A stretch of DNA of 64,000 nt from Candidatus Hydrogenedentota bacterium (GTDB lineage Bacteria > Hydrogenedentota > Hydrogenedentia > Hydrogenedentales > SLHB01). The notes under the pieces were generated by a model. The model had not been told where the DNA came from. It saw only the letters and a list, made by a program, of their open reading frames with translations, and made no database searches. A program made the position numbers and the translations under genes. Shown piece by piece: positions 1-64,000 of this stretch (the first letter of the stretch is position 1; every line of letters begins with the position of its first letter). The stretch lies in the NCBI GenBank assembly GCA_963745075.1, contig CAVUWV010000036.1:192001-256000 (forward strand), read 5' to 3'.

Positions 1-289
1 CTTTCGTCTTATGATTTCATCCGCCGATGAAGGGAACGTGACGTTCTCGTCCACGCTGTTGGAACAACGCAAACGTCCCAATATGCCTTTGTTCGATTAC
101 TCCCTGTCCCGGACCGACGATATCCTCACCGTGTGCAGCGTGTGCAAAAAGGTCAATTGCGACGACATCTGGCTCCCGGTCGAAGAAGCCCTCGCCCGTC
201 TCGACCTCTTCGAAGAACCCCGGCTCCCCGAACTATCCCACGGCCTCTGCCCCGACTGTTTCGCAAAACTGCAAAGCACCATGAACTGA
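1..289 (+). CDS. C-terminal part of a hypothetical protein with a CxxCKK...SHGxCPxC zinc-binding-like motif (5' truncated)
   Basis: Motifs CSVCKKV and SHGLCPDC; the reading frame is open back to the window start. Confidence 0.65.
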   Translation, partial: FRLMISSADEGNVTFSSTLLEQRKRPNMPLFDYSLSRTDDILTVCSVCKKVNCDDIWLPVEEALARLDLFEEPRLPELSHGLCPDCFAKLQSTMN

Positions 290-325
290 ACCGAACGACC
301 GGTGCAGCGAGTCCGCGCCCGGACC

Positions 326-355
326 AAAAAGAGGCCCCCACGCCGTGAGGGCCTC
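326..355 (-). terminator. Rho-independent terminator downstream of the first acyl-CoA dehydrogenase
   Basis: Minus-strand hairpin GAGGCCCTCACG/CGTGGGGGCCTC followed by TTTTT, 30 nt after the stop at 386. Confidence 0.7.
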
Positions 356-385
356 ATGCGATTCTTCACTACGCCGTCCGAACGC

Positions 386-2314
386 TCACTTCACATGCGC
401 GTGTTCTTCCTCGTGAACGCATTCGGTGCCCAGTTCACGAGCGGCGGCTTTGCGGACGTAGTCCTCCACGATGTCCGTGGACAACCATCCGAACTTGCCG
501 TCCATCAGCGAATTGGTCACGGCGCTGAACTGATGGTTGTGGTTGTGTTTCACCGCGCGGAAGTTTTCTGCGATGCGGTCGCGGGCGTTGGCGCAATACA
601 GATCGGCCAACTCCTGCGGGCTCGAATCGCCGGGGTTCTGACCAATCAAATATTCGGCGTAGGCGAGCGACGCGCCCATGGCGAACAGGTCGACACCCAC
701 CTCGACGAAGTTCGCGAGGATCAACTGTTCGTACTCGAGCTTCTCGCGGTACTTGCCCATGGTGTGGAAGAGGGAGCGCGCGAGTTTCCGGCAGGCGCTA
801 TCCACAAATTGAAGATGATCCTGGCAGGCCGGCGAGAGGTGTTTCACGTTGTAGTTGGTCCCGGACGGTAGCCACAGTTTCGGATACCAGCTCGCATAGA
901 ACTTCACCGCCTTCCAGATGAGCGACATCTTGCTCTCGTCCTTGGCCAGTTTTGGATTCATGAGCGGCATGATCAATTTGAAGTGAGTATCCATGGCTTC
1001 ACGCGCCATGATGAGGTGCATGATTTCGCTCGACCCTTCGAAGATGCGACCCACGCGCGAGTCGCGTAGGAACCGCTCGACCGGTACCGGCTGTTCGCCC
1101 CGTTCGCGCAACGAATGCTCCGTCTCGTAGCCGCGACCCCCACGCACCTGCAGGTAATCGTCCAGCACGCGCCAGGTGGTTTCCGTGCAGAAGTACTTCG
1201 CGATGGCGGCTTCCAGACGGATGTCTGCGTTTTCCTTGTCGGCGAAGGCGCAGGCCAGCCACACCACGCTCTCCATGGCGAAGGTGTTCGCTCCCATGGT
1301 GGCAACCTTCTTCGCGATCGCCTGGTGTTTGCCGATGGGCACGCCCCACTGGACGCGATCGTTTATCCAGTTCTTCACTTCCTGGACGCACAGCTTGCAC
1401 GCCCCCGCTGACGCAGCGGGAATTCCGAGCCGCCCGGTGTTCAGCGTGGCCAAGGCAATCTTCAAGCCCTGCCCCGGCTGTCCGATGAGGTTTTCCGCTG
1501 GCACCTTCACGTTCTCGAATTTCAGCAGGCCGTTGGACAGACCTTTCAACCCCATGAACGAACACCGGTGCTCGACCAAATAACCGGGCATCGTCTTCTC
1601 TACGATAAACGCCGAGATTTGCGTGCGTTCCTTGCCCTTGATCATCTTCGGCGGCGTTTGGGCCATGACGACAAGAATGTCCGCGTCCGGTCCATTCGTG
1701 CACCACAGTTTCTCCCCGTTCAACAGGTAGTAGGATCCGTCTTCGGACGGCGTGGCCGTCGTACTCATCTTCCCGGGATCGGAACCAACGTCCGGCTCCG
1801 TCAACGCGAACGCCGAGATCTCCCCCGCGGCCAAGCGCGGGAGGAACTTCTTCTTTTGTTCATCGGTGCCGTACATTTTTAACGGTTGCGGCACGCCGAT
1901 ACTCTGGTGCGCGGAAATCCACGTCGTCGTGCTCTGGCAATAACTCCCCATCAACGAGAGCACGCGGCTGTAGTTGGTCTGGGACAAACCAATGCCACCG
2001 TACTCCTTCGAGATCTTCATGCCAAACGCGCCCGCTTCGGCAAAAGCGCGCAAGGCCTCTTTCGGGTACTCGCCGCTTTCGTCAATTTCGATGGGATCGA
2101 CGTACTTCTCCAGCACCGCGCGGATCTTGGCGATATACTCGTCACCGGCCTTCTTGTCCTCGGGGTCCTGCGCGGGATACGGGTGCATCAAGTCCCACCG
2201 GAACTTGCCCCGGAACAATTCCGCGGTAAAGCTCGGGAATTTCCACTCGGTTTGCCGAGCCTCCTCGGCCAAATCCATTGCTTTTTCTTTCGCTTTATTG
2301 TCGACTTCTGCCAT
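386..2314 (-). CDS. Acyl-CoA dehydrogenase (VLCAD/ACAD9-like, long C-terminal domain)
   Basis: FALTEPDVGSD, NGEKLWCTNG, RVQWGVPI, GGRGY and RIFEGSSEI motifs. Confidence 0.95.
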   Translation of the reverse strand: MAEVDNKAKEKAMDLAEEARQTEWKFPSFTAELFRGKFRWDLMHPYPAQDPEDKKAGDEYIAKIRAVLEKYVDPIEIDESGEYPKEALRAFAEAGAFGMKISKEYGGIGLSQTNYSRVLSLMGSYCQSTTTWISAHQSIGVPQPLKMYGTDEQKKKFLPRLAAGEISAFALTEPDVGSDPGKMSTTATPSEDGSYYLLNGEKLWCTNGPDADILVVMAQTPPKMIKGKERTQISAFIVEKTMPGYLVEHRCSFMGLKGLSNGLLKFENVKVPAENLIGQPGQGLKIALATLNTGRLGIPAASAGACKLCVQEVKNWINDRVQWGVPIGKHQAIAKKVATMGANTFAMESVVWLACAFADKENADIRLEAAIAKYFCTETTWRVLDDYLQVRGGRGYETEHSLRERGEQPVPVERFLRDSRVGRIFEGSSEIMHLIMAREAMDTHFKLIMPLMNPKLAKDESKMSLIWKAVKFYASWYPKLWLPSGTNYNVKHLSPACQDHLQFVDSACRKLARSLFHTMGKYREKLEYEQLILANFVEVGVDLFAMGASLAYAEYLIGQNPGDSSPQELADLYCANARDRIAENFRAVKHNHNHQFSAVTNSLMDGKFGWLSTDIVEDYVRKAAARELGTECVHEEEHAHVK

Positions 2315-2594
2315 GGCTGTTCACCCCGAGGTTATTTTGCGACTGACGGAAACCTACCTACAGGTAGTTAGATTACCCAGTATAGGTCAAAAGTCCTACC
2401 TTGTCTACTCTTTATGAATGGCCGGATTGCCACCACCCCCGTTTCAACTCCCCGCTATTATACCCGATGCCGTGCGACATGCGGAAACCCCATAACGAAC
2501 GGACGGTCTGGACAATATGGACACCGTGCACGAGGGATCAACGGCCATCGAGTCCATCTACCCCATCGCGGTCTCCATACCGTCCATCCATTGA

Positions 2595-2623
2595 TTGACA
2601 AAAACCCAAGCATACACTAGACT
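2595..2623 (+). promoter_or_regulatory. sigma70-type promoter for the second acyl-CoA dehydrogenase
   Basis: TTGACA-17 bp-TAGACT, about 45 nt upstream of the ATG at 2670. Confidence 0.65.
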
Positions 2624-2669
2624 TACACCTTCACGCCGGACAGTCACCACTCACGTAAGGGATCCCGCC

Positions 2670-4613
2670 ATGAGTTCGAGTGAGAATCACGAAAAACAGG
2701 CTGCCATGGACCTCGCCGAAGATTCGCGCCAAAAGGAATGGGTCGATCCCAGTTTCGTGGCCGAACTGTTTCGCGGCGAATTCCGATGGGATCTGATGCA
2801 TCCGTTCCCGGTTCAGGACCCCGAGGACAAGCGCATCGGCGACGAATACATCGAAAAACTGCGTAAAGTCCTCGAACAGCATATCGATCCCGAGGCCGTC
2901 GACCGGAACGGCGAAGTTCCGCAGGCCGCCTTCGATGCCTTGAAACAAATCGGCTGTTTCGGCCTGAAGATCGCCAAAGAGTACGGTGGTCTCGGCTTTT
3001 CCCAGACCAACTACAACCGGGTTCTAGGGTACATGTCGACCTATTGCACGTCGACCTCGGTCTACGTGTCCTCGCACCTGAGCATCGGGGTCCCCCAACC
3101 GTTGAAACTCTTCGGCACCGAGGAGCAACGCAAAAAGTTCATGCCGCGCCTCGCCAGGGGCGCCATTTCCGCCTTTGCCCTGACGGAACCCGCCGTCGGC
3201 TCCGATCCCGCGAAAATGAGCACCACAGCTACGCCTTCCGAAGACGGGTCCTACTACCGCCTCAATGGGGAAAAACTCTGGTGCACCAACGGGCCTGTTG
3301 CGGAAATCCTTGTCGTCATGGCGGTTACGCCTTCGAAAATCGTCCATGGCAAGGAGAAGAAGCAAATCACGGCCTTCATCGTCGAGACCGATACGCCCGG
3401 ATTCGAGGTGGCCCACGTCTGCCAATTCATGGGGTGCCGCGGCATCCGGAACGGGTTGCTCCGCTTCAACGACGTCAAGGTGCCGGCTGAAAATATGATC
3501 GGCGAACCGGGCCAGGGCCTGAAGATCGCGCTAACTACCCTGAACACCGGCCGGTTAACGGTGCCGGGAACCTGCGCCGCCGGCGCGCGCATGGCCCTCC
3601 ACGCGTGCCGGGACTGGGTCAACGAACGCGTCCAATGGGGCGCCCCTATCGGCCGCCATCAGGCCGTCGGGAAAATGCTCGCCAACATGGTGGCCGACAC
3701 CTTCGCTATGGATAGCATCGATGCGCTGTGTTGCGCCTACGCCGACCGCGGCGGTGTCGACATCCGCCTCGAAGCGGCCATGGCCAAATACTACGCGACC
3801 GAGACCACGTGGCGCATTTGCGATGACTTCATCCAGGTGCGCGGCGGCCGCGGCTACGAAACCGCGGAGTCCCTGCGCAAGCGTGGCGAGAAACCTATCC
3901 CTGCCGAGATGGCCATGCGAAACGCTCGCGTGTCCCGCATCATCGAAGGCACCAGCGAAGTCATGCAGCTCTTCATCGCCCGGGAAGCCATGGACACCCA
4001 CGTCAGCCGCGTGATGCCCATCCTCATGCCGAAGCCCGGCGATAAGTCCAGTAGATTCAAACACATCCTGAATGCTGCGAAGTTTTACCTGCGTTGGTAT
4101 CCCAAAACCTGGCTGCCCGCGGGCGGATTTTCCAGCAAGACCCTATCCGCCGCGAATCAGGCCCATCTTCGCTACATCGGCAAGAGCGCCAAACGCTTGG
4201 CGCGCAGCATGTTCCACACCATAGTGAAGTTCGGGCCCAAACTCGAGCGGGAACAATTGATTCTCGCAGATTTTGTGAATGTCGGCACCGACCTCTTTGC
4301 CATGGCCGCCAGCCTCGCCCGGGCCGAACGGCTACTGGCCGACCATTCCGGCGACCAGGATCTCCAGAACGTGGTGGACCTGTTCTGCTGCAATGCCCGA
4401 AAACGGATCGAAGCGGCCTTCAATTCCGTCAAGCGGAATCACAATCGCCTGATCGACAAAGTCTCCCGGTCCTATGTGGATGGCAAATACACCTGGATGG
4501 TGCAGGACGTCTACGACGCCTTCCCGCCGATCCTGGATCCCGCCGAACTGGCCGCCATGGCGGCCGCAAACGAGGCACAGCCCGACACGGCCGAACCCGC
4601 CACGCGATCCTGA
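2670..4613 (+). CDS. Acyl-CoA dehydrogenase, paralog of 386-2314
   Basis: FALTEPAVGSD, NGEKLWCTNG and RIIEGTSEV motifs; N-terminus aligns with the paralog from the ATG at 2670. Confidence 0.95.
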   Translation: MSSSENHEKQAAMDLAEDSRQKEWVDPSFVAELFRGEFRWDLMHPFPVQDPEDKRIGDEYIEKLRKVLEQHIDPEAVDRNGEVPQAAFDALKQIGCFGLKIAKEYGGLGFSQTNYNRVLGYMSTYCTSTSVYVSSHLSIGVPQPLKLFGTEEQRKKFMPRLARGAISAFALTEPAVGSDPAKMSTTATPSEDGSYYRLNGEKLWCTNGPVAEILVVMAVTPSKIVHGKEKKQITAFIVETDTPGFEVAHVCQFMGCRGIRNGLLRFNDVKVPAENMIGEPGQGLKIALTTLNTGRLTVPGTCAAGARMALHACRDWVNERVQWGAPIGRHQAVGKMLANMVADTFAMDSIDALCCAYADRGGVDIRLEAAMAKYYATETTWRICDDFIQVRGGRGYETAESLRKRGEKPIPAEMAMRNARVSRIIEGTSEVMQLFIAREAMDTHVSRVMPILMPKPGDKSSRFKHILNAAKFYLRWYPKTWLPAGGFSSKTLSAANQAHLRYIGKSAKRLARSMFHTIVKFGPKLEREQLILADFVNVGTDLFAMAASLARAERLLADHSGDQDLQNVVDLFCCNARKRIEAAFNSVKRNHNRLIDKVSRSYVDGKYTWMVQDVYDAFPPILDPAELAAMAAANEAQPDTAEPATRS

Positions 4614-4634
4614 TCGGTAGGCCCCTACGTTTCG

Positions 4635-5585
4635 TCACTCCGCATTATCGAAACGGGGAATGGAGATTAGCGGTAAGCTCGGCGGTGCGGCGTTCACGGC
4701 GACACTGGCGGAATCCGATTCGTCTCCCGGTGCAGCCTCCGTGGTGGTACTGGCAGCGGTTGCTGACGAAGCGACGTTTCCGGACGCCGCAAGGTCCACA
4801 TTTACCACAACCTGGAAAACGGCGCCTTCATTCTTGATGACGGCCCCCTTGGAGAACTGGACTGCACCGGTCGCTCCTACCGACGGCGCCGAAATGCTGA
4901 ATCCCGTGCCCGTCGTGACGCTCGCCGAAACGAAGGTCGTGTTCGCCGGAACGGCCTGAGTCACGGTCACGTTCTGCGCACTGCTGAGTCCGTTGTTGAC
5001 GAAGGCATACTGATAGGTAAGGTTGTTCCCGGCATCCACCGGGTCCGGCGTGCCGACCATGCCGCTGATGGCCAGATCGGCCTCGGCGGACACGGTGGTT
5101 TGCTCGGTGGGGTTCTCATCCCCGGGGTTGGTGTCGGCCTGATCGGCGACCACGCTGGCCGCGCCATTCAAAATGGTCCCGTCGGGCGTAGTGGACGCCA
5201 CCCGAACCGTGATGCTGAATGACGCCGTCTCGCCCGAAGTTACCGTGCCCTTGCTGAACTGGGCGCCAAAACCGCCACCCGGGTCCGGCACCACAGTGAC
5301 CGACCAACCGGTGCCGGTCAACACCTGGAAGTTGACCAGGGTTGTATTCGCTGGATCGTATTGGGTCACCGCAACGTTCGTCGCGTCAGCGCCCCCGTTG
5401 TGAGCCAACGACATCGTGTACACCAGCAAATCGCCGGCAACCACCGGGTCCGTGCCATCGGAAAGCGTCAAACTCAAGTCTTGCGCAAACGCGGGTGCAC
5501 TCAGCAACATCGCGACAAAAAGTACGGGTAATGGTACAAGTGTCCGGACGCGGCAAAACTTGGCTGTGCCAGCCTGTGGAAGCAT
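4635..5585 (-). CDS. Secreted protein with two DUF11 (conserved repeat, Ig-like) domains
   Basis: GGAAGGAG RBS before the ATG at 5585; signal peptide ending APAFA; repeats DLxxxxxDxxDPVxAGxxLxYT. Confidence 0.85.
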   Translation of the reverse strand: MLPQAGTAKFCRVRTLVPLPVLFVAMLLSAPAFAQDLSLTLSDGTDPVVAGDLLVYTMSLAHNGGADATNVAVTQYDPANTTLVNFQVLTGTGWSVTVVPDPGGGFGAQFSKGTVTSGETASFSITVRVASTTPDGTILNGAASVVADQADTNPGDENPTEQTTVSAEADLAISGMVGTPDPVDAGNNLTYQYAFVNNGLSSAQNVTVTQAVPANTTFVSASVTTGTGFSISAPSVGATGAVQFSKGAVIKNEGAVFQVVVNVDLAASGNVASSATAASTTTEAAPGDESDSASVAVNAAPPSLPLISIPRFDNAE

Positions 5586-6089
5586 GGTGCTACTCCTTCC
5601 TTCGAGATCAGTGGCGCCCACGGGAACGCGCCCGCCCAGTTGCGGACGCCCCGTACTTGAATCGTCGGTATACTTGGAAACCCAGCCCCATTTAGTATAC
5701 CTCAAAACGAAACGATTGTTAACGAATAAACGGGGTAGAAACCAGCGCACCTGCGGGGAATTCTGAATTTGCTCCGGCGCCACCAGGCGACACGTGCGAG
5801 AGGAAGGAATTCTGTAAAAATTGAGCTAAAAAAAGGAAAAGACCGGAGCGAAGCGCGCTCACCTTTCGCTACACTCCTGCTTCAACCCAAAAACCGGCGG
5901 TTGAATGAAACTAATGCCGTTTTTACCCAATCAAGACCACAGTCGCCCCCGGCTGCGGCCGGTCGAAGACTCGGAGTACACCACATGCCGGTCGCCACGT
6001 TCTATCAAAACCCTTGGGGGTCCATCTTAACGACGATGCCATCTCTTCAAATGCCGTTCTTAGGTCCTAGCGCTACCGAATCTCGGCCG

Positions 6090-9000
6090 CTACTCCTTCC
6101 CACGATGTGAACGGCGTAATCTGAAGCTCGCCACCCAGTGACCCACCCAGGCCACGGCCAGGAGCAGGATGAGATTGACAAAACCGCTGGGTTGCGAAAG
6201 CCCGCCCACCGCCGCCTTGGATACGGCCGGCACATTTGCATCGGCCGGTCCGAGGACAATGGCGCCTCCGTGGTTGACGAGGATGCCCAGGTACTGTTGC
6301 CCGTTCACGTCGAGCACATAGCGTTCGGGCGCGGCCAACCAACCGTCGACGGCGTCGCCCGGCAGCCACTGTCCCGAGGCACCGTCTTCGTCGAAGTAAT
6401 ACACGTCCGTCGCGTCAGCGGATACACCCTCCGGCACCGGAATCCACACCCGTTGGGCCATCCTGTACGGCGTCGCCGGGCCCACATCGTACGCCGCGCC
6501 GACTGCGCCCGGCAGAACCGGCAAGTCCTGCGCATCACGCAGGGCCAGGAATACCTGGTCGTTGGATTCCACCGTCAGGTCCAGGCCGGACGAGTCGAAA
6601 TCGCTATACGCCGGTTGCGGCGCCAGGTCGGACAGTTTCATGGCCGAGCCGCTCCCGACGCGGAAGACGGCGGTGAGGGTTCCCGCATCGCGGCCGTTCA
6701 CCGTGACGCCGCCCGCGGTCATGGTGATCTTCTCGCCGTCCTGCCAGGGGACTAACGGGGTGTACTGCACCCAGACGTCATTTCCGTCCCCGCCGGCGGC
6801 CGGCACAATCGTGACCCCGGCTGCGTCCAGCGCCGTTTCGGAATAGATATTCGCCCAGACGCGCTCCGGATCGATGGATTCGCCCGCGTTCAACCGCACG
6901 GCAATAGCGTCCGTGGGACCAGCGACGTGGTATCCATCGTCATCCCTCTTAGCGGGAAGCACGCTCGCGTAGGACGCCTTCGATATGTTGATGTAGCCGG
7001 TGTCCGCGCCGCTGGGGTCGCTCTCGCCACAGATCCCCCGGGCTTTGACTTGGTAGTAGTAAAGCATTGGTACGGTTGTCGACGAACAACCGCTGCTCGA
7101 CGTGGTGGTGCCTACGTCGAAGTCGTCGTAAACCAGATCGGCAATCCAGTCGGTTACGGGTACCGCATTTGAGAAGTTCGACTTGGTCGAACGGAAAACC
7201 CGATACGCGTCGGCCCCGGGAACGGCGGACCACGTAACCTGGACCTTGTCGTTGTAGGTTCCGTCCGATGCGGCGGTGTAGTCACTGGCCGGGTTGTTCC
7301 CGACGGTGAGTTGATTCGTCGAGACTTCCGGAACGGCGTTCACGGTCAGCGTCGCTTCCTGCGTCATCAGGTCGGCGCCGCAGGCGTTGCTCAACACCGC
7401 GCGATAGACGTACCCATCCATGTCTTCGGTCACGTCGAGCAGCTTTAGCTTCTTGGCTGTCTCACCCGGCAGGTCGACAAAACCCGATCCATCGTTCACC
7501 TGCCAATGAATGGACGGCTCCGGTGTGCCGGTAGCGTCGAGTGTGAACACCGTCTTCATGCCGACACACCCGTCCGTATTCTGCGGTTCCTGGGTAATCG
7601 TGGTGCCGGTATTGACCGTGAGGGTCGTCTCCGTGGTGTAGTCTTCGCTGCACATGTTGCTCACATACGCACGGTAGACGTTGCCGCTCTGATCCGCGGA
7701 CGCGGTGAAGGAGAGGGTCGCGCCCGTTTCGCTCGGAAGGTTCACGAATCCGCTGCCTTCGTCCACCTGCCACTGGATATCCGGCGTTGGATCGCCCGTC
7801 GCCGTTACGGCGAACGTGGCTGTTTCACCCACACAGACGATGTCCGTGTCGACGTAGTCCACGATGGTCACCGCACCGCAGACGGTCGTGGTTTCGTCGT
7901 CCGTGTTGTTCCCCGGCACGCTGTCGCTGGAGCTGCTGGTGGCCGTGGCCGTGGCATCGATCGTATCCCCGCTGGTTGCACCGGGATCGACGTGAACCAC
8001 TACCTCAAAGGTCGCCATATCGCTCGCCGGCATGGTCGACTTGGAAAAGACCACGTTCCCCGTACTGCCCACGGACGGCATTGCGGGGGTCCACCCGGTT
8101 CCGGTGATCACCGACGCCGATACGAAGATCGTATTTGCCGGCACCGCCTCCGTCACCGACACGGATTGGGCATCGCTCGGGCCGTTGTTCGTGACATCGA
8201 TGGTGTAGGCGAGGTTGACGCCAGGGTCTACCGGATCCGGGCTGTCGCCCAACGTCATCGCGAGGTCGGCATCCACCGCCACCGTCGTCGACGCAGTCCC
8301 GGTTTCATCGCCCGCGTTGGCTTCGGCAGTCGCGGATTGAGCTGTAGCGGAGGCATTGATGGTCGTCCCGCTCGCCGTGTCCGAAGCGACGAGCACGACG
8401 ATTTCAAACTCGGCGCTTTCTCCCGCCGCGACGGCGCTCTTGGCGAACTCGATGTTACCGGTTCCCCCGACCGACGGCAGGGTCGGCGTCCAGCCGGCGC
8501 CGCTGGTGGCCGAGGCGCCGATAAACCTAGTGTTCGACGGTACCGCCTGAGTCACGGTGACTGTCCGCGGCGTCGCTCGGACCCGCATTCGTGAAGGATA
8601 CGGTGTAGGTCAGATTCTCGCCGGCAATCACCGGATCCGGAGAATCGCCCAGCGTGGTTTGCAGGTCCGCCTTGACTTCTACCGAAGTCGACGCACTGTC
8701 GGATTCGTCACCCGGACTCGCTTCTGTCGTGGAACTGGTCGCCGACGCGGATGCGTTGATGGTCGTGCCATTGGCCGTACCGGCCCCGACTTTCACGACG
8801 ATTTCGAACTCGGCGGAGTCGCTGGGGCCGCTGGCGGTCTTGGAAAAAATGACGTTGCCTGCACCGCCGACCGCGGGCGAACTCAACGACCAGCCCGTCC
8901 CGGTGCTCGCACTGGCGGATACAAAGGTGGTATTCACCGGAACGGCCTGCAGAACCGTCACTGAGTTGGCGTTACTCGGGCCGGCGTTATCGTAGGAGAC

Positions 9001-10416
9001 CGTGTAGGTCAGGTTGGCGCCCGCGACCACGGGGTCCGGCGAGTCGGACAGATGGATCTGCGCGTTCGCCCGTGCCGTGGTCGTGGTCAACGTCGAAGCG
9101 CTGTTGTTCGTTAAATCCGGGTCGTCGATTTGGTTGGTCGCAGACACGTTGGCGCCGACCGCCGTTCCGCTGGCCGTGGCGGGATCGACCTTGACAACCA
9201 CTTCCAGTTCGGCGGTATCCCCCGATGGCGACGAATACTTCTCGAAGGTCACGTCTCCGGTCCCGCCTACGGACGGCGCCGATGATCCCCAACCCGTCCC
9301 GGAATTAATGCTTGCCGACACAAAAGACGTGTTTGCCGGCGTGGGTAAGGTGACTTCGACAGACGCGGCGGAATTCGGACCGTTGTTCGTGTACGGAATC
9401 GTGTAGGTGATCGTGTCGCCCGCATCCGCCGGATCGGGGGCGTCACTGATGTCAACGTCCAGGTCCGCTTTTCGGTGGAAGAACGTCGTTGCCGTCGCGG
9501 TGTTGTTGGAAGCCACCGGGTCGGTGGTTGTACTGGCCGCCGTTGCGCTGGCACTCACATCCCCGCCGTCAGTAATGGCGCTGGAGGATTTCACAACGAT
9601 TTGGAAGACGGCGCCCTCGCTCTTGCCCACCGTGGATCGGGAGAACACCACGTTGCCGGTCCCGCCGACGCTCGGCGCCGAAGTGATAGTCCATCCCGAT
9701 CCGGCATTCAGGTTGGCGGACACGTACGTCGTACTCGTCGGTGTGGGAAGGGTCATGGTCACGTCCTGCGCGCTGCTGGGACCGCTATTCGACAGGGTGA
9801 TCAGGTAAGTGATGTTGCTTCCCGGCGTCGCGGGATCCGGGGAATCCGTCATGACGACCCCAAGGTCCGCCTGGGTCGAGACGGTCGTCTGTTCGGTCGC
9901 GGTATCGTCGGCGGGGTATTCGTCCGTTTCGTTCGCCGTCACCGTCGCCGACCCGTTGATGACCGAGCCGCTCGCGGTCGTCGCGTCAACCCGAACCGTG
10001 ACCGTGAATGTGGCGGTTTCACCGGAGGCAACGGTATCTTTGGTGAATTGCGCCCCAAAGCCGCCACTGCCATCCGGCGTAATCGTGTTATTCCATCCCG
10101 CGGCAGGAGCTTGGACTGACGAAGTTGCGAAGAAAGTGCCGGCGGGCGCGAACTGCGTAACCGCAACCCCCGTGGCGCTATCGGTTCCGTTGTTCGAGAA
10201 CGAAATGGTGTAGGTCAGTAGGTTGCCCGCAACGACAGGGTCTGGAGAATCGCTGACCGACAAACTAAGGTCGTGGGCATAGGCGATCTTGGTTTCAGCG
10301 ATGGCGGTACCCGGCGCGAACGCTCCAAAGGCCATACACACGAGCAAGATGGCGATGGTAGCAATCCTAGAATAAGAGGTCGTGGCGGCCCCCAACCGAA
10401 CACGATACGGATCCAT
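6090..10416 (-). CDS. Large cell-surface protein with about six DUF11 repeats, two Ig-like domains, an FN3-like domain and a C-terminal TM anchor; frameshifted near 8566
   Basis: ORFs 8527-10434 and 6090-8588 join inside a repeat (AGPSDA|TVTVTQAVP) after removing one base; signal peptide; C-terminal hydrophobic helix with a basic tail. Confidence 0.85.
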
Positions 10417-10710
10417 GCGAAACTCTCCTTCCACTGCGTAGGTAGCTTGATCCGGCGAAACTCAATATATAGTGGAGATAGAATACAGTATCCCTCCAAA
10501 TTGTGCAATAATTTATTGACAAATTCACCTAATACTCATTTAGCCATATAGTGATTCGGGTATTCGGCGGGGTTTCGGCGCGGACCATCCTGTATAAGTC
10601 ACCGCTTACAAGAGACTTACACTGTAATCAAGAATCTCCTGCGCACAGATCTTCCAGGGAGCGTTGCCCATCACGCCGTGGCGCGATTCTCGGGCGGTGA
10701 GAAATGCAGA

Positions 10711-11472
10711 CTATCCCGTCAGCGATGCGGCCAAGTGGTCCCGATTCATCTTGGCGATCGTCTTCACGCTGATCCCCTTCGGGCAGGCCGCCTCGCATTC
10801 GTAGTGGTTCGAACAGTTGCCGAAGCCTTCCTTGTCCATCTGGGCAACCATTCCCCGAACGCGCAGGTTCTTCTCCGGCTGACCCTGGGGCAGGACGTTG
10901 AGGTGGGTCACTTTCGCCGCGACAAACAGCATGGCGGACGCGTTCGGGCATGCCGCCACGCAAGCCCCGCAACCGATGCATTGCGCCGCATCCATGGCGA
11001 AGTCGGCTTTGACTTTGGCCACGGGTACGGCGTGCGCTTCCGGCGCTTGCCCGGTCCGCACGGAAACGAATCCACCCGCCCCAATGATCCGGTCGAAGGC
11101 CGACCGGTCCACCACGAGATCTTTGACGATGGGAAACGCCTCAGCACGCCACGGCTCGATGGTAATGGTGTCGCCGTTCCTGAATTTGCGCATGTGGAGC
11201 TGGCACAGCGTGGTCTCTTTTTGTGGCCCGTGAGCCTGGCCGTTCACGACCGCGCCGCACATGCCGCAGATGCCTTCGCGGCAATCGTGATCGAAGGCGA
11301 TGGGCTCCTTGCCCTGCAATTCGAGATTCGTGTTGACGATGTCCAGCATCTCGAGAAACGACGCGTCCGTGTCGATGTCGCGGGCTTCGTAAGTCTCGAA
11401 TCGCCCTTCCGACGCAGCGTTCTTCTGTCGCCAGACTTTTAATGTCAGGTTGATCTTCTTCGACATTGCCAT
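10711..11472 (-). CDS. sdhB: Succinate dehydrogenase/fumarate reductase iron-sulfur subunit
   Basis: [20 protein letters not shown] and [12 protein letters not shown] clusters. Confidence 0.95.
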
Positions 11473-11605
11473 GCTCCAGTCATTTTATTTCACGGGCGAT
11501 GCTGAGGAAAATGAGGACAGTAACCATTTATTTGTTGATAGGATAAGTCCCTTGGATGGAGGCCGTTGACCAATAAATGGTTGTGGTCCCCGTTTTCCAC
11601 CATTC

Positions 11606-13528
11606 CTACTTATAACTCCGCGTCGCCAAGTGTACTTCTTCAAATTCCAGCGATTCCTTGTGCAGTTCCGGCGCTTCGCCGATGCCGGTAAACTCCCATG
11701 CGGACACGAAGGCAAAGTTTTCGTCGTCGCGCTTGGCCTCGCCCTCTTCTGTCTGATGTTCTTCGCGGAAATGGCCGCCGCACGACTCCTCCCGGTGCAA
11801 GGCGTCGCGCACCAGCAGTTCGGCAAATTCGAGGAAATCGGCCACGCGTCCGGCCTTTTCGAGGTTCTGGTTGAGATCTTCTTCCGTGCCGGTGACGACG
11901 ACGTTCTCCCAGAACTCCTGCCGGATTGCGGGAATTTCTTCGAGGGCTTCACCGAGTCCCTTTGCGTTGCGGGCCATGCCGCACTTTTCCCAAAGCAGCA
12001 GACCAAGCTGCCGGTGGAAATCGTCGACGGTGCGTTTGCCTTTGATGCCCAGCAACGTGTCGATGCGCGCTTTGGCGTCTTCCTCTGCTTTCTTGAACTC
12101 TGCGTGGTCCGTATCGACCTTCTCGAACTTGTGGCTGCCGAAGTAGTGGCCGAGCGTGTACGGGATCACGAAGTAGCCGTCGGCCAACCCTTGCATCAAG
12201 GCGCTCGCGCCGAGCCGGTTCGCGCCGTGATCGGAGAAGTTGGCTTCGCCCAATACGTGCAGCCCCGGCAGGTTGCTCATCAAGTTGTAGTCCACCCACA
12301 AGCCGCCCATAGCGTAGTGCACGGCCGGGTAAATCATCATGGGCACCTGATACGGGTTGTCGTCCACAATACGTTCGTACATCTCGAACAAGTTTCCATA
12401 GCGCTGCTCGATAACGTCGTGGCCCAGCCGCTCGAGGGCGTCGCGGAAATCCAGGTACACAGCCTGCCCGGTCGAGCCCACGCCGTGACCCCCGTCGCAG
12501 ACCTCCTTGGCGCTGCGGGATGAGATGTCGCGTGGCGCGAGATTTCCAAAGCTCGGGTACTTGCGTTCCAGGTAGTAGTCGCGGTCCTCTTCGGGGATTT
12601 CGTTGGCCGGACGCTTATCGTCGGGATTTTTCGGCACCCAGATGCGCCCGTCGTTGCGCAGGCTTTCGCTCATGAGCGTCAGCTTGGACTGGTAGTCGCC
12701 GTGAACGGGGATGCACGTGGGATGGATTTGCGTGTAACAGGGGTTCGCGAAGTACGCGCCCTTTTTGTGCGCGCGCCAAGCCGCCGTCACGTTGCAGGCC
12801 TTCGCGTTGGTGGAAAGATAAAACGTATTGCCGTAACCGCCCGTGCACAACAAAACCGCGTCGCCCGCGTGGGACTCGATCTTGCCCGTCAACAGATTAC
12901 GGCATACGATGCCGCGCGCCTGGCCATCAATGACCACCAAGTCCAGCATTTCGCGCCGGTGCATCACCGTCACGCCGCCCCGGCTGACTTCTTTCATCAG
13001 GGCGCTGTAGGCCCCGAGCAGCAACTGCTGCCCCGTTTGGCCGCGCGCATAGAATGTGCGGCTCACTTGCGCCCCACCGAAGGACCGGTTGTCGAGTAAC
13101 CCACCGTATTCGCGCGCGAAAGGCACGCCCTGCGCGACGCACTGGTCGATGATGTTCACGCTGACTTCGGCCAGGCGATACACGTTCGCCTCGCGCGACC
13201 GGAAGTCGCCCCCCTTCACCGTATCGTAGAACAGGCGATAGACGCTGTCGCCGTCGTTCTGATAATTCTTCGCGGCGTTAATGCCGCCCTGCGCCGCGAT
13301 GCTGTGGGCGCGGCGCGGACTGTCCTGGATGCAGAACGACTTGACGTTGTATCCCAACTCCGACAACGTGGCTGCCGCCGAAGCGCCGGCCAGCCCGGTA
13401 CCCACCACGATGACCGTGTACTTCCGTTTATTCGACGGATTCACCAACTTCATGTCGAACTTGTGGCGGGTCCACTTTTCCGCCATGGGGCCGCTGGGAA
13501 TCTTCGAATCGAGGCCGTTACCACTCAT
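11606..13528 (-). CDS. sdhA: Succinate dehydrogenase/fumarate reductase flavoprotein subunit
   Basis: GTGLAG FAD motif, [38 protein letters not shown]. Confidence 0.96.
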
Positions 13529-13562
13529 TCCAGTACTCCGAATCCTTTCCGCACGGACCGCG

Positions 13563-14267
13563 TTACACGCCCGGCCCTATGGTGAAATGGCGAATGACAA
13601 TATACACAGGTACGAGGCTGAACCCGATGGCTACGATGGCGCCAAGCGCGATGCTGATCTTACGAATCAGGGGCGTGTAGCGATCGTGGAAAAAGCCGAT
13701 CGTTTGAAACAGGCTCTGAATGCCATGGCTCAAATGCAGACCGACACAACATACCGCGAGAATGTAGAACAGCGAGCGGGGAAGAAACGTGAAGGAGTTC
13801 CATACCAATCCGTAGAGGCCGAAACTGACGTCGCCTTCCGCAGTCGGTAGGACGGTGTCAGGACCGGTCTTCGCGGGAAACGTAAAGTCGGTGAGGTGCA
13901 GGAAAATGAAGAAGAAGACCAGAAGCCCCGTGTAGATCATGGTCTTCTTCGCGAAATTCGTTTCGCCCAGGTCGTTTTGAACCGCGTAGCGGTGCGTGCG
14001 GGCCGCGCGGTTTTCCAGCACCAGGGCTATCGTGAAATAGACGTGTACGACGAAGGCCGCGATCAGAATCAGGCGGGCCACCCACAAAAGTTCCGGGATG
14101 GCGTGCAACAGCTCGGAATAGCCGTTCAGCGACTCGGGACCCACAAGAATCAGCAGGTTTCCCGCCATATGCATTAAGATAAAGCCAACCCCGACAAGGC
14201 CGGTCACCGCCACGATCTGCTTCTTGAACACCGAACTACGCAGCATTCCGCCGATTTGTCCGCTCAT
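13563..14267 (-). CDS. sdhC: Succinate dehydrogenase cytochrome b558 subunit
   Basis: Five TM helices with conserved His residues (HMAGNL, HV, HL, HLSHG); directly upstream of sdhA. Confidence 0.92.
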
Positions 14268-14381
14268 GCGTTTCTAAACTCTCTGTTACTACCCCGGTTA
14301 CCAAATACCGCGACACGCGAGGATCGAGTATACCACTCGGAGGGGTCAAGCAAAAATGAGTGCGGTCCGCGCGTGCACCCG

Positions 14382-14795
14382 TCAGTATGCGCCGCCCTGC
14401 GCTTCCAGGAACTCGGCGAATTCCTCGTAGCCCAGCCACTTCGCGAGCGCGAAGGGCGTCAGGTCCGTAATGCTCTCTTCCCGCGGATTGATGTTGGCGC
14501 CGCGGTTTATGAGGAGCTTGGCCAAATCCAGATATCCCGTAATCGCCGCCCAGTGCAACGCCGTCAGCCCGTATCCGTCCGTCGCGTTAATGTCGGCTCC
14601 ACTTTCGAGGGAAAACTTCACGTCCGCGATTCGGGAATTCCGGGCGGCCTCGTGAAGGGGGGTGTCGAGTGCCGGATTGGGTGGCTCAATGACCTTCATG
14701 ATCAAGGTCGCGGTCGCGGAATGGCCACATTTGAGCGCCCGTGATACGGGGGTCTCTCCGAAAGCGTCTTCCGTATTGGTCCAATCGTCCGTCAT
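14382..14795 (-). CDS. Ankyrin repeat protein
   Basis: TPLHEAA, GADIN, TALHWAA, GANIN repeats. Confidence 0.85.
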   Translation of the reverse strand: MTDDWTNTEDAFGETPVSRALKCGHSATATLIMKVIEPPNPALDTPLHEAARNSRIADVKFSLESGADINATDGYGLTALHWAAITGYLDLAKLLINRGANINPREESITDLTPFALAKWLGYEEFAEFLEAQGGAY

Positions 14796-14946
14796 GGGTG
14801 TCGCTCCGCCGTGACGCGTATCTACCCCACGGCATTCGCCGGCATTCCGCGCTACAGCATACCTTCACACGGCCCCATGTCGATCTTCCTACCTATATTG
14901 TATCGCGTTCGACGCGATCCGGCAATGGGTCGGATTATTTTTCACC

Positions 14947-16737
<1,791 letters not shown>

Positions 16738-16743
16738 GGCGGT

Positions 16744-17007
16744 TTACTCGTCGACGTGGTGCGAGATGTCGTACTTGTCCATCCGCCACGCGTAGTAAAA
16801 GATCATCGCCACGAACACGTAGATGGAGCCTTGTTGCGCCATCCAGAACCCGAACGGCACGCCGAAAAACGTGATCCGGTTCAGTTGCTCCACAAACAGA
16901 ATGCCGCACCCAAACGAGACTACGGCCCAGATGACCAGCAGCTTCGCGATGAGCCGCTCGTTCGCCCGCCAGTACCGCGCGTATTGCTCGTGCTTGTCCT
17001 CGGACAC
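16744..17007 (-). CDS. DUF4212 small subunit of the solute symporter
   Basis: YW..N, GVPFGFWMAQQGSIYVF motif; GGGAGGGAG RBS before the GTG at 17007; adjacent to the symporter. Confidence 0.88.
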   Translation of the reverse strand: MSEDKHEQYARYWRANERLIAKLLVIWAVVSFGCGILFVEQLNRITFFGVPFGFWMAQQGSIYVFVAMIFYYAWRMDKYDISHHVDE

Positions 17008-17232
17008 AGTACTCCCTCCCTGCTTGTTTGGTGCCGAAAGGCACAACATGCCCCACAGGATTCCTGCTTGACCGCCTTGCACCGGAGACCATAGCGAACC
17101 CGAACGCCCCGCGCAACCTTGCCGGTGAAGAGTTACCTCACCACGAAACACACGACAGGCACGAAAGAAATAAGAAAGGAACTTCTTCTCTTCGCGTACT
17201 TCGTGCTTGTACGAGATAGGGACCTCGTGTGG

Positions 17233-17988
17233 CTACGTGTAGTTTGTGGGGGCTCCGGCGTTCACCTCATACGACGCGCGATTCGGTTCGCCAAAGGCAA
17301 CCGCGCCGTGCACGGCGCACAAGCCGACCCCGACCGCCGCAGCGAGAAGCAAGCCCTTGGCGAGGGCAACGCTTACGAAGAACAGAACTACGCTCAAACC
17401 CACCCACCGCGCGTAGCGATTGGGTCGCCAAGAGCCTCCTGCGACGGAAAAGGCGACTAATGACACAACTAACCAGCCCAGGAAGTTCGTCGCGGGGATG
17501 CCGTAGTACCAGCCGGGGTGCTCCCAGGCCCAGTAATTCAGCGGGCCCGCAGCCAACGGATCGATGACGAGATCGATGGCGGTCATCCACAGTGCCGCCA
17601 GGGGCACGCGTGTCCGCGCGGGCAGGCTGATTTCGCGCAGCATGTCCTGGATGTAGACAAGCAGGATCATCCACGCCGCGATCATGACGACGGGCACGCC
17701 GAACAGGTGCGGCCGGAGCACATGCGTGTATGCGTACGCGCCGAACGGCAGGTTCGTGTGCACGCCGAGAATCTCTGAGGCGAATCCCACGCCCCCGCAC
17801 AACAGAATGCGCGGAATATTGCGCGGCGCGCTCCCGGCTAGAACGAGCACCCCCGCCAACGCGAGAAACAGCGGCGCCGTCCAGGCAACATGCTCGGGGG
17901 GACCGCCGAAAATCCAATAGGCGCCGACGCCTCCAAGCCAGAAGAATCCGTACGCTAAGACGAGCGCTATCATCATCGCCTTACGCAT
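17233..17988 (-). CDS. Carotenoid biosynthesis membrane protein (CruF-like 1,2-hydratase, DUF422)
   Basis: E.LGV.T..PFGAY.Y, D.VIDP, YW.W, YYGIP..NFLGW motifs; last gene of the crt cluster. Confidence 0.85.
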   Translation of the reverse strand: MRKAMMIALVLAYGFFWLGGVGAYWIFGGPPEHVAWTAPLFLALAGVLVLAGSAPRNIPRILLCGGVGFASEILGVHTNLPFGAYAYTHVLRPHLFGVPVVMIAAWMILLVYIQDMLREISLPARTRVPLAALWMTAIDLVIDPLAAGPLNYWAWEHPGWYYGIPATNFLGWLVVSLVAFSVAGGSWRPNRYARWVGLSVVLFFVSVALAKGLLLAAAVGVGLCAVHGAVAFGEPNRASYEVNAGAPTNYT

Positions 17989-19459
17989 GCTCGTGCTTCC
18001 GGATCAGTTCGCTGGTCATTGCCGCGGAAAGCAAGACCGTGGGCGTGCCGCCTCCGGGGTGCGTGCTTCCTCCCACGTAATACAGTCCCGCGTAACGTTT
18101 GTCTTTGTTCGGTGGTCGAAGAAACGCGCGACGCCAACCGTGCGAGTGCGTTCCATAAATCGCCCCGCCCGGCATCAGGAAGCGGTCCGCGATGGTGCGC
18201 GGCGTCCAAACCTGTTCCACCCGGATGTCCTGCGCAATATCCGGAAACCCGCCTTTTGCCAGGCGCGCAAACACGCGCTTCCGCGCTTCGGCAATCTGCG
18301 CGTCGTCCCAGGGGTCGTGGTCGTTCGCGGGCGCGTTTGCCATGACGAATAGGGCTTCTCCCTCGCCGGGAACCAACGAACGATCGCTCCGGCTCGGTGC
18401 GCTGACGTACACCGTTGGATCGTCAGGGAACCGCCGTTCCTCGAACAGTTGGCGAAATTCACGCGCGTAGTCCTTGGAAAAGTACACGGTGTGATGATGC
18501 AATTCTTGCAGCGACCGGCGCACACCGAGTAGAAACACGAGCCCCGACATGGATCGCTCCGGCGCCGCCAGGGTCGAATCCGAAGCGTCGCCCAACAATG
18601 ATGGAGCCGACGAGGCGTCTCCATTCATGACGACCGCGTCCGCCTCGATCTGCTCCCCGCCGTCGGTTTCCACACCGGTCACGCGCCGGTCTTCTTGAGT
18701 GATACGTGTTACTCGAGTATTCACGCGCACGGCGACGCCCAACTCCTGGGCGATGGCAACCAAGCTCTCCACAATGCGATACAGACCGCCGTTGACGTAC
18801 CAACCGCCGAACGCGAATTCAATATACGGAATCACCAGCAACGTCGCCGGGCTCGCATACGGCGAAGAACCCACGTAGGTCGGGTACCGATCGTAGAGCT
18901 GCCGCAAATGCGGGCTCTTAAAGAACGACACGACCGCCTTGTGGTAATTGCCCCACGCGTGGCGCACGGGGAAATGGCGCAAGGCCCGGATTCCCTCCCA
19001 ATCCGGCAGGTCGCCGGGCGGACGACGCAGAAAGGTCGCGTTCGATAGCTCGAATAAGCGCGCGCCAAGCCGCAGGAACCGCAGGAAACCATCCACGTCG
19101 CGCGGCTCCAGCCCGCGAAGGGTCTCCAGCCATTCCGGCATGGAACTGGAATAGGTGAACTCCGTGCCGTCGTCGAAACGGTAGCGGGCCAGGGGCCGCA
19201 TCGGTGTAAGGTCGAGATAGTCAGCAAGCCGTTTGCCCGCCGCCTCGAACAGGTGCTCGAAGACCCACGGCATCGTGATCAACGATGGTCCGGTATCAAA
19301 CGTGAAACCGTCGGACTGAAACCGGTTCATCTTACCGCCGACGGTGGGACCCTGTTCGCAAACCGTGACCCGCCACCCGCGCGCCGCAAGGCGAATCGCA
19401 GCCGCCAATCCGCCGAGTCCGCCGCCAATAACCGCTGCATGCGTTGGTGTCTTGTCCAT
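17981..19459 (-). CDS. Phytoene desaturase family protein (CrtI/CrtD-like)
   Basis: GGGLGGL, FDTGPSLITMP, C-terminal VGGSTHPGGGTP; start taken at MDKTP. Confidence 0.9.
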   Translation of the reverse strand: MDKTPTHAAVIGGGLGGLAAAIRLAARGWRVTVCEQGPTVGGKMNRFQSDGFTFDTGPSLITMPWVFEHLFEAAGKRLADYLDLTPMRPLARYRFDDGTEFTYSSSMPEWLETLRGLEPRDVDGFLRFLRLGARLFELSNATFLRRPPGDLPDWEGIRALRHFPVRHAWGNYHKAVVSFFKSPHLRQLYDRYPTYVGSSPYASPATLLVIPYIEFAFGGWYVNGGLYRIVESLVAIAQELGVAVRVNTRVTRITQEDRRVTGVETDGGEQIEADAVVMNGDASSAPSLLGDASDSTLAAPERSMSGLVFLLGVRRSLQELHHHTVYFSKDYAREFRQLFEERRFPDDPTVYVSAPSRSDRSLVPGEGEALFVMANAPANDHDPWDDAQIAEARKRVFARLAKGGFPDIAQDIRVEQVWTPRTIADRFLMPGGAIYGTHSHGWRRAFLRPPNKDKRYAGLYYVGGSTHPGGGTPTVLLSAAMTSELIRKHEHA

Positions 19460-19485
19460 GATCCCGCGTGTTTGCCCCGAAACCC

Positions 19486-20627
19486 TCAGTGACTGGTCCG
19501 GTATTGCCGGCCCTTCCAATCGACACCCCGGCCCGTAGCACACCGCCACCAGGACGCGACGCCCAAGCCGATCAGCATCGCTTCGGCGAGAGGATGTCCC
19601 AACGCAGACCATAGGGGTTGCCCAAACCGCATGGCAAGCAATACGCGGGACGCAAAAATACATCCCGAAGCCCCCACGAGCGGCGTCCATCCGGGAATGC
19701 CGGCTAACGCCATGGGCAGCGCTGCAAATGGTGTTAGAAAGACAAGGCCGTGGAAAACCAGGAACAACCAGAACACCGCCCCATGATGAAACGCGGGATA
19801 GAAATTCTTTCGGAATCCCTTCCAAATCTCGCTCAACGATCCGTACATGCGCACGCGGACGACATCTTGCCCGTCCAGACAGATACCCCGCTCTCCGCGC
19901 TGACGCCACACACGGGCAATACGCGTATCCTCGAAGATTTCATTGCGAACGGATTCATGCCCCCCGACGCGAGCATAGGCATTTCTCTGCACGAAGATAC
20001 AGGCACCATGGGCAAGACCGAGCGACGTATCCCAGCGCCGCAAGGACAAGGGCGCGGGGAACATGGTGAACACAATGAAGTTCAACATGGGCATAAGCAA
20101 ACGTTCCCAGAACCCGCCCAGAACAAATCCCGGCCAGCAGGACAGGAGCGTGACGTCACGGGCCCGGACCTCGTGAATCATCCGCGCCACAGCTTGCGGC
20201 TCCAGCCGCGCGTCCGCGTCCAAAAACAACAACCATTGGGACCGCGCAGCGGCGGCTAGGCGCGCACAGGCAAAGTTTTTGCCGCACCAGCCGTTCGGCA
20301 ACGCATGGGGTTCGAGCAGCCGGACCCGCTCATCATCGGCGCGGAGCATGCGAACGACTTCGGCGGTGCCATCCGTGGAATGGTCGTCGTACACCAGCAC
20401 TTCCCGCACCGCACCGCCCTGGCGCAGATACGGATTCGATGCACGCTCCCAGTGTCCCGGCTTCGTTGCGCGCAGGGATCAGAACGGACACCGTGGCGAT
20501 CTCGCCCCGTCGAAGGCATGCGCAACGCCGGGCCAAGACACGACGTTCCACATGACGAGCAAGAGCGCGCCGAACGCTCATGAAGCAAACACTGTAGCCA
20601 AGAATCAGCACCGCGGTTCCTTATCAT
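19486..20627 (-). CDS. GT2 glycosyltransferase (carotenoid glycosyltransferase, CruC/CrtQ-like); several frameshifts in the 5' 230 bp
   Basis: VSVLIPARNE, DDHSTDGT, GWCGKN, LFLDAD, ED, and C-terminal WKGR motifs spread over several frames. Confidence 0.82.
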
Positions 20628-21443
20628 TCAATTGGCGAATGCGTCAGTGCGTGACGACGAATGGCGTCGGCAGTTTGCGATCCCACCGGGCATATCCCGG
20701 AAGGTGTGCCCGGTCCAAATGCGACGGAGGCGACCTGAACCGTCGCTTCCACGAGGGGACTGTGACCGGCTCCGGCCAACGCATGCTCCCGAGCCTGCGG
20801 CCAGACCGATTGCCAGATCACAACCGATTTTTTCACCGCAGTAAACGAACGCTCTCCGCAAACCAGGTCAATCGGGATAGCAAGATCGGAGAACGTTTCC
20901 CAATGCGGCACGCGGCGAAACGCCCGCAACACATCCAGGATAAAGTCGTGGTCCACGTTTTCAAAAGATCTTGTAAGACTGGAATGGCCGGTGCGTTTCT
21001 TTCGCAGGACCGCGTTCGTGAAATGGCGACCCACCGGGTTGGCAAACGTGCTGAAGTACGCGCGTCGCCCGAATTCGCCCCACGTGAAGATTTTGAAATA
21101 GAGCGGCATGTACGCGAACGGATCGATCAGCACTAGCCGCGCCACCCGATCCGGCACTCGTTGAGCCGCCATCATGGCAAGGTTCCCGCCGCCGCAATAG
21201 CCAAGCAGCGTCACGGGCTCGCGCGACACCATGCATATGACGTTCTGCGAGCGCGTCGGCCATCGCATCCAAGGTCCACGCGACGGGTCTTGGCGAAAGA
21301 CCGTACCCCGGAAGGTCGACACTGTACAGCGCGGCCTCCTCCGGCAGATAGGGAACCAGCGGACGGAAGGTGCGGTGATTGCCCGCCCACCCGTGCACCG
21401 CCAGATAGGCCGTTCCACCGGTGCCGTAGGGTTCAACGTGCAC
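20624..21443 (-). CDS. Alpha/beta-fold hydrolase with Cys at the nucleophile elbow; frameshift near 21240
   Basis: HGWAG and DLPGYGLS in one frame, then LLGYCGGG, LVLIDP and GHSP in another. Confidence 0.8.
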
Positions 21444-22953
21444 GGGCCGCGATCCTTTCCGCCGTCAGACGTCCACCGAGGACGACCATGGGCATCCCCG
21501 TCCCCGGCGTGGTGCTCGCGCCCACATAATACATCCCTTCCACGGTGTCGAGATAGTTCTTCGCACGGAAGGGGCCAACTTGGAATAGATTGTGTGCCGC
21601 ACCAAATGCGGAACCGTCGTAGAGCCCGAAAGTGTCGCGCCAGTCTTCGGGCGTGTATACCCGCTCAAACACAATGCGTTGCGGATCGAGTTCGGCTCCG
21701 TGATGGGCGAGCCGTTCCAGCACGCGATTCTTAACCGAGGGGATCGCGCTGCGCCAATCGAAGCCCGGCATTTCACTGAGCAGCGGGGTCGGCACAAGAA
21801 CGAACATGGCCGCATCGTCTGCCGGCGCGAGGTCCGGATCCGTCTCGGAAGGCACGCTCACGTAGAACGGAAGTCCACGGGGAATCTGGTGGTTGCGCAT
21901 GAGATCATCAAAGGCGCCACGATAATCGTCGGGCAAGTAGATCGTGTGGTGAGGCATGCCCTCGACTTTGCCCCGAATGCCCCAGTAGAACGTCATCACG
22001 CCGCAGGTCATGCGCGTGCGGTCCGTTTTGCGTTGGAGGTCCTCTCCCAGTCCATTCGCGGCCAGCAGCATCGTGTCCGTCGTCGGCACATCCACGTTCG
22101 ACACGACTGCGGAAGCCCGCACACGTTCGCCGTCGGCAAGGTCCAACCCGGTAATCCGGAGATTCTCCATCCGGATCCGGCTGACGCGCCGTCCCGTGTG
22201 AATCTCGACGCCCATATCCCGTGCGAGCCGCTCGATGCCTTCGACCAGACCGTAGATGCCGCCTTTGGGGAGCCACAAGCCATACGCCAGTTCGCCATAG
22301 GGCAGGATGGAAAAGAACCCCGGCAATTCGTGGGGGGAGCCGCCCAGATACATGCCGTAGGAACCCAGTGCCTCTTTGATGTAGCGACTTTTGAAAAAGC
22401 GTCCGAGTTCGCTGTATAGCGAACGCCACACGCTGAGCTTCGCCATCTGACGCGGCGAAAGAGCGCCGATCCACTTCAGCGGATTGTCCTCGTTCCGGGT
22501 CACGAGTTTGTCGAAGGCCAGATTGTATTTTGCCGCGGCATCGCGCAGATAACTCAAGACGCCTGGCGTGGAACCGGGATCAATACGGTCGCACTCGGCC
22601 AACAGTTTCTCGAGATTGCTGGACAACGTGAAATGCGTACCGTCCTGCCACTGAAAACTCACGGACGGTTCGACCGGAAGCAAGGTCACGTAGTCCTCGA
22701 GCCGCCGTCCCGCCGCTTCGAAGAGTTCGTGAAACACCCACGGGTAATTCAACAGCGAGGGTCCCGTATCGAACCGGAAGCCAGCTTCCTCGATGACGTT
22801 CGCCCGGCCGCCGACGCGATCGTTGGCCTCGTACATGACGACGTCGAATCCGGCGACGCGAAGATGGATCGCTGCGCTCAGCCCGCCAAGCCCGGCCCCG
22901 ACAATGACGACGCGGCTCTTAGCCTCGGTCGAGGGTGCGTTTGTCGTGCCCAT
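21433..22953 (-). CDS. crtI: Phytoene desaturase
   Basis: GAGLGGL, FDTGPS, PKGG, VGASTTPGTGMPMV; immediately follows crtB. Confidence 0.88.
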   Translation of the reverse strand: MGTTNAPSTEAKSRVVIVGAGLGGLSAAIHLRVAGFDVVMYEANDRVGGRANVIEEAGFRFDTGPSLLNYPWVFHELFEAAGRRLEDYVTLLPVEPSVSFQWQDGTHFTLSSNLEKLLAECDRIDPGSTPGVLSYLRDAAAKYNLAFDKLVTRNEDNPLKWIGALSPRQMAKLSVWRSLYSELGRFFKSRYIKEALGSYGMYLGGSPHELPGFFSILPYGELAYGLWLPKGGIYGLVEGIERLARDMGVEIHTGRRVSRIRMENLRITGLDLADGERVRASAVVSNVDVPTTDTMLLAANGLGEDLQRKTDRTRMTCGVMTFYWGIRGKVEGMPHHTIYLPDDYRGAFDDLMRNHQIPRGLPFYVSVPSETDPDLAPADDAAMFVLVPTPLLSEMPGFDWRSAIPSVKNRVLERLAHHGAELDPQRIVFERVYTPEDWRDTFGLYDGSAFGAAHNLFQVGPFRAKNYLDTVEGMYYVGASTTPGTGMPMVVLGGRLTAERIAARAR

Positions 22954-22957
22954 GCTC

Positions 22958-23959
22958 TCACCACCCCATGTAGGCGAGCGGGAGCCGCCAGTACTTGCTG
23001 CGCGGCAGTACCCTGAATTTCTCGCGCATCGGCACGCTCTCCCGGTGCGCAACTCCGTTCCGACTTGTGCGAATACGTTCGTTCAATTGACCGTACACGT
23101 CGATACAGGCCTGAATTGCCGTCCGGCTGTCCGGTGCGAAAGCGTCCAGGTCCCGTTGCGCTGCCAGGTAATAGGTCGAGGCGACCGTCGCCACGCGATG
23201 AATGACCCTTTTCAGCCCGTGATGTTGTGTGGGGTTCTGGGTGTCTATATGCTCAATCCCCTCTGCCGCCAACATGTCCAGCGGCAAGTACTGCCTTCCC
23301 CTCCGCTGGTCTTCGCCCGCGTCACGGATGAAATTGGTCAATTGCAGCGCAATACCCAGGCTGCGGGCCGCTTCGATCGCACGGCCGAAGTCGGCGGGGC
23401 GCGCCGGACCATAAATGTGCGCCAGAAAGTACCCGACCACGATGGCGCTCCCGTAGATGTACGAGTCAATGAGGTCTTCCATCGTCTCAAAAGACCGAGG
23501 TTCCACGTCCAACCGCATTGCGTCGAGGAAGGCGCGATAATGGTCTTCCGGAATGCCCGTTTCCCGCACCACCCGGGTGAAGGCCCCAAGGAAACAGGGA
23601 ACCCCGTCGTTCACGGCTTCTTGCGTGGTGCGCGCGCGCAGTCCCCGCTCGTAGCTGTCCCGCCATGCGTCCAGTATTCGCAGCCGCTCCGCGGCCGGAA
23701 GAGGGAAGGTGTCAACGACCTCGTCCGGATACCGAACGGCGGCATACACCGCTTCGACTTGAACACGTTTCCGTGGGGGCAGGAATCGCGTCACCGCAAA
23801 GAAGCTGGTGCTGTAGGTCTGCAACACCGCACGCGCCTGCCGGGTGATGACGTCCCGCGCGGCGTCTTCCGTCGCGGTGTGCACCACCCGGCTGCGCATA
23901 CGGTTCTCCAGTCGCACCCAATCCTCAAGCGACCAGATACTCGTGTCGGAGGTTTTCAT
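22958..23959 (-). CDS. crtB: Phytoene/squalene synthase
   Basis: STSFF, YAAVRYPDEVVD, LGIALQLTNFIRD..ED..RGR.YLP. Confidence 0.9.
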   Translation of the reverse strand: MKTSDTSIWSLEDWVRLENRMRSRVVHTATEDAARDVITRQARAVLQTYSTSFFAVTRFLPPRKRVQVEAVYAAVRYPDEVVDTFPLPAAERLRILDAWRDSYERGLRARTTQEAVNDGVPCFLGAFTRVVRETGIPEDHYRAFLDAMRLDVEPRSFETMEDLIDSYIYGSAIVVGYFLAHIYGPARPADFGRAIEAARSLGIALQLTNFIRDAGEDQRRGRQYLPLDMLAAEGIEHIDTQNPTQHHGLKRVIHRVATVASTYYLAAQRDLDAFAPDSRTAIQACIDVYGQLNERIRTSRNGVAHRESVPMREKFRVLPRSKYWRLPLAYMGW

Positions 23960-24279
23960 CCCGTCTCTCCTTCGCCGGTTTGCTTGTTCTCATCTCGCCC
24001 TGCGGACCGATGCTCCGGCGTTCGCGTGATGGGGAGGACCTGTGCGGACTTCCGCCACGCAGGACGGACGGGCTTGCTTTGCGGGAGTCGGAGGTGATGC
24101 GAGGTGCAAGCAAACCACGCACTGAGGGAGACGCGGCCGAATTCTCCCACGGGCTTCGGCCCGCACAGGCCGGGTAGAGAGGAAGCAAACTCATCGCAGG
24201 CGCTGAGCCGGAGCCGAAACCAGCGGCATCGTGGACGCCCAACCAAACCGAATACTCTGTTGCCGCTTTGACTGACCAT
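23956..24279 (-). CDS. Possible hypothetical protein upstream of crtB
   Basis: Its stop overlaps the crtB start (ATGA); no recognisable motif. Confidence 0.25.
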   Translation of the reverse strand: MVSQSGNRVFGLVGRPRCRWFRLRLSACDEFASSLPGLCGPKPVGEFGRVSLSAWFACTSHHLRLPQSKPVRPAWRKSAQVLPITRTPEHRSAGRDENKQTGEGETG

Positions 24280-24312
24280 CTACCGTCTCGACTCTTTTGC
24301 CCAGGATTGTGT

Positions 24313-24341
24313 TGTCTAAGTGATGTCTAAATAACGTCACG
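24313..24341. promoter_or_regulatory. Putative CarH operator upstream of the crt operon
   Basis: TGTCTAA at 24313 and 24324 and CGTCACG at 24335, spaced at 11 bp; reverse complement reads TTAGACA, matching the TnnACA-type repeats of CarH operators. Confidence 0.6.
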
Positions 24342-24538
24342 ATTGTGACACAAGATTCCCGAAAAGGCAAAATTATTCTCCCTCCAACACTCAGATGGTC
24401 CAATTATAGACTTAAATCATTTCATAGCAGTCATTTAATAATTTGAGCCAATACGAATTGGCCCCATCGCCACCGTATCCCGATACTCTTCCAACTTCCC
24501 TTTTTCCATCCGGATTGATTCCTGGTTTCGCCATATTT

Positions 24539-24568
24539 CTAGACATTCATTGAACAAATCAGTATAAC
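24539..24568 (+). promoter_or_regulatory. carH promoter overlapped by operator repeats
   Basis: TAGACA(24540)-17 bp-TATAAC(24563); CTAGACA and TTGAACA 11 bp apart; ATG 7 nt after the -10 box. Confidence 0.6.
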
Positions 24569-24575
24569 TGTAAGT

Positions 24576-25517
24576 ATGAGCAGCGAAAAACGGCATCCCA
24601 TTCAAGTGGTCGCGGCCCAGACCGGACTGACCCAGCACGCAATCCGCGCGTGGGAGCGCAGGTACGGCGCCGTGCAGCCCGCGCGTACCCCGACCAATCG
24701 CCGCATGTATTCGGACGACGATATCGCTCGGCTCCGATTACTGTTGCGCGCGACCCAAGAAGGGCGCAGTGTCGGCCAAGTCGCTCAACTTCCAACCGAT
24801 GAACTGCGCGACCTGCTTAGGGATGTGCCGCGCACCGTAGTCGCCCGTCGCAATAGAATCGACGGACCCCCGACACCAGAGACCTTTCTGGCGAACGCCG
24901 TGCAGGCAGTGGAGGAATTGAATGGAGAGAAGCTTGAAGCCGCGCTCGCGGAGGCCGAGACCAGCCTAAGCCAGGTCCGTGTGATTGAAGATGTGGTTCT
25001 GCCGCTGATCGAGGAAGTGGGAGACCGGTGGCGCATCGGGACTCTGCGCGTTGCCCACGAACATCTGGCCTCGAGCGTCGTGCGCGGATTCCTTACGACC
25101 ATGCGGGTAGGGATGCGCGCGCCGGAGCATGCCCCGGTCGTGGTGTTTGCCACGCCCGCCGCGCAGTGGCACGAACTGGGCGCACTTATGGCCGCCGCCG
25201 CCGCCGGTTTGGAAGGGTGGCGCGTGACTTACCTCGGGCCGAATCTGCCTGCGGAAGAAATCGCAGCGGCAGCTCTCACCGTGGATGCGAAGGTCGTTGC
25301 CCTCAGCATCGTGTATCCCGAAGACGATCCGCTACTGGGACACGAATTGCGGAAACTCCGGAAACTTTTGGGGCCAGAGGTCCTCATTCTCGCCGGAGGA
25401 CGCGCCGCGTCAGCCTACCTTCCCGTGCTGCAGCAGGTCGATGCTGTGCATACACCGGATCTGAAATGTCTTCGGCAAGAGTTGCTGCAGGCCCGCCGCC
25501 CCGCGACCACACAGTAG
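24576..25517 (+). CDS. carH: MerR-family, cobalamin-binding photoreceptor repressor (CarH/LitR type)
   Basis: MerR HTH (IRAWERRYG, RMYS), W-x9-EH (WRIGTLRVAHEH), HELG and YLGPNLP B12 motifs; divergent from crt genes. Confidence 0.88.
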   Translation: MSSEKRHPIQVVAAQTGLTQHAIRAWERRYGAVQPARTPTNRRMYSDDDIARLRLLLRATQEGRSVGQVAQLPTDELRDLLRDVPRTVVARRNRIDGPPTPETFLANAVQAVEELNGEKLEAALAEAETSLSQVRVIEDVVLPLIEEVGDRWRIGTLRVAHEHLASSVVRGFLTTMRVGMRAPEHAPVVVFATPAAQWHELGALMAAAAAGLEGWRVTYLGPNLPAEEIAAAALTVDAKVVALSIVYPEDDPLLGHELRKLRKLLGPEVLILAGGRAASAYLPVLQQVDAVHTPDLKCLRQELLQARRPATTQ

Positions 25518-25518
25518 T

Positions 25519-27420
25519 TCAGTCGCGAGCCCGCGGCGTAATCGTAAGCTCCAGCCGTTTCCCATCGCGCATCACCGCGATGGTGACCGGTTCGCCAATC
25601 TTCAAGGCCTCGATGGCGTACGTGTAGTCGTAAATGTTTTCGATGATCGTGCCGGCAAGTTCGACCACCACGTCGCCGCCTTGTACGCCTGCCTGCGCGG
25701 CCGGTCCACCTTCGGCCACGCCGGAGAGTTTCAGTCCGTTGCCGCTATCCTGTGAATAGTCCGGGATCGTGCCGAGATACGCGCGTAAACCCGCGCCGCC
25801 CTCGCGCTCCGGCGGTTTCGCCTGCGGGATGTAGTCTGGCGCCTCGGCGCATTCGGCGAGGTACGCGGTCGCTTCCGCCATGAACCGGGCGACTTGCGCG
25901 GCCCCGGCGTAATTGATCGTACTGGGCGTGTCGCGCGGCGTATGATACTCCTCGTGCGCACCCGTGAAGGCATTGATGAACGGTACGCCGCGCACGAAGA
26001 ACAACGTCGCGTCGGTAGGCAGATAGCTGTCGTCTTGCGTGGTGACTTGGAGATTGCCCGCCGCCTCGCGCCATTTCGGGATCAGACCTTCCCAGATCGA
26101 ACTCGAACCCACGCCGCCGATGATGACGGACTCGCGCAGACGGCCAATCATGTCCATGTTGACGTACGCGGCGATCGCCGGACGCAACGGTTCGGATTCG
26201 GGGATGTCGCGATAGGTTTGCGCAAACTTCGCCGAACCGAGGAGCCCCAGCTCTTCGCCCGACCACGCGGCAAAGAGGATGTCGCGTTTCGGCTTGAACG
26301 CGCCCGCCTTCTTTTGGTTTACAAGATACTGGGCAATCTCAAACATCCCGGACACGCCGGACGCATTGTCATCTGCGCCGTAATGGATGCGGTTCGTCTC
26401 GTAGTCCCGGGCGAGCGATCCCGTACCCGAACCGCGGCCGAGATGATCGATGTGCGCTCCTACGACAACTACACCCTCTTCGGCTGGGTCGTCCGCAGGA
26501 AGCCGCGCCAAAACGTTGCGGCCCGTGCGTTTCTCCTGGACGATATCCACGTCCACGCGCAGGGTCGTGTCCGGCGGTTCAAAACCCATCACCGGATCGC
26601 CGGTGTCCAATTCGGATTGCACCGCCTCCAACGTGCGGCCCGCCGTGCTCAGCAGGGATTCGCCGACCCGGTCGTCTACCGAAACGGCTGCGATGCTGGT
26701 ACCCGAGAACGACGCGTCGAAACTCAAGTTCACCAGCGGATCGGACACCTTGGAATTGGGTCCGCTCACGAACACGATTCCCAGCGCGCCCCGGTCGCGG
26801 GCAATCATGGCCTTGTAGCGGAGTCCGGCGTACTGGGTGAGGTGCAGTCGCCGTTCCTTGGACACATTCTCCGGGATATACCGGAACACGACGACCCACT
26901 TGTCCTTCACGTCGAGGTGGACGTAGGAATCGTATTCGGGGAGGTCCTCATGTTCCGGCGCGACGATGCCGTAGCCGGCGAACGCAACCGGCGCTTCAAA
27001 TGTGCCCGTTTTCGAGAACGCCACCGGACGCCACGCCTCGTCCACGGGATAACAATCCGGTTCCGGCGCACCGGGCCGCACGACGCATAACTGATTATCG
27101 GGCCCCAACGACGCGCCCGCCGTGAAGTCGAAGGACTGAAACCACGACCCGTCATCGCCCGCCCGTTCCAGGCCCAGCCATTCGAAAACCTCCGCGGCGT
27201 AATCCGTCGCGCGGTGTTCTCCCGGCGTGCCGGTAGAACGTCCCTCCATGACCTCCGAAGCAAGGTAATCCAGATGGAGCCGTATGTCCCCGGGAAGGAT
27301 CTCCGGCACCGTAGTGGCAAGATCCGGCGGCTCCGCCTCCGCCCGCGCGAAGGAGGGAAGCGTCGGGAAAACAAGACACGCTGCAAAAGTGACGAGCCGG
27401 ATAACGCCAGTAGGTAGCAT
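25519..27420 (-). CDS. Secreted M28 family peptidase with PA and PDZ domains
   Basis: GAHIDHLG, GADDNASG, GEELGLLGS, NMDMIG, YHTP; C-terminal YLGTIPDY PDZ. Confidence 0.92.
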   Translation of the reverse strand: MLPTGVIRLVTFAACLVFPTLPSFARAEAEPPDLATTVPEILPGDIRLHLDYLASEVMEGRSTGTPGEHRATDYAAEVFEWLGLERAGDDGSWFQSFDFTAGASLGPDNQLCVVRPGAPEPDCYPVDEAWRPVAFSKTGTFEAPVAFAGYGIVAPEHEDLPEYDSYVHLDVKDKWVVVFRYIPENVSKERRLHLTQYAGLRYKAMIARDRGALGIVFVSGPNSKVSDPLVNLSFDASFSGTSIAAVSVDDRVGESLLSTAGRTLEAVQSELDTGDPVMGFEPPDTTLRVDVDIVQEKRTGRNVLARLPADDPAEEGVVVVGAHIDHLGRGSGTGSLARDYETNRIHYGADDNASGVSGMFEIAQYLVNQKKAGAFKPKRDILFAAWSGEELGLLGSAKFAQTYRDIPESEPLRPAIAAYVNMDMIGRLRESVIIGGVGSSSIWEGLIPKWREAAGNLQVTTQDDSYLPTDATLFFVRGVPFINAFTGAHEEYHTPRDTPSTINYAGAAQVARFMAEATAYLAECAEAPDYIPQAKPPEREGGAGLRAYLGTIPDYSQDSGNGLKLSGVAEGGPAAQAGVQGGDVVVELAGTIIENIYDYTYAIEALKIGEPVTIAVMRDGKRLELTITPRARD

Positions 27421-27481
27421 GTTCGTTCCTTGCAGTAACTCCGAGAAGAAGAGGAGTATAGCATGGCACACGCATCGCCCG

Positions 27482-27510
27482 TTGCGAAATTCGGCGCTCC
27501 GGCGCATAAT
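27482..27510 (+). promoter_or_regulatory. sigma70-like promoter for the radical SAM operon
   Basis: TTGCGA-17 bp-CATAAT, about 70 nt upstream of the ATG at 27582. Confidence 0.5.
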
Positions 27511-27581
27511 GTCATAGAGACGTGGGGAGAGCGTCGTCCTGGACGGTGCAGCACCTACCGGCACATCAGGGGGAAGACCGG

Positions 27582-27929
27582 ATGAAAGCCTTGGGCTATT
27601 TGTTTGCCGGATTCTTGATTGTATTGGGGATGCTGTTCTGTGTGGCCGCCGGCGCCACCGGCCTTTGGCAACGATGGATATTGGGCGGAATCCTTTTGGG
27701 TTCGGGCCTTGCCGTTGTGTACTTCCTGCGCATGAAGACCCCCGAAACCCGCGTTTCCGTCACCCAACAAATCGACCTCACCGGGGATGTCAGCCTCGAA
27801 AAACTGACGTGTAAGAATTGCGGCGCCACATTGGATTCCAAGAGCGTGTCCGTGCGTGCCGGGGCGGTATTCGTGAGCTGTCCCTATTGCGAAACCGAAT
27901 ACCAGATGGAGGAGGCACCGAAATGGTAA
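27582..27929 (+). CDS. Small 2-TM membrane protein with a C-terminal zinc ribbon
   Basis: Two hydrophobic helices, then CKNCG...CPYC; ends EEAPKW; overlaps the next gene by 7 nt. Confidence 0.85.
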   Translation: MKALGYLFAGFLIVLGMLFCVAAGATGLWQRWILGGILLGSGLAVVYFLRMKTPETRVSVTQQIDLTGDVSLEKLTCKNCGATLDSKSVSVRAGAVFVSCPYCETEYQMEEAPKW

Positions 27930-29294
27930 CCACCCTCAAAAAGAAGATGCGCGACATCTTCGGACAGCCCGGGCCGGTCCAACCGGGTCTTTACCACTAC
28001 CAGCGTGAGTTGGCGGATCGGTACATGCGCCTGCATCTGCGAATCGACCCCGACCATACCGGCATGCTTTCCGTGAATGCGTCGGGCGTGCTCCATCTCA
28101 ACGAAACGGCCGCCGCCATGATGAAGCAGGTCCTCGACGGCAAGTCGAAAGCCGACGCCGTAACATGGACGAGGAAAGTCTACCGCGGAGCGAAAAAAGG
28201 CAGCGTCGAAAAGGACTACGACCAGATTCTCGATATCGTGCGGCACTTGGAAACCACCGAAGACGCGTGTCCGGTCTATTCCGTGAACGTTCCCTCCATC
28301 CCGCCGTTTGGCCGCAAACCTTCCGCGCCGTACCGTGCGGATCTCGCGTTGACCTACGCATGCAACGACAACTGCACCCACTGCTACGTTGCGCGCCGGC
28401 CCGAAGACGTGGAGCCCCTAAAGCTCGATGAATGGATTCGAGTACTGGAAAAGCTTCGCGACATCGGTGTGCCGCACGTATGCTTCACAGGCGGCGAAGC
28501 CACGGTCAGCCCGCATCTCAGGGATCTTGTCGAGAAAGCGGAAGACCTCGGCATCATCACGGGGCTCTTGACCAACGGGCGCAAGCTCTCGGATCGTGAG
28601 TTCACCAAGCGCCTGTGCGACGCCGGTCTTGACCACGTGCAAATCACGATCGAAAGCCATGACGAAATGGTCCACGACCGCATGGTGGACACGGAAGGCG
28701 CGTACAAGGAAACGGTCGAGGGGATTCGCAACGCCCTCGCGGAAGACATCTACCTCGTCACCAATACCACCTTGTGCGCGCTTAACGCGGACGACATCGA
28801 AGAGACTATCGAATTCCTGCACGGCCTCGGCGTGCGGCAGTTCGCCATGAACTCCTTCATCAACACGGGACGCGCGCCGAAATCGGGTCTCGGCATCGAC
28901 GAAGCAGGATTTGGAACCCATCCTGGGACTCGTCACGGAGAAGGCCGACGAGTTGGGGATGCGTTTCATCTGGTACAGTCCTACCCAGTATTGCGTGCTG
29001 AATCCCGCCGAAATGGGCGTCGGATTCAAACGCTGCACCGCCGCCGAATACAACATCTGCATCGAACCCGACGGTGCGGTCCTGCCGTGTCAGAGTTACT
29101 ACAAACCCGTGGGCAACTTCCTCAAGGATGACTGGAAATCCATCTGGGAAAGCCCCTTGTTCCTGGCGATTCGCAACCGAACGGAACTGCCGGAAGATTG
29201 CCGCGAATGCCCCGACATGGACGTCTGCGGCGGCGGATGCCCCTTGAGCGGCGGCGATCAGTTCCTGTGTTCGGACAGTCCTTCGGAGGGATAG
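27923..29294 (+). CDS. Radical SAM/SPASM enzyme with an N-terminal PqqD-like RRE; frameshift near 28907
   Basis: RRE-like LHLNETAAAMMKQVLDG..., CNDNCTHC, FTGGE; SPASM CTAA..NICIEPDGAVLPC...CRECPDMDVCGGGC; the two frames join after removing one G. Confidence 0.9.
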
Positions 29295-29298
29295 CGTG

Positions 29299-31139
29299 AT
29301 GAAACGCCTCGCACTTGTACTCATCCTAGCCGCCGGGCTTGCCGTCGTTGCGCACGCGCAAAACTATCGCTTCGCCATTCCCGAGGCCGAAGTCACGGTT
29401 ACCATCCAACCTGACGGTGCCGCGCTGATTCAGTACCGGCTGACATTCACGTGCCGGTCCGGTGCACATCCCATCGAACGTCGTAGATATCGGCATGCCC
29501 AACCTGTCAAAACACTCGCCCGGCGGCGCCACGATCGACGGTAACCCAATCCCGCAAAGCAGCGTTCGAATTTCGACCTATCTCAAACCGCGCGGCTCCG
29601 GGTATGAGATCCAACTTGGCCGGCACACGATCCGGCCCGGCCAGACCGGCGTCTTCGAGTTCACGGCGCGCGAACAGAATATGGTCTGGCAGGACACGAC
29701 CAACCCGGACCTGGCATCGTTCCGGTTCACCCCGACCTGGTTTGGTTCCCAATTTGTCGATGGGACCACCCGCTTGACCCTGCGCTACAAGCTGCCAATC
29801 CCGGCGGCGCAATATCCTGCCGCGAAGGATCAAATCCTGTGGCAAAAGAAGGGGCAGGACTTCGATGTCAAAGGCGTGATGGAAGGCGAAGACGTCGCCT
29901 CGGTCGCCTGGGTGGATACCGTGCGGCTGACGGGCCCCCACGAATACGGCGTCTCCTTTCCCAAGCGCTTCGTGACCAACGTGCGGAAAGACTCGATCTG
30001 GGGCCTGTTCCTGCGCTGGTTCAAGGGGAATCCCGACGTCGCAATTCATGAGCGGCGTCGCATTGCTCTTCGTGTTCAGCATCTGCTTCTTCATGCTGAC
30101 CCGCGGCACGGGGTTCGCCCTCTACATTATCGCCACGGCGGGGTTCATCTACGGGATGTACCAGAGCGTCGTGTTTCATTTGTGGTTGTACCTGGCGATG
30201 CTCGCGCTTGTGTTGCTCGTATGCCTGATGCGGCAGCGCCGCAAACGCCGGTACTTCCCGGCCGAACTGTGCCGCGAAGGCGGTGGGTTGAAGCGCGGCC
30301 TGACCGCGGTCGAAGCCGCCATCCTTCTCGAAATCCCCTTGAACAAGATCTTGACCATGGTGATCTTTGGACTCGCCAAGAAAGGGCTCATTGAAGTCCG
30401 CGAAGAAGACCCCATGCGCATCGAAGTCGTCGCCACACACCGGAAATTGCGGGTCTGGACCCGGCCGGACGGAAAAGACGTAAAGATCTGGCCGTTCGAA
30501 GAGTCGTTCCTGCGGATCTTCAAGGACCAGCACGACAAACCCGTCGAAGCCATGAAGTTGGACGAACCGTTTGACGCAGTCATCGAGCGGGTCGTCACGG
30601 CCATGAAAGGGTTTGATCTCAAGGCCACGCGCGAATACTACCGCAGCATCGTCTCGCGCGCTTGGATGATGGTCGAAACGGAAGCGGGATACGAGGCCCG
30701 CTACCAACGGCTCGACCGCCACCTGGAATGGCTGCTGATGGACGATTCGTGGGACCGCCGGTTGAAGGATACCACCGCGGAAACGCCCTATTACCCCAGT
30801 TGGTGGCACGGGTACGGACAAAGCCACGGACCCGTCTTCGGTGGTGGCGTCGCTCCAACTATTCCGTCCGGCGGCACTACGCCGTCGACTTCTTTTGGCA
30901 ACGTCGCCAGTTCCATTGTGGGCCGTTTCGAAGGCACTTCCAGCCGCGTCGTGGGAAGCCTCGACGCGCTTTCTGGCTCGACAGCCGGGACCATTAATCT
31001 TTCCGGTCTTGACAAGTTCACCGGAGAAGTCTTGAGCGGTTTGGCCAAGGGCGGCGGCGGAGGCGGCGGGGGTGGGGGCTGCGCGTGCGCCTGCGCCGGG
31101 TGTGCGTGTGCCTGCGCCTGTGCGGGCGGCGGACGATAA
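29299..31139 (+). CDS. DUF2207-like membrane protein with a poly-Gly plus (Cys-Ala)n C-terminal tail; frameshifts near 29477 and 30041
   Basis: Signal peptide, V.VTIQPDG, exported domain ending GVSFPK, three TM helices, GLTAVEAAILL, LAKKGLI, tail G9-CACACAGCACACACAGGGR. Confidence 0.8.
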
Positions 31140-31147
31140 GGATCGTC

Positions 31148-31786
31148 ATGCCCGCGCCCGAAGAATTACGCGCCATCTATCGCGGGCAAGCGGAGTGGTT
31201 CGCGGGTGAACGCAACCGGCTCCTGCGCAAGGCCGAGATCGCGCGGTGCCGTCGCGTCCTCGATCTCGGGACCGGCACCGGCGAACTCCTGGAAAACCTG
31301 GATCGGCGGGCGGCCGGGTTCGCCGTCGGCCTCGATGCCGACGGCGCCGTATTACGACTGGCCCGTGGCCGACGGGTTAACGCTCGGGCCGAATCATTGC
31401 CGTTCGCGGACAACGCGTTCGATGTAGTCTTCACCCAAATGTTCTTCCTGTGGGCGTCACCGCTGGAACGTGTCCTCGCAGAAATCTTCCGTATCCTTCA
31501 TCCGGGGAGTATTCTAATCGCCGCAGCCGAACCCGATTACGGCGGCGCCATCGAATATCCGGAAAATGACGCCGGAGCAAAGTCCTTCGAAACGCAACTG
31601 GCACGCGACGGTGCCGACCCGCGCGTCGGCCGCAAGCTGGACGAGGCCATGCGGCGCACGGGATTCGACGTGGAATGCGGCGTACACACCGCGCGCCCTT
31701 TGGAGCGAGCGATAACGGGAACCATTGAAGATGGAGCGTTCTTGTACGTTCCCTATTTTCATTTTCTGGGATGGAAACCCGCGTGA
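31148..31786 (+). CDS. Class I SAM-dependent methyltransferase
   Basis: VLDLGTGTG, AESLPFADNAFDVV, RILHPG motifs; starts 8 nt after the upstream stop. Confidence 0.9.
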   Translation: MPAPEELRAIYRGQAEWFAGERNRLLRKAEIARCRRVLDLGTGTGELLENLDRRAAGFAVGLDADGAVLRLARGRRVNARAESLPFADNAFDVVFTQMFFLWASPLERVLAEIFRILHPGSILIAAAEPDYGGAIEYPENDAGAKSFETQLARDGADPRVGRKLDEAMRRTGFDVECGVHTARPLERAITGTIEDGAFLYVPYFHFLGWKPA

Positions 31787-31825
31787 CGGTCTGGTAGCGC
31801 CTCGCATAGAATTTTTGGGCGCGCA

Positions 31826-32269
31826 CTACCCCTTGTCGCGATACGCGGCGGTAACCGTGCTGGCAAGTCCGCCACGGGGATTGCACGTGATGACAATCTT
31901 CATGTGCCGCGGTTGGCAGGCCTTGACGAGATCGTCGAGCATGCGGTTCACGAGGTGTTCGTACCAGATCCCTACGTCGCGGTACGAAGTGAGGTAGTAC
32001 TTCAACGAACGCAATTCAAGACAATACCGGCCCGGGGTGTACGCGATCGTCACCTGCGCGAAATCGGGTAGGCCCGAGAACGGACAGACCGACGTGAATT
32101 CGTCGGTCGTGGTCACGATTTCCATGGGTTCGCCGACGGGCTTGTCCGCGTACGCGTACTCGAAGCACTCCAGGCAACCCGCGTCGATAGCTTCGGGTCC
32201 TTTGAACGGGAGGGTCTTGTCATGGGCCTCGAACCGATCCCGGACCGGGTTCGCGGGTTTGTCAGGCAT
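31826..32269 (-). CDS. queF: NADPH-dependent 7-cyano-7-deazaguanine reductase (type I)
   Basis: EFTSVCPFSGLPDFA, ELRSLKYYL.SYR, PRGG. Confidence 0.92.
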   Translation of the reverse strand: MPDKPANPVRDRFEAHDKTLPFKGPEAIDAGCLECFEYAYADKPVGEPMEIVTTTDEFTSVCPFSGLPDFAQVTIAYTPGRYCLELRSLKYYLTSYRDVGIWYEHLVNRMLDDLVKACQPRHMKIVITCNPRGGLASTVTAAYRDKG

Positions 32270-32287
32270 CAACGAATTCCTTCCTCG

Positions 32288-32986
32288 TCATTGGCCCCGG
32301 TAAAGGCACCGGGCCGTGCAGGTTTCCGCCACCACCACTACGGACAGGTCAGGTACGTTCGGCTGCAATTGGTTCCAGATGAATCGGGCCACGTGCTCCG
32401 ACGTGGGGTTGGACAGGTCCTCGATCTCGTTCAGACACCGATGATCGAGTTGGTGATATACGTCGGGCAAACGGTCGCTTAGATGCATGGTTTCCGCCGC
32501 ACCCACTTCCGCAGAAAAGCTGTGGCCGTGCATGCGCCGGCACTTGTGGGTTTCCGGCAGGTTCGGCAACGCGTGCGCCGCCTCGAACCCGAATCGAATG
32601 CGCGGTGGAAGGCTGTACGTCTTCTCCGCCGCCACCGGCACCGCGTGGTACACACATTTCCCGATGATGCACACGTGTACGTCCGTCTTCGCCGTTGTCT
32701 CAAGGTCCAACCGCGCAGCGATCCAGTCCCGAACGCCGCGGACTGACGTATCGTGCAGTCCCTCCACATCATCCAAATCGACGTGGTCCAACTGGCGGTA
32801 CAACGGCTCAAACTGCCGCGTAATATCGCCATAGTCAATAAGCCATCCGAGGTTCGGATCGCATTCGCCGGAAACGTGTATGTCCACGTGGTAGCTGTGT
32901 CCGTGCAATCGGGGGTTGCCCCCCTCCGCCGGCCTCGTACGGTGAGCCGCTTCGAATTGATACGATTTAATGAGATCGACCTTCAC
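32288..32986 (-). CDS. queD: 6-carboxytetrahydropterin synthase with a tandem-duplicated domain
   Basis: FEAAH...HGHSY and FEAAH...CRRMHGHSF, LDH, NPTSE. Confidence 0.85.
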   Translation of the reverse strand: MKVDLIKSYQFEAAHRTRPAEGGNPRLHGHSYHVDIHVSGECDPNLGWLIDYGDITRQFEPLYRQLDHVDLDDVEGLHDTSVRGVRDWIAARLDLETTAKTDVHVCIIGKCVYHAVPVAAEKTYSLPPRIRFGFEAAHALPNLPETHKCRRMHGHSFSAEVGAAETMHLSDRLPDVYHQLDHRCLNEIEDLSNPTSEHVARFIWNQLQPNVPDLSVVVVAETCTARCLYRGQ

Positions 32987-33697
32987 CTACACTCCCTTCC
33001 GATCCGGCGGCCAGATAAACTTGTGCATCTGAAGCTGGAACCGGACGTCGAGCCCGTCTTCGAGAATCCATTCCACGAGTTCCTGCGGATCGACCGAACC
33101 AAGCACCGGCGAAAACAGCACCGCGTGGCAGCGTGACGGCAAATTGTGATCGCGGACTACCTCCCGGCTCCACTCGTAATCCTTCCGGCCGGCAATAACG
33201 AATTTCACCTCGTCCCGCGGCGAGAGCCGGTCCAGATTCGACCAGTCATTTTTGTCGCACTCGCCGCTGTCCGGACATTTGAGATCCATAATTCTTATCG
33301 CGTCCGCAGGTAACCGGTCGATGGGCAGCGCGCCGCTTGTCTCGCACAAGACCGTCATGCCGCGATCGAGCAAGCACTGCGCGAGCGTGGCGCACGCCTT
33401 CTGTAGCAAGGGCTCCCCGCCGGTAATCTCGACCAGAGGACAGGCAAGCTCGAGACACCGATCGACGATCTCGCCGACTGTCATCTTCGCACCGCCGTGA
33501 AATGCGTATTCCGTGTCGCACCAGACGCACCGGAGAGGGCACCCCGTTAACCGCACGAAGATGCACGGCAACCCCGCCCAGGTCGATTCGCCCTGCACGG
33601 ATTTGTAGATCTCCGTGACGGTCAGCGTGGCGCTGAGCCGAGGTTCGTCGTTGTCAACGATGTCTTTCGTAAGTTCGGTGTTCTCTATGGATTGCAC
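32987..33697 (-). CDS. queE: 7-carboxy-7-deazaguanine synthase (radical SAM)
   Basis: EIYKSVQGE, FVRLTGCPLRCVWCDT, TGGEPL, QLQMHK; start (GTG after GGAG) is uncertain. Confidence 0.92.
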   Translation of the reverse strand: MQSIENTELTKDIVDNDEPRLSATLTVTEIYKSVQGESTWAGLPCIFVRLTGCPLRCVWCDTEYAFHGGAKMTVGEIVDRCLELACPLVEITGGEPLLQKACATLAQCLLDRGMTVLCETSGALPIDRLPADAIRIMDLKCPDSGECDKNDWSNLDRLSPRDEVKFVIAGRKDYEWSREVVRDHNLPSRCHAVLFSPVLGSVDPQELVEWILEDGLDVRFQLQMHKFIWPPDRKGV

Positions 33698-33808
33698 GCC
33701 ATACTCCGATCCGGAAATATATGTCCCCGCAATGCGTATCCCCATAATCGTTGATCATAGCACGAAAATGGCATGGCACGCGCATCCGAGCCCAGAGAAA
33801 AAAGCGGA

Positions 33809-34108
33809 TTAGCGTTGAATTCGCGGATGCCAGTATTCGGGCAAACGAGAGTGATGCGCCAGCGCGAAAATGACGATTTCGTCGTCATTCGGACGATAAA
33901 CGAGCGCAAACGGAAAGTCTTTAACGAATACTCGCCGAGTGTCTTTTGAAACCGGCGAGCCGGTAAGAGGGAAAGCGACAGCCCGAGCGGTAGCCTCTTC
34001 AACAGCCGCAGCGAAACGAGCGCCAAGTCCAGGCTCCTTGCCGTTGTAATAAACAACCGCTGCAAGAAACTCTCGCCGTGCCGGCGCAATGAAACGTGCG
34101 CGCTTCAC
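33809..34108 (-). CDS. RelE/ParE family toxin
   Basis: 99 aa, basic; FPFALVYR, IFALAHHSRLPEYW; overlaps the antitoxin. Confidence 0.88.
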   Translation of the reverse strand: MKRARFIAPARREFLAAVVYYNGKEPGLGARFAAAVEEATARAVAFPLTGSPVSKDTRRVFVKDFPFALVYRPNDDEIVIFALAHHSRLPEYWHPRIQR

Positions 34109-34332
34109 CGCGACAGGCGACGGGCGTCAGCGAACACATCCTCGGCCGGATACGAAGGAATCTCCCCGCGATCGAAAGCGGCAACCCGACGTTCGATCTC
34201 TTCCGCCCATGCGGCCTCCACTGCGGAAACAGGTGTATGCAGCGACTCCAGCATCGATTCCGCCAATTTCGCCCGCTCCTCGGCCTTCAGCGATCGAGCC
34301 TGCTCTTCAATCTGCTTCAACGAAGTTGACAT
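34105..34332 (-). CDS. Addiction-module antitoxin (TIGR02574-like)
   Basis: ERAKLAESMLESL, AWAEEIERR; AAGGAGG RBS; directly upstream of the toxin. Confidence 0.88.
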   Translation of the reverse strand: MSTSLKQIEEQARSLKAEERAKLAESMLESLHTPVSAVEAAWAEEIERRVAAFDRGEIPSYPAEDVFADARRLSR

Positions 34333-34491
34333 TCTACACCTCCTTACCACCCGCAGAGCCACGAACTCGCTTCAGTTGAATGGCTCAGTATAACACGGAG
34401 CCGCCTGACTTGCACGTGCCCAAAAGAGGTTCTTCGCGAGCAAATCCGCGCTTTCGAACTGTCACGCCTGAGATGGCTTCCCCGCGCCAAC

Positions 34492-36906
34492 TCAATATTC
34501 CACCGATCCGTCTTTCATATCCACCGTCACCGGCCAGTCGGGGTATTCTTTCGCACCGGGTTGGGACGGATCGACCCATCGAGGCCAGCATTCGATGCGG
34601 ACGGTTTGATTGGGTTTGTTGAGGCGGACGATGCCGTAGCCGGTGGCGCGGTCGTAGAGGTCGGACGGCTCGACGCCGGATTTGAGCGGATTTGCCGCGG
34701 CCAGGATGGTCATGTAGTTACCGAAGGCGTCGTGGTACTCGCCGGTGTAGGGCGGGCGGTTCGGGTCCCGGTTCTGGCCTTCGACGGGCGGATACCAGCG
34801 CCGCGGCCAGGTGTTGCCAATGGCCGGCACACAGAAGGCGAAGCCCGCGTCGTTCCACGTGTCCACTCCGTAATGCACGACGATGCCGAGGTGCTGGTCT
34901 CCGGAAATGTGAAAGGCGTTAGCATCGGCCAACGCCCGTACGGCGGCGTTCCGGCCCGACTGGGGCCAGCCGTTTGAGTCGGCGTCGGCGATGAATTTGT
35001 AGTCGTCGTTCAACACATCATGCGGTACCGGCGGCAGGCCCGGCGTGCCTTTGTCGGAATCGAAGTCCTGTGGCAAGGTGGATACGTCATTGAACACGGT
35101 CTGCGATAGCGCGACTTTCATGGCGACGCCTGCGTCCTGTTCCTTCGCCCAGTCGCGCAGGAATTTCAGTTGCGCGTCGCCCAACAGTTTCGCGCCGGGC
35201 ACGTCCGCTTGCGTGGCGGGATCAAAATCCGGATTGTGGAAGAACCCGTTGACCACGTTGCCCTCCGGAATCATATCCGTCGGCGACGATTTGAATTTGC
35301 GATCTTCGATGATTGCGAAGCTGATACCGCCGTACACAAGTTCCGTGTAGTAGACGGTAATCCCCTCGCCGACCGTTCCCGGATTCACCGGATCGGGCAA
35401 GTGACTGGTTTGCGTGCGCTGCACCATATTCACAAAACGGGCCGGCATGGTGTAGCCGCCGGCATCCTGCGTCTCTGCATGACGTCCTCCCGCGCCCCAG
35501 ATGTTGCCGTGGTACACGTCGTGATCGTCGGGCATCGCGACGGCGGGCACGTCGCGGGCCATGTCTCCGAAAACCCAGCACCACCGGTACCACTTGTCCA
35601 AGTAGTCGAGGATAGCCTTATCGATGGGATTCCGCTGCGCGCCCGTGTAATCGCCCTCGTAAATCTGGTCACCGGAGAAGAAGAGAAAATCCGGCTTCTG
35701 GTACTTCACCGCCGCGACGAGTTCGTTATGCGGAAACCAGATGGCGCTGCTGTTGAAGGCCATGGGCGTGCCGGTGTAAATCTTGTTACCGGTAAACGCG
35801 GCAACGGTCAAGGTGTCGCGGTCGACGGGGTCTTTCCGGATTACGCCTTCCCACGTGCAGACCTTCGGCGCTTCGCCGCTACCGCGAAGGTCGTAGACAA
35901 CGCGATAGGGTACGTCGCGCGACGCGTCCCAGCGCTCGACCCGGAACGGCGCGGTGTAGCTGTCTTCCACGATGCGCGTTTCATCTGCAACGGTCCAGTT
36001 GCCATCCGCGTCCATGATCTCCAATCGCGCCGTCTGCGTGTCGTCGGCGCCAAGCGGCGGGAATTGCGCGGTCAGTTTGAGCGTGCCGCGGCTGAGCGTG
36101 TGCAACGCCGCGAAGATGGGCCCGTTGGCGCGTTCCGGATAGGAGACAATCGCGGATCCTTCACTTGCCCAATCGTCGAACCAGTACCCCGTACCGTGGT
36201 GCGAGGTCAGCGCCAGGCTACCGCTGACGAGTTCCGGATCGGTTCCCGGAAGTCTCACGTGACTCAGGAAGTCACCGGTCTCCGCATCCGTCGCGGTAAG
36301 TGTCAGAAAGTACCTGTCGTCACGCCGCTCCCCCGTCAGTTGCAACCAAACCGGCCGCTCCCACGCCTCCGAGAACCCGTTGCCGGCGTGGACGGTCGTC
36401 TGAAGTAGTGGACGTCCCTCCGTCGTGTTATCGCGGAAGAATACTTGTCCCGTGCCATCAATCGCGGCGATCAATCCACCGTCTTCGCCGGTCCATTGGT
36501 GGGTTAACGCCGTAAGCCGGTAGTCCACATCCGGTCCGCCTGCACCGATGAGAAAGCCGGCCCACGTATCGGCGGACCGCGCGCCGCCGGGCCTGAGGGG
36601 CGCGATTACCACGCTGGTCAAAAACTGGCCCTGATCTCCGGTCAATGACTCCGTCAACCGATGCGCGACCCGCAACGGCTTGTTCTGCGCCGACTCGACA
36701 CATTCCAGGCGCTCGTCCTGCACGCGCCAGTCCTGCAATCGATTCGCCCAGAATTCCGGCCCGATCCATGTCCGGTTCGGCACACCGGACCAATCCGCCG
36801 TAAACCCGCCGGCGTAGACGGCTCCGGGCCAAACCACGAAACACATGAAGACGACGAAGAGTAGCATCACATTATTGAATCGTACAGTCCCTAACACGTC
36901 GATCAT
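34492..36906 (-). CDS. Secreted PhoD-like (alkaline phosphatase D family) metallophosphoesterase
   Basis: GDQIYE, DDHDV, DSNGWP, SGDQH motifs; signal peptide; start uncertain. Confidence 0.82.
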   Translation of the reverse strand: MIDVLGTVRFNNVMLLFVVFMCFVVWPGAVYAGGFTADWSGVPNRTWIGPEFWANRLQDWRVQDERLECVESAQNKPLRVAHRLTESLTGDQGQFLTSVVIAPLRPGGARSADTWAGFLIGAGGPDVDYRLTALTHQWTGEDGGLIAAIDGTGQVFFRDNTTEGRPLLQTTVHAGNGFSEAWERPVWLQLTGERRDDRYFLTLTATDAETGDFLSHVRLPGTDPELVSGSLALTSHHGTGYWFDDWASEGSAIVSYPERANGPIFAALHTLSRGTLKLTAQFPPLGADDTQTARLEIMDADGNWTVADETRIVEDSYTAPFRVERWDASRDVPYRVVYDLRGSGEAPKVCTWEGVIRKDPVDRDTLTVAAFTGNKIYTGTPMAFNSSAIWFPHNELVAAVKYQKPDFLFFSGDQIYEGDYTGAQRNPIDKAILDYLDKWYRWCWVFGDMARDVPAVAMPDDHDVYHGNIWGAGGRHAETQDAGGYTMPARFVNMVQRTQTSHLPDPVNPGTVGEGITVYYTELVYGGISFAIIEDRKFKSSPTDMIPEGNVVNGFFHNPDFDPATQADVPGAKLLGDAQLKFLRDWAKEQDAGVAMKVALSQTVFNDVSTLPQDFDSDKGTPGLPPVPHDVLNDDYKFIADADSNGWPQSGRNAAVRALADANAFHISGDQHLGIVVHYGVDTWNDAGFAFCVPAIGNTWPRRWYPPVEGQNRDPNRPPYTGEYHDAFGNYMTILAAANPLKSGVEPSDLYDRATGYGIVRLNKPNQTVRIECWPRWVDPSQPGAKEYPDWPVTVDMKDGSVEY

Positions 36907-36960
36907 TCTCCCCAAGAATCTAAACGAATCGTTTTACCTTGCATGTGAAAAGTAGTTCGA

Positions 36961-37773
36961 CTAACCGGCAAGTCGCGGATACGCGCCGCGGATGCTTCCC
37001 GCGTGGAATGTAATCCCATTTGCTGCGACTAACGCTCTCAGGTCGTTGGGCTCGACGGTGCATAGCGCCCCCTCCCGGTCGAGGACGCACGTACCCGAAC
37101 GGTCCGACGGCAAAACGGAAACAACGTCAAGCGCCTGCGCCAGCATCTCCTGCCACTTTCGCGCCAGAATCGTCGCGTCGGGAGCGGTGTCGGCAAACTC
37201 GAGTTCGTCCAATTCGGTCTGCGTGTAACGCGATGACCGTCCGGCTCCCTCCAGGATGCTTGCCGGCCCGAAAGCCGGATCCTTGCCGCAAGCCGCCCAC
37301 ACCAGATACCCCAGTGGCTGGATACGGTCATGGCACGTCATCACGTCGATCCAGTCTCGCGCCTCGAGCCGGCCCACCAGGGCCAAGACCTTATTCGTCG
37401 CCAAATCGAACGGGTGCAATGTCAGTCCGAGCTGCTCGTGCGTAACCAAGGGGAAGAAGCGGAATGCACTGTCCCGCGCCCATTGCACCAAAACCCTTTC
37501 GGAACCTTTGACGACCTCCGCCTCGACGTACCCGGTGCGTTCTCGCACCAGACGAACCTGGTAATCGTTTTGTTCGAGCAACGTGCGATCGGCGTCCCAG
37601 GTCTTCTCCAGCGCTTCTTCCGTATCGTGAAACAGGTCGATATCCCGCGAAATCCGGGTACCTCCCGTCAAGAGGTTCAGCGCCACGCCGCCTGCAACGT
37701 AGCTTTCACCCTGCTCGATGCGGTTGCGGGCTATGAGACCGCAGACGGATTGTTGGAATTCGGTGAGAGACAT
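36961..37773 (-). CDS. Nucleotidyltransferase-fold protein, AbiEii-like toxin
   Basis: YVAGGVAL, RISRDIDLF, ATNKVLAL..R.E.RDWID. Confidence 0.72.
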   Translation of the reverse strand: MSLTEFQQSVCGLIARNRIEQGESYVAGGVALNLLTGGTRISRDIDLFHDTEEALEKTWDADRTLLEQNDYQVRLVRERTGYVEAEVVKGSERVLVQWARDSAFRFFPLVTHEQLGLTLHPFDLATNKVLALVGRLEARDWIDVMTCHDRIQPLGYLVWAACGKDPAFGPASILEGAGRSSRYTQTELDELEFADTAPDATILARKWQEMLAQALDVVSVLPSDRSGTCVLDREGALCTVEPNDLRALVAANGITFHAGSIRGAYPRLAG

Positions 37774-37961
37774 TGCACCAATTCACCCGCTTTGGAAAAG
37801 GCTTCCCGATCGCCGTGTCGCTGGATGTTCTTCAGGACGCGCAGGGCGTCTTCAACCGTTTCAGGATAATAGTCTTCGCGAAGAAACCAGAGGCATCGAA
37901 CCCGATAGGCGTCCACGAGCTCGTTGATACGGGTTGACATATCGTTGGAGAATTTAGCCAT
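37731..37961 (-). CDS. Small hypothetical protein, probable antitoxin partner
   Basis: 76 aa (CLWFLREDY, IQRHGD) overlapping the start of the NTase gene. Confidence 0.65.
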   Translation of the reverse strand: MAKFSNDMSTRINELVDAYRVRCLWFLREDYYPETVEDALRVLKNIQRHGDREAFSKAGELVQCLSPNSNNPSAVS

Positions 37962-38003
37962 GACGGGATCATGCTAACACGGACCAGCGCGGGCCTCAAA
38001 CGT

Positions 38004-38777
38004 TTACGGCCGTTCCAAACCACCCTTCGCCAATCGCTCGATATTCCACAGTTTCGCGTACTTCGTGAACACCGAGAAGGCCGCCAACCCGCACAACACC
38101 GCGCCGTGATAGCCATCGAGCAATCCACGGCGAAGGAGGTACATCTTAATGAAGCGTGAAACCGGCCGAAGCGTCAAATCGACCAACGAGGTCCGTTTGC
38201 CCTTGTCGAAGAGATCCTGCGCCGACCACGTCGTGAAGCGCTGAAACGTGCGAAAATACTCCTCAAAATTCCGCTTGTCGTCGTGATACATGACCTCGTT
38301 GATGCAGCCCATGGCGCCGTCCACGTCGATGGTGGCGTGCACGCGCTGCTCCCGGTAGCGGCCTTTCTTCGCGCGAAACAGCCGCACGTTGTAGTCGTGG
38401 TCCCAACCGCAGTGTTCGATCAACTTCCCGAAGAAGTACGACATCCGTTTGATGCGATACCCGTCGTACCGCTCCGAATTCTGAATGACCTCTTTGATCC
38501 GGTCCGCCAGTTCCGGCGATACCCATTCGTCCGCATCCAGCACCAGGGCCCATTCGGTTTCAATCTGTGGGATGGCCCAATTGCACTGGTCCGCCTTGTT
38601 CACGTATTCGTGCGTGACCACGTGCGACGAATACCGGCGCGCGACCTTGTCTGACCCGTCCGACGTGTTGGGGTCGACGACGCAGAAGATGTCGTCGGCC
38701 CATTCCACACTTTTCAAACAGCGCTCAAGGCGGTCGCCCGCATCCGGTATCAGGATCAAGACAGTCAATGAACTCAT
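38004..38777 (-). CDS. GT2 glycosyltransferase (WaaE/beta-glucosyltransferase-like)
   Basis: CLKSVEWAD, WALVLDADE, RLF, VH, GLLDG motifs. Confidence 0.88.
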   Translation of the reverse strand: MSSLTVLILIPDAGDRLERCLKSVEWADDIFCVVDPNTSDGSDKVARRYSSHVVTHEYVNKADQCNWAIPQIETEWALVLDADEWVSPELADRIKEVIQNSERYDGYRIKRMSYFFGKLIEHCGWDHDYNVRLFRAKKGRYREQRVHATIDVDGAMGCINEVMYHDDKRNFEEYFRTFQRFTTWSAQDLFDKGKRTSLVDLTLRPVSRFIKMYLLRRGLLDGYHGAVLCGLAAFSVFTKYAKLWNIERLAKGGLERP

Positions 38778-38903
38778 GGGGACAAATGAGGCTCCTTTCC
38801 ACGAAGGACAGCATGGGCCAAGAAAGGGCAATCAATCAACCGCATCCACCAACGTCTGGAGTGAACCTGGCCGGCAAATCCAACGTCGAGGTCTCGGCAT
38901 CGG

Positions 38904-40229
38904 CTAGAAGCCCAACGAGATATAGTCTTTGGGAAGGCGTGTTACCTCGAAGAGATTTGCGATGAGTTCGTTCCGTTCGCCCGAGCGGTGCGGGTTGTAG
39001 AACTCCCACACGACGCGACCCTCGGAGGTCACCTCAAACGCTCGTCCGTTATTTGTTTCCGTGATTAGCGTGTTTCCGTTTGGAAGGCGTTGGGCTGCGC
39101 TGCAAAATTCACTGTAGAAGGGGGCTTTCTCCGTACCTTGGTACGTCCACGTAATCTGCTGGGTCAATGGGTCGATTTCCACAACACGCGATGCCCCGCC
39201 AAGGCTTTGGTTGTCGAAGACGAGCAGATTTCCATTCTCAAGTGGGACCGGCTGGTGCTGTTTGGACCAAAGGCCCGTGAGTGCCCACACAACCCGGCGC
39301 TTTTCAACGTCGATGATCGCAATTGTGTTCAGTCTCCAGACGGAGACCAGGACATTGCCGGCCTTCAGGAATGGAGCCCGGTCCGCGTGGCGTCCGTCCA
39401 ACACACGTACTGTGTTGGTGTGAAAGACATCGCCGCCATGAGGCATGAAATCCAACAAGGAGGCGTAGTCCGAGTGTTCGAAACACTCCAATAGCGAAAT
39501 CTTCTCTTGCACCAAACCGTCGGCGCTGAGGTAGACGAAGAAATCCTCGGCAATGGGTTCTCGACTATTCCAGCGGGGAATGACATGAACTTTGCGGCTG
39601 AGGGTGGCAATTCGTCCATCGGGCAATATCTGTATGTCGTGGTGAAACCCGCCCTTGTTCGCCCAGAGCAGATTCGAGTCCTTATCCAGTTTGATCATGG
39701 CGATGCCGTCGAAGATCGCGATCACGTCGCCATTGGGCAGGAGCCGCGCTCGGCGCCAGTGGGATTCGCCGACGGGCGGGAGGACTTTTGGAGGCGAATA
39801 GTCGGGCCAGAAATCACGGAAGTCGTAGTGCCACGTGTGCAACACCCGCCCCCGCATGTCCATTAGAGTCGCCTCGGAATCGTGCCCGGACACGTAGAAA
39901 TTCAATCCATCCCAAGCCGCCTCGGCATCAAATACGGTGACATCCGAGACCGCCGGCGCCGGATTCACCCCCCCTGCATAGCCGAGGGCATCGAGAGCGG
40001 CCGCGTCTTCGGGCGCGACGCGCCCAGTCGCGGGCGGTGCATCGCGGGCCATGGACCATTGTGCGGAGAGAGCCGGACGCGGAGCGGGAGCATGCGCGGT
40101 ACCGGTCACATTCCGCAACCAATCCCGCGCCTCAAGGGGGATCCACTCGTTTCTATGCGTCAGGTATCCAATCGCAAAGGAGAAAAGGAGTGCAAGACCC
40201 GTAAACGCTGCAATGAGGGTTCGCCGCAT
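38904..40229 (-). CDS. Arylsulfotransferase-family beta-propeller protein
   Basis: HHD, FHTN, QHQP, LVFDN, AQRLPNGNTLITE, VVWEF. Confidence 0.82.
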   Translation of the reverse strand: MRRTLIAAFTGLALLFSFAIGYLTHRNEWIPLEARDWLRNVTGTAHAPAPRPALSAQWSMARDAPPATGRVAPEDAAALDALGYAGGVNPAPAVSDVTVFDAEAAWDGLNFYVSGHDSEATLMDMRGRVLHTWHYDFRDFWPDYSPPKVLPPVGESHWRRARLLPNGDVIAIFDGIAMIKLDKDSNLLWANKGGFHHDIQILPDGRIATLSRKVHVIPRWNSREPIAEDFFVYLSADGLVQEKISLLECFEHSDYASLLDFMPHGGDVFHTNTVRVLDGRHADRAPFLKAGNVLVSVWRLNTIAIIDVEKRRVVWALTGLWSKQHQPVPLENGNLLVFDNQSLGGASRVVEIDPLTQQITWTYQGTEKAPFYSEFCSAAQRLPNGNTLITETNNGRAFEVTSEGRVVWEFYNPHRSGERNELIANLFEVTRLPKDYISLGF

Positions 40230-40374
40230 CAAGTAGTTGTCCTTCCCGAAGTTCCGATTTCTGAACCCGCCGACAAACCCTTCCCGGCGGCGAGCACTCT
40301 ATTCTAGTCACAGCGACGACCCATTCTGAAGCGAATCGAGAAGAGTATTCGCGGCGTTGAGTTGATGTCCTCGA

Positions 40375-41097
40375 CTATGCGCGAAGCCCGAGCATGGGCA
40401 ATAATTCCCCGAGACAATGGATATACCGGCCCGATTCAACCGGATAATCGGCACGCGTGCCATCGTGATCGATCAGGATCGCCTCCAGTCCCGCCGTACG
40501 TGCGCCGGTGTAGTCATTCTCCAGCGTATCCCCCACAAACACGGCACATTCGGGCATGCAGGCCGCCCGTGCAAGCGCTTCGCCGAAAATCGCGGGGTCC
40601 GGTTTGTGAGCGCCGACTTCCTCTGACACCAACGCGAAATCTACAAGTCCGTCCAGCCTGTGACGATCGATCTTCATCCGCTGGATGCAACTGAACCCGT
40701 TCGTCACGATGCCCAGGCGATATCCTTCACGACGGAGCCGGGTCAACACGGGAACGGTATCCGGCAAAATCTGCGTCGATGCGAGGATGCGCGCATCGGT
40801 GTGCTCCAAAAGACGCGGCGCCAGCGCGGGGTCTGCGTCCAGTACACGAAGCGTATTGATGAACGTGTATCGTCGCGCCACGTCGCCGGGCAACGCCCCG
40901 TCCACCATCATGCACCACATATCCACCGCCTTGTCCCAGAGCGTGGCCCAGTATTCGTCAAAAGACAGGGGATCTAACGCCTCGGAAAACGCGTCGTACG
41001 TCTCGCGCGCAACGTCTTCGAACGTCCGCGTGTTATGAATCAGCGTTTCGTCCATGTCAAACAGGACGGCTTGAATGCCATTAAACGTCACGCTCAA
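40375..41097 (-). CDS. HAD-superfamily hydrolase
   Basis: FDMDETL, VTNG, KPDPAIF, VGDTLEND. Confidence 0.9.
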   Translation of the reverse strand: MSVTFNGIQAVLFDMDETLIHNTRTFEDVARETYDAFSEALDPLSFDEYWATLWDKAVDMWCMMVDGALPGDVARRYTFINTLRVLDADPALAPRLLEHTDARILASTQILPDTVPVLTRLRREGYRLGIVTNGFSCIQRMKIDRHRLDGLVDFALVSEEVGAHKPDPAIFGEALARAACMPECAVFVGDTLENDYTGARTAGLEAILIDHDGTRADYPVESGRYIHCLGELLPMLGLRA

Positions 41098-41690
41098 TCG
41101 GATCCCTTCGATTTCCTGTCCGCTTTGGCGAGATGCGCCCTGTAGATCGTCGGGTAGTCCGTCCGCACCCACCCCGAAAAGGGTTTGTCGCTGCCTTCGT
41201 ATAGGTCCAGCAGAGTGCCGATGGGCGCGCCCGCAAAGTAAATGCCGAACTGTTGGCGCGCGATCTTCACGTCGGCCCCTTTGTAGAGTTCGTAGCACGC
41301 CGACGCCACGCCCGCCCGGTGAATGCCCGCCTGACAGTGCACCAGGATCGGTTTCTCCGCGGTTTCGTACCAGTCGAGAAGTCGCTGGAGCGATTCCGGC
41401 TCCGGGATGTGCCGCATGGACCATGGCAGGTCGTAGTGTGCCACACCAAGCTCAGCGCATTTGGCGACCTCGTTGCGGTGCCATGCTTCGTCTTCGTTGA
41501 CGCCCCGCAGACTGATCACGGTCTTGATGCCATGCTTTTGGATTGCGTACTCCAGCCGCTCGGGCGACATCTGCGCGGACCGCCAGAGTTCATCCCGTTC
41601 CACCGGGCGCAGGTTGTCGTTGAACAACGTGCATCCCGCCGTAAGGAGCAGTGCGACGATGATCGGGATTCCATAGTTGTTGTGTGGCAT
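41094..41690 (-). CDS. Protein tyrosine/dual-specificity phosphatase-like lipoprotein
   Basis: Lipobox LTAGC, RSAQ, KTVISLRG, HCQAGIHR (CX5R). Confidence 0.85.
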   Translation of the reverse strand: MPHNNYGIPIIVALLLTAGCTLFNDNLRPVERDELWRSAQMSPERLEYAIQKHGIKTVISLRGVNEDEAWHRNEVAKCAELGVAHYDLPWSMRHIPEPESLQRLLDWYETAEKPILVHCQAGIHRAGVASACYELYKGADVKIARQQFGIYFAGAPIGTLLDLYEGSDKPFSGWVRTDYPTIYRAHLAKADRKSKGSD

Positions 41691-41724
41691 GGCCTTAACG
41701 GTCTTGCATGCTATACTGTGCGGC

Positions 41725-43988
41725 ATGAAACGATACAACCTCTTCCTATTCATTTGCTTGTTCGCTTTTGCACTCATTGTGCCGGTCGTTAATGCCGATG
41801 AAACGGAACTCGGCGACATCGCCTTGCATCAGGCGGTACTCGATCTCAGCACCGATCTGCGCCTCATGTGCGTCGCGGCCCATCCCGACGACGAGGACGG
41901 CGCGACCCTCGCCATGTACCGCAAAAAGTACGGCTACCATACCATCGCAGTCATCGCCACACACGGCGAAGGCGGTCAAAACGAAATCGGACCCGAACTG
42001 TACAACGAACTGGGGGTCATTCGCACGCACGAGATGATGCGGGCGTCAGCGATAACCGGCGCCGAACTCCATTTCCTGAACCTGCCGGAATTCGGGTACT
42101 CGAAATCGCCGGAGGAAACCTTCGCGATTTGGGGTCACGAGGAAACCGTGCGCCGGCTCGTACGCGTGATTCGAGAGACGCGGCCCGACGTCATCATTTC
42201 GAACCACGGTTTGTACAAAGACCACGGACATCATCAGGCCGTGGGCATCGCGTTGCAGGAAGCCTTCGACGCCGCGGGTGATCCGACGCAATTCACCGAG
42301 TTGGCCCAGGAGGGTCTGGAACCCTGGCATCCGCAACGCTTATACCTGCGTACCTGGGAACCGACGCCCGATTCCGTGACCATCGACATCAACGAGCTGG
42401 ATCCGACGCGGGGCAAAACCTATGCGGAGATCGCCGCTGCCGCATTGCAAGAGCACAAGTCCCAGGGCATGCAATTCTTCATCGACCGGTATCTCAACGG
42501 CACAATCCCTGCCCACTACATCCTGAAAAAGGAAAAACTTCACATCGGCGTGCCCGGGCAACCCCTGGACACGTCGCGCGGCATCTTGTTCGCCGGACTC
42601 CACGATCGAAATGCGCTCGATACGCAACGCGAATGCCGCGATCGCGTCGCCGCATTGCAGGATGAGCTGCAACTCAAGGCGACCGCAGACGACACCCGCG
42701 CGGTGCCCGGCCAGACGGTATCCGTCACTGTGGAAGTCACGGATTACGGATCCCCCGAGGCGCAGAGCGTCCGCTTCAGCATCGAACCCCGGCCCTGGAG
42801 CGGCATCACAGCGCCGGACGATGCCATCGGGAAGATGGAAGAGCAGAAGACGGTCATCGCGCATCTTCCCGTGCGCATCCCGGATGACGCGGCGATTACC
42901 GTGCCGCCCGCGGACCATTTGTTCGACGCTCATTTCCTGGAACCCCAGTTCAACGTCGTGGCCAAAGTCACGGCGGGAACGGATGCGCTGGACCTGCGTC
43001 TGCCCGTCACGCTGGAAGTCGCGCGTCCCGTGGACATTCGCCTTTGCAGGCGGCCCCTATCTCGTGCGGCGCGGCGTGGACAAGGAATGCACGTTCAACG
43101 TGCTGCTCACGAACAATACGCCCGGCCCCTATTCCGGCGCGGTCGGTCTTCTCCATGGCGCCCGGCTTCATGATCGACAAGCAGCGGGCCGAGTTCTCCT
43201 TCGACGCGGAAGGCGATCAGAAGATCATCCCCGTCACGGCAGTAGTCGGTGAAAACCTCGAGCCGCGCGACTACTGGATGAACGTGCTCGTGGAAGGCGA
43301 GACGGAACCGCACTTTGGTTTTGCGCGGATCGTGGACGTTCAGATTCCCGACGGTCTGAAGGTGGGCGTCATTCAAAGTTACGACGACACCTTCATGGCC
43401 ACGCTCGACCGGTTGCACGTACCGCACGAGGCCCTGTCCATCGAAGACTTCTCACCCGCCCGGCTGGATACGTTTACCTCGATCATCGTCGACATCCGCG
43501 CCTACCTCGTGCGACCCGATCTCGTCGCCAACAATCAGGCCCTGCTCGACTACGCGAAACGTGGCGGCAGCGTGCTCGTGATGTATCAGAAGACTCAGGA
43601 ATGGAAACCCGAATACGCGCCCTATCCGATTCACGTGTCGCACAACCGCGTTACCTTGGAAGACGCGCCCATGACGGTGCTGGCGCCCGACAACCCCATC
43701 TTCACCACGCCCAATCCGATCGGCGAGGAAGACTGGGCCGGATGGATTCAGGAGCGTGGCCTGTACTTCCCGGACCAGTGGGCCGAACAGTACACACCCC
43801 TGGTGGCGTGTTCGGACCCCGGCGAGGACATCCCGCCGGGCAGTCTCTTGTATGCGAACGTGGGGGACGGCGACTACCTGTATTGTGCGCTGGGATTGTA
43901 CCGGCAGATCCGGGAACTGAACCCCGGGGCGCTGCGGCTTCTCGCCAACATGCTGGCGCTTGGCGCGTCCGTGCCCGCAACCGAATAG
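41725..43988 (+). CDS. Secreted PIG-L/LmbE family deacetylase with C-terminal domains; frameshifts near 43038 and 43145
   Basis: AHPDDED, GEGGQNEIG, HGHHQA; C-terminal WIQERGLYF, LYRQ, LLANML. Confidence 0.85.
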
Positions 43989-43991
43989 ACC

Positions 43992-45005
43992 ATGGCCAGA
44001 GAAGGTTCACTCTATAACCCGCCCACGTTCCCGACGTGGCGGAATGTGGCGATCCGCGGCAGCATGATCGTGGGGTTGCTTCTGATCGCCACCACGGCCA
44101 TGTGGTGGGAGGAAGGTCTCGTCATCCACAAAACGGGCCAGCCTCCGGGATTCTTCGATACCCTCTACTTCATCATCATCACGATCACCACCGTCGGCTA
44201 CGGAGACATAACCCCGGATCGGACCATCACCCGCCTCACCGACGCCTTCTTGCTCACCCCCATTCGGCTGGTCGTCATCTTCACCCTGTTCGGGACCGCT
44301 TATCAGTTCGTGTTCCGGCGCTTTCAGGAGGAATATCGCTTGAAACACATCATCGAGAAGCTGAACCGCCACACCATCCTCTGCGGCTTCGGCGGAACCG
44401 GTTCCGCCGTGGCCAACGAACTCCTCTTGCAGGGTACGCCCCCCGACCAAATCATCGTCGTCGATACCGATGAGATCGCGTTACAAGCCGCGACCGCCAT
44501 GAACCTCGCCGCCATCAAAGGGGACGCGACAAAGGAAGGCGTGCTCAAGACCGTCGCCATCGAACGCGCCGCCCACGTCATCATCAGCGCGGGCCGCGAT
44601 GACACCTCGGTCCTCATCGCCCTCACCGCCCAGGACCTCAATCCCGACTGCCACATCATCGCCATGTGCCATGAAGCCGAAAACGTCAAACTGCTGCAAC
44701 GCAGCGGCGCACGCACCATCGTCTCCTCCGCCACCGCCGGCGGCAACCTCATGGCCGCTGCGACCCGCCGCCCCCACCTCGCCGAAGTCATGAAAGACCT
44801 ACTCTCCGTCGGCGGCGCCCTCCGCATGGACGAACGCACCGTCCGCCCCGAAGAGGTCGGCAAACACCCCCACGACCTCCCCGGCATCTGCGTCCTCCGC
44901 GTTTTCCGTGGAACGGATCACTTCGATGGCGTTGCGTTCCCCGCGCTGGAATCTGGCGATGTGCTCGTCTACGTCGCGAGCGAAAATAATGAAGCCTCGG
45001 ACTAA
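43992..45005 (+). CDS. Potassium channel with RCK (TrkA-N) domain
   Basis: TTVGYGD selectivity filter, CGFGGTG Rossmann motif, GDAT. Confidence 0.92.
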   Translation: MAREGSLYNPPTFPTWRNVAIRGSMIVGLLLIATTAMWWEEGLVIHKTGQPPGFFDTLYFIIITITTVGYGDITPDRTITRLTDAFLLTPIRLVVIFTLFGTAYQFVFRRFQEEYRLKHIIEKLNRHTILCGFGGTGSAVANELLLQGTPPDQIIVVDTDEIALQAATAMNLAAIKGDATKEGVLKTVAIERAAHVIISAGRDDTSVLIALTAQDLNPDCHIIAMCHEAENVKLLQRSGARTIVSSATAGGNLMAAATRRPHLAEVMKDLLSVGGALRMDERTVRPEEVGKHPHDLPGICVLRVFRGTDHFDGVAFPALESGDVLVYVASENNEASD

Positions 45006-45437
45006 CACAGCGCGGCGCAGCCGAAAGCTAGTACGGGTCCGCTGGTACCGGCCCACTACCTCTTGAAGGCTTCCGCTCCCAAGTAGGATGGGTATGATTC
45101 CCGTCCGGTCCCATTCTCCCCCCCTCTAGGCTCGCAGCATTCCCACATATTCACCCCGAACATACGGGCTAACCAAACCGGACAATACCTCAGAATTCCC
45201 TGGACGGGAACCATTCCCATCCTACTTTGCTTGCGGTATTGGTGGCTCAAAGCGCCCTTGATCGATGCGGTAGATTCTAACGATGTTGACGGATAGGGAC
45301 CCCTGATTCCGCAAGCCCTGGAACGGCGGTGGAATCTCGCCATGATCAATTGCGGCAGAAATTCAAAATTCGGACGGAGAGTAGTCGTCCGTTTCAATTG
45401 AGCTTAAGGGTGGGTTCCGAAGTGCGGCGGCCAAAGT

Positions 45438-45674
45438 AGACGCGGCTTCCAGCCGCGCCAATTCTCCGCTCTAAACGGCACTACGAAGAACTTCTAACAA
45501 AAGACAGGTGGTCAAATTGTGGTGCGGCCATCCTGGCTGCTTTTTGTCTGGTGGCATGGAGCAGGCAGAGATGCCCGCACCACAACCGTCGGAAAGGTTA
45601 TGGTTTTTGTTAGAAGTGCTAAGTCTGACGAACCGACCGGACCTGAAAAACCAACGCGGCTGGAAACCGCATCT
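45438..45674. repeat. Nested REP-like inverted repeats
   Basis: Outer arms 45438-45457 and 45655-45674; inner arms 45517-45540 and 45561-45585. Confidence 0.65.
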
Positions 45675-45885
45675 GTCTTGTTGGCCCGTTGTAAAGAACG
45701 CTCATACTTGCCGATGTACGAATTCGATAGACACGCACTTGCAGTACAGATTTACACCGATCCAAGATACCACTCGCCCCAGGCGCCAAGACCAGAATCC
45801 GGGCTCCTACGAATACGCAGGTGGCCCAGAAATGCTGGCGCACTTCTTCCTTCGTGTGTTTCGTGGCCGTCGTGGTGAACAATCT

Positions 45886-47139
45886 TCATCGCACGCGATC
45901 CGTGAACGCGGCGTCCCATTTGCCGCGGTGGTAGGCGCTGCTGGAGCCGAGCAGGGCGTACACGGCAATCAGCGTTACCGAACCGAAGATTGCCGTCACC
46001 ACGTAGTAGAACCCGACCGGCCACGGCAGAGCCATGAACAGCAGCACGACACCGAGAAATAGCACGCCTTCAAACAAGACGAAGAAGGTCTCGTCGGTCA
46101 CGATCTGGGCGGCGCTGCAAAGGCCGTGCACGCTCATGGCGGCGAGGACGATGCCCATCGCGTGCAACAGGTCCCACCCATACCACGCGCTGCCGATGGG
46201 GACCATGAGCAACGACGGCACGAACGCCGTCGCCGGATATGCCAAGTACAAGGCGGTCTGCCGCAGCCGCGAGATGGGCATGGAACGAACGGTGTGCACA
46301 TCCAACGCGCGGGTCACGTCGGCGCAACCGACAAACAACAAGGCGAACACCCAGATCCCGTCAACCCGAACGTTTGCGAGTAGATGCGCGACTTCGTTCA
46401 ACACGAGAAAAAGCAGACCCAGACTCACGCCCAGAAACAGGTGCCCGCGCCACATCCAAAGGAATTGCGCCGGCCAGAACCGCGACGGCATCGTGTCCGG
46501 TTCGCGAGAATCCGTAGTCTTGATGCGCGTCAGACGCGCCAATCGGCGGGCGGGGCTCCACGTTGCTTCGCGGGCGACGTAGGAACCGATCGTGACACCG
46601 ATGGACAGGATTAAACCCACCACCATCATGGGCACCCACATCGTTTGGTCCAATGTCATCAGCCAGGCGAACCAGACCCACAACCCCAGGAGGACGAGTT
46701 GCAGGAACTGCTCTTTCACCACGCCCAAGGCCCATGGCGAAGTCATAGCTGCACGGGACGTGTGCTGGAACCCGAGGCTCAGCGACATGCTTGCGGCTGC
46801 GCCCGTTAACAAGACTGCGCGCCGCGTTATCCACGGCCAATTGACGTCAAACCCCACGACGCCGGGCAACAATTGTTGCAACGTGTGCACAGCCGGCATG
46901 GACAATACCGCGAATGCCCAAAACAGCGTCGCGTATGTTTTCGTGGGAACCGGAGTCGCCAACAACGCGCGTGCCCGCTGGTCGAGTGAACGCGAGAGCC
47001 ACCACGTCCCAACGGCGACAATGCCGGCAACCGGCGGAAAGAAGGTTTCCGCGCCAAACGACCCCAGACCGGCGGCCACGCACAGCACAAGTGGAAGCGC
47101 GAAGATCGATAGGAGCCACGCAACAAGGTGTTTATTCAT
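45886..47139 (-). CDS. Multi-TM hypothetical protein, probable ABC permease
   Basis: About 12 TM helices; RSMPISR and LLGSSSAY motifs shared with neighbours. Confidence 0.75.
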   Translation of the reverse strand: MNKHLVAWLLSIFALPLVLCVAAGLGSFGAETFFPPVAGIVAVGTWWLSRSLDQRARALLATPVPTKTYATLFWAFAVLSMPAVHTLQQLLPGVVGFDVNWPWITRRAVLLTGAAASMSLSLGFQHTSRAAMTSPWALGVVKEQFLQLVLLGLWVWFAWLMTLDQTMWVPMMVVGLILSIGVTIGSYVAREATWSPARRLARLTRIKTTDSREPDTMPSRFWPAQFLWMWRGHLFLGVSLGLLFLVLNEVAHLLANVRVDGIWVFALLFVGCADVTRALDVHTVRSMPISRLRQTALYLAYPATAFVPSLLMVPIGSAWYGWDLLHAMGIVLAAMSVHGLCSAAQIVTDETFFVLFEGVLFLGVVLLFMALPWPVGFYYVVTAIFGSVTLIAVYALLGSSSAYHRGKWDAAFTDRVR

Positions 47140-47175
47140 GAAAAGACCACCCGAACCACACGTTTCTTCCGCCGT

Positions 47176-47423
47176 CGGACGCTGAAAGCGTCCCGCAACC
47201 CTAGCCAGGGGCAGAGCGAAGCGCCGCCCCTGGTTAGGGCGACCCCCCTCTTGTGAAAAGCCCTGTAGGGGCGTTGCAACGATTGGACCAAACGAAATCC
47301 TCGATACAGACCTTGCCACGCCCCTACAGGGCTCGGGTCGGAGGAATGCCCCGTTACCAGGGGCTCCGCTTCGCTTTGCCCCTGGCTAGAATTGCGCGGC
47401 GCCTTCAGCGCCGGGATTCGCGT
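47176..47423. repeat. 248-bp nested-palindrome element, copy 1
   Basis: Outer arms of about 58 bp and inner AGCCCTGTAGGGGCG/CGCCCCTACAGGGCT; highly similar to 49509-49756. Confidence 0.85.
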
Positions 47424-47635
47424 CGCTCCTGCGTGCGAACTGCGGTCCTTCCAGTTCGGTCCGTACATTCTCATCAAGAGTTCCTCACCACGAAGTTCAC
47501 GAAACACACGAAGGGAAGATAATGGATACACCGCGCGGGAAAACCGCAACCGGATGTGCGCTCGTCCGCAGATACCGCAGAGTGGCGCAGACGCGCGTGT
47601 CGATGTACATGACGAAGATCCTCCATCACGATCCC

Positions 47636-47728
47636 CGGACTGAAAGTCCACCACAGGACAGTCCAGGGCAGAGCGAAGCGCCGCCCTGGGGCACCGGCAT
47701 CCCCATTCCCACGAGCGCTGAAAGTGCG
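47636..47728. repeat. Partial, degenerate copy of the same element
   Basis: CGGACTGAAAGTCC...CCAGGGCAGAGCGAAGCGCCGCCCTGG. Confidence 0.6.
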
Positions 47729-47943
47729 GAACAGACGCTTTAGTGGTCCACCGATTGCACCGATTCGCGCCGATTTACGAAACACCTCGCCCCAGGATCC
47801 ACGGCGAAAATTCCGGCTCTCGCGAATACGCATGCGCCCCGAAAATCCCTGCGCACTTCTTGCTTCGTGCGCTTCGTGCCTTTCGTGGTGGAAGCGGCAG
47901 TTCCAGAACGCAAGGGTAATCCGTGGTTCAAAGTTCAAAGTGA

Positions 47944-49371
47944 TCATCCCCGTTCGTCCTCTCCCAAGAACGCAATTTGTCGTTGACGGTAGAACGTGCT
48001 GGAGGCTATGAGTTGCCGCGTTCGCCGGTAGGCGCAGGGTAGAATGACAACCAGCGCAACGCCCCACGCTAACATCGCCGAGCCGGCAGTAAACGCGCCC
48101 CATGCGTAGAAGCCCGCGAGCAGCGCGACGCCTGCCAGGACGCCGGCTCCGGTTCGCGGGGACAGAAGGTAGCCGAGTACGGGCACCCATATCAGCAACA
48201 GAAACCACCCCGGTTGAACCGGCACGCCCAGGACCTGCGATAGCAGCAGGGCCACCAGTGCCGCCACCAGTCCGGTCGATACCGCCCCGGCGAGCATGAA
48301 TGTGGCGATGTGTCTCGTCTGCCAGGGCAACATACGAAGTGCACTAAGTCCGGAAAACCAACGGGCAAGTTGACGGGCCGTCAAGAGTACCGTCATGATC
48401 GGAAGCCAGCAGATGATCGCGGTGAAAATGTCCGATTCCATCGCGTTGTAACCGCGAATCCGAAGGAACACACTGAGGAACACCATCGCCAGGACGGGGG
48501 CGCTAAACGCTTGCAATGTATGTCGCACCGCTTCGGAACACAGAAGCTGGAAGTACGACGGTCGTCTGGCATTGAACCTCCTCGGCCGCACGTGTACCGC
48601 GGAGGAAGTCGCAACCGCGACTGTCTTGTGCACGCGCACGCGGCGGGTCAAGAGGCGGTGTGTCGCCCCGCGCGCACTCGCGACCAGAACGACTGCCGCC
48701 AGCACCTCCCCGATCAGGAGTAGCGCCACAGCAAAGCCCGACCATTGAAGTTCGTCGTTCCAAACGATGACCTCGTGATTGATGAAGCAAAGATACCCGC
48801 CGCCAGCCACCGCAGCAAGAAATGCGGCCATGTACTTGATCGCACCGCCTCCGTTCTGCGCGAGGTCTCGCAACCCCGTGGAGGTCGGCGGTCCGAGCGC
48901 CATGGCGGCATGGACCACAATGCTGCACGCCCCGGCGGCGACTATCGTATTGGGTACGACCGCAAGAAGGCGGAACAGTAACGTATCGTCGGAAAGACCC
49001 CCACCCCAAAACATCGCCGGTATGAGGGATCCACAGAGGAAGACCAGCGCGGGCAATACGACCGACTCGTACCACATGGCCCGGGCGATAATGCGAGACG
49101 GGATACCGAGAGCGAGCACCGTGCCAAAGTGTCTTCGGGATACAAGATCGTGCATTACCAGACTGATGCCGACCGTGAGCACAGAAATCGCCCCAATCCA
49201 CAGCCCCGCATTTCGAACCGCACCGCCGAAAAGGACGAAAAGAAATATGTCGCCATACGCTATCGCCAGCATTGGCCAGTTCCAGCGCGCATACTCGAAC
49301 ACCAACGCGCGGACCTGCTGTGTTTCCGTCAGTGCGCGTCTCGTGGTCGATGTTGTCAGGATCTTATCCAT
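47944..49371 (-). CDS. Multi-TM hypothetical protein, probable ABC permease
   Basis: About 12 TM helices; LRMLP and LIASSTFY motifs. Confidence 0.75.
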   Translation of the reverse strand: MDKILTTSTTRRALTETQQVRALVFEYARWNWPMLAIAYGDIFLFVLFGGAVRNAGLWIGAISVLTVGISLVMHDLVSRRHFGTVLALGIPSRIIARAMWYESVVLPALVFLCGSLIPAMFWGGGLSDDTLLFRLLAVVPNTIVAAGACSIVVHAAMALGPPTSTGLRDLAQNGGGAIKYMAAFLAAVAGGGYLCFINHEVIVWNDELQWSGFAVALLLIGEVLAAVVLVASARGATHRLLTRRVRVHKTVAVATSSAVHVRPRRFNARRPSYFQLLCSEAVRHTLQAFSAPVLAMVFLSVFLRIRGYNAMESDIFTAIICWLPIMTVLLTARQLARWFSGLSALRMLPWQTRHIATFMLAGAVSTGLVAALVALLLSQVLGVPVQPGWFLLLIWVPVLGYLLSPRTGAGVLAGVALLAGFYAWGAFTAGSAMLAWGVALVVILPCAYRRTRQLIASSTFYRQRQIAFLGEDERG

Positions 49372-49508
49372 GTTTCAGCTTCATCGTTCCTTTGTTGCAC
49401 TCTTCGCGCCGTAAAGTTGATGTACGCGGCGGTATGGCCAATTCAACGAGTTTCACCTCGAAGGACACGAAACTCACGAAGGAACTTCCGAGAACCGTGT
49501 TCCCCCGC

Positions 49509-49756
49509 CGGACGCTGAAAGCGTCCCGCAACCCTAGCCAGGGACAAAGCGAAGCGGCGCCCCTGGTCGAGGCGTTTCCCCTCTTGTGAAAAGCCCTGAA
49601 GGGGCGCTGCAAGAAACCGCGTACACACAAATCGGGAACAAGACATCGCGTCGCCCTTACAGGGCTCCACATCGGGGAAGGTCCTGGTACCAGGGGCGGC
49701 GCTTCGCTTTGCCCCTGGCTAGAATTGCGCGGCGCCTTCAGCGCCGGGATTCGCGT
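49509..49756. repeat. 248-bp nested-palindrome element, copy 2
   Basis: Same ends (CGGACGCTGAAAGCGTCCCGCAACCCTAGCCAGGG ... GCCTTCAGCGCCGGGATTCGCGT) and same length as copy 1. Confidence 0.85.
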
Positions 49757-49967
49757 TGGCGCCACGTCAGCGCAAGAACCGCCCGCCACTCGCCCGGCAC
49801 CGATTCCGCCCACCACGAAAGACACGAAACGCACGGAGAGAAAACAAGGGAAGCTACCAGGCAATCTTCCTTCGTGTCCTTCGCGGTGCACCGTATCCGC
49901 GCACATCCGTCGCATCCGTGTCATCGGCGTTCTATCACCTTCCGTATTGCGCTCACAGTGGGCGTAA

Positions 49968-51296
49968 TCAGATCCAATCGGCATCGTAACTTTCATAAGG
50001 AATTCTCCGCGGATAAAGCGCGTCGCTCCGGTCGATTGAGCGATAAAGGAACCCATAAGCCACACCCAGGGCTGCGAGCGAAATTGCTGCGACCCCCGCA
50101 GCAACATTAGGTTCGATCTGGATCTTGATTGCGAATATGAACAAACCAAGAAAGCCGAACCATAGCGGAAACTGACACCAAACACGGGCGAACCGCGTGG
50201 TGGCCGCGATGTAGGCACAATGCAGACTGAACGCGGCGAGAAAGGCGACGACGGAGCGCGGTGCGTTCCAGCCCAAGACTACCTGGGTCGATAGTAATAC
50301 GATCAGCGAAGGCACGAACAGGATTATCGGGTTACCGAACAGCATCAGCACGTGGCCGTGTCGTGATACCGGAAGAGCGCGCAGGACTCGATTGTCCAAC
50401 GGCATCGTCGTGCGCACGTACCTGAAGCCCAAAGCGAGGATCAGTGGCCCGAGGAGTCCCGCTACTTTGAAGCGGGCATCACCTGTCCAATAAGGGTAGA
50501 CCAAACAGCCGACCGTGGTTGTCACCATCAGACTGTAGACCAGCGGACTGTACCAGCGGGCGATTGGAAGCGCCGGTCTAGCACCCGCGAGGATGTGTTG
50601 GAATCGCGGTCGTCTCGTGGAAGGCGCGCGCGCTTCTACGCTCGGGTACCAGGTATGGTCACAGTAACGATATGAGAGCATCATCAGCGCCGCGGACCAC
50701 GCGAGCAGAATGAAGACGAAGGCATTGGGCCGCGAAGCGAGGATACGCCGCCAACACACCGCCGCCGAGGACGAGAACGGGGAGAACCATCCCGCCATCT
50801 TCGCGGCCGCGCGGATGAACCGTTGCCGTCTGTCTCTGTAAACCGAACGGTTCGCTTTGCCGGTAGCGTATAGCGAAGCGGCCGCCGCGCACCCCATTGC
50901 AAAGACCCATTGGCACGCCAGAATCCAAAGAATCGTCGGCACCGTGTAGGTGAGTTCGCGCCGAGTCAATAGCAACCCAATACCAACACCGACTCCGCAA
51001 AATGTCGGCGGCCCCACAACGGCCAACCACCACAGAGAACGCGCAAAACGCTTCCGGTCGAGCGGAAGCGAGCCTAGAGCATGAGCCGTGTCTCCCCAAA
51101 CCAGGTCCAAGACTACGTTTTGGGTTAAGAGAACCGTAGCCCCGAAGGCAAGCGGCGAAACGAACAAGACGTAGTAGTCCGCACCGCTATCGCCCATATC
51201 AGAGGTAAAGAAGAGCGTCAGCCACCCGACCGCGAACGATAGGGCGTACGTCACGACCGGACTCTTCAAGACAAACCTGTAGACCGCGCGATTCAC
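49968..51296 (-). CDS. Multi-TM hypothetical protein, probable ABC permease
   Basis: Many TM helices; SLPLDR, LRALPVSR, IDRSDALY; directly after the ABC ATPase. Confidence 0.75.
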   Translation of the reverse strand: MNRAVYRFVLKSPVVTYALSFAVGWLTLFFTSDMGDSGADYYVLFVSPLAFGATVLLTQNVVLDLVWGDTAHALGSLPLDRKRFARSLWWLAVVGPPTFCGVGVGIGLLLTRRELTYTVPTILWILACQWVFAMGCAAAASLYATGKANRSVYRDRRQRFIRAAAKMAGWFSPFSSSAAVCWRRILASRPNAFVFILLAWSAALMMLSYRYCDHTWYPSVEARAPSTRRPRFQHILAGARPALPIARWYSPLVYSLMVTTTVGCLVYPYWTGDARFKVAGLLGPLILALGFRYVRTTMPLDNRVLRALPVSRHGHVLMLFGNPIILFVPSLIVLLSTQVVLGWNAPRSVVAFLAAFSLHCAYIAATTRFARVWCQFPLWFGFLGLFIFAIKIQIEPNVAAGVAAISLAALGVAYGFLYRSIDRSDALYPRRIPYESYDADWI

Positions 51297-51299
51297 CGT

Positions 51300-52185
51300 C
51301 TACCGGTCCTTCACCAGCCCTACGAACAATTCCTCCAACGTCACCGGCGTCGTCGTGATATCCGTCAAGCCCTGGGCTTCGAGCGCCTCCAGCGGGTGGC
51401 GCGTGTTGTCGACGAGGAGACGCCAGCGGTCGCCTTCGTGGTGTTGGACGATTAGGCCGTCCGTCGGCTTCGGCTGTTGGCCGTTGGGCGAGAGGCAGTC
51501 GACCATGCGGTAGCGTTCGACGAGTTCGGCGGTGGACCCTTCTTCGAGGAGTTTGCCGTTGATCGATGATGCCGATGTGATCGGTGAACCGTTGGAGGTC
51601 GTCGAGGTTGTGGGACGAGATGAGCACGGTGCGTTCTTCGTCCTGGACGGCGTCGAGTAGTTCGGTGAAGAGGTCCTTCTTCGAGATGGCGTCCAGCCCG
51701 GCCGTCGGTTCGTCGAGGAGGAGCAACGCGGGCCGGTGGGCCAGCGCGACGATGAGGGCGAGTTTCGTGCGCGACCCGTAGGACAACGTGGCGATCTTGT
51801 CCGTCCACCCGATCTTCAGGCGGTCCAGCAGTTCCGTGCAGTAGTCGTCGTCCCAGTCCGCATAGAACGCGCGGATGAATCCGATGAGCCGCCGCACCGT
51901 GCCCCACGCGTTGAAGTTGAGGTCCGGGCTGACGTAGCCGGTGCGCTTCTTCATCTCGACCTCGTCGCGGATGTGGTCGAACCCGAACACCGCAATCTCG
52001 CCGGCCTCCTTCGCGCCCATGCCCATGATGAGGTCGATGGTCGTCGTCTTCCCCGCGCCGTTCGCGCCGATGAGCCCGTAGATGGCGCCCTTCGGCACGT
52101 TCAGGTCCAGCGGACCAAGGTGGAAGCCCGGGAAGGTCTTCTCCAACCCGCGGATGCGGATTGCTTCAGCGGTCTCTACCAACAT
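51300..52185 (-). CDS. ABC transporter ATP-binding protein (YtrB-like); frameshift near 51565
   Basis: GANGAGKTT, LSYG, LLLDEPTAGLD, SSH; C-terminal TLEELF in a second frame. Confidence 0.9.
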
Positions 52186-52209
52186 CTTTGCCTCCCTTCC
52201 TGTTTGAAT

Positions 52210-52453
52210 TCGAAATCCGAATATCGAAATCCGAAACAAATTCGAATGTTTTAATCGAGGAGTTGCTGGGGCACGGGCGTCCCGCCCGTTGATGCTTGAA
52301 CTCCACGGGCGGGACGCCCGTGCCCCATTGTTCCCCCATTCAAGGATTCTGGCAACGCCCGGGGAGACGGGTCACCCAACATCTAAGTCTGCTGGTTTCG
52401 CTCATTTGAATTTGGAGTCCTTTGAATTTGTCTCGGATTTCGTGCTTCGGATT
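52210..52453. repeat. Inverted heptamer-like arms enclosing a perfect 23-bp inverted repeat
   Basis: CGAAATC/CGAATAT run at 52210-52250, mirrored at 52421-52453; TGGGGCACGGGCGTCCCGCCCGT (52267-52289) and its reverse complement (52305-52327). Confidence 0.7.
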
Positions 52454-52462
52454 TGTCTCCCG

Positions 52463-52894
52463 CTATTGCTTCCCTGCTGGGTTCGCCAGCGCTTCCGGTT
52501 GGTCCAGAAGCCGGTACACCAACTTCAACAACTCCTCGTCGGTCATGCCGGCTTCGCGGCCTTCGCGGAGAGCCTCCGCGATGAGCGCGGCGGCTTGCGC
52601 ACGTTTGGCCTCCCGGCTGCGGGCCGCGCCTTCCTCCGACACAAACGTACCGAGCCCCTGCTTGCGATAGATGATCCCCTCGCGCTCCAGTTCCTCGTAA
52701 GCGCGCTTCACCGTGATTAGACTCACGAGCAACTGTTCCGCCAAGGCCCGGAACGACGGCAGCGGTGCCCCCGGCGCCAGCCGCCCCTCGCTGATCTCCC
52801 GCTTCACCCCGTCCACGATCTGCTGATACAACGGACCCGGCGCCGCCGCCGAAATGGGACGCAGGAGGAGTTTTTTGTGCGGTTCGTTGGCCAT
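52463..52894 (-). CDS. GntR family regulator, YtrA subfamily
   Basis: PLYQQI, LPSFRALA, TVKRAYEELEREG, GLGTFV; short C-terminus; upstream of an ABC ATPase. Confidence 0.92.
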   Translation of the reverse strand: MANEPHKKLLLRPISAAAPGPLYQQIVDGVKREISEGRLAPGAPLPSFRALAEQLLVSLITVKRAYEELEREGIIYRKQGLGTFVSEEGAARSREAKRAQAAALIAEALREGREAGMTDEELLKLVYRLLDQPEALANPAGKQ

Positions 52895-52897
52895 CAA

Positions 52898-52920
52898 GTG
52901 TATATATAGCATATATACAC
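52898..52920. promoter_or_regulatory. YtrA-type operator
   Basis: Perfect palindrome GTGTATATAT-AGC-ATATATACAC immediately upstream of the GntR start. Confidence 0.8.
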
Positions 52921-53141
52921 CATGCTGTCTAGAGGTTTTTCAGAGTAACCTCACCGCGAAGCCCGCCACGCACGACTTGGACAGGACCGCACTACCCCCC
53001 ATCTCGTACTCGTGCTCGTACTCGTAATCGACACTCAACGCAAAGACGTCAAGTCGCAGGGACGCAAGGAGATACAATAGAAAGATGTGAAGGTCTGGAG
53101 ATTGATTCAGGCGAGCAGAAGACCTGGATGAGAGGAAGAAA

Positions 53142-55631
53142 TCACGACCCTGCGGGCACGAAGTGCAGCTCATGCTCCTTGGACGCTTCGATGTCTTTGT
53201 CCCGCATGAGGGCGTGGCGATACTCGCCCTTCATGAAGCGCTCGGCCTGATCGCCGTAGTGGGGGCTCATGAAATTGCCGGAATTCCCTGTGGGCAGGAT
53301 GGTCAGCGAGTCCTGGGGCGAGGCGAAGTCGATGAGGCGGCGTGTGGACGGCCCCGCGATCACGTGATAATCGTCCTGGGCGTAGTCGTAGAGCATATTG
53401 TTCAGCACCTGTGCCGCGCCCGGCGACGGATACGGACCCAAATTAAAAATACGGTCCAGCACCGGGAAATAGCCGAAAGGATGTTTGAACGTCATCGTGT
53501 GCGCCCGGCCCCAGGTCCACCGGGCCGTGTCCTGGCCGTATTTGCGCGCGAGCGAGTTCGTCATGTCCTGGAATGCGGCGATGACGATCTGCTGCCGCGT
53601 TTCCTTCCCCGGCGTGTTGATGTCGTCCCAGAACGGCGATGCGTCGTCTCCCACGAAGTGCTTGAAGAAATCCCAATGGTCGGCCAGCGTGCAGTAGATG
53701 GCGAAAAGGTCGGTGCCCATTTCATCCTCGAGGGCATGATGCAACACCGCGCCGCACAGGTGCTCGTAGATTGTCGCGCCGGTCGACTCGATGTTATGCC
53801 GGTAATCCCAGGACTCGAGCTGGTCGAGCACGTCGATTTCCTGCGCCGTCAACAGCACGCGCTGCGCGTCCAGCACCTTCACCAGCTTCGCGACCACGTC
53901 CGGCGTGGCGTAGCCGGTGGTGTCGAACTGCACCGCCTTCAAGTCGTCGATGGTCCAGTCCGAACGGGCGCTGACCAACTGCTCGATCCGCCCCGCGCGA
54001 TCCGTCGGCTGCCAGTAGCCTTTGATGTCCTTCACGGGTCCGAGCGGTTTGACCGTCGGTTTGTTGTTCGCCGTGGCGATGAACCCGCATTCCGGATTCT
54101 TGAGGTGCGGGTTCTGTTCGAAGGGCAGATAGCCGAGCACGTCGTCCTTACCCGACGCGCCGTCCAGCATCTGCTTGCTGTTGACCCCGTCCGGCCGGAT
54201 GGGAATCTTTCCCGCCGCCCACCACGCGATGTTCCCTTCACGGTCGGCGTAACTGATGTTCAACCCCGGCGACGTGATCAGCGGCATCGCCGCCGCGAAT
54301 TCGTCGTAGGTGCGCGCGTGGCCCATCCGGTAGAACGCGACGATGTCCGTATACGGCAGGTGCTGCCAGATCCAGGACAAGGCGACCGGCGCCTCGTCGT
54401 AACCATGGTACGCGCGCAAGAAATCGTTCAGGATCGGCCCGTGCGGCGTCACGCGGACTTCGCATTGCACGTCGTCGGCGAACCGCACCTTGATCGTCTC
54501 TATCGCCGTTTCCACGTCCACCCACTGGCCCTTGTACATGACCTTCGTGGGGTCGTTGGGATCGAATCGTTCGACGTAGAAGTCCGTGTCGTCATGGGCC
54601 ATCATCGTCAGCCCCCAGGCCCGGTCCGCGTTGTGTCCCAGCAACGGGATTGGAATCGGCGGCAGGTGAAACCCGTAGTTCTCGAAATCGCCGTACTTCA
54701 GGTGTGCCTCATACCAAATGCTCGGGTTGGTGAACGCGATGTGAGGATCGTTCGCGAGGATGGCCCGGCCCGACTTCGTCCGCGACGGCGCCAGGACCCA
54801 ACTGTTGCTGCCCATGAACGGAGCGAATTGATTCGCGATGCCTCCGAAGACGTCCAGCCAATCCTTTACGACACCAAGCGACGCTTCGTAGCGTTCCACT
54901 TCGGTGTTGTCCGGTTCCGGGGGATGGGCATCCAGGTACGCGCGCGCTTCCTCCAGCGTCTCCATGATCGTCACCGGCGTTTCGAGGGTGTACCCCGGAA
55001 ACAGTGCGTCGATATCCATATCGGGATGCTTCTGTTTCAACATCGTGACCAGGGGATCGCCGCGAATGCCGTCGGCAAAGGTAATCGGCAGGATGGCCGC
55101 AACCGAGAGACAGTCTACTTTCGTAAAGGGGCGCACGTGGTCCCCGAGTACGACCAGTTCGAAAGGAATCGGACCGTCCTTGATGAAGGCGTTGATACCG
55201 GCGACAAAGGCGTCCGTGAGCGCCACCAGTTCCGGCGGGTTTGTGCTGGGGTCCTCGAAATAGGCTTCCGCCTTGGCCCGCAGCCGGAACGCCCGCACGG
55301 CCCGGTCGATCTTCACGGCCGGCGGCCCCGCCACTTCCGCGAGTTCGCCGCGCGCCAGGCGCCGCATCAGTTCCATCTGGACCAACCGGTCCTGGGCCAT
55401 GCAATAGCCGAGGGCGAAATAGGCGTCCGGTTCGTTCTGGGCCGTGATATGCGGCACCCCCGCTTCGTCCCGGATTACGCGCACCTCATCGCGGAGCGAT
55501 GCATTCTCGATAGTGCCGTCGAGTCTAGGAAGCCGCGTCTGGGCAAGGTACACCAGCGTCCCCGCTCCGGCCGCCACTGCCAGCAGCACGAAAACCGCGC
55601 AAACCTTCGCCAGGCGCTTGAAAAATTTCAT
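53142..55631 (-). CDS. Penicillin acylase family (Ntn hydrolase)
   Basis: RDEAGVPHI, AQDRL.QM, GSNSW, LANDPH, TPHGP, NISYAD, GNSG. Confidence 0.93.
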   Translation of the reverse strand: MKFFKRLAKVCAVFVLLAVAAGAGTLVYLAQTRLPRLDGTIENASLRDEVRVIRDEAGVPHITAQNEPDAYFALGYCMAQDRLVQMELMRRLARGELAEVAGPPAVKIDRAVRAFRLRAKAEAYFEDPSTNPPELVALTDAFVAGINAFIKDGPIPFELVVLGDHVRPFTKVDCLSVAAILPITFADGIRGDPLVTMLKQKHPDMDIDALFPGYTLETPVTIMETLEEARAYLDAHPPEPDNTEVERYEASLGVVKDWLDVFGGIANQFAPFMGSNSWVLAPSRTKSGRAILANDPHIAFTNPSIWYEAHLKYGDFENYGFHLPPIPIPLLGHNADRAWGLTMMAHDDTDFYVERFDPNDPTKVMYKGQWVDVETAIETIKVRFADDVQCEVRVTPHGPILNDFLRAYHGYDEAPVALSWIWQHLPYTDIVAFYRMGHARTYDEFAAAMPLITSPGLNISYADREGNIAWWAAGKIPIRPDGVNSKQMLDGASGKDDVLGYLPFEQNPHLKNPECGFIATANNKPTVKPLGPVKDIKGYWQPTDRAGRIEQLVSARSDWTIDDLKAVQFDTTGYATPDVVAKLVKVLDAQRVLLTAQEIDVLDQLESWDYRHNIESTGATIYEHLCGAVLHHALEDEMGTDLFAIYCTLADHWDFFKHFVGDDASPFWDDINTPGKETRQQIVIAAFQDMTNSLARKYGQDTARWTWGRAHTMTFKHPFGYFPVLDRIFNLGPYPSPGAAQVLNNMLYDYAQDDYHVIAGPSTRRLIDFASPQDSLTILPTGNSGNFMSPHYGDQAERFMKGEYRHALMRDKDIEASKEHELHFVPAGS

Positions 55632-55723
55632 GAAACGATCCGTCCCCAACTCGACCACACGCCAATGTAGCATATTTCCGGCCGGATCGAGATCCTTAAT
55701 GCGTTTAGATATTGGAATAATGC

Positions 55724-55892
55724 AAGAAACATCCCCCTCGATCCCCCTTCAAAGGGGGAATTGGGCGCAACGCTTCGCGTTGCATTTGGGACGAACGACG
55801 ACTTCGTCTCAACGCGAGTGACAACATCCACCACCACGAATGGGGCTATGCACACTTCCCCCTTTGAAGGGGGATCAAGGGAGATGTTTCTT
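55724..55892. repeat. REP-like inverted repeat
   Basis: About 37-bp arms with an internal palindrome (CCCCCTTCAAAGGGGG / CCCCCTTTGAAGGGGG). Confidence 0.75.
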
Positions 55893-56007
55893 CATCATTC
55901 TGTGCGGAGCCTGCCGAACCTGACATTGCGCGCGGGGTGGGGATGAAATCTTCCGGCGTGTGGGTTAGAATCAAATTCGGGTGTAGTGTGGGACACGGGG
56001 TTTCTCC

Positions 56008-57301
56008 ATGCGATCCAGCGAGGCTCGAAGAAAATTCAAGCTCGCGGATGAGCTGTACCGCGACAAGAAGTACACCGAGGCGTTGACCGTGCTCGAGAAG
56101 CTCGACGCGGAATTCCCCAACGCCAAGAACGTCATGTACCCCCAAGCCATGTGTCTGGCCAAGCTCGGCCGGGCCAAAGAAGCCCATGAGATCTGCCAGA
56201 AGCTCAAGGCCATCTACAACGATCCCCGCGCCGATAAACTTATGCAGAAACTCGCCGGGGTCGTCCCGCAGGCCCGGCCGCCCATGTTCGATCCGAACGC
56301 GCCCGGCGGCGGTTTGGCATTCAACCCCTTGGACTTGGGCGATATCGGGCCCGTCCCGGGAAACGAGGGCGCCGATCCGATGGGACTGGGCGAACTTTTT
56401 GCGCCCAAACCGGGTGCGGCGCCGCCACCCCAGATCGACACGGCCCCCAACCGCAAGTCCCTATACATCGGGCTCGGCGTGGCCGGCGGGATACTGGTAC
56501 TGGGCCTGCTTTGTCTGCCACTCTTCGTCGGCGGATCGAAATCGGCCGACACGGCCCAATCGACTCAACCGGCGAACGCCGAACCTGCGGACGACAGGCC
56601 CCAGATCTATTGGTTCAATTCCTACGACACCGCCAAAAACGCATCCCTCGACAAGGTCGCGCCTACCTTGCTTTTCTTCTACAACGCGGGAAGCGACGAC
56701 GCCACCAAGATGATGGAGGAAACTTGGAAAGAGCCAAGCATCGCCCATCTTGTTAAGGGCTGGACCTGCGTACGAATCGACACCGAAGCCGACCCCGATA
56801 CGACCTCGTATTACGAAGTCACGGAAGTCCCAACCACCATTGTCGAAGATGATTGGAAGGGATCCGTATTCCAACAGACCGGTTATGTCAGCGCGCAGGA
56901 CTTTTACAACGCTGTGCAACCGTTGGAACTGAAAGTCATTCGAAGCTCCCGACTTCAGGGACGTGAGCGTCGGACGATGGGCGGTCGTAGTGATTCTGGG
57001 TCTTCTGCAGGCCGCAATCGGAATGTATCTCACCTTATTGCTCGTCCGGAAGCTTCCAAATGATGAATTCTTGAAAGATATTGTCAGTGCCGGACTCGTT
57101 GGGGTGGGAGTCAACGTTCTTTTCGGATGTCCATGTGTGGGGCTCGTCGCAGGCTATTTCATTTTGCATGCAATTTACGAGTTCGAGTTCATCGACTATG
57201 TCGCCTACCTCGGCGTTTCGACTGTTATCGGTGCGCTGAACTCCGTGCTCATTGCTGCGGTCCTTGGCATTCCCGTCGAACAGTTAATTGGCTTACTTTA
57301 G
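56008..57301 (+). CDS. Membrane protein with TPR, Pro-rich linker, TM, thioredoxin-like domain and C-terminal TMs; frameshift near 56940
   Basis: TPR-like helices, thioredoxin-like W..SYD.A...LLFFY...VPT; ORFs 56008-57063 and 56963-57301 join after removing one T. Confidence 0.7.
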
Positions 57302-58112
57302 GAAAAACGGGGACCGTGACCATTTTCCTCGATCCCCGAATCGACCGCGCAGCTCTTCCCGTCGTTCGGTCGAGCCATGCAGCGGCAAACCGTTGCACCC
57401 ATTCCGGCTCATTGCCGTCGAATAGTGCCGCCGTTTGCCACGCCCGCAACCGCCATCGTGACAGCACGATCCTCAGCAGCGATTCGTCAAACGTGCCCAG
57501 CGCCGCGTCCAGTTCGCCCAGATTCTCGTCGTAAACCGTCCCTAGCAGTTCCTCCACATCTTGAATCGTAGAGATAAGAAACCGGTTCGTCGCCAGATAG
57601 TCGGGATACCGTCGCGCGCGATCCTCCGGAGGTGTTACCTTCGCAATCGCGAAGGGAAAATCGCGATTGATGTGGGCGTGAATGCCCAGCAACGCATGTT
57701 GAAAGACCGTCACGTCTTCCGACCGCGCAGCATCGAAGGCAACGATCCACGCCTCCGGAACCTCGTCCAGACGGCCGCATTCGTAGTCCAGAAGGGCCTG
57801 GCGATACAGATTCGCGAAAACCAACAGAAACGCGGCCGTCCAATCCGGGTCCTTGAAGGACCCGTCGTTAATGGCCGCCACCGCCTCCTCGGTGATCAGC
57901 CGGTAAACGGCCGCAAACACCGCACGCGCATCGTTCTTCTGCGCAAGTGCTTCTTCGAGTTGGGCCAGGCGGACCGGTACGTCGCCGTAAATATCGTATG
58001 GTTCTTCCACAAGAGCGATCAGCGCCGGGTCGCCGGAGGACGAAGCGGCTGCGCGACCGACGGCGCAGGCCGCAAGTGCCAAGATCACCCACAGGATACG
58101 GGCCGCGTTCAT
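57249..58112 (-). CDS. DUF5995-like secreted hypothetical protein
   Basis: F..VY..IT, FANLY, W..AF, LGIHAHINRD motifs; signal peptide. Confidence 0.72.
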   Translation of the reverse strand: MNAARILWVILALAACAVGRAAASSSGDPALIALVEEPYDIYGDVPVRLAQLEEALAQKNDARAVFAAVYRLITEEAVAAINDGSFKDPDWTAAFLLVFANLYRQALLDYECGRLDEVPEAWIVAFDAARSEDVTVFQHALLGIHAHINRDFPFAIAKVTPPEDRARRYPDYLATNRFLISTIQDVEELLGTVYDENLGELDAALGTFDESLLRIVLSRWRLRAWQTAALFDGNEPEWVQRFAAAWLDRTTGRAARSIRGSRKMVTVPVFPKVSQLTVRRECQGPQQ

Positions 58113-58210
58113 GTCCAACGGTTTTCCACCAGATCGGAATTGCCTGTCGTGAACCGGCGTGAGGCGGCGCCAGTGTAGCGCATACTGCCTGGGCCGGAAA
58201 ACGTTACGGA

Positions 58211-58885
58211 CTACGCGGTCGTGGTGCTGTTGCTGTCCGCCGTGGACGTGGTGTCGGAGAACGACGTAGACACGCCGTTCGGGCCGATGGTGAGTTGGAA
58301 GTTCTGCGGGCTGTTCGATCCGGACAGGGACTCGCCGACGGCCATCAGGGTGCCTTGCGGGTCGCGCAGATAGCCCAATCCCGCCGGGAACTGCACCGCG
58401 GCCGTCCGGACCATGCTCGCTTCGACGCTCAGCCGTTGAAACGCATTCGCCAACGCGGGATGGGCTTTGAACAGCGCCTCGATCATGTCTTTATTCGGAT
58501 GGTCGTTCGCCACAACCACGTTTCCGGAAGAATCGGTCGTGAGCACCAGTTCGGGCACTTTGTCGACGGGTAACTGGTTAAGAAGACCAGTCAGTTCTTG
58601 CCGGAAGGCGGCAATATCTTCCTCCAGTTTCGCGGCAAGTTTCGGCGGCAGATTGCTGAACCGGTCGCTGCTCACGCTCGTCGTCCCGTCGGTCTGCTTG
58701 GTCATCGCGGCCGCGCCGTTCCCCTTCTGGGCCGCTTCCAGCAGTTTGGCGAAAGCGGTGGAATCTATTGTCACCGCTTTATTTGCAGCCTTTGCCCGGC
58801 CCCCCGCGCCAATCCCTTTGAACTCGTGCAGCAGGCCGCGCGCGGCGTGCAACAATTGAACGCCTTCCAAAATCGGGAACGCCAT
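58211..58885 (-). CDS. Hypothetical protein
   Basis: AGGAGGAG RBS; 224-aa ORF with natural composition. Confidence 0.7.
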   Translation of the reverse strand: MAFPILEGVQLLHAARGLLHEFKGIGAGGRAKAANKAVTIDSTAFAKLLEAAQKGNGAAAMTKQTDGTTSVSSDRFSNLPPKLAAKLEEDIAAFRQELTGLLNQLPVDKVPELVLTTDSSGNVVVANDHPNKDMIEALFKAHPALANAFQRLSVEASMVRTAAVQFPAGLGYLRDPQGTLMAVGESLSGSNSPQNFQLTIGPNGVSTSFSDTTSTADSNSTTTA

Positions 58886-59121
58886 GGGACTCTCCTCCTG
58901 CCGTCAAACACAACCAGTCCTCGCAAAGAGAGCAACATGCGTGCCCAAGGCGACGTATCCGGCACATCACACCACCCAGTGCCGCTGCCGCATTCCATAC
59001 CCCTGCGGCAGGGTCACGCGCGATTCTCCATGATTCGGGTATCGGCCAAGTGGTAGAATGGTGGGATGAAGAACGCCAATCCCGGTGTTCGACCTTGAAT
59101 ACATCAGGCGTTCCAAGACCC

Positions 59122-61125
59122 ATGAGACAAGACTTCGCAAAACTTCTCAAACAACTTCGTAAGAACACGCCCGGAGTAGACTTAACTCTCGTGCGAAAGG
59201 CCTATCGCTTTGCCGGCGAGGCCCATCACGGCGTCGAGCGTGAGTCGGGCGACCCCTATATTTCCCACTGCGTCGAGGTCGCCCTTATCCTGGCACAATC
59301 CAATCTCGATCCCACAACCGTCGCGGCCGGCCTGCTCCACGACGTGCTCGAAGACACCCGCATCACCCACGACGAATTCGAAAAGGAGTTCGGACCCGAG
59401 ATTACGTCCCTGGTCGACGGCGTGAGCAAGATCAAAACCATGAAATGGTCCACCCCGACCCCGAGCCACCAGGAAAAGCAGGCCGAGAATCTCCGCAAGA
59501 TGCTCGTGGCCACGGCGCGCGATGTCCGGGTAATCCTGATCAAACTCGCAGACCGGCTTCACAACATCCGGACCATCGAGTTCCTGAAAGAACCCAAACG
59601 CGTCGAACGCATTTGCCGCGAGACCCTCGATATCTACGCGCCGCTCGCACACCGGCTCGGTATTGCCCGCTGGAAATGGGAACTCGAAGACCACGCCTTC
59701 CACCATCTGAATCCGAATGAATACCGCAACATCGCCGCCCACGTTGCCATGAAACGCCGCGAACGCGAGGTCTGGCTCAACGAAACCATCAAGTATCTCG
59801 AAGACCGGCTGGCCGAAGCCGAGGTCACCGCGCGCGTCATCGGACGCCCCAAGCACCTCTACAGCATCTACCAGAAAATGGTGCAACAGGGGAAAGCCTT
59901 CGACGAAGTGATGGATATCCTCGCCGTCCGCATCGTCACCCAGACCGTTGCGGGTTGTTACAACGCCCTCGGTGTGGTCCACCAAATCTGGACACCCGTG
60001 CCGGGACGGTTCAAGGACTACGTCGCCATGCCCAAATTCAACATGTACCAGTCCATCCACACGGTCGTCATGCGGGAAGACGGGTTTCCCCTCGAAATCC
60101 AAATCCGCACCGAAGAGATGGACCGGACCGCGCGGGAAGGCATCGCCGCGCATTGGGCGTACAAGGAAGGCGGCAGCGACGCGAAACTCGACACCCAGCT
60201 TCGCTGGCTCCGCCAGATGTACGAATGGCTGCAGGACGCCCATGCCCCGGATGAGTTGCTCGACAGCCTGCGGCGCGACGTCGCCCGCTCAGACGTGTAC
60301 GTGTTCACGCCGACCGGTGAAGTCAAGGAGTTGCCGGAAGGCGCCACACCGTTGGACTTCGCCTATCACGTGCACTCCGACATCGGCCACCACTGCATCG
60401 GCGCGAAGGTCAACGGCAAGCTGGTCCCGCTGCGATACAACCTCCAAACCGGCGACGCGGTGGAGATTCTCACGTCCCGCGCGCAAAAACCGCATCTCGA
60501 CTGGTTGGAGATCGTCATCACGGGAAAAGCCCGCACGCGCATTCGTCAACGGTTGCGCGAACTGGGCGATCTCGAACCCTTGGAAGGCCAGTTGCGGCGC
60601 GATACGGTGCGCATCCTCCCGGAGACAAAGCGCAAAATCCCCCAGGTAGACGATGCCACCCGGGACAAGTTGATTCGGATCGAAGGGTCCAAAGGCATCG
60701 CCGTTCAGTTCGCCAAGTGTTGCCGGCCCATGCCCGGCCACGCCGTCATCGGGTACGCCACCAAGAGCCCCGGCATCACCATCCACCGGGCCGATTGCCG
60801 AAACTTCGCGAATACGAAACGGGACCCGTCCCGCATCATCGAGGCGTCATGGGACGGGGAAGAGCACGTGGAGATCGGAATGCGGGTCACGACCGGGCAG
60901 CGCCCCAACATGCTGGCCGACATCACGAACGCCATCCGCCCAATGAACATCAGCATCACGCAGGCCCAGTTCCTCCCCAGCGCCAACGGCAAGAGCCACT
61001 TCGAATTCGTCTTCGAAGCTCCGGATCGCGACAGCATCGCCCGTGTCGCCGCCACCATCCGCACCGTACCCGGTGTCGTCGAGGTTGTCCACATGCCCTC
61101 CGAACAACTCGAAAGCAACAAGTAA
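59122..61125 (+). CDS. relA/spoT: Bifunctional (p)ppGpp synthetase/hydrolase
   Basis: HD motif [41 protein letters not shown] and ACT domains. Confidence 0.96.
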
Positions 61126-61135
61126 TCCGAGGTTC

Positions 61136-63166
61136 ATGCCGGAACGTGTAAACATAGAGACGTTGGAAGCGGCGCCCTTTCGGATCGTCAGCGAATTCAA
61201 GGCGGAAGGCGATCAGCCGAAGGCCATCCGCGAACTGACGCGTGGGCTCCGGGAAGGGTTGGAGCACCAGGTGCTGCTCGGCGTGACGGGTTCGGGCAAG
61301 ACCTTTACCATTGCCAACGTCGTCGAGAAGGTCAACCGCCCTACGCTGGTCATCGCTCCGAACAAGATTCTCGCGGCCCAACTCTATTCCGAGTTCAAAG
61401 GCCTGTTCCCGGAAAATGCGGTCGAGTATTTCGTCAGCTATTACGACTACTACCAGCCGGAGGCGTACGTTCCCACAACCGACACGTATATCGAAAAAGA
61501 ATCCTCGATCAACGACGAGATCGACAAGATGCGCCACTCGGCCACGCGGGCCTTGTTGACACGGCGGGACGTGCTGATCGTCGCGAGCGTGTCGTGCATC
61601 TACGGTATCGGTTCGCCGGAAACGTACAACGCGTTGCGCGTGGAACTCGTTCCCGGAGAGACGCTGGAGCGCGAAACGCTCATTGCCGGTCTCGTCGCCA
61701 TGCAGTACGCACGGAACGACGTCGACTTCTATCGCGGCACGTTTCGCGTGCGCGGCGACACCATCGACATCTTTCCGGCCTACGAAGCCGAAATCGCGAT
61801 CCGCGTCGAGATGTTTGGCGACGAGATCGATGGGCTTTACGAAATCGATCCGCTGCGCGGCAACGTGAATCGCAAGTTGCGCCGCACGACCATCTACCCC
61901 GGTTCCCATTACGCGACGACGGCCGATACCTTGCGCACCGCCATCGAAGGCATCGAATTCGAATTGGCCGAGCGCCTGAAAGAACTCGAAGTGGAGAACC
62001 GCCTGCTCGAAGCGCAACGCCTGGGCCAGCGCACGCGGTTCGACATCGAGATGCTGAGCGAGATCGGCTACTGCAACGGCATCGAAAACTACTCGCGCCA
62101 TTTGGACGGCCGCATGCCCGGCGAACCGCCCTACACGCTCATCAATTACTTTCCCGAAGACGGCATCATCGTGCTCGACGAAAGCCACATTACCGTCCCG
62201 CAACTCGAAGCCATGTACAAGGGCGACCGTTCGCGGAAAGACAAGCTCGTTGAATACGGCTTTCGCCTACCCTGCGCCAGGGATAACCGGCCCCTGAAAT
62301 TCGCGGAGTTCGACAAGCTCGCTGGTCAACGCATCTACGTTAGCGCGACGCCGGGACCTTACGAGTTGAAGACCAGCGAAGGCCTCATTGTCGAGCAGGT
62401 CGTCCGGCCGACCGGGCTCATCGATCCGGAAGTCGAAGTGCGCCCGGCGTCGTCACAGGTGGACGACCTCCTGGACCAAATCCGCAGCGTCACCGCGCGC
62501 AACGAGCGGGTCTTGGTCACTACGTTGACCAAACGCATGGCGGAAGATTTGACCGAGTACCTGCGCGACCTCAATGTCAAAGTTCGGTACATGCATTCGG
62601 ACGTGCAAACCCTGGAACGCATCGAGCTGGTTCGCGCGCTGCGTACCGGCGAGTACGACGTGCTGGTCGGCATCAATCTCCTGCGCGAAGGACTCGACCT
62701 TCCCGAGGTCGCACTCGTTGCAATACTCGACGCCGACAAGGAAGGCTACCTGCGGTCGGAAACGAGCCTGGTGCAGACCTGTGGCCGCGCCGCGCGCAAT
62801 GTCAATGGCCGCGTCATCATGTATGCGGACCGTGTGACGGGATCGATGGAGCGGGCCCTGGACGAAATGAGCCGCCGCCGCACGAAACAACTTGCGTACA
62901 ACAAGCAGCACAAGATCACGCCGCGCTCGATCCAGAAGGCCATCGCCGATGTCCTCAACAGCATCCACGAGCACGACTATGTCACCGTGGCGAAGGCCGC
63001 CGAAGAACACGACCTTTACGTGCCCACCTTCAACCTCGCCAAGACCGTCCGCGAGCTGAAAAAGAAGATGAAAGACGCCGCCGGCAAGATGGAATTCGAG
63101 AAGGCCGCCGAATACCGCGACCGCATCCTGGCCCTCGAACGGCGTCAGATTGAAGAAGGGCTGTAA
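61136..63166 (+). CDS. uvrB: Excinuclease ABC subunit B
   Basis: [46 protein letters not shown]-terminal UVR domain. Confidence 0.98.
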
Positions 63167-63248
63167 TCTCCGTTCTCCTTGGCGCTGGCGCGCCTTTCCT
63201 CCATTCCCGTCAATTGATACAATCGTCCGATACAGCGAGGGACTCCCA

Positions 63249-64000
63249 ATGAGGCGTATCAGCTTTTTGCTCTCCGTTGCGGCGTTGATCATCGTCGTTG
63301 CATTTCCGGCGCTCGCGCAACGGAATCAAACCGGTTTCGGCGCGTCCACGCGCGACGCGTTCGACACGCCCAAGGTCCCGCTTGCCGAACCCCGAGACGC
63401 CGGAACCGCCCACGGATCCCTCCCTGGACAAGCGCGGCACGCAGCTCCAATCCCTTTCGCTGCGGGAACGGGTGTCGCAACTTATGCTCGTTACCCTGAC
63501 CGGCGCACCGCGGCCGGATGCGTCGGACCAGGAGCTGCTGGCAAAATACACGCCCGGCGGCGTGATTCTGCCGCCCATGGCGCGGCCGGCGACCGCCGCG
63601 GCCTACGTGAGTGCGCTGCGCCAAATGCCTTTCGAAATAGCCACCGGCCTCCCCTTCTTCATCGGAACCAATCTGTACGATTTGCCCCGGCGCGGAAACG
63701 CCAAGGTCGACAATTCATTCGTCGCGCTCCCCTCGCTGCTGGCCATCGCTGCCGCGAACGATCCCGATGTTACCGGACGCCTGACGGACCTGACCGCTGA
63801 ACACCTCACGCGCATGGGCTTCAACATGCACCTTGGGCCGTCCCTATCGCTGGCGCCCACGCTCCCCGACGCGAAGGGTAGCATCGATTGTCTCGGTTCC
63901 GATCCCGAATTTGTCGGGAACACCGCCGCCGTCATGGTCAAAACCATGACCGAGAAGGGCGTCGTGGCCGTGCCGATGGGCTTTCCCGGCGGCGGCGCCA
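63249..64000 (+). CDS. Secreted GH3 (NagZ-like) N-terminal domain protein; 3' truncated, frameshift near 63390
   Basis: Signal peptide; after removing one C it reads LSLRERVSQLMLV, PGGVIL, LPSLLAIAAAND, MGFNMHLGP, GSDP. Confidence 0.7.

Follow-up and report, generated by a model that had tools for sequence, protein, structure and literature searches.

The locus

The window, i.e. the whole stretch of 64,000 nucleotides that was analysed, carries a compact cassette on its forward strand, with gaps of 8 nt or less between genes. The cassette starts with a zinc-ribbon protein of 115 aa (27582..27929), which has a hydrophobic N-terminal hairpin, the pattern CxxC...CxxC and the end EEAPKW; its matches to zinc-ribbon profiles are weak and under the cut-off. 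The stop codon of this gene overlaps the ATG of an RRE-radical SAM/SPASM enzyme (27923..29294), whose gene is split in the assembly by one extra base near 28,900. Next comes a membrane protein of about 613 aa (29299..31139), split by extra bases at 29477 and about 30040, which ends in a flexible Gly linker (31050..31079) and a Cys-Ala tail (31080..31139). A class I SAM-dependent methyltransferase (31148..31786, PF08241 above cut-off, only remote relatives in the PDB) begins 8 nt past the stop codon of the tail and is a candidate second tailoring enzyme.

We assessed the composition of the cassette in the 47 of 79 long loci that have at least 5.5 kb on each side (roomy loci). Of these 47, 42 have an active enzyme, 43 a zinc ribbon and 33 a methyltransferase; for the five loci without an active enzyme, one is encoded elsewhere in the genome. 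A cysteine-less (dead) paralogue of the enzyme that keeps the RRE occurs in 34/47 roomy loci, and such paralogues take two separate positions in the enzyme tree. Clustering of the ORFs of at least 80 aa from 80 loci revealed no conserved small precursor or other substrate. In one Asgard clade (L205-L213) the cassette is split over two loci, one with the enzyme and the methyltransferase and the other with the zinc ribbon and the membrane protein; the tail of this membrane protein is CACACACVSCACACAGGGR.

Several other genes lie near the cassette. A conserved protein of about 114 aa, presumably PAS-like, stands between the enzyme and the dead paralogue in 11/47 roomy loci (L005, L014, L017, L052 and others). 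An SPFH/Band 7 protein with a double zinc ribbon is encoded directly upstream of the cassette in a single genome, G097 (L153:4505-5698, reverse strand); it was rejected as a cassette member, being found in 0/47 roomy loci. In the window, genes for QueF, a QueD-like protein (two PTPS stretches) and a radical SAM protein, QueE-like by context, converge on the cassette from the reverse strand (31826-33745). On the other side, a peptidase with a C-terminal PDZ-like part (25519-27564, reverse strand) is divergent from the cassette, with 17 nt between the called starts. Neither the Que group nor the peptidase was found beside the cassette in six relatives. Further upstream (21433-25517) lies a CarH-like B12-binding regulator (E 5e-35, under the cut-off), and we take the genes divergent from it to be a phytoene synthase and a desaturase.

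Reading frames and assembly

The tail is in frame with a preceding ORF of 363 aa, whose identity to intact homologues (616 aa, with the same tail) is 72%, and the closest named homologues of the membrane protein come from Candidatus Hydrogenedentes. In tblastn searches the intact homologues align to the membrane gene over three frames. These alignments and the open frames in relatives agree on where the reading frame ends, which is where the original prediction had placed its end.

Three extra bases have no partner in the alignment to a congener, one near 28,905, one at 29,477 and one near 30,039 (30,039-30,041), which makes three frameshifts inside 1.2 kb of assembly. This density speaks for a reading in which the tail is a microsatellite, an assembly artefact or the end of a decayed pseudogene, as does the break in the enzyme gene (about 28,900), which no short-read contig crosses. 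We give this reading next to no credence. The short-read contigs (run X3, depth about 2) lack the extra bases at 29477 and 30041. In rpoB, too, the sequence is broken into three frames (G000:C8:415741-419522; L123, L124), so indel errors affect essential genes in this assembly. Finally, among the 30 relatives examined, the six with a match have a membrane gene open at 611-636 aa (6/6) and an intact enzyme gene (6/6). Hence, the three frameshifts are most likely assembly errors, and we rejected a pseudogene. As the genes of the window are broken by the extra bases, the intact proteins of the congener (G003, locus L132) were used for the structure and complex models.

Architecture and predicted topology of the membrane protein

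The AF2 model of the congener protein (mean pLDDT 83) has a signal helix first and a disordered end last. The first domain is a predicted extracytoplasmic beta-sandwich (approximately 29362..29965, mapped from the congener) that resembles ribophorin I/Ost1 and the N-domain of M1 aminopeptidases (6c26_1: Z 14.6, rmsd 3.1, 182 aligned). It is followed by three predicted TM helices and the basic cluster RQRRKRR (30040..30251, from the congener model and hydropathy), then by a predicted cytoplasmic GOLPH3/Vps74-like domain (approximately 30297..30810), whose match to 3kn1_A has a middling score (Z 7.9, rmsd 4.0, 155 aligned). In the congener, the helices span residues 245-267, 272-288 and 290-313, with pLDDT of about 92-98. 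A fourth helix at 340-358, indicated by hydropathy, was rejected, since the model assigns this segment to the GOLPH3-like domain.

The signal peptide, the three TM helices and RQRRKRR, from which a cytoplasmic C-terminus had been proposed, were thus all found, in a gene that is itself cut by two extra bases. The topology predicted from the congener model and from hydropathy agrees with that proposal and places the tail in the cytoplasm. Short-type homologues mostly have one hydrophobic segment ahead of the same basic cluster, and long-type homologues have three in the model, although a simple hydropathy scan often counts two. One and three are both odd numbers, consistent with a cytoplasmic C-terminus.

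Some loci encode variants of this architecture. L045 and L075 have tandem tailed membrane paralogues, one with a single TM segment and the other with two or three, that share one enzyme. Five proteins of 766-838 aa (P0159-P0162 and P0164) have two profile matches each, and in P0159 the ectodomain is duplicated. In a single case, the 948-aa P0255, a cysteine-less enzyme paralogue is fused to a tailed membrane protein; this fusion may be a read-through artefact.

Conservation of the Cys-Ala tail

Positions 31050-31139 translate to GGGGGGGGGG-CACACAGCACACACAGGGR-stop. The seven Cys of the original prediction are there, but the run before them has ten Gly, not nine. The ten-Gly run, a flexible linker (pLDDT < 50), is replaced by variable Gly/Ser stretches in homologues. 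The Cys-Ala tail, CACACAGCACACACAGGGR-stop, is likely the modified core. The mixed codons that had been noted in this region are present (TGC/TGT, GCG/GCC and four Gly codons). A degenerate pattern back-translated from the tail has a single match in the window, against 0/100 shuffles with a match, even at 3 mismatches.

Scanning the GTDB genomes with a DNA pattern yielded at least 122 loci with the tail. We counted the spellings in 123 tails from the listed loci, leaving out one duplicate locus. The 39-nt core of these listed tails has 122 distinct DNA spellings and uses all synonymous codons, and 121/123 terminate in GGGR-stop, which the scan pattern did not require. Since the 123 listed tails have 122 distinct spellings and the GGGR end is kept, selection acts on the protein, as originally proposed. 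The codon variation led us to reject a microsatellite or a motif at the DNA or RNA level, and it counts likewise against the tail being an artefact.

The searches for homologues gave the same picture. All of the 120 listed matches of a first search end in the CA tail, with a query that included the tail. With an ectodomain-only query, blind to the tail, it stands at the end of 76/77 matches, one of them with a Cys-to-Trp change, and the sole tail-less match, a protein of 384 aa, comes from a contig of 1.2 kb. A profile built without the tail matched 1178 clusters at 50% identity; of the best 150 cluster representatives, 122 have the CA tail and 28, perhaps not all of them fragments, stop early or out of frame. 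A tail-less homologue was looked for among complete genes and none was found. The conservation of the Cys pattern across homologues, on which the original prediction depended, is supported by these matches, by the best 150 representatives and by the Asgard homologues described below.

Homologues differ in how many CA units precede the internal Gly, and this Gly may be Ser or absent. The shortest forms are CACACAGGGR and CACAGGGR, so that the constant part is the C-terminal (CA)n-GGGR. Ala directly precedes 1288 of the 1551 internal Cys in 271 CA tails; the same holds for 314/356 Cys in 32 tails of a sister type, CHSA, described below. Selenocysteine variants were searched for at the last two Cys positions: TGA at the last Cys gave 0 matches and TGA at the second-last gave two, both by chance in unrelated DNA, so that no real variant was found at these positions. 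The end of one tailed gene (CACACAGGGR) also turned up at the edge of an IMG/VR contig (L221:5001-5033, reverse strand), probably in host flank.

The radical SAM enzyme

The enzyme passes the radical SAM profile PF04055 (94 bits, cut-off 29.5) and the SPASM profile PF13186 (44.3, cut-off 21.5), and is just below the cut-off of PqqD, PF05402 (21.6, cut-off 23.4). Its modelled N-terminus has the shape of an RRE, with strands at 33-40, 46-50 and 54-58 and helices at 60-70, 75-86 and 90-109. The cysteines of the CxxxCxxC motif (C145/C149/C152) are invariant in 66/66 enzymes. Seven Cys of the SPASM region are invariant in 66/66 enzymes of CA-type loci and in 29/29 sister enzymes, while Cys377 is found in 60/66 CA-type enzymes and is Ser in 29/29 sisters. 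The closest solved relatives are SkfB, SuiB, CteB and PqqE, the first three having the closest folds. The enzyme passes no named NCBIfam equivalog cut-off (best PqqE, 114 of 381 bits) and fails the sactisynthase and ranthisynthase families (SkfB 92 of 300, AlbA 80 of 850 and StsB 71 of 625 bits). Together with its partner it behaves like an RRE-dependent maturase system, but one outside the named systems.

Co-occurrence of tail and enzyme across genomes

In the 126 genomes of the phylum of the window, all nine strong membrane matches, obtained with a profile that included the tail, have an orthologous enzyme (9/9). This membrane count is a lower bound, as most CHSA homologues escaped the stricter criteria applied at first. 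A second-tier enzyme occurs in 13 more genomes, always beside a distant membrane homologue (13/13), and these 13 homologues end in (CHSA)n-CVSGGSH or a close variant. Among 111 genomes of Anaerolineae (the class of Ornatilinea), the tail-free profile found the membrane gene in 34, and the enzyme is present in 34/34. Fifteen strong membrane genes match 15 strong enzymes there, with the tail read only at L048, the locus of the cultured Ornatilinea apprima, 19/19 weak membrane matches have CHSA tails, and one further enzyme lies at a contig end. A tail-blind search of 101 Asgard genomes (the phylum of a Heimdallarchaeota genome) found the enzyme in 32/32 genomes with the membrane gene; the 30 loci that were read contain 23 complete homologues, 23/23 Cys-tailed (14 CA, 9 CHSA). 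As kin are not independent, all these counts overstate the co-occurrence, and they carry no statistical test.

The enzyme occurs without a membrane match in six genomes, one of which has a distant CHSA-type neighbour. In five Asgard genomes with the enzyme, neither tail nor membrane gene was found. Four of these five also lack the orthologue of a control gene from the flank, and the fifth has a contig end just past the zinc ribbon; assembly gaps plausibly explain these exceptions.

The CHSA sister loci (L138-L150, L155-L173, L196-L204 and L211) encode homologous membrane proteins and an enzyme clade of their own. We built a quick tree of 68 enzymes, for which 26 short-tail enzymes were drawn at random and every second enzyme of the CHSA type was taken. 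The CHSA enzymes from two phyla cluster on a single branch (SH-aLRT 100), separate from the CA enzymes that these phyla also encode (support 93), and the long-tail CA enzymes do not resolve cleanly from the short-tail ones. In this tree, tail type tracks the enzyme clade, not the host.

Predicted docking of the enzyme on the membrane protein

Right after the last TM helix, about 280 residues upstream of the tail, lies a juxtamembrane strand, YFPAELCRE (30252..30278), which is a candidate internal RRE recognition site. Its Tyr is invariant (111/111 and 83/83 aligned sequences), and the strand is disordered in the monomer model. The form in the family is Y-L/F-P-P/A-x-hydrophobic, and most CHSA homologues have W/Y-x-P-P-R/K/E-I/L. 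The RRE recognition motifs already described include YxxP and W/Y/LxxP, which pair with strand 3 of the RRE (PMC12710340). The motif of the window, YFPAEL, is without the Pro of YxxP, which is found in 60/83 family members and 15/111 close ones.

We modelled the complex of the congener enzyme (1-448) and its membrane protein (312-616) with three clusters and SAM. The model scored 0.78 and the best of 3 controls 0.00; this mark is reached by 116/157 solved and 2/215 mismatched pairs, a calibration that is only approximate for this model. The runs share at least 57% of contacts, with a partner pLDDT of at least 71. RRE residues 53-62 contact residues 321-326 of the partner, and the pairs of lowest error come from RRE residues 56-62 (strand 3) and linker residues 121-124. 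The interface also lists tail residues 605, 611, 614 and 615 and barrel residues 185, 238, 277, 306, 347 and 349, unpaired in the output; Q238 and Y349 of the barrel are invariant. The RRE of the enzyme is thus predicted to dock on the YxxP-like juxtamembrane strand. The score may reflect likeness to solved RRE-leader complexes and not binding.

That the best-supported predicted contact joins the RRE to the juxtamembrane strand, and not the tail to the active site, would also suit a membrane protein that is a scaffold or sensor tethering the enzyme. The substrate would then be a lipid, a small molecule or another protein, and the tail would regulate or plug the site. Docking without catalysis does exist, given the cysteine-less, RRE-bearing paralogues of 34/47 roomy loci. 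Yet the closest solved relatives of the enzyme are peptide maturases, the conservation of the tail is far above what a plug needs, and no dead paralogue was found in the genome of the window (89.7% complete) or in the loci of its relatives. We regard a scaffold as quite improbable.

A model of tail maturation

The original prediction offered two roles for the tail, a crosslinking substrate or a metal or Fe-S binding site. Under the second, the thiols stay unmodified and bind metal or Fe-S, while the enzyme acts elsewhere or uses the tail as a relay of clusters, electrons or sulfur. Six to eight Cys on a flexible linker fit this role, sister tails are also rich in His, and the zinc-ribbon partner stays with the membrane gene in the split cassette. 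In addition, seven invariant SPASM Cys would leave one iron for a thiol of the tail. Simple ligation, however, needs neither near-invariant Ala spacers nor a fixed GGGR end, and it leaves unexplained why tail type follows the enzyme clade. Nor was another conserved substrate seen in the loci among the ORFs of at least 80 aa that were clustered. We consider an unmodified metal site unlikely.

We favour a tail that is the substrate of the adjacent enzyme because of their co-occurrence, the tracking of enzyme clade by tail type and the predicted RRE docking. In this main reading, to which we assign a probability of roughly three in four, the Cys-Ala tail is the core of a RiPP-style modification for which an entire membrane protein serves as the substrate and the RRE-radical SAM/SPASM enzyme as the catalyst. 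The substrate half of the original alternative is thereby preferred; the support covers modification, not the form of a crosslink. Three membrane crossings would bring tail and enzyme together in the cytoplasm. The RRE would grip the strand just after the last helix, some 280 residues before the tail, and the Gly linker is predicted to let the C-terminus reach the active site. There the enzyme would oxidise the Cys residues one by one, and a second step probably falls to the methyltransferase. The result may be a rigid, sulfur-rich and probably metal-binding tail on a receptor-like protein. A role in metal sensing or buffering at the membrane is our guess.

A thioether is the commonest outcome for Cys cores with enzymes of the RRE-radical SAM/SPASM type. 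If the tail is modified, a Cys-to-carbon thioether is most likely, at slightly better than even odds; a thiooxazole-type heterocycle would be a distinctly weaker candidate, and other products together a little weaker still. The possible thioether acceptors in the tail are Ala, Gly, Cys or Arg only, with no Asp, Glu or Gln. The Ala-Cys unit common to CA and CHSA tails would also fit a thiooxazole.

A broader scenario is tentative, and we would not bet on it at even odds. Chloroflexota, Planctomycetota, Hydrogenedentota and Asgard archaea may share a receptor-like family matured by dedicated radical SAM enzymes that read an internal juxtamembrane 'leader' and turn the terminal ladder, whether Cys-Ala or Cys-His-Ser-Ala, into a poly-thioether or poly-thiooxazole signal that binds metal. 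MNIO chemistry would then have an oxygen-free counterpart, in which the methyltransferase is the second writer and the dead copies read or regulate.

There are few demonstrations of radical SAM chemistry on substrates of protein size, and our searches turned up none that concerned an integral membrane protein or a recognition strand within the chain. If the main reading is true, a chemistry of the peptide-antibiotic type is applied to a whole membrane protein, in a system that is widespread (1178 clusters at 50% identity, one third of the Asgard and Anaerolineae genomes sampled). With nothing but Cys, Ala and Gly in the core, a new reaction could be required, e.g. lanthionine formation by a radical route. 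A direct test is feasible, as the membrane segment can be left out when the cytoplasmic part (about 312-616) is co-expressed with the enzyme.

Comparison with known systems

A search of the open literature found no paper describing the tail-enzyme system. We compared it with its closest counterparts. The original prediction called the membrane protein DUF2207-like. A remote likeness stands, in faint profile matches and in the nearest language-model clusters, and one CHSA-tailed sister passes PF09972; membership does not, as no CA-tailed member was seen to pass a Pfam cut-off. The N-terminal piece of the window protein scores 15.3 against DUF2207 (PF09972/PF20990; cut-off 24.4), the intact congener has no match, and PF20990 matches 2/83 family members at E ≤ 0.01.

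The enzyme shares with SkfB, SuiB and CteB, its top matches in fold and sequence, the order RRE (three strands, three helices), barrel and SPASM, but at only 16-23% identity and far under the family cut-offs. The substrates of these three enzymes are short peptides with an N-terminal leader. Here, in contrast, the Cys core is on a 600-aa protein, and no short precursor was seen among the ORFs of at least 80 aa.

Thioether (ranthionine) links have been demonstrated on a protein in the CrpC/CrpA system of Methanococcus voltae (TIGR04463; PMC13692751). There too, an RRE-radical SAM/SPASM enzyme with seven SPASM Cys stands beside a protein-sized substrate that is Cys-rich at its C-terminus (PMC13692751). 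CrpA is a 28.8 kDa protein with N-terminal recognition and C-x-x-Q/D motifs (PMC13692751), whereas our candidate substrate is a membrane protein of 600 aa, whose recognition strand is predicted to be internal and whose Cys-Ala core offers no acidic acceptors of the kind used by CrpC. The best 25 NCBIfam matches of the enzyme do not include TIGR04463. Another radical SAM/SPASM enzyme, SbtM (TIGR04082), turns Cys into thiooxazole (PMC11002830); unlike SbtM, the enzyme of the window reaches 67 of 350 bits on TIGR04082 and fails. Thiooxazoles are tied to copper binding in MNIO products, and captophorins, which are multi-thiooxazole peptides, are linked to copper detoxification (PMC12668002 and, for the former point, PMC12538549).

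The nearest published parallel is formed by the TIGR04222 membrane proteins, whose Cys/Gly/Ser tails are predicted to be periplasmic and whose genes adjoin MNIO (DUF692) enzymes (PMC12452194). The window protein fails TIGR04222 (16.6 bits, cut-off 43), and 7/83 family members match it at E ≤ 0.01 (best E 9.7e-9). In both cases, a membrane protein has an unstructured, Cys-bearing C-terminus proposed as the substrate of a neighbouring enzyme (PMC12452194). What sets our system apart from the TIGR04222/MNIO pairs is its radical SAM partner, its near-invariant tail and the predicted cytoplasmic location of its C-terminus.
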